From contig CAXTKV010000062.1 of assembly GCA_964244895.1 (NCBI GenBank), positions 1 through 23,932 of the forward strand: a DNA stretch of 23,932 nucleotides, in the 5' to 3' direction. This DNA is from an uncultured Deinococcales bacterium (GTDB taxonomy: Bacteria; Deinococcota; Deinococci; Deinococcales; JAAFIG01). Below are positions 1 through 23,932 of this stretch, piece after piece; position 1 is the first letter of the stretch, and every line of letters starts with the position of its first letter. A program made the translations under genes and the position numbers. The notes beneath the pieces were generated by a model. That model saw only the letters and a list, made by a program, of their open reading frames with translations, ran no database searches and was not told the DNA's origin.

Positions 1-287
1 GCCATCCCGGCCCAGGCCATAAGAGGATAGCCGTCCAGTACGAGGGTGTCAACTTTGAATGAACTGGAAAGGCTCGGCCCGGAGTTAAACCGTCAGCGAC
101 ACAAAAACAGCTTCGATAGACTTGAGATTCTGAGACATGCTGGGGATTGAAACGAAAATTCATCTATGAGATGACATTCGGATGACTTTTGAACCCGTTC
201 TTGAAAAGCGGTCTCGGATATTGTCAGACGGCAGCGCGATGTTGAATGATGCTGATCCTTTCGAGGATTCCCGGTGGAGGTCAACCC

Positions 288-572
288 ATGAGGCAGCAGC
301 GCAACGATGAACGCCCCGCAGTGATCGTGTTGCACCGTGGCATGGTGCCTGTCTCGAGATCCAGGTCGCGCGATGCGTTGTTCGAGGTGGCGACGATCCT
401 CTCGAATTTAGAGCGGAGGCATGCGCAAGTTGCAGAGGTGGAATCATTGCGGACTGCGCTCAAGCAGCTCGAGCATTCGTTTTCGGGCGTCGCGCTCGAG
501 GCGGCGTTAGAACAGGCTGAAGGATTACGAGCGCGAGCGGCGAATCTGTACGCGAGTACGATCCGAGATTGA
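288..572 (+). CDS. Hypothetical helical protein (94 aa)
   Basis: Open frame (ORF track 246..572). GGAGG at 276-280 lies 7 nt before ATG 288. Converges on phnM. No family recognised. Confidence 0.5.
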   Translation: MRQQRNDERPAVIVLHRGMVPVSRSRSRDALFEVATILSNLERRHAQVAEVESLRTALKQLEHSFSGVALEAALEQAEGLRARAANLYASTIRD

Positions 573-582
573 GTTTCGGGTT

Positions 583-1749
583 TCAAATCTGAACGAAGGT
601 TTGCGGCTCGAGGGTCGGCAGGGAGCCGTCACTGTAAATAGTGCGTCCCTGACGGATGGTGGCTCGGACGCGCGGCAGGGTGCGGGAATCGATGATGTTC
701 AGGTCGGCGCGCAGCCCGACCTCGAGCCGTCCCCGGTCGGTCAGTCCGGCTGACCGGGCGGGGTTTTCGGTGATCAGTTGGATGGCGCGCTCGAGCGGCA
801 GCAGGCCGGATTGGGCGATGGCGAAGGCGCTCTGCACCAGCGACGCGGGGTGGTAGTCGGCGCACAACAGATCAACTGCTCCGGCGCGGATGGCGTCCAG
901 GGCGTTGAGGTTACCGGAATGAGAACCTCCCCTCAGGGCGTTCGGTGCGCCCATCGCCACGAACATGCCGTGCGATTTGGCGGTGAGCGCGGCCTCGAGG
1001 GTCACGGGAAATTCGCTGATGGTCGTATTGAGGGCGTGCATGACGGAAACTTTTTCTGGTGTGTCGTCGTCGTGAGACGCGAGCGGGACGTTGCGGGATT
1101 GTGCGAGCCGCGCTATTTCGTGGGCCACATCCCAGGACACGGGCGTGCCCAGGCCAGCCGTGGCTGTTTCCCTGGCGCGTTCGCGGTCGCCGCCGAGCCA
1201 TTTGGTCATGTATTCGATGTAGGTTTCCAGGTCGCGGAATTGCCCTTGACCGGGCGTGTGATCCATCAATGAAACCATGTGAATCTGGTCGGCGGACAGG
1301 CCATCGGCCAGGAGCGCCGTGCCGGACGGCAGGCTGACCTCGAAGCGAGCGTGAACGCGCAAATCCACGCTCAGCTGGTCGCGCGCGGCGTTGACGGATG
1401 CGATCAGGCTTCTGGCGCGTTCCTCGGAGCGCAAGCCCGGCCCGTCCGCCAGCGCAATCGCGGCGTAGGCGGTCGTGATGCCGTTGGCCGCGAGGCGCTG
1501 GTCGAGCTGCTGCAGGGCCAGTTCGACCGGGAAGAACGTGCCGGGTCTGGGCTCGAGTTCGCGTTCGATCATGTCGCCATGAATGTCCACGATGCCCGGA
1601 ATGATGCTCAGGCCGCGCGCGTCAATCACGTGTCCGGTGAGGCGCGTTGGACGATCCGGCGCGATCTCGGCGATCACGCCTTCCTCGAGCCGGATGGAAC
1701 CCTGCGCGACGCGATCCGGCAGCACCAGTTGCGCGTCAGTGAGCCACAC
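583..1749 (-). CDS. phnM: Alpha-D-ribose 1-methylphosphonate 5-triphosphate diphosphatase PhnM (copy 2, cluster-distal)
   Basis: PGIVDIHGD..E..PRP, MDHTPGQGQFRD, ASHDD, SEFP, MGAPNALRGGSHSGN, ADYHP and GRLEVGLRAD motifs. GGAGG upstream of the GTG start; overlaps the phnL end. Confidence 0.95.
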   Translation of the reverse strand: MWLTDAQLVLPDRVAQGSIRLEEGVIAEIAPDRPTRLTGHVIDARGLSIIPGIVDIHGDMIERELEPRPGTFFPVELALQQLDQRLAANGITTAYAAIALADGPGLRSEERARSLIASVNAARDQLSVDLRVHARFEVSLPSGTALLADGLSADQIHMVSLMDHTPGQGQFRDLETYIEYMTKWLGGDRERARETATAGLGTPVSWDVAHEIARLAQSRNVPLASHDDDTPEKVSVMHALNTTISEFPVTLEAALTAKSHGMFVAMGAPNALRGGSHSGNLNALDAIRAGAVDLLCADYHPASLVQSAFAIAQSGLLPLERAIQLITENPARSAGLTDRGRLEVGLRADLNIIDSRTLPRVRATIRQGRTIYSDGSLPTLEPQTFVQI

Positions 1750-2473
1750 GCGCGACCTCCTCGAGCTCGCGTTGATCGGCGGGTGATTGGTTGGCGGGGC
1801 GCGCGATCTCGAGGCGCTGATCGATCAATCCCTCGACATCTTCCGGGTGGTGAAACACGCCGATCATCGCCACGCCCTCGCGCTTGAGGACTTCCAGGCG
1901 CGCGTACAGGGCGGCCCGAGCGATCGCGTCGAGGGAGGCCGTGGGTTCGTCCAGCAACAGCAGGCGGCGCGGGCGGATCAGGGCGCGCGCCAGGTTGACT
2001 TTTTGTTGTTCGCCGCCGGAGAAGGTCGTGGGGTACGCCTGCCAGAGTTCAGCCTTGAGATCGAAGGCGCCGAGCATCGAGGCCGCCACCTCGAGCGCGT
2101 TGGTGCGGGTCTGACCGTCGTGCAGCAGGGGTTCGGCCACCAGTTCCAGGGCGCTGACCCGAGGTCGGGGTCGCAGGAACTGCGTCACAAAACCGATTTC
2201 AAAGTCGCGCAACCAGGCGATGTCCTCGTCGGCGGCGCGCACCAGGTCGATCTGACCGCGCTCGGAATCGTAGAGCGCGGCACCGCCGGAAGAGCGGTAC
2301 GAGCGGTACAGGCAGCGCAGCAGGGTGCTTTTACCGACGCCGTTCGGTCCCGTCACCAGCGCGAAGCGGCCCGGTTCCAGCGAGAGTTCGAGTCGGTCGA
2401 ATGCCGTGACCTCGCGCCCGATGGCGTGAATGAAAAAGTGTTTGGAAAGCCCTTCGAGACGCAGCAAGCTCAC
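1736..2473 (-). CDS. phnL: C-P lyase ABC-type ATPase PhnL
   Basis: GPNGVGKS, IGFVTQFLR, PTTFSGGEQQKVNLAR, LLLLDEPTASLD, GVFH. AGGAGG 7 nt before GTG. Confidence 0.93.
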   Translation of the reverse strand: MSLLRLEGLSKHFFIHAIGREVTAFDRLELSLEPGRFALVTGPNGVGKSTLLRCLYRSYRSSGGAALYDSERGQIDLVRAADEDIAWLRDFEIGFVTQFLRPRPRVSALELVAEPLLHDGQTRTNALEVAASMLGAFDLKAELWQAYPTTFSGGEQQKVNLARALIRPRRLLLLDEPTASLDAIARAALYARLEVLKREGVAMIGVFHHPEDVEGLIDQRLEIARPANQSPADQRELEEVARVAH

Positions 2474-3255
2474 AGTACGGCCTCCTGGACGGTTTTTTCG
2501 GATTCAAACGTCGCGTTTTTCGGTTGCGGCTCGAGCTGTTCGACCCGGCGCGCGCCCCGCTCGACCAACCGAGCGATCTCGAGGGGCATACCGCTTTTCT
2601 CGATCATCCGCACGGCTCCCTTGAGATCGTAGCGCACCCGGTGAAATCCGATCTCGAGCGTGTCCGTGTCCAGCAGCGCGAAGGAGGCGCGCGTGTCCCC
2701 GTCCAGGCTGCGCCCGACCGCGCCCGGATTGACCATCGCCCGAGAGCTGACCCGGTGGGCAAAAGCGCGGTGCGTGTGACCCATCACGATCACGTCTGCG
2801 TCCACCCGGCGCGCCAGTTGCTCCATCGCCTGCGGGTACTCGGGTTCGTACCAGGCATCCAGGTACTCCAATCCCGCGTGTACCACGGCCACGTGCAGGC
2901 CCTCGAAGCTGAAACGCATGACCCACGGCAGGCTCGCCAGGTAGCGCTTGTCTCCCGGCAGGACGTTCTCGAGCGTCCAGCGCAAGGCGGCCCGCTTGAG
3001 GGGCTCGTTGCGCGGGCTGGACGGCGTGCGGCTGGCCGTTTCCAGGTCGTGCGCGACGGCATAATCGTAATTGCCGCAGACGCTCGGGATGCCGCGTTCT
3101 CGCATCAGTTTGATCACGCCGGACGGTTGCGCGCCGTAGCACACCAGATCGCCCGCGCAGAGCGTGAATTCCGCACCCTCCTCCTCCAGGGAATGGATCA
3201 CCGCCTTGAGCGCGTGCAGGTTCGCGTGCACATCCGCGATCAGACCGATCTTCAT
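2470..3255 (-). CDS. YfcE/MJ0936-like calcineurin-superfamily metallophosphoesterase
   Basis: ADVH, GDLV, GNYD, VH, GHTH and NPG motifs in order. GTGA overlap with the phnL start. Confidence 0.9.
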   Translation of the reverse strand: MKIGLIADVHANLHALKAVIHSLEEEGAEFTLCAGDLVCYGAQPSGVIKLMRERGIPSVCGNYDYAVAHDLETASRTPSSPRNEPLKRAALRWTLENVLPGDKRYLASLPWVMRFSFEGLHVAVVHAGLEYLDAWYEPEYPQAMEQLARRVDADVIVMGHTHRAFAHRVSSRAMVNPGAVGRSLDGDTRASFALLDTDTLEIGFHRVRYDLKGAVRMIEKSGMPLEIARLVERGARRVEQLEPQPKNATFESEKTVQEAVL

Positions 3256-3262
3256 TCACAAC

Positions 3263-3294
3263 GTTGTAGTCGCGAACTGTCATGAATATGTCTC
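3263..3294 (-). promoter_or_regulatory. Putative Pho-box-like direct repeat plus -10, leaderless promoter for metallophosphoesterase-phnL-phnM
   Basis: Minus strand reads GAGACA-N5-ATGACA-N9-TACAAC-N7-ATG(3255). Confidence 0.55.
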
Positions 3295-3433
3295 GAGAAT
3301 GCAGTCCAGGACGGTAGAAAAGTCAGATTCGCACAGTTTTTGTTGACCCAGACGGCGTTCCCGAACTGAGCCAAGCATGCGAGAACACCGTTCAGCACGC
3401 GAGATTCGATTTGCGTCCAGGACGGTGTTCTGA
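3292..3433. repeat. Palindromic intergenic repeat, 4 partial copies
   Basis: Degenerate matches to GAGAACACCGT-N5-ACGGTGTTCTC centred at ~3308, 3349, 3394 and 3419. Confidence 0.75.
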
Positions 3434-3551
3434 GCACCTGGGTGCTCGAGACGCACTCGGATTCTTGGTATGGGGGCGCTGCAAAACCTGTGCCGCAACC
3501 GATTTTTTCTCGAGCCACCCTCTCGAGAAGGTGCCGTTTCCCTTCGACCGC

Positions 3552-4376
3552 TCAAAGCTTCGCGTGGACGAGTTGTTGCGTGTAGGGGTGCTGCGGGTCT
3601 TCCAAGACCTGATCGGTCAGGCCGGATTCGACCACGCGCCCGGCGCGCATGACCATCACGCGGTCGGAGAGCGTGCGGATCACGCCCAGGTCGTGCGAGA
3701 CGAGCACCATCGTCATGGTGTACTCGAACTGAAGGCGCTTGAGGGTGTCCAGCACGAGCGCCTGAACGCTCACATCCAATCCAGTCGTGGGTTCGTCCAG
3801 CAAGAGCAGCGTCGGCTCTAAGGCGATGGCCTTGGCGAGTTGCACGCGCTGCTGCATGCCGCCCGAAAGCCGCGCGGGCCAGTCATCCATGCGCGAAAGC
3901 GGGAACTCGCTGGCCTGCAACGAGGCGCGGGCCGCGCGGCGCAAGCCCGCGAAGTTCCGTTCGCCCGCCAGGATCAGGCGTTCGGCCACGTTGCCGGACG
4001 AGGTGGATCGCATCCGCAAGCCCAGCATCGGGTTCTGGTACACGATCCCGATGTGCCGCACGCGCGCCTCGCGCCGCTCGAAGCGGTTCAGGGCGAACAG
4101 GTCGCGCCCTTTGAGCCCGTCGGCGATCAGCGAGTACGATCCCGCGTCGGCGCTCTCTTCGAGGTTCAGCAGCCTCAGAACCGTGCTCTTGCCGCTGCCG
4201 GATTCCCCGACGATGCCCAGCACCTCGCCGGGGTAAGCGTGCAGGCTCACATCCTGGAGCGCCTGCACGGTTCCGTTGGAGGTTTCATAGCGCTTGCACA
4301 GGCCGACCGCGCGCAGGATCGGGCTGGCTTCGATCAATCGCGGTGGCTCGAGCGGAATCGGTTGCAGCATCGTCAC
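3552..4376 (-). CDS. phnK: C-P lyase ABC-type ATPase PhnK
   Basis: GIVGESGSGKS, SSGNVAERL, LSGGMQQRVQLA, DEPTTGLDVSVQA, VSHDL, VVESGLTDQVLEDPQHPYTQQLV. Confidence 0.95.
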   Translation of the reverse strand: MTMLQPIPLEPPRLIEASPILRAVGLCKRYETSNGTVQALQDVSLHAYPGEVLGIVGESGSGKSTVLRLLNLEESADAGSYSLIADGLKGRDLFALNRFERREARVRHIGIVYQNPMLGLRMRSTSSGNVAERLILAGERNFAGLRRAARASLQASEFPLSRMDDWPARLSGGMQQRVQLAKAIALEPTLLLLDEPTTGLDVSVQALVLDTLKRLQFEYTMTMVLVSHDLGVIRTLSDRVMVMRAGRVVESGLTDQVLEDPQHPYTQQLVHAKL

Positions 4377-4386
4377 GGTGAACCTT

Positions 4387-4441
4387 TCGAAGACCGTCCG
4401 GGACGGTACTCAGAGAATGCGTCCAGGACGGTATTCTCGAG
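4387..4441. repeat. Palindromic repeat pair between phnJ and phnK
   Basis: ACCGTccgggACGGT (centre 4400) and gagaaTGCGTccaggACGGTattctcgag (centre 4425). Confidence 0.85.
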
Positions 4442-4463
4442 ATCAACCCCGCGTGGAAACGGG

Positions 4464-5411
4464 TTAGGCATCCTGATCCTTCAAGTAGCCCTCGATGTAG
4501 AACGCGCCATCGTCGTCGAAATACGTCTGCCCGATCCGGACGACCTCGCCCTGGACGCGCTGACTGAGCTTGTCGCGGTAGCCGGAATCGGAGACCTCGT
4601 AGCGGGACGCGCCACCTTCCAAGGGGATCTCGTTCATGAATTTATGCCGCGCGCCGTTGCTGGCGTCCACCCAATCGCCTTGATCCTCGACCTGGAACGG
4701 CACGTCCTCGAACTCGATCGGTAGCACGTTCGTGTAGGGCGGCACGGCGTACAGGCGCTTCTCGCGACCCGCCGAGAGGATCGTCAGGTGCGCGGCCTGA
4801 TGGAGTTTGGGCGTGTCCCAGCGCGGGATTGGGCTGGGCGCCATGGCGTAGCGCGCGTGAACCATGACCGGGTAATCGGAGCCGTGCGTGACCTCGCGGT
4901 ACTTGACCAGATCCTCGTAGAGCCCGAGCCACAACAGGGCGTAATCGGCGTCGGCGTGCATCTCGCGGGCTTTGGCGTAACTGGGTTCCACGCCGGAAAG
5001 GACTTCCGGTACGGGCACCTGCAGCACCAGCACCTGGTGTTCCTGCAAGATTTCTTCCGGGATGCGGTGGCGCGACTGAATCAGCGTGGCGGCCATCGCG
5101 TCCGTGGTGGTCTGCACGCCCGTCATGCGCGCGATGAAACGCCGCAGGTTGGCGGCGTTGACGCTGTCGTCGTCGCCCTGGTCGATGACCTTCACGACAT
5201 CCGTTGGCCCGACCAGCGCCAGCGTGACCTGCAGGCCGCCCGTGCCCCAGCCGCGAGCCATCGGAACCTCTCGCGATGCGTACGGAACCTGGTATCCGGG
5301 AATGGCGATGGCCTTGAGCATGCGCCGCCGCAACTCGCGCTTGGCGAAGGCATCCAGGAACGCGTAGGCGTAATCCTGGCGCGCGAACGCCAGGTCTGAA
5401 ACGCGGCTCAC
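4464..5411 (-). CDS. phnJ: C-P lyase subunit PhnJ, cysteine-free variant
   Basis: Y.YAFLD, KAIAIPGYQVPYASRE, GWGTGGLQVT, KVIDQG.DD, QSRHRIPE, PSPIPRWD, GREKRLYAVPPYT. GTG start at 5411 after GGGGGA; the ORF track extends to 5432. Confidence 0.93.
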   Translation of the reverse strand: MSRVSDLAFARQDYAYAFLDAFAKRELRRRMLKAIAIPGYQVPYASREVPMARGWGTGGLQVTLALVGPTDVVKVIDQGDDDSVNAANLRRFIARMTGVQTTTDAMAATLIQSRHRIPEEILQEHQVLVLQVPVPEVLSGVEPSYAKAREMHADADYALLWLGLYEDLVKYREVTHGSDYPVMVHARYAMAPSPIPRWDTPKLHQAAHLTILSAGREKRLYAVPPYTNVLPIEFEDVPFQVEDQGDWVDASNGARHKFMNEIPLEGGASRYEVSDSGYRDKLSQRVQGEVVRIGQTYFDDDGAFYIEGYLKDQDA

Positions 5412-5424
5412 GCGATCCCCCACA

Positions 5425-5488
5425 AAGAACACCGTCTGGGACGCGTTTTCTCGAGACTCAAGAATACCGTCTGGGACGGTCTTTCTGA
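5425..5488. repeat. Palindromic repeat pair between phnI and phnJ
   Basis: agaacACCGTctgggACGCG (centre 5438) and agaatACCGTctgggACGGT (centre 5473). Confidence 0.85.
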
Positions 5489-5598
5489 AAACCCAAGGCT
5501 CGTTTCTCGCGTGAGCGATGTCTTTCTGGCGGCCTGCGGCTCGCGGCTCGCGGCCCCTCCTCGAGCCATCGAGCCGTTCGGTTCTTGATGCTCGAGCC

Positions 5599-6726
5599 TC
5601 ATTTGTTCAACTCCACCGGCTCGGACTCCGGCGCGGCCTCGAGCGCATCAACGTCCAGCGAACCGCCCTGGCGCGCCTTGCGCACGCGATCCAGGTCGCT
5701 GGCGAAGGTCACGTAGTGCGGCAGTTTGTAGTGAATGCAGAACCCGGAGGCTTCGACGGGTTCCGTGTGGGACAGCACGAATTCCTCGGTGTGGGCCGGG
5801 TGCGGGTTGGGCAGGCTCATGGCGACATCCAGCATCGAGGCGGCGATCAATTTCGTCTCGTTCCAGCCCAGGCAGGCCGCGAAGCCCAAAGAAAGTTCCG
5901 GTGGGGTCTTGTTGGTCGTGAACTTCGTGACGACCTCTGCGGACGAAAACCGCACGCGCCCCGCGCTGAAGGCCGCCCCGGTGATCGGGTGTTCGAGGCG
6001 CACGTCCGCGTAGGCCAGACGCACCTCATTGACGGTCGGGTGAATGCCGCCGTAGTTGCGCATGTTGGCGTAACCGAGCGCCAGCACGCCGCCCGTGTCG
6101 GCTCTGGCCAACGCCTGAAGCCGGTGCGCCCGAGGTGCGGGGTAAACGGGCGGTTCTCGGGTCAAGTCCGGGATTCTGGCCGCGTCCCGAACGTCCGCGA
6201 TCGGCAATTCCGTTTTGGGCGAGAGCAACCCGACTTCGCGCTGCCAGTCCGCCAGGAACGCGTAGCTCGAGGGCGCGCGGCTCTGCGAAGCCGAAGAAAT
6301 CAAAGGTTGCCTGACTGGAGAAATCTGCTCGAGCATCTCGAACATCAAGACACGGTGGCTGTAATCGAGCGTCGGCCCCAGAATCTGACCGCCCGGAATG
6401 TCCTTGAAGGCCGCACTGATGCGCCGCACCGTGATCATGTGATCGGGCGAAACCGGCAGCGCGTAGGCCACGCGCGGCTGAGTGCTGCGGTACGCGCGCA
6501 GCAGCAGCACCGCCTCGTACAGATCGCCGCCCGTCTGCGCCAGGGCCAGCGCGGCCAGGTCTGGCGCGTACAGGGAACCCTCACCCATGATCCGATCCAG
6601 CAGGTACGGCAGCTTGGCCTCGAGCGCCTCGACGAAAGCCCGGTCGAAATCACCGTTCAGGAGGCGGTAGAGGGCTTCCGCGCTCTGGATGGCGTTCTCT
6701 CCGCCTCTGGCAGCGACGTAAGCCAT
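5599..6726 (-). CDS. phnI: C-P lyase subunit PhnI
   Basis: MAYVAARGGE.AI, EGSLY.P.LAALA, LLRAYRST, RRISAAFKDIPGGQILGPT.DY, SGF..H.KLPHYV with both metal-ligand His. Start taken at ATG 6726. Confidence 0.96.
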   Translation of the reverse strand: MAYVAARGGENAIQSAEALYRLLNGDFDRAFVEALEAKLPYLLDRIMGEGSLYAPDLAALALAQTGGDLYEAVLLLRAYRSTQPRVAYALPVSPDHMITVRRISAAFKDIPGGQILGPTLDYSHRVLMFEMLEQISPVRQPLISSASQSRAPSSYAFLADWQREVGLLSPKTELPIADVRDAARIPDLTREPPVYPAPRAHRLQALARADTGGVLALGYANMRNYGGIHPTVNEVRLAYADVRLEHPITGAAFSAGRVRFSSAEVVTKFTTNKTPPELSLGFAACLGWNETKLIAASMLDVAMSLPNPHPAHTEEFVLSHTEPVEASGFCIHYKLPHYVTFASDLDRVRKARQGGSLDVDALEAAPESEPVELNK

Positions 6727-6727
6727 C

Positions 6728-7351
6728 TCAGACGGCACCATTCGAGGTCGTGTCTTGCACGCTGATCAGCGTCGTGCGCGGCACGCCCAGCACGCGGGCG
6801 CTCGAGGCGTCCGTCTTCTCGACCAGGAACACGTCCCAGCCGAGCGGGTAGCTCGAGACGCGGTTCCTGAGCATCCAGAACGCTTCCGGCACGCCCCGAA
6901 CGCGGGCGCTGGATTCGGTCTGAATGCCGGGGCCGCTCAGACGCAACTCCGGGCCTGAACCGAAGGCGCAGGCGATCGCGATGGTCGCGGATTGATCCGG
7001 GTAGACCAGCGTTCCGATGTTCGCGCGCTCGAGTTGCGCGAGCGCGTCCGCATCGAGGCTCGAGAAGAACAGGTAGTCAGCCTCGCTCACGTCCCGGAAC
7101 GGCGCGCCCGTCCTCGAGAGCGCCGCCCGCAGTTCCGCGCTATTCGAGAAGAACCCGACCTCGAGATCGAGCAGCGCCTCCGCGATGGTTTCCAGCCCGG
7201 TGGAATCGCCGTCTCGGGACGCGAACCCCCTGATCTCTCCGGGACGCGACAGCGCCCACATCAGCGCCTGCGAGGTGCCGTGCTCGCGCAATTCGGTGTT
7301 TGAAAGCACCGGGTGTTGACCCCTGAGTTCTGACTCCTGGCCCCTGACCAC
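6728..7351 (-). CDS. phnH: C-P lyase subunit PhnH
   Basis: ALSRPG, LLD.EV, GT..YPD.SAT, L.GPGI, YPLG.D and G.PRTT motifs; position between phnG and phnI. Confidence 0.9.
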   Translation of the reverse strand: MVRGQESELRGQHPVLSNTELREHGTSQALMWALSRPGEIRGFASRDGDSTGLETIAEALLDLEVGFFSNSAELRAALSRTGAPFRDVSEADYLFFSSLDADALAQLERANIGTLVYPDQSATIAIACAFGSGPELRLSGPGIQTESSARVRGVPEAFWMLRNRVSSYPLGWDVFLVEKTDASSARVLGVPRTTLISVQDTTSNGAV

Positions 7352-7807
7352 CTAGAACGTCTCCATCTCGACGCGCGTGGATTCGACCCGTTCGAGCAGC
7401 AGCTCGTCCTCGAGTTCGAGCGCGCGCGATTGATCCTCGATGAAGGCAGCGATCCGCGCAGTCTGAAGGTTTTTGCTCAGGCACGCGTCCAGGATCGCCA
7501 CGGCCAGCGCCTGCTCGAGATCGCGGCCCAGGCAGGCGGTGTAGCCTTCGCGCCCACCGACGCGCACGCGGGCTTCGCTGACCAGCACCTCACCGATGTG
7601 AAAGGTCGTGCCGCGCGCGCTATCCACGGCGGGCAGCATCACCAGGCCCGTGCGGTTCTCGAGCACGATCACCTCGTGCTGGTCGCGTTCGAGTTCCTCG
7701 AGCACGCCGTCCACGAAGTCCTTGACGATCTGCGCGGGCGCTCGGTTGAGCGTGCCCAGCGTCGCGGATTGCAACTCCGGCGAGTAGGTCGCGCTCAACG
7801 GGAACAC
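7352..7807 (-). CDS. phnG: C-P lyase subunit PhnG
   Basis: TGLVML...DS....F.IGEVLVSEARV, A.A.LDA and C-terminal TRV..ETF. Start is GTG 7807 or TTG 7798. Confidence 0.88.
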   Translation of the reverse strand: MFPLSATYSPELQSATLGTLNRAPAQIVKDFVDGVLEELERDQHEVIVLENRTGLVMLPAVDSARGTTFHIGEVLVSEARVRVGGREGYTACLGRDLEQALAVAILDACLSKNLQTARIAAFIEDQSRALELEDELLLERVESTRVEMETF

Positions 7808-7862
7808 CGTCCTACACAGTCTTCCTCGAGACGGTAAAAATTGCGTCCAGGACGGTGTTTCT
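7801..7862. repeat. Palindromic repeat pair upstream of and overlapping the phnG start
   Basis: gaacACCGTcctacACAGT (centre 7813) and TGCGTccaggACGGTgttt (centre 7849). Confidence 0.8.
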
Positions 7863-7922
7863 GCATCTCGAGGCTCGGCATGATCGCGCTCACGAACGTA
7901 TCTGACCGCCCGAGCGTCATGA

Positions 7923-8771
7923 TCAGGTCAGGCGCTGGCGCACGGCGGACGACAGGGAATCCACCAGGAAAACCGACACCAGAATCAGCAAAATGATCGT
8001 GCTGGCCGCGCGGAAATCGAAACCGCGAATCGCTTCGGTGATGTAAAACCCGATGCCGCCCGCGCCGACGATGCCGAGCACGGTCGCGGCGCGCACGTTG
8101 GATTCGAAACGGTACAGCGTCATCGAGACGACGTGCGGCAAGACTTGCGGCCAGACGCCGTGCGTGAAGACCTGGAACGGGGTCGCGCCGGTGGCCTGCA
8201 CGGCCTCGATCTGACCGTGATCCACGACCTCGATGCCTTCAGAAAAAAGTTTCGCCAAAATGCCCGCCGTGTGAAGCGCCAATGCCAGAATGCCCGGAAA
8301 AGGCCCCAGCCCGACCGCCACCACGAACACCAGCGCCAGCACGAATTCGTTCAAGCCGCGCATGAAATCCAGCAACCGGCGCGTCACGACGTACACGACC
8401 GGGTGCGGGCTGGTGTTGCGGGCCGCCAGAATGGACAGCGGCACCGCCAGGATCACGGCCAGCAGCGTGCCCCAGAGCGCCATCTTGATCGTTAACAGCA
8501 TCTGCGCCAGGTATTCGGGGAAGCGCCTGAAATCTGGCGGAAAGAACCCGGAATTGGGCCGGTCGGCCTCGCCCGCCAGCAATTTCCAGCTTTCGCCAAG
8601 GCCACTGAACAACCGGGGCAAACTGATTTCCGTGCCGAAGTACGCCCAGACGACCACGGCCAGAATCGTGAGCCACATGGCGCGGTTCCAGAACAGCCTC
8701 GTCCTGACCGGGGCGGGCGGGTTGATGTTGACGGATTTCTGATTCTCGAAGCGCAGGCTGGGATTGGTCAT
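7923..8771 (-). CDS. phnE: Phosphonate ABC transporter permease PhnE
   Basis: Hydrophobic; GLGPFPGILALALHTAGILAKLFSE.IE, EA..ATGA, YRFE.NVR.ATVLG.VGAGGIG. Confidence 0.95.
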   Translation of the reverse strand: MTNPSLRFENQKSVNINPPAPVRTRLFWNRAMWLTILAVVVWAYFGTEISLPRLFSGLGESWKLLAGEADRPNSGFFPPDFRRFPEYLAQMLLTIKMALWGTLLAVILAVPLSILAARNTSPHPVVYVVTRRLLDFMRGLNEFVLALVFVVAVGLGPFPGILALALHTAGILAKLFSEGIEVVDHGQIEAVQATGATPFQVFTHGVWPQVLPHVVSMTLYRFESNVRAATVLGIVGAGGIGFYITEAIRGFDFRAASTIILLILVSVFLVDSLSSAVRQRLT

Positions 8772-8794
8772 TTCCGGTGTTGTCCTTTTGAATT

Positions 8795-8846
8795 GGCGCT
8801 CTGGACGGTGTTCTCACATCTCGAGAAGACCGTCCAGAACGGGTGC
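8795..8846. repeat. Palindromic repeat pair between phnD and phnE
   Basis: tctggACGGTgttctc (centre 8802) and ctcgagaagACCGTccagaACGGG (centre 8836). Confidence 0.8.
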
Positions 8847-8897
8847 TGCGTATTCAAGACCCGAGGGGATTCTCGCCCCCGCGAGCCGGGACGGGGC

Positions 8898-9791
8898 TTA
8901 CTTCGCGAGGCTCTTCTTGACTTCGCGGGCGTCGCGGATCGGGTTGAAATCCTTGTCGTCCACGCTGATGTAGCCCTTGATGTTGAAGGCGTCCATGCCC
9001 GCCGGGTCCTTGAACGCCAGGAACGCGGCTTTGACGGCCTTGCGGAAGGATTCAGGCAGATCCTTGCGGATCGCGGTTGGGCCGTTCGGGATCGGGGCGG
9101 AAGTCCAGATGGCGCGCAGCTCGTCGGCCTTGATCGCGCCCTTGTCGATGGCCTGCTGGTAGCTCTGATCGTTGGTCGCGCCGACATCAACCGTTCCCTT
9201 GGCGACGGCCAGGATCGAGTTCTCGTGGGTGCCCGCGAAGATCACCTTCGAGAAGTATTCCTCGGGCTTGACCTTGAGATCCTTGTAGAAGTAGACGCTC
9301 GGGATCAGGTAGCCGGAGGTGCTCTCCGGATCGACGAACGAGAAGGTCTTGCCCTTCGCGTCGGCCACGGTCTTGATGGGGCCGGAGGCCTTGGTCAGGA
9401 TCATGCTCTTGTAGGAAGCGCCGCCCTTGACATTGTCCGGGATCACCAGGGCTTCGACGTTGCCGCCCGTCTGCTCCACCGCGTCCAGGTACGAGTTCGC
9501 GCCGTAATCGGCCAGTTCGACCTGTTTGGCTTTCTGAGCCAGAATCACGGCGGTGTAATCCGCGCCGTTCTGGAACTTGATCTTGACGCCGAGGGTTTTT
9601 TCCAGGTGCGCAATCAGGGGCGCGTAACGCTGGGTCGCGTCCTTGCTGGCTTCGGAGGGAACGGCGGCGTAACGAACTTCCTGCGGCCAGCCGGTGCGAT
9701 CCTGCGCGCTGCTCGAGCCCGCCAGCAACCCACCGAGAAATGCGAAACCAGCGGCCATACCGATGCCCAGCCCAACGATTCGTTTGTTCAT
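8898..9791 (-). CDS. phnD: Phosphonate ABC transporter substrate-binding protein PhnD
   Basis: Signal peptide MNKRIV...SSA-Q; DY...I.A, FVDPESTSGYLIP, FAGTHE, IWTS.PIP. ATG 9791 overlaps the phnC stop (ATGA) after GGAG. Confidence 0.94.
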   Translation of the reverse strand: MNKRIVGLGIGMAAGFAFLGGLLAGSSSAQDRTGWPQEVRYAAVPSEASKDATQRYAPLIAHLEKTLGVKIKFQNGADYTAVILAQKAKQVELADYGANSYLDAVEQTGGNVEALVIPDNVKGGASYKSMILTKASGPIKTVADAKGKTFSFVDPESTSGYLIPSVYFYKDLKVKPEEYFSKVIFAGTHENSILAVAKGTVDVGATNDQSYQQAIDKGAIKADELRAIWTSAPIPNGPTAIRKDLPESFRKAVKAAFLAFKDPAGMDAFNIKGYISVDDKDFNPIRDAREVKKSLAK

Positions 9792-10702
9792 TGCTCCCAC
9801 TCCTTTTTGCTGCGTGCGACCATGCTTATCGTTTGGCTCGAGAGCGCTCTCGAGCTGTCCGCCATATCGAAACGAGCCACGTTGGGCTCAGGAGAGATCG
9901 GGAATCCTGCCGGAATCACGGACGCGTTCGACATTCCGGCCTCGTGCGTGCGCTCGGCGCGGTCTTCTTCGCCGTAGTAGAGTTCGCGCGCGATCTCGGG
10001 GGTCAGCGCTTCAGGCCGACCGTCGAACACGACGCTGCCCTTGCGAAGCGCGATCACGCGCTCGGCGTACTCGCGCACGGCGTCCAGGTGGTGCAAATTG
10101 GCGATCACGGCGATGCCGTCCTCGCGTTGAATGTTGCGCAGCAACTCCATGACCTGCTCGCTGGACTTCGGGTCGAGCGCGCTGATCGGTTCGTCCGCCA
10201 GGATCAACTCGGGTTCCTGCGCCAGCGCCCGCGCGATGCCGACGCGCTGCTGCTGACCGCCGGACAGGGTATCGGCGCGCTGCCAGGCGTAATCGGCCAT
10301 GCCGACGCGCTCCAGCAAGCGCATGGCGAGTTCCCGGTCGCTGCGCGTGTAGGCCCGAAAGGTCGTGCGCCAGACGGGGTTGTAGCCGAGCCGCCCGAGC
10401 AGCACGTTTTCCAGGGCGGTGGATCGGCGCACCAGGTTGAACTGCTGGAAGACCATGCCGATCTTGCGCCGTTCGCGCCTGACCAGCGCACCCGGAGCCC
10501 TCGAGACCTCGACATCGCTCAGCCAGACGCGACCCTGGGTCGGTTTGACCAGGCCGTTCAGCACGCGCATCAAGGTGCTTTTACCCGCCCCTGATGGCCC
10601 GATCAGCACCGTGAAGGACGCGCCGGAGAGTTCCAGGCTGACATCGCGCAGCGCCTGCGTGCCGTTCGCGTAGCTGTGCGTGACGTGCTCGAGTCGGATC
10701 AT
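9788..10702 (-). CDS. phnC: Phosphonate ABC transporter ATP-binding protein PhnC
   Basis: GPSGAGKSTL, GMVFQQFNLV, NVLLGRL, LSGGQQQRVGIARAL, ILADEPISALDP, NLH. GGAGG RBS. Confidence 0.95.
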   Translation of the reverse strand: MIRLEHVTHSYANGTQALRDVSLELSGASFTVLIGPSGAGKSTLMRVLNGLVKPTQGRVWLSDVEVSRAPGALVRRERRKIGMVFQQFNLVRRSTALENVLLGRLGYNPVWRTTFRAYTRSDRELAMRLLERVGMADYAWQRADTLSGGQQQRVGIARALAQEPELILADEPISALDPKSSEQVMELLRNIQREDGIAVIANLHHLDAVREYAERVIALRKGSVVFDGRPEALTPEIARELYYGEEDRAERTHEAGMSNASVIPAGFPISPEPNVARFDMADSSRALSSQTISMVARSKKEWEQ

Positions 10703-10725
10703 TCGGCCTCCGGTGCAACGGGCTG

Positions 10726-10761
10726 AAGTTAACGGCGCTCTGTCATGGTTTCGTCTGTCAT
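10726..10761 (-). promoter_or_regulatory. Putative Pho-box-like promoter of phnC
   Basis: Minus strand CAGACG-N5-ATGACA-N9-TAACTT; a further ATGACA overlaps just upstream. Confidence 0.6.
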
Positions 10762-10853
10762 GAAGGAACCATAAAAGCGCGTTTCGTGGGCGAATCGCCC
10801 ACCTCGGCGCGCCGTTCTGAGCGTCCAGAAAGGCTTTTCAGGGCGCGGCTGAA

Positions 10854-11981
10854 CTACTGGAGATCCCAGCTTTCAATCGCGCTGGTCGAGCCCATGTTCT
10901 CGTCGAAGGCGTAAGCGTCGGCGTGAACCTTGCCGCTGCCGTAGACCGAAACCTTGACCCAGGCGTACTTGCGGTCGTTCGGATTCTGGCTGTCACCCGG
11001 TTTGGCATCGAACGGTGATCCGCCGGAACCCACGATCACTTCCCAGGCTTTACCGCCTTTGTCCTTGGCGGGCTGCATGGCGTGGTAGATGTGTTCGTGA
11101 CCGCAGAAGTAGGTCGCGTTGTACTTCTCGATCACGTCCCAGACGGCGCTGGCGTTGTCCGCGTTGACATCAACGCCGCCCGCTGCGACCTTGTCGTTGT
11201 ACTTGTAGGTCGCGAGCGGTTTGTGTCCGAAGACGAAGATGTTCTTGACGCCTCGAGCTTTGGCCGCCGCCAGGTCAGACGCCAGCCAGTTGACGGGCGC
11301 GTGCGCGTCGTTGCCGACGGGATCGGTGTTGATCACCACGAAGTGAAGCCCCTTGGCATCGAAGGAGTACGAGAGTTGCTTCTGATCGGTCTGGATACCG
11401 TCCGGACCACCGACGACGGGCGCATTGTTGATGTCCCAGGCGACGGGCATTTCGCCGTGAATGGTCTTCCAGAGGTTCTGGTTGAGGATCAGATCGCCCA
11501 TGTTCTCGCGCCAGGCGTTCTCGTTGCCGGGGCGCGCCAGTTTGAAATCCTTGCCTGCGGCGTCCTTGCCCTTTTCTTGAACTTCGTGGTTTCCAGGAAC
11601 CGGCACGACGTAAGTTCCAGTCTCCATCAAGCCCGCGACCACGCCGCGCCAGAAGGCGTACTGGCGGTTGAGGGTGTTGGTATCGGTGGTGTAACCCATG
11701 ATCATGTCGCCGTTGTAAAAAAGCACGCTGGCCTTCTGCGCGCTGATCTCTCGCGCCTGCCGGGTCAGGACGCGCGTGTTCTGCAACCACAGCTTGTCCT
11801 GGGCGCTGATGTTGGGCGTGGTCGGGTCTTCTCTCGAGTCGCCGACGGTGGCGAAGGTCAAGATCACTTGATCGCTGGTCTGGGCGGCGGTCGGCGCGGT
11901 GTGCAGAAAAGCGAATCCAGCCAGCGCGGCGACCGCCGAAACTGGGACGATCTTGCGAAAAAGCGATGGGGATCGGTTCAT
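10854..11981 (-). CDS. Secreted calcineurin-like metallophosphoesterase
   Basis: Signal peptide (..TAA-Q); GDSR, NGDM, PGNHE, FGH and GHEH motifs; AAGGAGG RBS. Confidence 0.88.
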   Translation of the reverse strand: MNRSPSLFRKIVPVSAVAALAGFAFLHTAPTAAQTSDQVILTFATVGDSREDPTTPNISAQDKLWLQNTRVLTRQAREISAQKASVLFYNGDMIMGYTTDTNTLNRQYAFWRGVVAGLMETGTYVVPVPGNHEVQEKGKDAAGKDFKLARPGNENAWRENMGDLILNQNLWKTIHGEMPVAWDINNAPVVGGPDGIQTDQKQLSYSFDAKGLHFVVINTDPVGNDAHAPVNWLASDLAAAKARGVKNIFVFGHKPLATYKYNDKVAAGGVDVNADNASAVWDVIEKYNATYFCGHEHIYHAMQPAKDKGGKAWEVIVGSGGSPFDAKPGDSQNPNDRKYAWVKVSVYGSGKVHADAYAFDENMGSTSAIESWDLQ

Positions 11982-12009
11982 GGCGTACCTCCTTCAAGGT
12001 GCGGCACGC

Positions 12010-12041
12010 ATCACAAAGCCACCCCGTCAGAGGATCGTCAG
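12010..12041 (-). promoter_or_regulatory. Putative Pho-box-like promoter of the secreted phosphoesterase
   Basis: Minus strand CTGACG-N5-CTGACG-N9-TGTGAT. Confidence 0.6.
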
Positions 12042-12127
12042 GTCAGCGCTCCGAGGATCGTCTCAAGCCGTCAGCTTGATCTTCGAGACGGGTTCCGGCG
12101 CTGAAATTTGGTGGCGTTTGATCGGCA

Positions 12128-12212
12128 AGCTCCAGCACGGCACGAATCATAGAGACCCGTTCCAGACGGCCTTCATGCCTACTGAAAACATCGTCCTGGA
12201 CAGTCTTTTTGA
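12128..12212. repeat. Degenerate palindromic repeat copies (2-3)
   Basis: CCCGTtccagACGGC (centre 12163), aaaacATCGTcctggACAGT (centre 12197), and a weak copy at ~12134. Confidence 0.6.
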
Positions 12213-12235
12213 ACTATTTACTCATGGCATCCAAG

Positions 12236-12267
12236 CTCACACGCGCCTGACAAAACGGGTGAATGCT
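12236..12267 (+). promoter_or_regulatory. Putative Pho-box-like promoter of the small ORF
   Basis: CTCACA-N5-CTGACA-N9-AATGCT. Confidence 0.6.
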
Positions 12268-12328
12268 CGGCGCACAACCGACTCGGGTTTCGGCATCGTC
12301 CGACCTCGAGCGAGCACCGGAGGCGGAC

Positions 12329-12532
12329 ATGACCCTAGCCGCAACAGAGATCAGCGCCGAGTTCGACGCGCGCGTCGGCGCGCTGGCTCACGAATTGCAC
12401 GCGGTCGCGCCGGGCGGCCAGGAAGAGCGCGCCCTCTTGGAAGCGCTCTCAGACGCCATGGCGAACTTCACGGCTCAACGCCTGGGCGTTCCCTGCGAGC
12501 GCGTCGAGGTGTCCTGGAAGCTGACCCCCTGA
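12329..12532 (+). CDS. Small hypothetical protein (67 aa)
   Basis: GGAGG just upstream of ATG 12329; GC-biased codons; dedicated Pho-box-like promoter; fills the gap between two minus-strand genes. Confidence 0.7.
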   Translation: MTLAATEISAEFDARVGALAHELHAVAPGGQEERALLEALSDAMANFTAQRLGVPCERVEVSWKLTP

Positions 12533-12541
12533 ATCCGCCGG

Positions 12542-12597
12542 GTCGTCCAGCAAAGGATTCTCGAGCATTCAGGAACACCGTACTGGACGGTGTTTTT
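12542..12597. repeat. Palindromic repeat pair between convergent genes
   Basis: GTCGTccagc..ggattctcgag (centre 12549) and gaacACCGTactggACGGTgttt (centre 12584). Confidence 0.8.
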
Positions 12598-12600
12598 ACA

Positions 12601-13827
12601 TCAAGCCAACTCGAGCGTACCGTCCGAGTACACGACGCGACCGGCGCGCAAGGTGGCGCGCACGCGCGGCAGCGATCCGTCCTGCACGAAGGCGATGTCC
12701 GCGCGGCGACCGACCTCGATCCGGCCCCGATCGGAAAACCCGACCGCGCGAGCCGGGTTTTCACAGATCAGCCCGATGGCCTCCCAGAGCGGCAAACGAC
12801 CGTCCATGGCGATCTTGAAGGCCGCCTGCACCAGCGCGCCCGGCGAGTAATCCGCCGCCAGGATGTCCAACGCGCCCGCCTCGAGCGCCTGAATCGCCGA
12901 GAGGTTGCCCGAGTGCGAACCGCCGCGCAAGGCGTTCGGTGCGCCCATGATGACCGCCATGCCCCTGGCTTTGGCCTCGAGCGCCGCCTCGAGCGACACG
13001 GGAAACTCCGACAGGCTCGCACCGACCGCCCAGACCAGATCGACTTTTTCAACCGTGTCGTCATCGTGAGAGGCGACCGGCACGCCCGCGTGAACCGCGA
13101 TGCTCGCCACGTCGCGCACGACCTCCCAGGAAGGCGGCGCGTCGGCCACGCGCTGCATCTTTTCCAGGATGCGCGCCTCGACTTCCTCGCGCGGCGCACC
13201 GCGCCACTTGGCGCTGTACGCGATCATGTGTTCCAGATCCCGGTACTGGCCCTGACCGGGCGTGTGATCCGTCAGGGACACCAGATCGAGATGACCCGCC
13301 TCCAGCAGATCGCGCAGGATCGGGGCTGCGCCGTGGTTGGTGATCTCGAAGCGCGCGTGGACGCGCCAGTCCACCAGCATCGCGTCCCGGTGCGCGTGAA
13401 TGTCGTGAATGATGGCTCGCGCGCGCTCCTCGGAGCGCAAGCTCTGGTTGGTGCGCGCCTCCGCAAAACTGACCGCCGCGAAGGCCGTCGTGACGCCCGC
13501 CGCTGCCAGGCGCTTGTCGAGTTCGATCATCGCCATCTGCGTCGAGAATTCCGCGCCCGGACGCGGTTCGATCTCGCGCTCGATCATGTCGCCGTGAAGG
13601 TCCACCACGCCCGGAATGATGGTCAGGCCGCGCGCATCGAACGTATCTCGAGATTCGGCGTCTATAGCCCCGCTTCCCTCACTGATTTCAGCGATCCGTT
13701 GACCCTCGAGCCGGATCGAGCCTCTTTCCAGCAGGCCATCGGGCAGGACGATGCGCGCGTCGGCAATCCAGCGTTCCCGACCGGACGCATTCCGGTCGCG
13801 TTCCTGAAATGGCGTGTCCGCAATCAT
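12601..13827 (-). CDS. phnM: PhnM paralog (copy 1)
   Basis: PGVVDLHGD..EREIEPRPG, DHTPGQGQYRD, ASHDDD, SEFP, MGAPNALRGGSHSGN, ADY, GRIEVGRRAD. Confidence 0.95.
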   Translation of the reverse strand: MIADTPFQERDRNASGRERWIADARIVLPDGLLERGSIRLEGQRIAEISEGSGAIDAESRDTFDARGLTIIPGVVDLHGDMIEREIEPRPGAEFSTQMAMIELDKRLAAAGVTTAFAAVSFAEARTNQSLRSEERARAIIHDIHAHRDAMLVDWRVHARFEITNHGAAPILRDLLEAGHLDLVSLTDHTPGQGQYRDLEHMIAYSAKWRGAPREEVEARILEKMQRVADAPPSWEVVRDVASIAVHAGVPVASHDDDTVEKVDLVWAVGASLSEFPVSLEAALEAKARGMAVIMGAPNALRGGSHSGNLSAIQALEAGALDILAADYSPGALVQAAFKIAMDGRLPLWEAIGLICENPARAVGFSDRGRIEVGRRADIAFVQDGSLPRVRATLRAGRVVYSDGTLELA

Positions 13828-13835
13828 GGGTTTTC

Positions 13836-13867
13836 AGCCTGACCCGGACGTGTCAGGGAAAGGTAAT
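13836..13867 (-). promoter_or_regulatory. Putative Pho-box-like leaderless promoter of phnM copy 1
   Basis: Minus strand ATTACC-N5-CTGACA-N9-CAGGCT-N8-ATG; no SD. Confidence 0.55.
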
Positions 13868-13936
13868 ACGCAGTCCAGGACAGGTGCGTCAGCATTTTTT
13901 GAGGCTCGAGAACACCGTCCAGAACGATTCCCCCGA
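13868..13936. repeat. Palindromic repeat pair
   Basis: GCAGTccaggACAGG (centre 13877) and ctcgagaacACCGTccagaACGAT (centre 13921). Confidence 0.75.
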
Positions 13937-13943
13937 GAACGCC

Positions 13944-14579
13944 TCAGCGCCCGAATTTTTGCAGGAACGCATCCATGTCCTTGAAATTCTCGAAGCGTTC
14001 CTCGAGTTCCGCCCGCGTCCAATCCCACCAGGCGATGCGCTCGAGCTGCTCGATGACTTCTCGCGTGAAACGCGGTCGCAGCACCCGCGCCGGAACGCCG
14101 ACCACGACCATGTACGGCGGCACGTCCCTGGTCACGACCGCGCCCGCACCGATGGCCGCGCCGTTGCCGACGCTCACGCCCGGCATGACGGTCGCGTTGT
14201 GACCGATCCAGACATCGTGCCCAATCGCGACCGGCGATGCCCGACGCCACGCGAAGAAATCCTCGTCGTCGCGATCAGCGAAGCCGTACTGCCGCGCGCG
14301 GTAGGTCATGTGGTGGCTGGTGACCCGATCTAAGGGGTGATTGCCGGGATTCAGGCGCACGAAGGACGCGATCGAACAGAATTTACCGACGACGGCCTGA
14401 TTGATCTGGCAGAACTGCATGACATAGCTGTAATCGCCCAGGCTGGAATCCGTGAAGGCCGTGCCTTCAGCGATTTCCGTCCACTCGCCCAATTCCGAAC
14501 CCGTGACGCGCGCGGTCGGGTGGATGCTCGGTTGCGGCCCGAGCTGCGCTAGCGCGGCTGAACGCTCGATGGAAGTCAT
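13944..14579 (-). CDS. Phosphonate-cluster hexapeptide-repeat (LbH) acyltransferase
   Basis: [26 protein letters not shown]...[30 protein letters not shown]. Typical of the family found beside C-P lyase genes. Confidence 0.9.
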
Positions 14580-14586
14580 GGCCGGA

Positions 14587-14618
14587 AGTCTTCGGCGGGC
14601 GTGTCAGGGGCGTGTGAT
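14587..14618 (-). promoter_or_regulatory. Putative Pho-box-like leaderless promoter of the acyltransferase
   Basis: Minus strand ATCACA-N5-CTGACA-N9-AAGACT-N7-ATG; no SD. Confidence 0.6.
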
Positions 14619-14671
14619 ACGGCGGTCTCGGGCTTCGAGATTTGGCCTGGGGTTCCAGAGGCGAACCCACC

Positions 14672-14735
14672 AAAGAAAGCCGTCCCAGACGATGTTCTCG
14701 AGATTGAAAGAACGGCGTGCTGGACGGTCTTCTCA
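14672..14735. repeat. Palindromic repeat pair overlapping the dusB stop codon
   Basis: GCCGTcccagACGATgttctcgag (centre 14686) and GGCGTgctggACGGTcttctca (centre 14721). Confidence 0.8.
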
Positions 14736-15815
14736 GTCCGCCGCCAGGGATTCCCCGTCTCGGGCGCCGTGACCGTTCAGTGAACTCGCTTCGTGGCCGC
14801 CGAAATCCGCACCCGCCGCGACATCTTCTAAAGGCACGGTCGGGAACAGGTCGTTCAATAAGGTTCGCAGATCCACCAGCGCGCTGACCTGCGTGGCTCG
14901 AGATCGCACCTGCGAAGCGCCGGGGAAGCCCTTGAAGTAATTCCCGAGCTGACCGCGCATCTGGCGCATGCCGACGTTCTCGCCGTACCAGGCGACGTTC
15001 AAGAGCGCGTGACGGTACGCCAAGCGCACGATTTCTGAGGTATCCAGGGTTTTGCCGCCCAGGATTTCCGCGAAGATCCACGGGCGTCCGATCGCGCCGC
15101 GTCCGATCATCACGCCGCTGGCCTGGGTCTTGCGGGCGTGGAACTGAGCGGCGCTCACCACATCGCCCGAACCGACCAGCGGAATGCCAATCGCGGCCTG
15201 GACGGTCTGGATCTTTTCCCAGTCGGCCTCGCCGGAGTAACCCTGCTGGCGCGTGCGCCCGTGCAGGGCCAGGCAAGAAGCGCCGCCCGCCTCGAGCGCC
15301 TGCGCGACCTCGATGGCGTTGAAGGTATCCCAGCCCAAGCGGATCTTGGCGCTGACCGGGACGGGCACGCTGGCGTTCAGGCTGCTGATGACATCGTGGG
15401 CTTTTTGCGGGTCCTGCAACAGGCACGCCCCGCCGCCCGTCTTGGTGACTTTCGGCACGGGGCAACCCATGTTCACGTCCAGCGCGGCGGGTTGGAATTC
15501 GTCGAACAGCTTCGCGCCCGCCTCGCCGACGATGGCGGGATCGGCCCCGAAAAGTTGGATCACCAGGTCGGGTTCGCCGGGGTAGGGTTCGCCGATCTCG
15601 AAGGATTTCTTGCCGTTCATGACCACGCCCATGCTGGAGACCATCTCCGTGACCGCCCAGGCCGCGCCGAACTCGCGGCAGAGCAACCTGAACGGCGCGT
15701 CAGAAAATCCGGCCATCGGTGCGAGCACCGCGCGTCCCGTCTCGAGGCGCTGGCGGTGAAAGGCCGGTTTGCTCGAGGCTGAAGGTTTGGGCTGTTCTGA
15801 ACGGGGTTCCGTCAT
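14733..15815 (-). CDS. dusB: tRNA-dihydrouridine synthase DusB
   Basis: LAPMAG, TEMVS, QLFG, NMGCP, KIRLG, HGRT, GDV, GVMIGRGA.GRPWIF. ATG 15815 follows TGcTACAAT (probably leaderless). Confidence 0.92.
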   Translation of the reverse strand: MTEPRSEQPKPSASSKPAFHRQRLETGRAVLAPMAGFSDAPFRLLCREFGAAWAVTEMVSSMGVVMNGKKSFEIGEPYPGEPDLVIQLFGADPAIVGEAGAKLFDEFQPAALDVNMGCPVPKVTKTGGGACLLQDPQKAHDVISSLNASVPVPVSAKIRLGWDTFNAIEVAQALEAGGASCLALHGRTRQQGYSGEADWEKIQTVQAAIGIPLVGSGDVVSAAQFHARKTQASGVMIGRGAIGRPWIFAEILGGKTLDTSEIVRLAYRHALLNVAWYGENVGMRQMRGQLGNYFKGFPGASQVRSRATQVSALVDLRTLLNDLFPTVPLEDVAAGADFGGHEASSLNGHGARDGESLAAD

Positions 15816-15861
15816 GGCCTGAAGATTGTAGCAGATGGCCTCAGAGCCGATTGTTCGGCGC

Positions 15862-15925
15862 AAAACACCGTGCTGCACAGTATTTTCTAAGGCTCGAGAA
15901 TTCACCGTCTGGAACGGTGTTCTCT
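15862..15925. repeat. Palindromic repeat pair between divergent dusB and VOC genes
   Basis: aaacACCGTgctgcACAGTatttt (centre 15874) and cACCGTctggaACGGTgttctc (centre 15911). Confidence 0.8.
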
Positions 15926-16007
15926 CGCTACTGCTCGAGTAGGGAATCCCAGTAGACTGCGCTCGTTTCGCGCCAGATCCAAAAACCAGATCCAAAAAGG
16001 AGCGCCC

Positions 16008-16391
16008 GTGTCCGAAATGACCGCTGGAGCCGTCATCTACGCCAAAGACATCGCTCGGGTCAGCGCCTTTTACCGGGCGGTCACGACCCTGGAAGTGACC
16101 CACGAGGAAAAAGGCCACGTCGAACTGCGCTCGGGCGGGTTTCAGCTGATCGTGGTCGCCGTGAGTGCCGACATCGCGGAATCCATAGAGATCAGCGCGC
16201 CGCCGGAGCGCCGCACGGACACCGCGCTGAAACTCGTCCTGCCCGTGGCCAGCATCGCCGCTGCTCGGGAGGCCGCCGCGCGTTTCGGTGGCGAACTCAA
16301 TGCGCCCGATCGCGAGTGGTCGTTCCAGGGTCACCGCGTCTGCGATGGTCACGACCCCGAGGGCAACGTCGCGCAGTTCTTTGAGCTTTGA
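16008..16391 (+). CDS. VOC/glyoxalase-family protein
   Basis: AVIYAKD....AFY, GG.L and DPEGNV.Q motifs; AAGGAG RBS before GTG. Confidence 0.85.
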   Translation: MSEMTAGAVIYAKDIARVSAFYRAVTTLEVTHEEKGHVELRSGGFQLIVVAVSADIAESIEISAPPERRTDTALKLVLPVASIAAAREAAARFGGELNAPDREWSFQGHRVCDGHDPEGNVAQFFEL

Positions 16392-16412
16392 GGCGACCGA
16401 CCGCTTCAGGCC

Positions 16413-16477
16413 CGAGAGATGACCGTCCTGTACGGTGTTCTCGAGCCTCAAAGAACACCGTACAGGACGGTGCTCCT
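16413..16477. repeat. Palindromic repeat pair
   Basis: ACCGTcctgtACGGTgttctcgag (centre 16429) and agaacACCGTacaggACGGTgctc (centre 16464). Confidence 0.9.
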
Positions 16478-16534
16478 GGCTGCGTTGGTCACAATTTGAG
16501 GCGAGCTTCAGGATTCTGACGCAGAATGCAAGGC

Positions 16535-17833
16535 ATGATTCTCGTCGATACGGCACTCAAGGCGCGATTTGACGCCAACAACCCCGTGCGCGTCGGACTG
16601 ATCGGCGCAGGCTTCATGGTTCAGGGCTTGACCAACTCGATCGTCAATTCCACGCCCGGCATGAAGGTCGTGGCGATCAGCAACCGCAGCGTGGAACGCG
16701 CCAGCAAGGTCTGGACGTACTCCGGGCTGGAATCGGTGGTGGCCAACACGGAAAGCAGCTTCGAGGTCGCCGCCAGCGCGGGCACACCGATCGCCACCGA
16801 GGACCCGATGCTGATCTGCCGGAGCCCGCACGTGGACGTGATCGTGGAAGCCACCGGCGCCGTGGAATTCGGTCTGCACGTCACCCTGGAAGCCATGAAG
16901 CACGGCAAGCACGTCGTGCTAATGAACGCCGAACTGGACGCGACGCTGGGGCCAATTCTTCAGGTCTACGCCAAGCAGTACGGCGTGGTGCTGTCCGCCT
17001 GCGACGGCGACGAACCGGGCGTGCAGATGAACCTCTACCGTTGGGTCAAGGGATTGGGCCTGATCCCGCGCGTGATGGGCAACATCAAGGGCTTGCAGGA
17101 CCCGTACCGCAACCCAACCACCCAGAAGGGCTTCGCTGAAAAATGGGGTCAGAACCCGGCGATGGTCACGTCATTCGCGGACGGCTCAAAGATTTCTTTC
17201 GAGCAAACCATCGTGGCCAACGCGACGGGCTTCAAGGTGCAGCAGCGCGGCATGTCGCGGGGACTCGAATACCGCGACGACGTGATGAAGATCGGATCGC
17301 TGTACGACATCGATTACTTGCGCGAGGTCGGCGGCGTGATCGATTACGTCGTCGGTACGCCGCTGACCAAGGTCTACTGTCTGGCTGAACACCCCGATCC
17401 CAAACAGCAGCATTACCTGAACCTCTATAAGATGGGCGAGGGGCCGCTGTACAGCTTTTTCGTGCCGTATCACCTGGTTCACTTCGAGGTTCCATCCAGC
17501 ATCGCTCGGGTGGTGCTGTTCAAGGATTCGCTGGCTCAGCCCCTGGCCGGGCCGGTCGTGGAAGTTTGCGCCGTCGCCAAACGCGACCTGAGCGCAGGAG
17601 AGGTGCTGGACGATTACGGCGAGTACATGACCTACGGCGAGGCCGCCAACACCAGCGAAATGCGCGAGATGAAATACCTGCCGGAAGGTCTGGTGCAGGG
17701 CTGCACGCTGCTGCGCGACATCAAGCAGGATGCGGTCATCACCTACGACGACGTGAAGCTGCCCGAAGGCCGTCTGGCCGACAAGATGCGCACCGAGCAG
17801 TACGCGCACTTCTTCGGCTCGAGCCCGATCTGA
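16535..17833 (+). CDS. NAD(P)-dependent oxidoreductase with C-terminal SAF domain (homoserine dehydrogenase-like family)
   Basis: Rossmann VGLIGAGFM, EATG, MNAELD...GP.L, GD.PG, SF.DGSK, PYHL, AKRDL..GE.LD. CAGAAT 7 nt before ATG 16535 suggests a leaderless start (alternative 16526). Confidence 0.88.
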   Translation: MILVDTALKARFDANNPVRVGLIGAGFMVQGLTNSIVNSTPGMKVVAISNRSVERASKVWTYSGLESVVANTESSFEVAASAGTPIATEDPMLICRSPHVDVIVEATGAVEFGLHVTLEAMKHGKHVVLMNAELDATLGPILQVYAKQYGVVLSACDGDEPGVQMNLYRWVKGLGLIPRVMGNIKGLQDPYRNPTTQKGFAEKWGQNPAMVTSFADGSKISFEQTIVANATGFKVQQRGMSRGLEYRDDVMKIGSLYDIDYLREVGGVIDYVVGTPLTKVYCLAEHPDPKQQHYLNLYKMGEGPLYSFFVPYHLVHFEVPSSIARVVLFKDSLAQPLAGPVVEVCAVAKRDLSAGEVLDDYGEYMTYGEAANTSEMREMKYLPEGLVQGCTLLRDIKQDAVITYDDVKLPEGRLADKMRTEQYAHFFGSSPI

Positions 17834-17850
17834 ACTGAACGTCTCGTAAC

Positions 17851-17907
17851 CTCGAGAACACCATCCAGGACGGTGTTCTTTTTAATGCGTCCCAGACGGT
17901 GCTCCCG
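17851..17907. repeat. Palindromic repeat pair (near-consensus copy)
   Basis: CTCGAGAACACCATCCAGGACGGTGTTCTT (centre 17867) and TGCGTcccagACGGTgctc (centre 17893). Confidence 0.9.
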
Positions 17908-18139
17908 TTTTCGTCCTCCCCTGCCCTCGTCAGGGAGGTGGATCGAGCCATCCCGGTTTTGGTGGCCTCGAGACGCAGGGGTCGCCGTACACGAAAAAGG
18001 CACGAAAATCGTGTTTTCTCGAGCATCAGCGCGAATGAGTCGGGTCTCATTCATGGGGGGATAATCTCGGGCTGTGATACTGTTCACACGGCGCTGAAAA
18101 GCGCGCGAGGAGGTCAGGCCGCAAACATCACAAAAGGGA

Positions 18140-18376
18140 AGCGCAAGGCCCACGGCACGATTCAGAGCGTGGGAGACGAGGCGGAGGTCCCTTCGGGGAT
18201 AAGCGGTTGATCTTCCTGGAAAAATCCTGGCGAAGCCAGGTTCGATCCAGCAGACGCCGCCAAAAGCGATCCATCTGCGGATGCCTCCAGGGTGCGAACT
18301 CACCCTCCCAAACCGAAATTCGGTCAGTGCGACGCGAAAACCCACCGCGAGGTGGTCACAGGCGGAACACGAGTTC
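18140..18376 (+). ncRNA. glmS ribozyme (GlcN6P-activated) with core insertion
   Basis: AGCGC cleavage motif (18140), P1 CCCACG/CGTGGG, GACGAGG, P2 GGAGG/CCTCC, GCGGATG, P3 AGGGTG/CACCCT, AAAAC-CCACC-GCGA-GGTGG, pseudoknot GAACTC(18296)/GAGTTC(18371); lies upstream of glmS. Confidence 0.9.
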
Positions 18377-18435
18377 AGCGCGGGCGAACGGCATCGCCGA
18401 TCATTCACAACGAAGTTTCACGCGCTCGAATCGAA

Positions 18436-18516
18436 GGATTCGGGCGGTGTTTCCGGGTGGTTCAAGAACCTCTCCCCTGATGGTTTTCTCGAGCTTCGAG
18501 CGAGCCGTTCAGGATT
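18436..18516. repeat. Degenerate palindromic repeat copies in the glmS leader
   Basis: Weak copies centred ~18441, 18477 (ATGGTtttctcgag) and 18511. Confidence 0.45.
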
Positions 18517-18566
18517 CGAATACCTGTCGCTCGGAATCAAATCGCGCGACTGGAACGGAGTTCTTC

Positions 18567-20402
18567 ATGTGCGGAATCGTGGGTTACGTGGGGTATCGCA
18601 ACGCGACGGAAGTGCTGATCACGGGTCTGAGCAAACTCGAGTATCGCGGCTATGACAGCGCGGGCGTGGCCGTCAATACGGGGCACGGGCTGGAAGTCCG
18701 CAAGGCGGCGGGCAAGCTGGCCGTGCTGGAGAACGAACTCAAGGGCCACGCCCTGATGGGCAGTCTGGGCATCGGGCACACGCGCTGGGCCACACACGGT
18801 CGTCCGACCGACGAGAACGCGCACCCGCACGCCACCGAGGACGGCAAGATCGTCATCATCCACAACGGCATCATCGAGAATTACATCAACCTCAAAGATG
18901 GATTGATGGCCAGGGGTCACGCCTTCAAATCTGAGACCGATAGTGAGGTGCTGGCCCACCTGATCGAAGAAAAGTACGAGTCGCTTGCAGGCGATGATCG
19001 GCTCGAGAAAGCGGTTCAGGCCGCGCTGGGCGATGTTCGCGGCGCGTACGCGATCGTGGTCACGCACGCGGATCACCGCGAGATCGTCGCAGCGCGCACC
19101 GTCAGTCCGCTCGTGATGGGCGTCGGCGAGGGCGAGATGTTCCTGGGTTCGGACGTGCCCGCGCTGTTGCCGTACACGCGCCGGATGGTCTTCCTGCACG
19201 ACGGCGACATGATCGTGATGCACGACGACGGCTTCAAAATCACCGACCTCTCGGGCGCGCCCGTCCAACGCGAGATCACGACAATTGAATGGGATGCTGA
19301 AGCCGCAGAAAAAGGTGGCTTTGAAACCTACATGCTCAAAGAAATCTTCGAGCAGCCCCAGAGCCTGACCAACACGCTCTTCGGGCGTCTGCACGACGAA
19401 ACCGGCGAGGTCAACCTGGACATCAACCTCGACCCGACCAGTTTTGAAAGGATCACGATCATCGCCTGCGGCACGGCGTCCTACGCCGGGTTGGTCGGGG
19501 AATACTTGATCGAGCAGCTCGCGCGCGTGCCCGTCGAGGTGGACGTGGCCTCCGAATACCGTTACCGCCAGCCGATCGTGAATGAAAAAACGCTCGCCAT
19601 CGTGATTTCTCAGTCCGGCGAGACGATCGACACCCTGGAAGCGCTGCGCGAAGCCAAGAAGTTCGGTGCGCGCACGCTCGGCGTGATCAACGCCAAGGGT
19701 TCGTCCATGACCCGAGAAGTGGACGATGTCTTGTACATTCACGCCGGGCCAGAAATCGGCGTGGCCAGCACCAAGGCCTACACCGCCCAGGTCAGCGCCA
19801 TGCTGCTCTTGGCCCTGTGGTTGGGACGCGCCAGGGGCACGCTGGACGCCGTCAAGGGCGCAGAGTTGCTGCACGCCGCCCGCGAGTTACCGCGACTGGT
19901 CGAGGAAGCCCTGGCACCTTCACGTCTCGAGAACATCAAGCGCATCGCCGAAAAGTACAAGGACGCCCGCGATTACTTGTTCCTGGGGCGCGGCGTCAAC
20001 GCACCGACGGCCTTCGAGGGCGCGCTGAAATTGAAGGAAATCAGCTACATTCACGCCGAGGCTTACGCGGCGGGCGAGATGAAGCACGGACCCATCGCGC
20101 TGATCGACGACAACATGCCCGTGCTGGCGATTGCAACCGAATCGTTCTTGCTCGAGAAGACGATCAGCAACATCCAGGAAGTCAAGGCCCGCGCGGGCAA
20201 GGTCATCGCGCTCGTCAGCGATGGTGATACGGACGCCAGCCGCCACGCGGATGACGTGATCTTCGTGCCGCGCGCTCACGAGATGGTCAGCCCGATCGTC
20301 AACGTGGTCGCGCTGCAATTGCTGGCGTACTACACGGCGACCCTGCTGGGTTGCGACGTGGATAAGCCGCGCAACCTGGCGAAATCCGTGACGGTGGAAT
20401 GA
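18567..20402 (+). CDS. glmS: Glutamine--fructose-6-phosphate aminotransferase (isomerizing)
   Basis: MCGIVG, LEYRGYDSAG, GHTRWATHG, HNGIIEN, SQSGET.DT, VASTKAYT, EGALKLKEISY, C-terminal PRNLAKSVTVE; GGAG RBS. Confidence 0.99.
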   Translation: MCGIVGYVGYRNATEVLITGLSKLEYRGYDSAGVAVNTGHGLEVRKAAGKLAVLENELKGHALMGSLGIGHTRWATHGRPTDENAHPHATEDGKIVIIHNGIIENYINLKDGLMARGHAFKSETDSEVLAHLIEEKYESLAGDDRLEKAVQAALGDVRGAYAIVVTHADHREIVAARTVSPLVMGVGEGEMFLGSDVPALLPYTRRMVFLHDGDMIVMHDDGFKITDLSGAPVQREITTIEWDAEAAEKGGFETYMLKEIFEQPQSLTNTLFGRLHDETGEVNLDINLDPTSFERITIIACGTASYAGLVGEYLIEQLARVPVEVDVASEYRYRQPIVNEKTLAIVISQSGETIDTLEALREAKKFGARTLGVINAKGSSMTREVDDVLYIHAGPEIGVASTKAYTAQVSAMLLLALWLGRARGTLDAVKGAELLHAARELPRLVEEALAPSRLENIKRIAEKYKDARDYLFLGRGVNAPTAFEGALKLKEISYIHAEAYAAGEMKHGPIALIDDNMPVLAIATESFLLEKTISNIQEVKARAGKVIALVSDGDTDASRHADDVIFVPRAHEMVSPIVNVVALQLLAYYTATLLGCDVDKPRNLAKSVTVE

Positions 20403-20427
20403 GAAGCTCGAACCCAAGAGCACCGAC

Positions 20428-20505
20428 TGTGATGAAACAATAAAGTTGTGAACTCGACAAACCCTCAGGATGAACTTAGCGATTTATTCTTGACCAAAGT
20501 CGCTT
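20428..20505 (+). mobile_element. Tn7-like transposon end at the attTn7 position
   Basis: TGTGATGAAACAATAAAGTTGTGAACT starts exactly 25 bp after the glmS stop. Terminal TGT plus ACAATAAAGT resembles the Tn7 end/TnsB site. Confidence 0.75.
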
Positions 20506-20644
20506 AAAGGAATCGTTTGGTGAGGTTGATCATTCGGACGTTGATCAACGCGGGAATGAAGTCGAGTCTTCGTGGGTCGAGATCAGGTTTTCAGGGCGTG
20601 CTTTAGGGGTTTATCCTGCACGTGGCTCCCTTTCCTGCGAGGGA

Positions 20645-20840
20645 ATGGGTAGCCACTATTCTTATATTTTTGCGTGGTGGACGCAAAGATCAGACTTCTG
20701 TCCAGTAGTCAGCCAACGATGTTCCTGGCCTGGTCGCGGGTGCGGCTTCGCTCGAGGAACTGGCAGTGAAGCTCAAGCTGATGATCCCGGAATTGCTCGG
20801 GGCGAATGGCGTGAACGTTCCCGCAGGAACCCCGATACGA
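20645..20840 (+). pseudogene. DUF1902/HicB-like antitoxin remnant
   Basis: From 20712 reads ANDVPGLVAGAASLEELAVKLKLMIPELLGANG. In-frame TAG at 20706; the likely N-terminus is in other frames. Confidence 0.65.
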
Positions 20841-20844
20841 ACGT

Positions 20845-21035
20845 TTCGATGTTACCGACCATATTGCCAAGGAAGCGGCGATCCTCACACGCTCCAAGCC
20901 TTCACGGGTGCGAACGGGGTTCACTTGGCAACAGCAGCGCTTCTCTCAAGGGAGAGAAAAGCCGTGCGGTTCCTGACATTCGATAAGGCGCTTCATAAAG
21001 CCACGAAGGGGATTGTGAAACTGTGGATGCCCTGA
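20845..21035 (+). pseudogene. C-terminal remnant of a PIN-domain (VapC-like) toxin
   Basis: FDVTDHIAKEAAILTRSKP, a frameshift near 20900, then TGANGVHLATAALL...VRFLTFDKAL. N-terminal half missing. Confidence 0.65.
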
Positions 21036-21124
21036 CCGCTGCCAAAACTCGAGGAACGCTGAAAGAAGCAGGTTTGCCGAAACAGTTCTGAGAATCGGTT
21101 CGAATCCGACCCCGGTTTCAAGAG

Positions 21125-21156
21125 ATAACCTCGTCAGTGACGGGGTTATTCGTTTT
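21125..21156 (+). terminator. Possible intrinsic terminator or hairpin
   Basis: ATAACCTCGTCA-G-TGACGGGGTTAT followed by TCGTTTT. Confidence 0.35.
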
Positions 21157-21254
21157 CGGATGACTTCACGCTCTGAACGGCGTTTAAGGGTCAGCTTTTC
21201 ATCCTGCGCCAACGCGAGATTTGCTGGAACTTGTCCATCTGAAAGCTGCCCGTC

Positions 21255-21312
21255 TTGACACGATTGAAATGCCGGTGCTATCTTCAACTCAAGAACATAA
21301 TTTAGTGAATTA
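21255..21312 (+). promoter_or_regulatory. Sigma70 promoter and probable ROK operator
   Basis: TTGACA(21255)-18 bp-TATCTT(21279) with TGn extension; AT-rich inverted repeat TAATT-N5-AATTA at 21298-21312. Confidence 0.65.
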
Positions 21313-21333
21313 AGAAACTTCCTGGAGGTCGTC

Positions 21334-22509
21334 TTGCGTACCCTCAAGGGCGATCAGAGCACGGTTCGCGCCATGAACCGCCGCCTGATTCTCAATCACA
21401 TCCGTCAGACCGGGCCGGTGAGCCGTGCGCGGCTCGCAGAGATCACCGGGTTGAGCCCAGCCGCCGTGACGGCTGTGACGGCTGAACTGATCGCCGACCA
21501 GTTCTTGCTCGAGCGCTCCGTTGGGGAATCGAGCGGGGGACGCCCACCGATTCTCCTCGATCTGGACTTCAACGCGCACTACGCCGTCGGTCTGAAACTG
21601 ATGGAATCCAGGCTGATCGGCGTGCTGACGGATCTGTCCACGCAGGTCATCGACCAGACGAGCATCGCGCTCGAGCGCCACGAACCCGAGCGCGTCGCGG
21701 ACAGCGCCGCTGCCATCACTGGTGAACTGCTCGGGCGGGCCAGAGCGGGCCGCGAGCGTCTGATCGGCGTCGGTCTGGGAATGGCTGGGGTGATTGACGC
21801 CGCCAACGGCATCTGCCGATCCTCCCCGTACCTGGGCTGGCGGGGCGTGCCCATCGCCGATCTGATCCGCCAACGGATCGGGGCGACGGTCTGGATCGAC
21901 AACGATGTCAACGCGTTCGCCGCCGCCGAACGGCTCTTCGGGCACGGCAAGCGGGCGCAGAACTTCGTGGTGGTCACGGTCGGGCGCGGCATCGGCGCGG
22001 GCCTGGTGCTGGGCGGCGAACTCTACCGGGGCCGCGATGGTGGCGCGGGCGAGTTCGGCCACACCCTCAGCGAACCCGGCGGGCGGCGCTGCGAGTGCGG
22101 CAACCACGGGTGTCTCGAGGCGTACGCTTCCGAACCGGCGCTGGTCAAGCGTTACAACGAACGCGTCCCGAAAAAGGCCGCCGTGGGCGACATCGGCGGA
22201 TTTCTCGATCGGTTGGCCGACGGCGATGCCGCGACCCAGGAGCTGCTCGAGGATGCTGGGAACCGCGTCGGACGCAACCTGGCGAACCTGGTGAACCTCT
22301 TGAACCCCGAAGTGATCGTCATCGGCGGCGAAGGCGTTCGGCTCGGTGAAATTTTTTTTGCGCCGATGCGCGAGGCGATGCGCGCGCACGCCTTCAACGG
22401 ACTGGCGCGCGATCTACCCGTGTTCATCGACGCCTGGGGTGACGACGCCTGGGCTCGGGGTGCGGCCAGCCTGGCCGTGCAGCGCGCCTTCGATCTCGGG
22501 TCATTCTGA
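21334..22509 (+). CDS. ROK-family transcriptional regulator (NagC/XylR-like)
   Basis: HTH SRA.LA..TGLS.A.V, GGRPP, DNDVNA, GIGAG, GEFGH, CECGNHGCLE; GGAGG before TTG. Confidence 0.95.
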   Translation: MRTLKGDQSTVRAMNRRLILNHIRQTGPVSRARLAEITGLSPAAVTAVTAELIADQFLLERSVGESSGGRPPILLDLDFNAHYAVGLKLMESRLIGVLTDLSTQVIDQTSIALERHEPERVADSAAAITGELLGRARAGRERLIGVGLGMAGVIDAANGICRSSPYLGWRGVPIADLIRQRIGATVWIDNDVNAFAAAERLFGHGKRAQNFVVVTVGRGIGAGLVLGGELYRGRDGGAGEFGHTLSEPGGRRCECGNHGCLEAYASEPALVKRYNERVPKKAAVGDIGGFLDRLADGDAATQELLEDAGNRVGRNLANLVNLLNPEVIVIGGEGVRLGEIFFAPMREAMRAHAFNGLARDLPVFIDAWGDDAWARGAASLAVQRAFDLGSF

Positions 22510-22519
22510 GGAGGGAAGC

Positions 22520-23392
22520 GTGTACGAGCACGGCTGGAAGCGGATCGGAACCCTGGCGCTCTTCCTCGGACCGAGCCTGGTCGGCGTCGGCGTGTTCTTG
22601 CTCGGGCCGATCGTGGCGTCCTTCGGGCTGGCCTTCGCGCACTGGGATCTGCTGACTCCACCGCGCTTCGCGGCCCTCGAGAACTTCTCGGCGCTCTTCC
22701 AGGATCCCGAATTCTGGGCTGCGCTCGGGCACACGCTGGCCTTCATCGCCGGCTACGTGCCGCTGGTGATGGTCTTCGGCCTGCTGGTCGCGGTCGCGCT
22801 GAACGGGCGCATTCCTGGGCGCGGGTTCTTTCGGGTGGTGTACTTCCTGCCGGTCGTGACCTCGTGGGTGGCGGTGGCGCTCGTCTGGAAATGGCTGTTG
22901 AACCCGAGCTACGGCCTGCTCAACAATGCCCTGTCCGGCGTCGGCATCAGTGGCCCGGCGTGGTTGTTCGACCCGTCCTGGGCGATGCCCGCCGTGATCC
23001 TCACCAGCCTCTGGAAGGACGTGGGTTTCGTCATGACGATCCTGCTGGCGGGTTTGCAGGGCATCCCGCAGGAGTACCTCGAGGCGGCCAGCATCGACGG
23101 CGCGAACGGCAGCCAGAGGTTGTGGCGGATCACGCTGCCGCTCTTGGCACCGGCGCTCTTCTTCGCGCTGACCATCAGCCTGATCAACTCCTTTCAGGTC
23201 TTCGATCAGGTCTACGTCATGACCGCTGGCGGCCCGGCGGGGGCGACGACAGTGCTGATCGAACGGATCGTCAAGAATGCCTTCAGCTATTCCAGGATGG
23301 GCTACGCCGCCGCGATGTCGTGGGCGCTGTTCGGGCTGGTGTTCGTCTCCTCGTTCCTGATCTCGAGGGCGCGCGCCCGGTGGTCGGCGTGA
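22520..23392 (+). CDS. Carbohydrate ABC transporter permease (CUT1, MalF-like)
   Basis: FLPVV, LAGLQGIP.EYLEAASIDGA, ITLPLL, FDQVYVMT.GGP; GAGGAGG before GTG 22520. Confidence 0.93.
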   Translation: MYEHGWKRIGTLALFLGPSLVGVGVFLLGPIVASFGLAFAHWDLLTPPRFAALENFSALFQDPEFWAALGHTLAFIAGYVPLVMVFGLLVAVALNGRIPGRGFFRVVYFLPVVTSWVAVALVWKWLLNPSYGLLNNALSGVGISGPAWLFDPSWAMPAVILTSLWKDVGFVMTILLAGLQGIPQEYLEAASIDGANGSQRLWRITLPLLAPALFFALTISLINSFQVFDQVYVMTAGGPAGATTVLIERIVKNAFSYSRMGYAAAMSWALFGLVFVSSFLISRARARWSA

Positions 23393-23932
23393 GCAACCCC
23401 GTGCGCGCCGCCAGTTCGCCTCGGGATACCGCCCGATCCGGCGGGAGGCTCGAATGGCGCGGGGCGCTCGGCCTGGTTCTGGTCGCGCTCGGCGCGGTCG
23501 CGATGGTGCTGCCGTTCCTGTGGATGCTCTCGACCTCGCTCAAACCCTCCGGGGCGGTGCTGACGCTGCCGCCGCAACTCGTGCCGAACCCGCCGACGCT
23601 TGAAGCCTACGCGCAGGTCGCCAGCACCTTCCCGATGCTGCGCGTGCTGTTCAACTCGCTGGTGGTCGCCAGCCTGACCACGCTCGGGCAGTTGGTGGTC
23701 TGTTCGATGTCCGGTTACGCTTTCGCGCGTTTCCGCTTCGCGGGCCGCGAGACGCTGTTCCTGGCGTACCTGGCGACGCTGATGGTGCCGTTCGCCGTGA
23801 CCATGACGCCACTTTTTATCATCGTCAAGGAACTCGGCTGGACGAACTCGTATCTGGGCCTGGTCGTGCCGGGCGTGTTCAGCGCCTTCGGGACTTTTTT
23901 GATGCGCCAGTTTTTCATGTCCTTGCCCGTTG
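23389..23932 (+). CDS. Carbohydrate ABC transporter permease (CUT1, MalG-like), truncated by the window end
   Basis: GTGA overlap with the previous gene; PFLWML.TSLK, NSL, GYAFARFRF.GRE, LATLMVP, FLMRQFF.SLP. Confidence 0.92.
   Translation, partial: MSNPVRAASSPRDTARSGGRLEWRGALGLVLVALGAVAMVLPFLWMLSTSLKPSGAVLTLPPQLVPNPPTLEAYAQVASTFPMLRVLFNSLVVASLTTLGQLVVCSMSGYAFARFRFAGRETLFLAYLATLMVPFAVTMTPLFIIVKELGWTNSYLGLVVPGVFSAFGTFLMRQFFMSLPV

Follow-up and report, generated by a model that had tools for sequence, protein, structure and literature searches.

The PhnJ encoded in the 23,932-nucleotide stretch of DNA from an uncultured Deinococcales bacterium analysed here (the window) is a PhnJ by family and by fold, yet fails the defining tests of a radical-SAM PhnJ. 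It is unable to hold a Cys-ligated [4Fe-4S]/SAM site or to form the C272 thiyl radical. Since no PhnJ cysteine is available for the textbook Fe-S radical mechanism, this branch of the family must use another mechanism or act on other substrates. On the best reading of the sequences, phosphorus would be released at the histidine-metal site of PhnI and PhnJ without a PhnJ-bound Fe-S/SAM centre.

The phnJ gene and the former cysteine site

The gene and its relevant parts are as follows.

4464..5411, (-): phnJ, 315 aa, zero Cys; PF06007, 401 bits
4575..4667, (-): former four-Cys site of PhnJ, with D249, N252, V273 and R279 for C241, C244, C266 and C272
4569..4571, (-): K281 of PhnJ, two residues past the C272 position
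4467..4547, (-): C-terminal aromatic/acidic tail of PhnJ, ∼27 residues beyond the end of the E. coli chain

The score of 401 bits, against a cut-off of 25, places the protein in the PF06007 family; an in-frame GTG at 5432 is an alternative start that would extend it to 322 aa. The preliminary description had reported a PhnJ with zero cysteines, and translation bears this out, there being no TGY codon in the reading frame. Alignment to E. coli PhnJ (7z15_D, E 9e-82) sets D249 (4665-4667) against C241, N252 (4656-4658) against C244, V273 (4593-4595) against C266 and R279 (4575-4577) against C272, with 20 residues between the second and third positions, as had been described. The CX2CX21C cluster ligands (C241, C244 and C266) are thus absent, and the position of the catalytic C272 is occupied by R279; the accepted roles of these residues are given in the available parts of PMC7916636 and PMC11978286. 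The acidic and aromatic extension, first put at ∼25 residues, was likewise found, and is modelled at high confidence to about residue 310.

The window PhnJ model (pLDDT 87, with blocks over 241-310 at 90-96) matches the E. coli fold over residues 10-286, former Cys domain included, with Z 36, rmsd 1.7–1.8, 274 aligned residues and TM 0.94, values to be read with the caution that prediction may reproduce the known structure. An Atlas search with residues 233-315 returned PhnJ clusters and nothing else above 0.8, and a search of 50% clusters yielded fragments for the most part. In comparison with the E. coli Phn(GHIJKL)2 complex (PF06007; PDB 4XB6, 7Z15-7Z19), with which it shares 45–47% identity, the window system keeps Gly32, the product-binding residues, the PhnI His ligands, Y158, D229 and the operon order GHIJKLM. 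In contrast to E. coli PhnJ, it lacks C241, C244, C266 and C272, carries the tail and has F37 changed to Y; E149 is also changed, to D, which is the usual residue in non-E. coli canonical PhnJ.

Operon and genome context

The operon lies on the minus strand in the order phnC-D-E-G-H-I-J-K-metallophosphoesterase-L-M, and ahead of phnC are an acetyltransferase, a second phnM and a second metallophosphoesterase.

583..1749, (-): phnM, TIGR02318 over cut-off
1736..2473, (-): phnL ATPase, by family match and motif check
2470..3255, (-): calcineurin-like metallophosphoesterase between phnK and phnL, by family match
3552..4376, (-): phnK ATPase, by family match and motif check
5599..6741, (-): phnI, PF05861
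6728..7351, (-): phnH, by family match
7352..7807, (-): phnG, lineage-specific subfamily
7923..10702, (-): phnC, phnD and phnE transporter, TIGR02315, TIGR03431 and TIGR01097 over cut-off
10854..11981, (-): second calcineurin-like metallophosphoesterase with a putative signal peptide, just upstream of phnC
12601..13827, (-): second phnM, 55% identical to the first (583-1749)
13944..14579, (-): phn-associated hexapeptide acetyltransferase, TIGR03308

The phnC, D, E, G, H, I, K, L and M genes are whole ORFs that match their families, so that the intact phnGHIKLM of the preliminary description is confirmed, with phnCDE alongside. PhnK and PhnL both contain Walker A, Walker B and signature motifs; they fall below their own TIGR cut-offs, although their best matches are still PhnK and PhnL. 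The genome is 91% complete, and its closest named relatives are Deinococcales MAGs. In it there is one match to phnJ and one to phnI, and no canonical phnJ was found elsewhere that might carry the function. In contrast to E. coli, no match to phnN or phnP was obtained over cut-off across the genome, and a metallophosphoesterase is situated inside the operon. The latter arrangement is seen at 11 of 22 main-lineage loci versus 0 of 54 canonical loci, and the enzyme is a candidate stand-in for PhnP. For the second metallophosphoesterase (10854-11981), neither another genomic match nor an NCBIfam name was found. The two phnM copies flank the operon, and two phnM genes occur in some relatives as well.

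A large Cys-poor lineage under purifying selection

Cysteine number was counted in the best 120 of 6,983 PhnJ matches plus the query. Zero cysteines were found in 44 of these 121 sequences, one in 68, two in seven and three in two; the window accounts for two of the 44, so that zero Cys is also the state of 42 of the 119 other top homologues. A set of 214 relatives was then compiled from two pooled searches and three named members, after removal of the duplicate of the window and of one sequence containing an internal duplication; chosen by likeness to Cys-poor queries, its rows show the pattern and not its share among all PhnJ. The four-Cys motif is found in 0/214, as is cysteine at 244, 266 or 272. 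Position 241 is C in 163 rows, D in 43 and S in six, position 244 is T in 163 and S in 43, position 266 is L, I, V or M in all 214, and position 272 is mostly A, M, L, K, G or V. In canonical PhnJs the four cysteines are nearly invariant (59, 58, 59 and 59 of 59). Several canonical actinobacterial ORFs (L046, L047, L052, L059, L062, L069) are 600–770 aa long and are putative PhnJ-PhnK fusions.

Matches to phnJ were obtained in 47 of 364 Deinococcota genomes, five of them only weak, leaving 42 real; the Cys-poor protein is the sole PhnJ type in 38 of these, three are canonical and one has a fragmentary copy that was left unread. Two matches were flagged with an internal TGA, and their ORFs run through the C-terminal domain. 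Beyond the Deinococcota, the lineage extends to Anaerolineae and other Chloroflexota, to alphaproteobacterial and Thermus plasmids, and to hot-spring Synechococcus. Twenty-four of the 26 genomes behind named loci have one PhnJ copy. Of the other two, one carries a pair of Cys-poor copies, and in Mesorhizobium retamae a single Cys-poor copy is accompanied by two canonical ones. A Haematobacter plasmid has one of each type. Features typical of the lineage are PhnJ Y37 and K281, PhnI C335 and its neighbours, and a distinct PhnG subfamily. The Thermus thermophilus HB8 pVV8 and hot-spring Synechococcus (Thermostichus) members, with PhnJ about 64–65% identical to that of the window, likewise lack C244, C266 and C272; unlike the window, they keep the C241 equivalent, have no aromatic tail and have Ala at PhnI 335. 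The cysteine loss to which the preliminary description drew attention is real, but what was treated there as a single gene belongs to a large lineage whose members mostly keep the C241 equivalent (163/214) and which lacks the tail in one branch. The contributions of the window are a branch with zero Cys, the exchange of C and D at position 241, the parallel occurrence of Lys281 and a test of separate loss based on PhnI, described below; its copy shows that even the last PhnJ cysteine is dispensable.

Pairwise Nei-Gojobori dN/dS, for which pairs overlap and those with the window are near saturation, was 0.013–0.119 for the PhnJ core in 20 of 21 main-lineage pairs (one was saturated) and 0.015–0.40 for the former Cys domain in 19 of 21, the canonical range being 0.006–0.22 (eight pairs). 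The histidine-metal site of PhnI and PhnJ, the product-binding residues and both ATPases are kept under purifying selection. Decay of the gene, sequence error, or a passenger role beside a canonical copy is scarcely credible. The genome is 91% complete and a second copy could be unassembled, but the difference extends over four separate codons, the lineage has many members, dN/dS values are low, and single- or few-contig relatives (G143, G265, G036, G106) carry the Cys-poor type alone. Neither close homologues with the Cys motif nor relaxed selection, which the preliminary description had named as grounds against its reading, was found. Nor had Cys-less PhnJ apparently been characterised previously: a description of the lineage was not found in the open-licence literature, and it is not mentioned in the available portions of PMC9381506, PMC12413358 and PMC9477430.

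Lys281 is present in 213 of the 214 sampled relatives and, in the comparison alignment, in 50 of 53 lineage rows versus six of 59 canonical ones. It may stand in for the metal ion. Very doubtful is a binding of a cluster or metal by non-Cys ligands in the C-terminal domain with the radical role kept. E242, E261 and D275 are conserved and the conserved aromatic tail packs nearby, but canonical PhnJ conserves the same three residues, hydrophobic or small side chains occupy 266 and 272, the histidines of the domain vary and the tail is missing in one branch. The tail was also considered as an essential substitute, and rejected on account of its absence from the Thermus/Synechococcus branch.

Conservation of the product- and metal-binding sites

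The PhnJ residues that correspond to the E. coli product-binding site, together with the glycine, are encoded as follows.

5295..5297, (-): G39, equivalent to E. coli Gly32, invariant
5241..5252, (-): loop 54-57, equivalent to E. coli 47-50, which binds the product 5'-phosphate; invariant in the lineage
5019..5072, (-): R114, H115 and Q131, equivalent to E. coli R107, H108 and Q124, product-binding, invariant

In the E. coli structures, as described in the available part of the most recent structural study (PMC9947105), the cyclic product was modelled at the Zn site of PhnI H328 and H333 with PhnJ R107, Q124, H108 and loop 47-50, PhnI H219 joins the Zn site in the open state, and the cyclic product was formed by the core complex without added phosphonate. 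The same source places the Cys site 30 Å from Gly32, and Gly32, which is buried, 31 Å from the Zn; it calls the C-P lyase mechanism unresolved and the geometry of the Cys site and Gly32 unreconciled. The 30 Å gap is also noted in part of PMC7916636, according to which the kinetics came from isolated GST-PhnJ.

All of the PhnJ residues listed, including the Gly32 and His108 equivalents (G39 and H115) that were said to be retained, are present in 214/214 relatives. The two PhnI histidines described as retained are indeed so, H337 (5731-5733) corresponding to H328 and H342 (5716-5718) to H333, and H234 (6040-6042) corresponds to H219; these ligands are kept in 50 of 50 main-lineage rows. Two residues ahead of H337 is C335 (5737-5739), a cysteine shared by 47 of the 50 rows and by all 17 D241 members; the other three rows, and likewise the hot-spring loci, have Ala instead. 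That C335 is a replacement thiol throughout the lineage was rejected on the basis of those Ala residues and of its occurrence in the canonical PhnI of Methylibium. Positions 326-329 of PhnI, next to the His ligand, show lineage-typical changes, and F37 of PhnJ is Y in 51 of 53 lineage rows versus two of 59 canonical ones; since Y37 also occurs in these two canonical PhnJs, it is not an exclusive marker. In the alphaproteobacterial members L113, L114 and L118, a Cys directly follows the Gly32 equivalent, in place of Tyr or His.

Probable repeated loss of the cysteines

Five Dehalococcoidia loci (L023-L025, L027, L031) show the same Cys-poor pattern as the window, reading C, S, A and A where the cysteines would be, and all five have Lys281. 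They differ from it in lacking the tail and in that their PhnG, PhnI, PhnK and PhnL group with those of canonical operons, the PhnI proteins being 36–39% identical to that of the window. Trees were built from the PhnJ core with the Cys domain left out (116 rows) and from PhnI (110 rows); both are quick trees with long branches, and on both the Cys-poor state requires three changes. Joining the two Cys-poor groups was rejected by PhnI (p-AU 0.0006) but not by the PhnJ tree (p-AU 0.106). A Chloroflexota PhnJ, L041, in which Gln replaces C244 alone of the four cysteines, is a possible intermediate.

Asp at position 241 also requires three changes on the tree, being found in the window with Deinococcales and Meiothermus, and in Anaerolineales. 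Since C241 can be exchanged for Asp, it behaves like a turn cap and not like a catalytic thiol. This rules out the single leftover PhnJ thiol as the catalyst, at least for the window's branch.

Neighbouring genes and the source of a radical

From 41 Cys-poor loci, many of which end at contig edges, a heuristic gene call gave 137 non-phn ORFs, of which the 133 of ≤700 aa were scanned against Pfam. The CxxxCxxC motif was found in 0/137, and among the 133 there was no match to radical-SAM, ferredoxin, flavodoxin or 2-hydroxyacid-dehydrogenase families, nor, in these neighbourhoods, to a phosphite-dehydrogenase type or a dioxygenase as in the ptx/htx operons for phosphite and hypophosphite oxidation; the neighbours thus lend no support to a role in phosphite use. 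Similarly, no radical-SAM gene is present in the annotated Thermus and alphaproteobacterial regions or in the 21-kb hot-spring locus, where the cassette is a bare CDEGHIJKLM, and such redox genes as lie beside Cys-poor loci are singletons. The option of a radical in trans, raised in the preliminary description, thus finds no support from genes linked to these loci.

An unlinked radical-SAM activase or other host protein that acts on Gly32 or another residue is improbable also. The Gly32 equivalent is invariant, 14 long ORFs in the genome carry a radical-SAM-like Cys motif, and PhnI C335 could relay a radical near the metal. However, the cassette travels bare on plasmids and is found in four phyla, such that each host would need to provide the partner; Gly32 is buried and distant from the metal (available part of PMC9947105), C335 is Ala in the Thermus/Synechococcus branch, the neighbouring ORFs lack radical-SAM, ferredoxin and flavodoxin matches, and no match to the PFL family was found across the 91%-complete genome.

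The recurrent neighbours are instead a metallophosphoesterase (14/41 loci) and a TIM-barrel family (8/41), and other phosphoesterase-type genes (YmdB-, EEP- and DUF1045-type genes, GDPD, PhoX) are seen, DUF1045 and phnN adjoining two alphaproteobacterial members. Recurring genes of this type, with phosphodiesterase-type ones in the place of phnP, fit a cyclic-phosphate product and a phosphorus-scavenging role. The TIM-barrel gene (AP_endonuc_2, TTHB071-like; e.g. L008:310-1167, G000:C13:13709-14542) often adjoins Cys-poor phn operons; its best curated match is weak, to the phosphodiesterase CbiR, and it is a candidate non-orthologous PhnP. It was rejected as an obligate partner, occurring in 27 of 39 non-canonical phnJ genomes and in 56 of 364 Deinococcota, and not being found at E≤1e-40 in the single-contig G143.

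Chemistry and substrates

The known Fe-S/SAM/thiyl mechanism cannot run on the window PhnJ; the preliminary description offered three options (different chemistry, a different substrate, a radical in trans). The reading favoured here, about as likely as not, is a working C-P lyase with its chemistry at the histidine-metal site and the Cys knuckle reduced to a structural turn. PhnCDE would import the phosphonate, PhnI, PhnG, PhnH and PhnL would join it to the ribose moiety of ATP, and the triphosphate would be trimmed by PhnM, as in E. coli. What is left of the old Cys4 knuckle would be a structural turn without metal, made up of [C/D]-x-x-[T/S]-G, the conserved Lys and, at 266, a hydrophobic residue, and the C-P bond would be broken at the histidine-metal site to give ribose 1,2-cyclic phosphate 5-phosphate, to be opened by the metallophosphoesterase in PhnP's place. 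With alkylphosphonates, the break would take the form of a one-electron step by a redox-active metal at the His site (Fe or Mn for Zn), with an H atom from a cellular donor; this particular step is unlikely to be correct, and we know of no precedent for alkane release at a His2-metal site. Against the favoured reading, canonical PhnJs keep the four cysteines nearly invariant, as would a catalytic site.

A bolder proposal, possible but short of probable, is that in this lineage unactivated C-P bonds are cleaved and alkanes released at the histidine-metal site without Fe-S, SAM or PhnJ cysteines, and that the process is therefore oxygen-tolerant. With all else retained, the Cys4 site appears to have been lost on two or more occasions; it may accordingly be a zinc knuckle of structural function in canonical PhnJ as well, in which case the accepted radical-SAM mechanism would not be the cellular one. 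Concerted loss of a Cys4 knuckle (zinc-ribbon) with retention of the fold is known from the C+/C- ribosomal protein paralogues, where zinc is accepted as structural, whereas the PhnJ cysteines have been assigned a catalytic role.

Conversely, the substrate could have changed and no radical be involved, which seems rather unlikely, if a serious competitor: after ribosylation, attack by the 2'-OH at the Zn site would close the 1,2-cyclic phosphate, with a leaving group that departs as an anion, whether from activated C-P compounds (e.g. beta-carbonyl or alpha-hydroxy/amino phosphonates), from P-O or P-N bonds, or possibly from reduced phosphorus. This is ordinary chemistry, in keeping with cyclic product made by the E. 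coli core without phosphonate, and the lineage-typical changes beside the pocket (PhnJ Y37; PhnI 326-329) and coexistence with canonical paralogues in Mesorhizobium retamae and on the Haematobacter plasmid agree with it. Nevertheless, the Cys-poor protein is usually the sole PhnJ (24/26 genomes with one copy), the transporter scores as the phosphonate type, no phosphite-dehydrogenase-type neighbour recurs, Y37 is shared with two canonical PhnJs, and a Synechococcus member reportedly releases alkanes.

The Synechococcus protein concerned, ABD01166.1 (3,046,682-base contig), is of the Cys-poor lineage type, without C244, C266 and C272; it keeps the C241 equivalent and one more Cys nearby and is therefore not zero-Cys. 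It is presumably from strain JA-2-3B'a(2-13) (OS-B'). OS-B' is said to release methane and ethane (Gomez-Garcia 2011) and the phn-less OS-A not to, both strains growing. Given that the phn-less sister reportedly also grows on phosphonates, growth alone proves little. A full phn cluster and growth on phosphonates are attributed to JA-2-3B'a(2-13) in the available part of PMC5955973, and divergent phosphonate use in two mat strains is cited in that of PMC10574752; the phn genes of pVV8 are mentioned, with no phenotype given, in the accessible text of PMC5529391.

The assigned Fe-S site, Gly32 and the product-binding metal site are about 30 Å apart (available part of PMC9947105). A natural, conserved complex without the cysteines offers a ready test of which site performs C-P lyase chemistry. 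Culturable, thermostable members exist (T. thermophilus HB8 pVV8). Activity on alkylphosphonates would mean C-P chemistry of a new kind and might provide an enzyme stable in air for the clean-up of phosphonates; if there is none, surveys that equate every phnJ with methane capacity overcount.

Finally, a short palindromic repeat family occupies nearly every intergenic gap of the window, often in pairs (e.g. 3414-3437, 4395-4443, 5425-5494, 7825-7872, 8791-8841, 13905-13939, 14681-14735). The genome contains 733 copies of the 11-base core of the repeat, versus about six expected from base composition, in the manner of a REP-like element.
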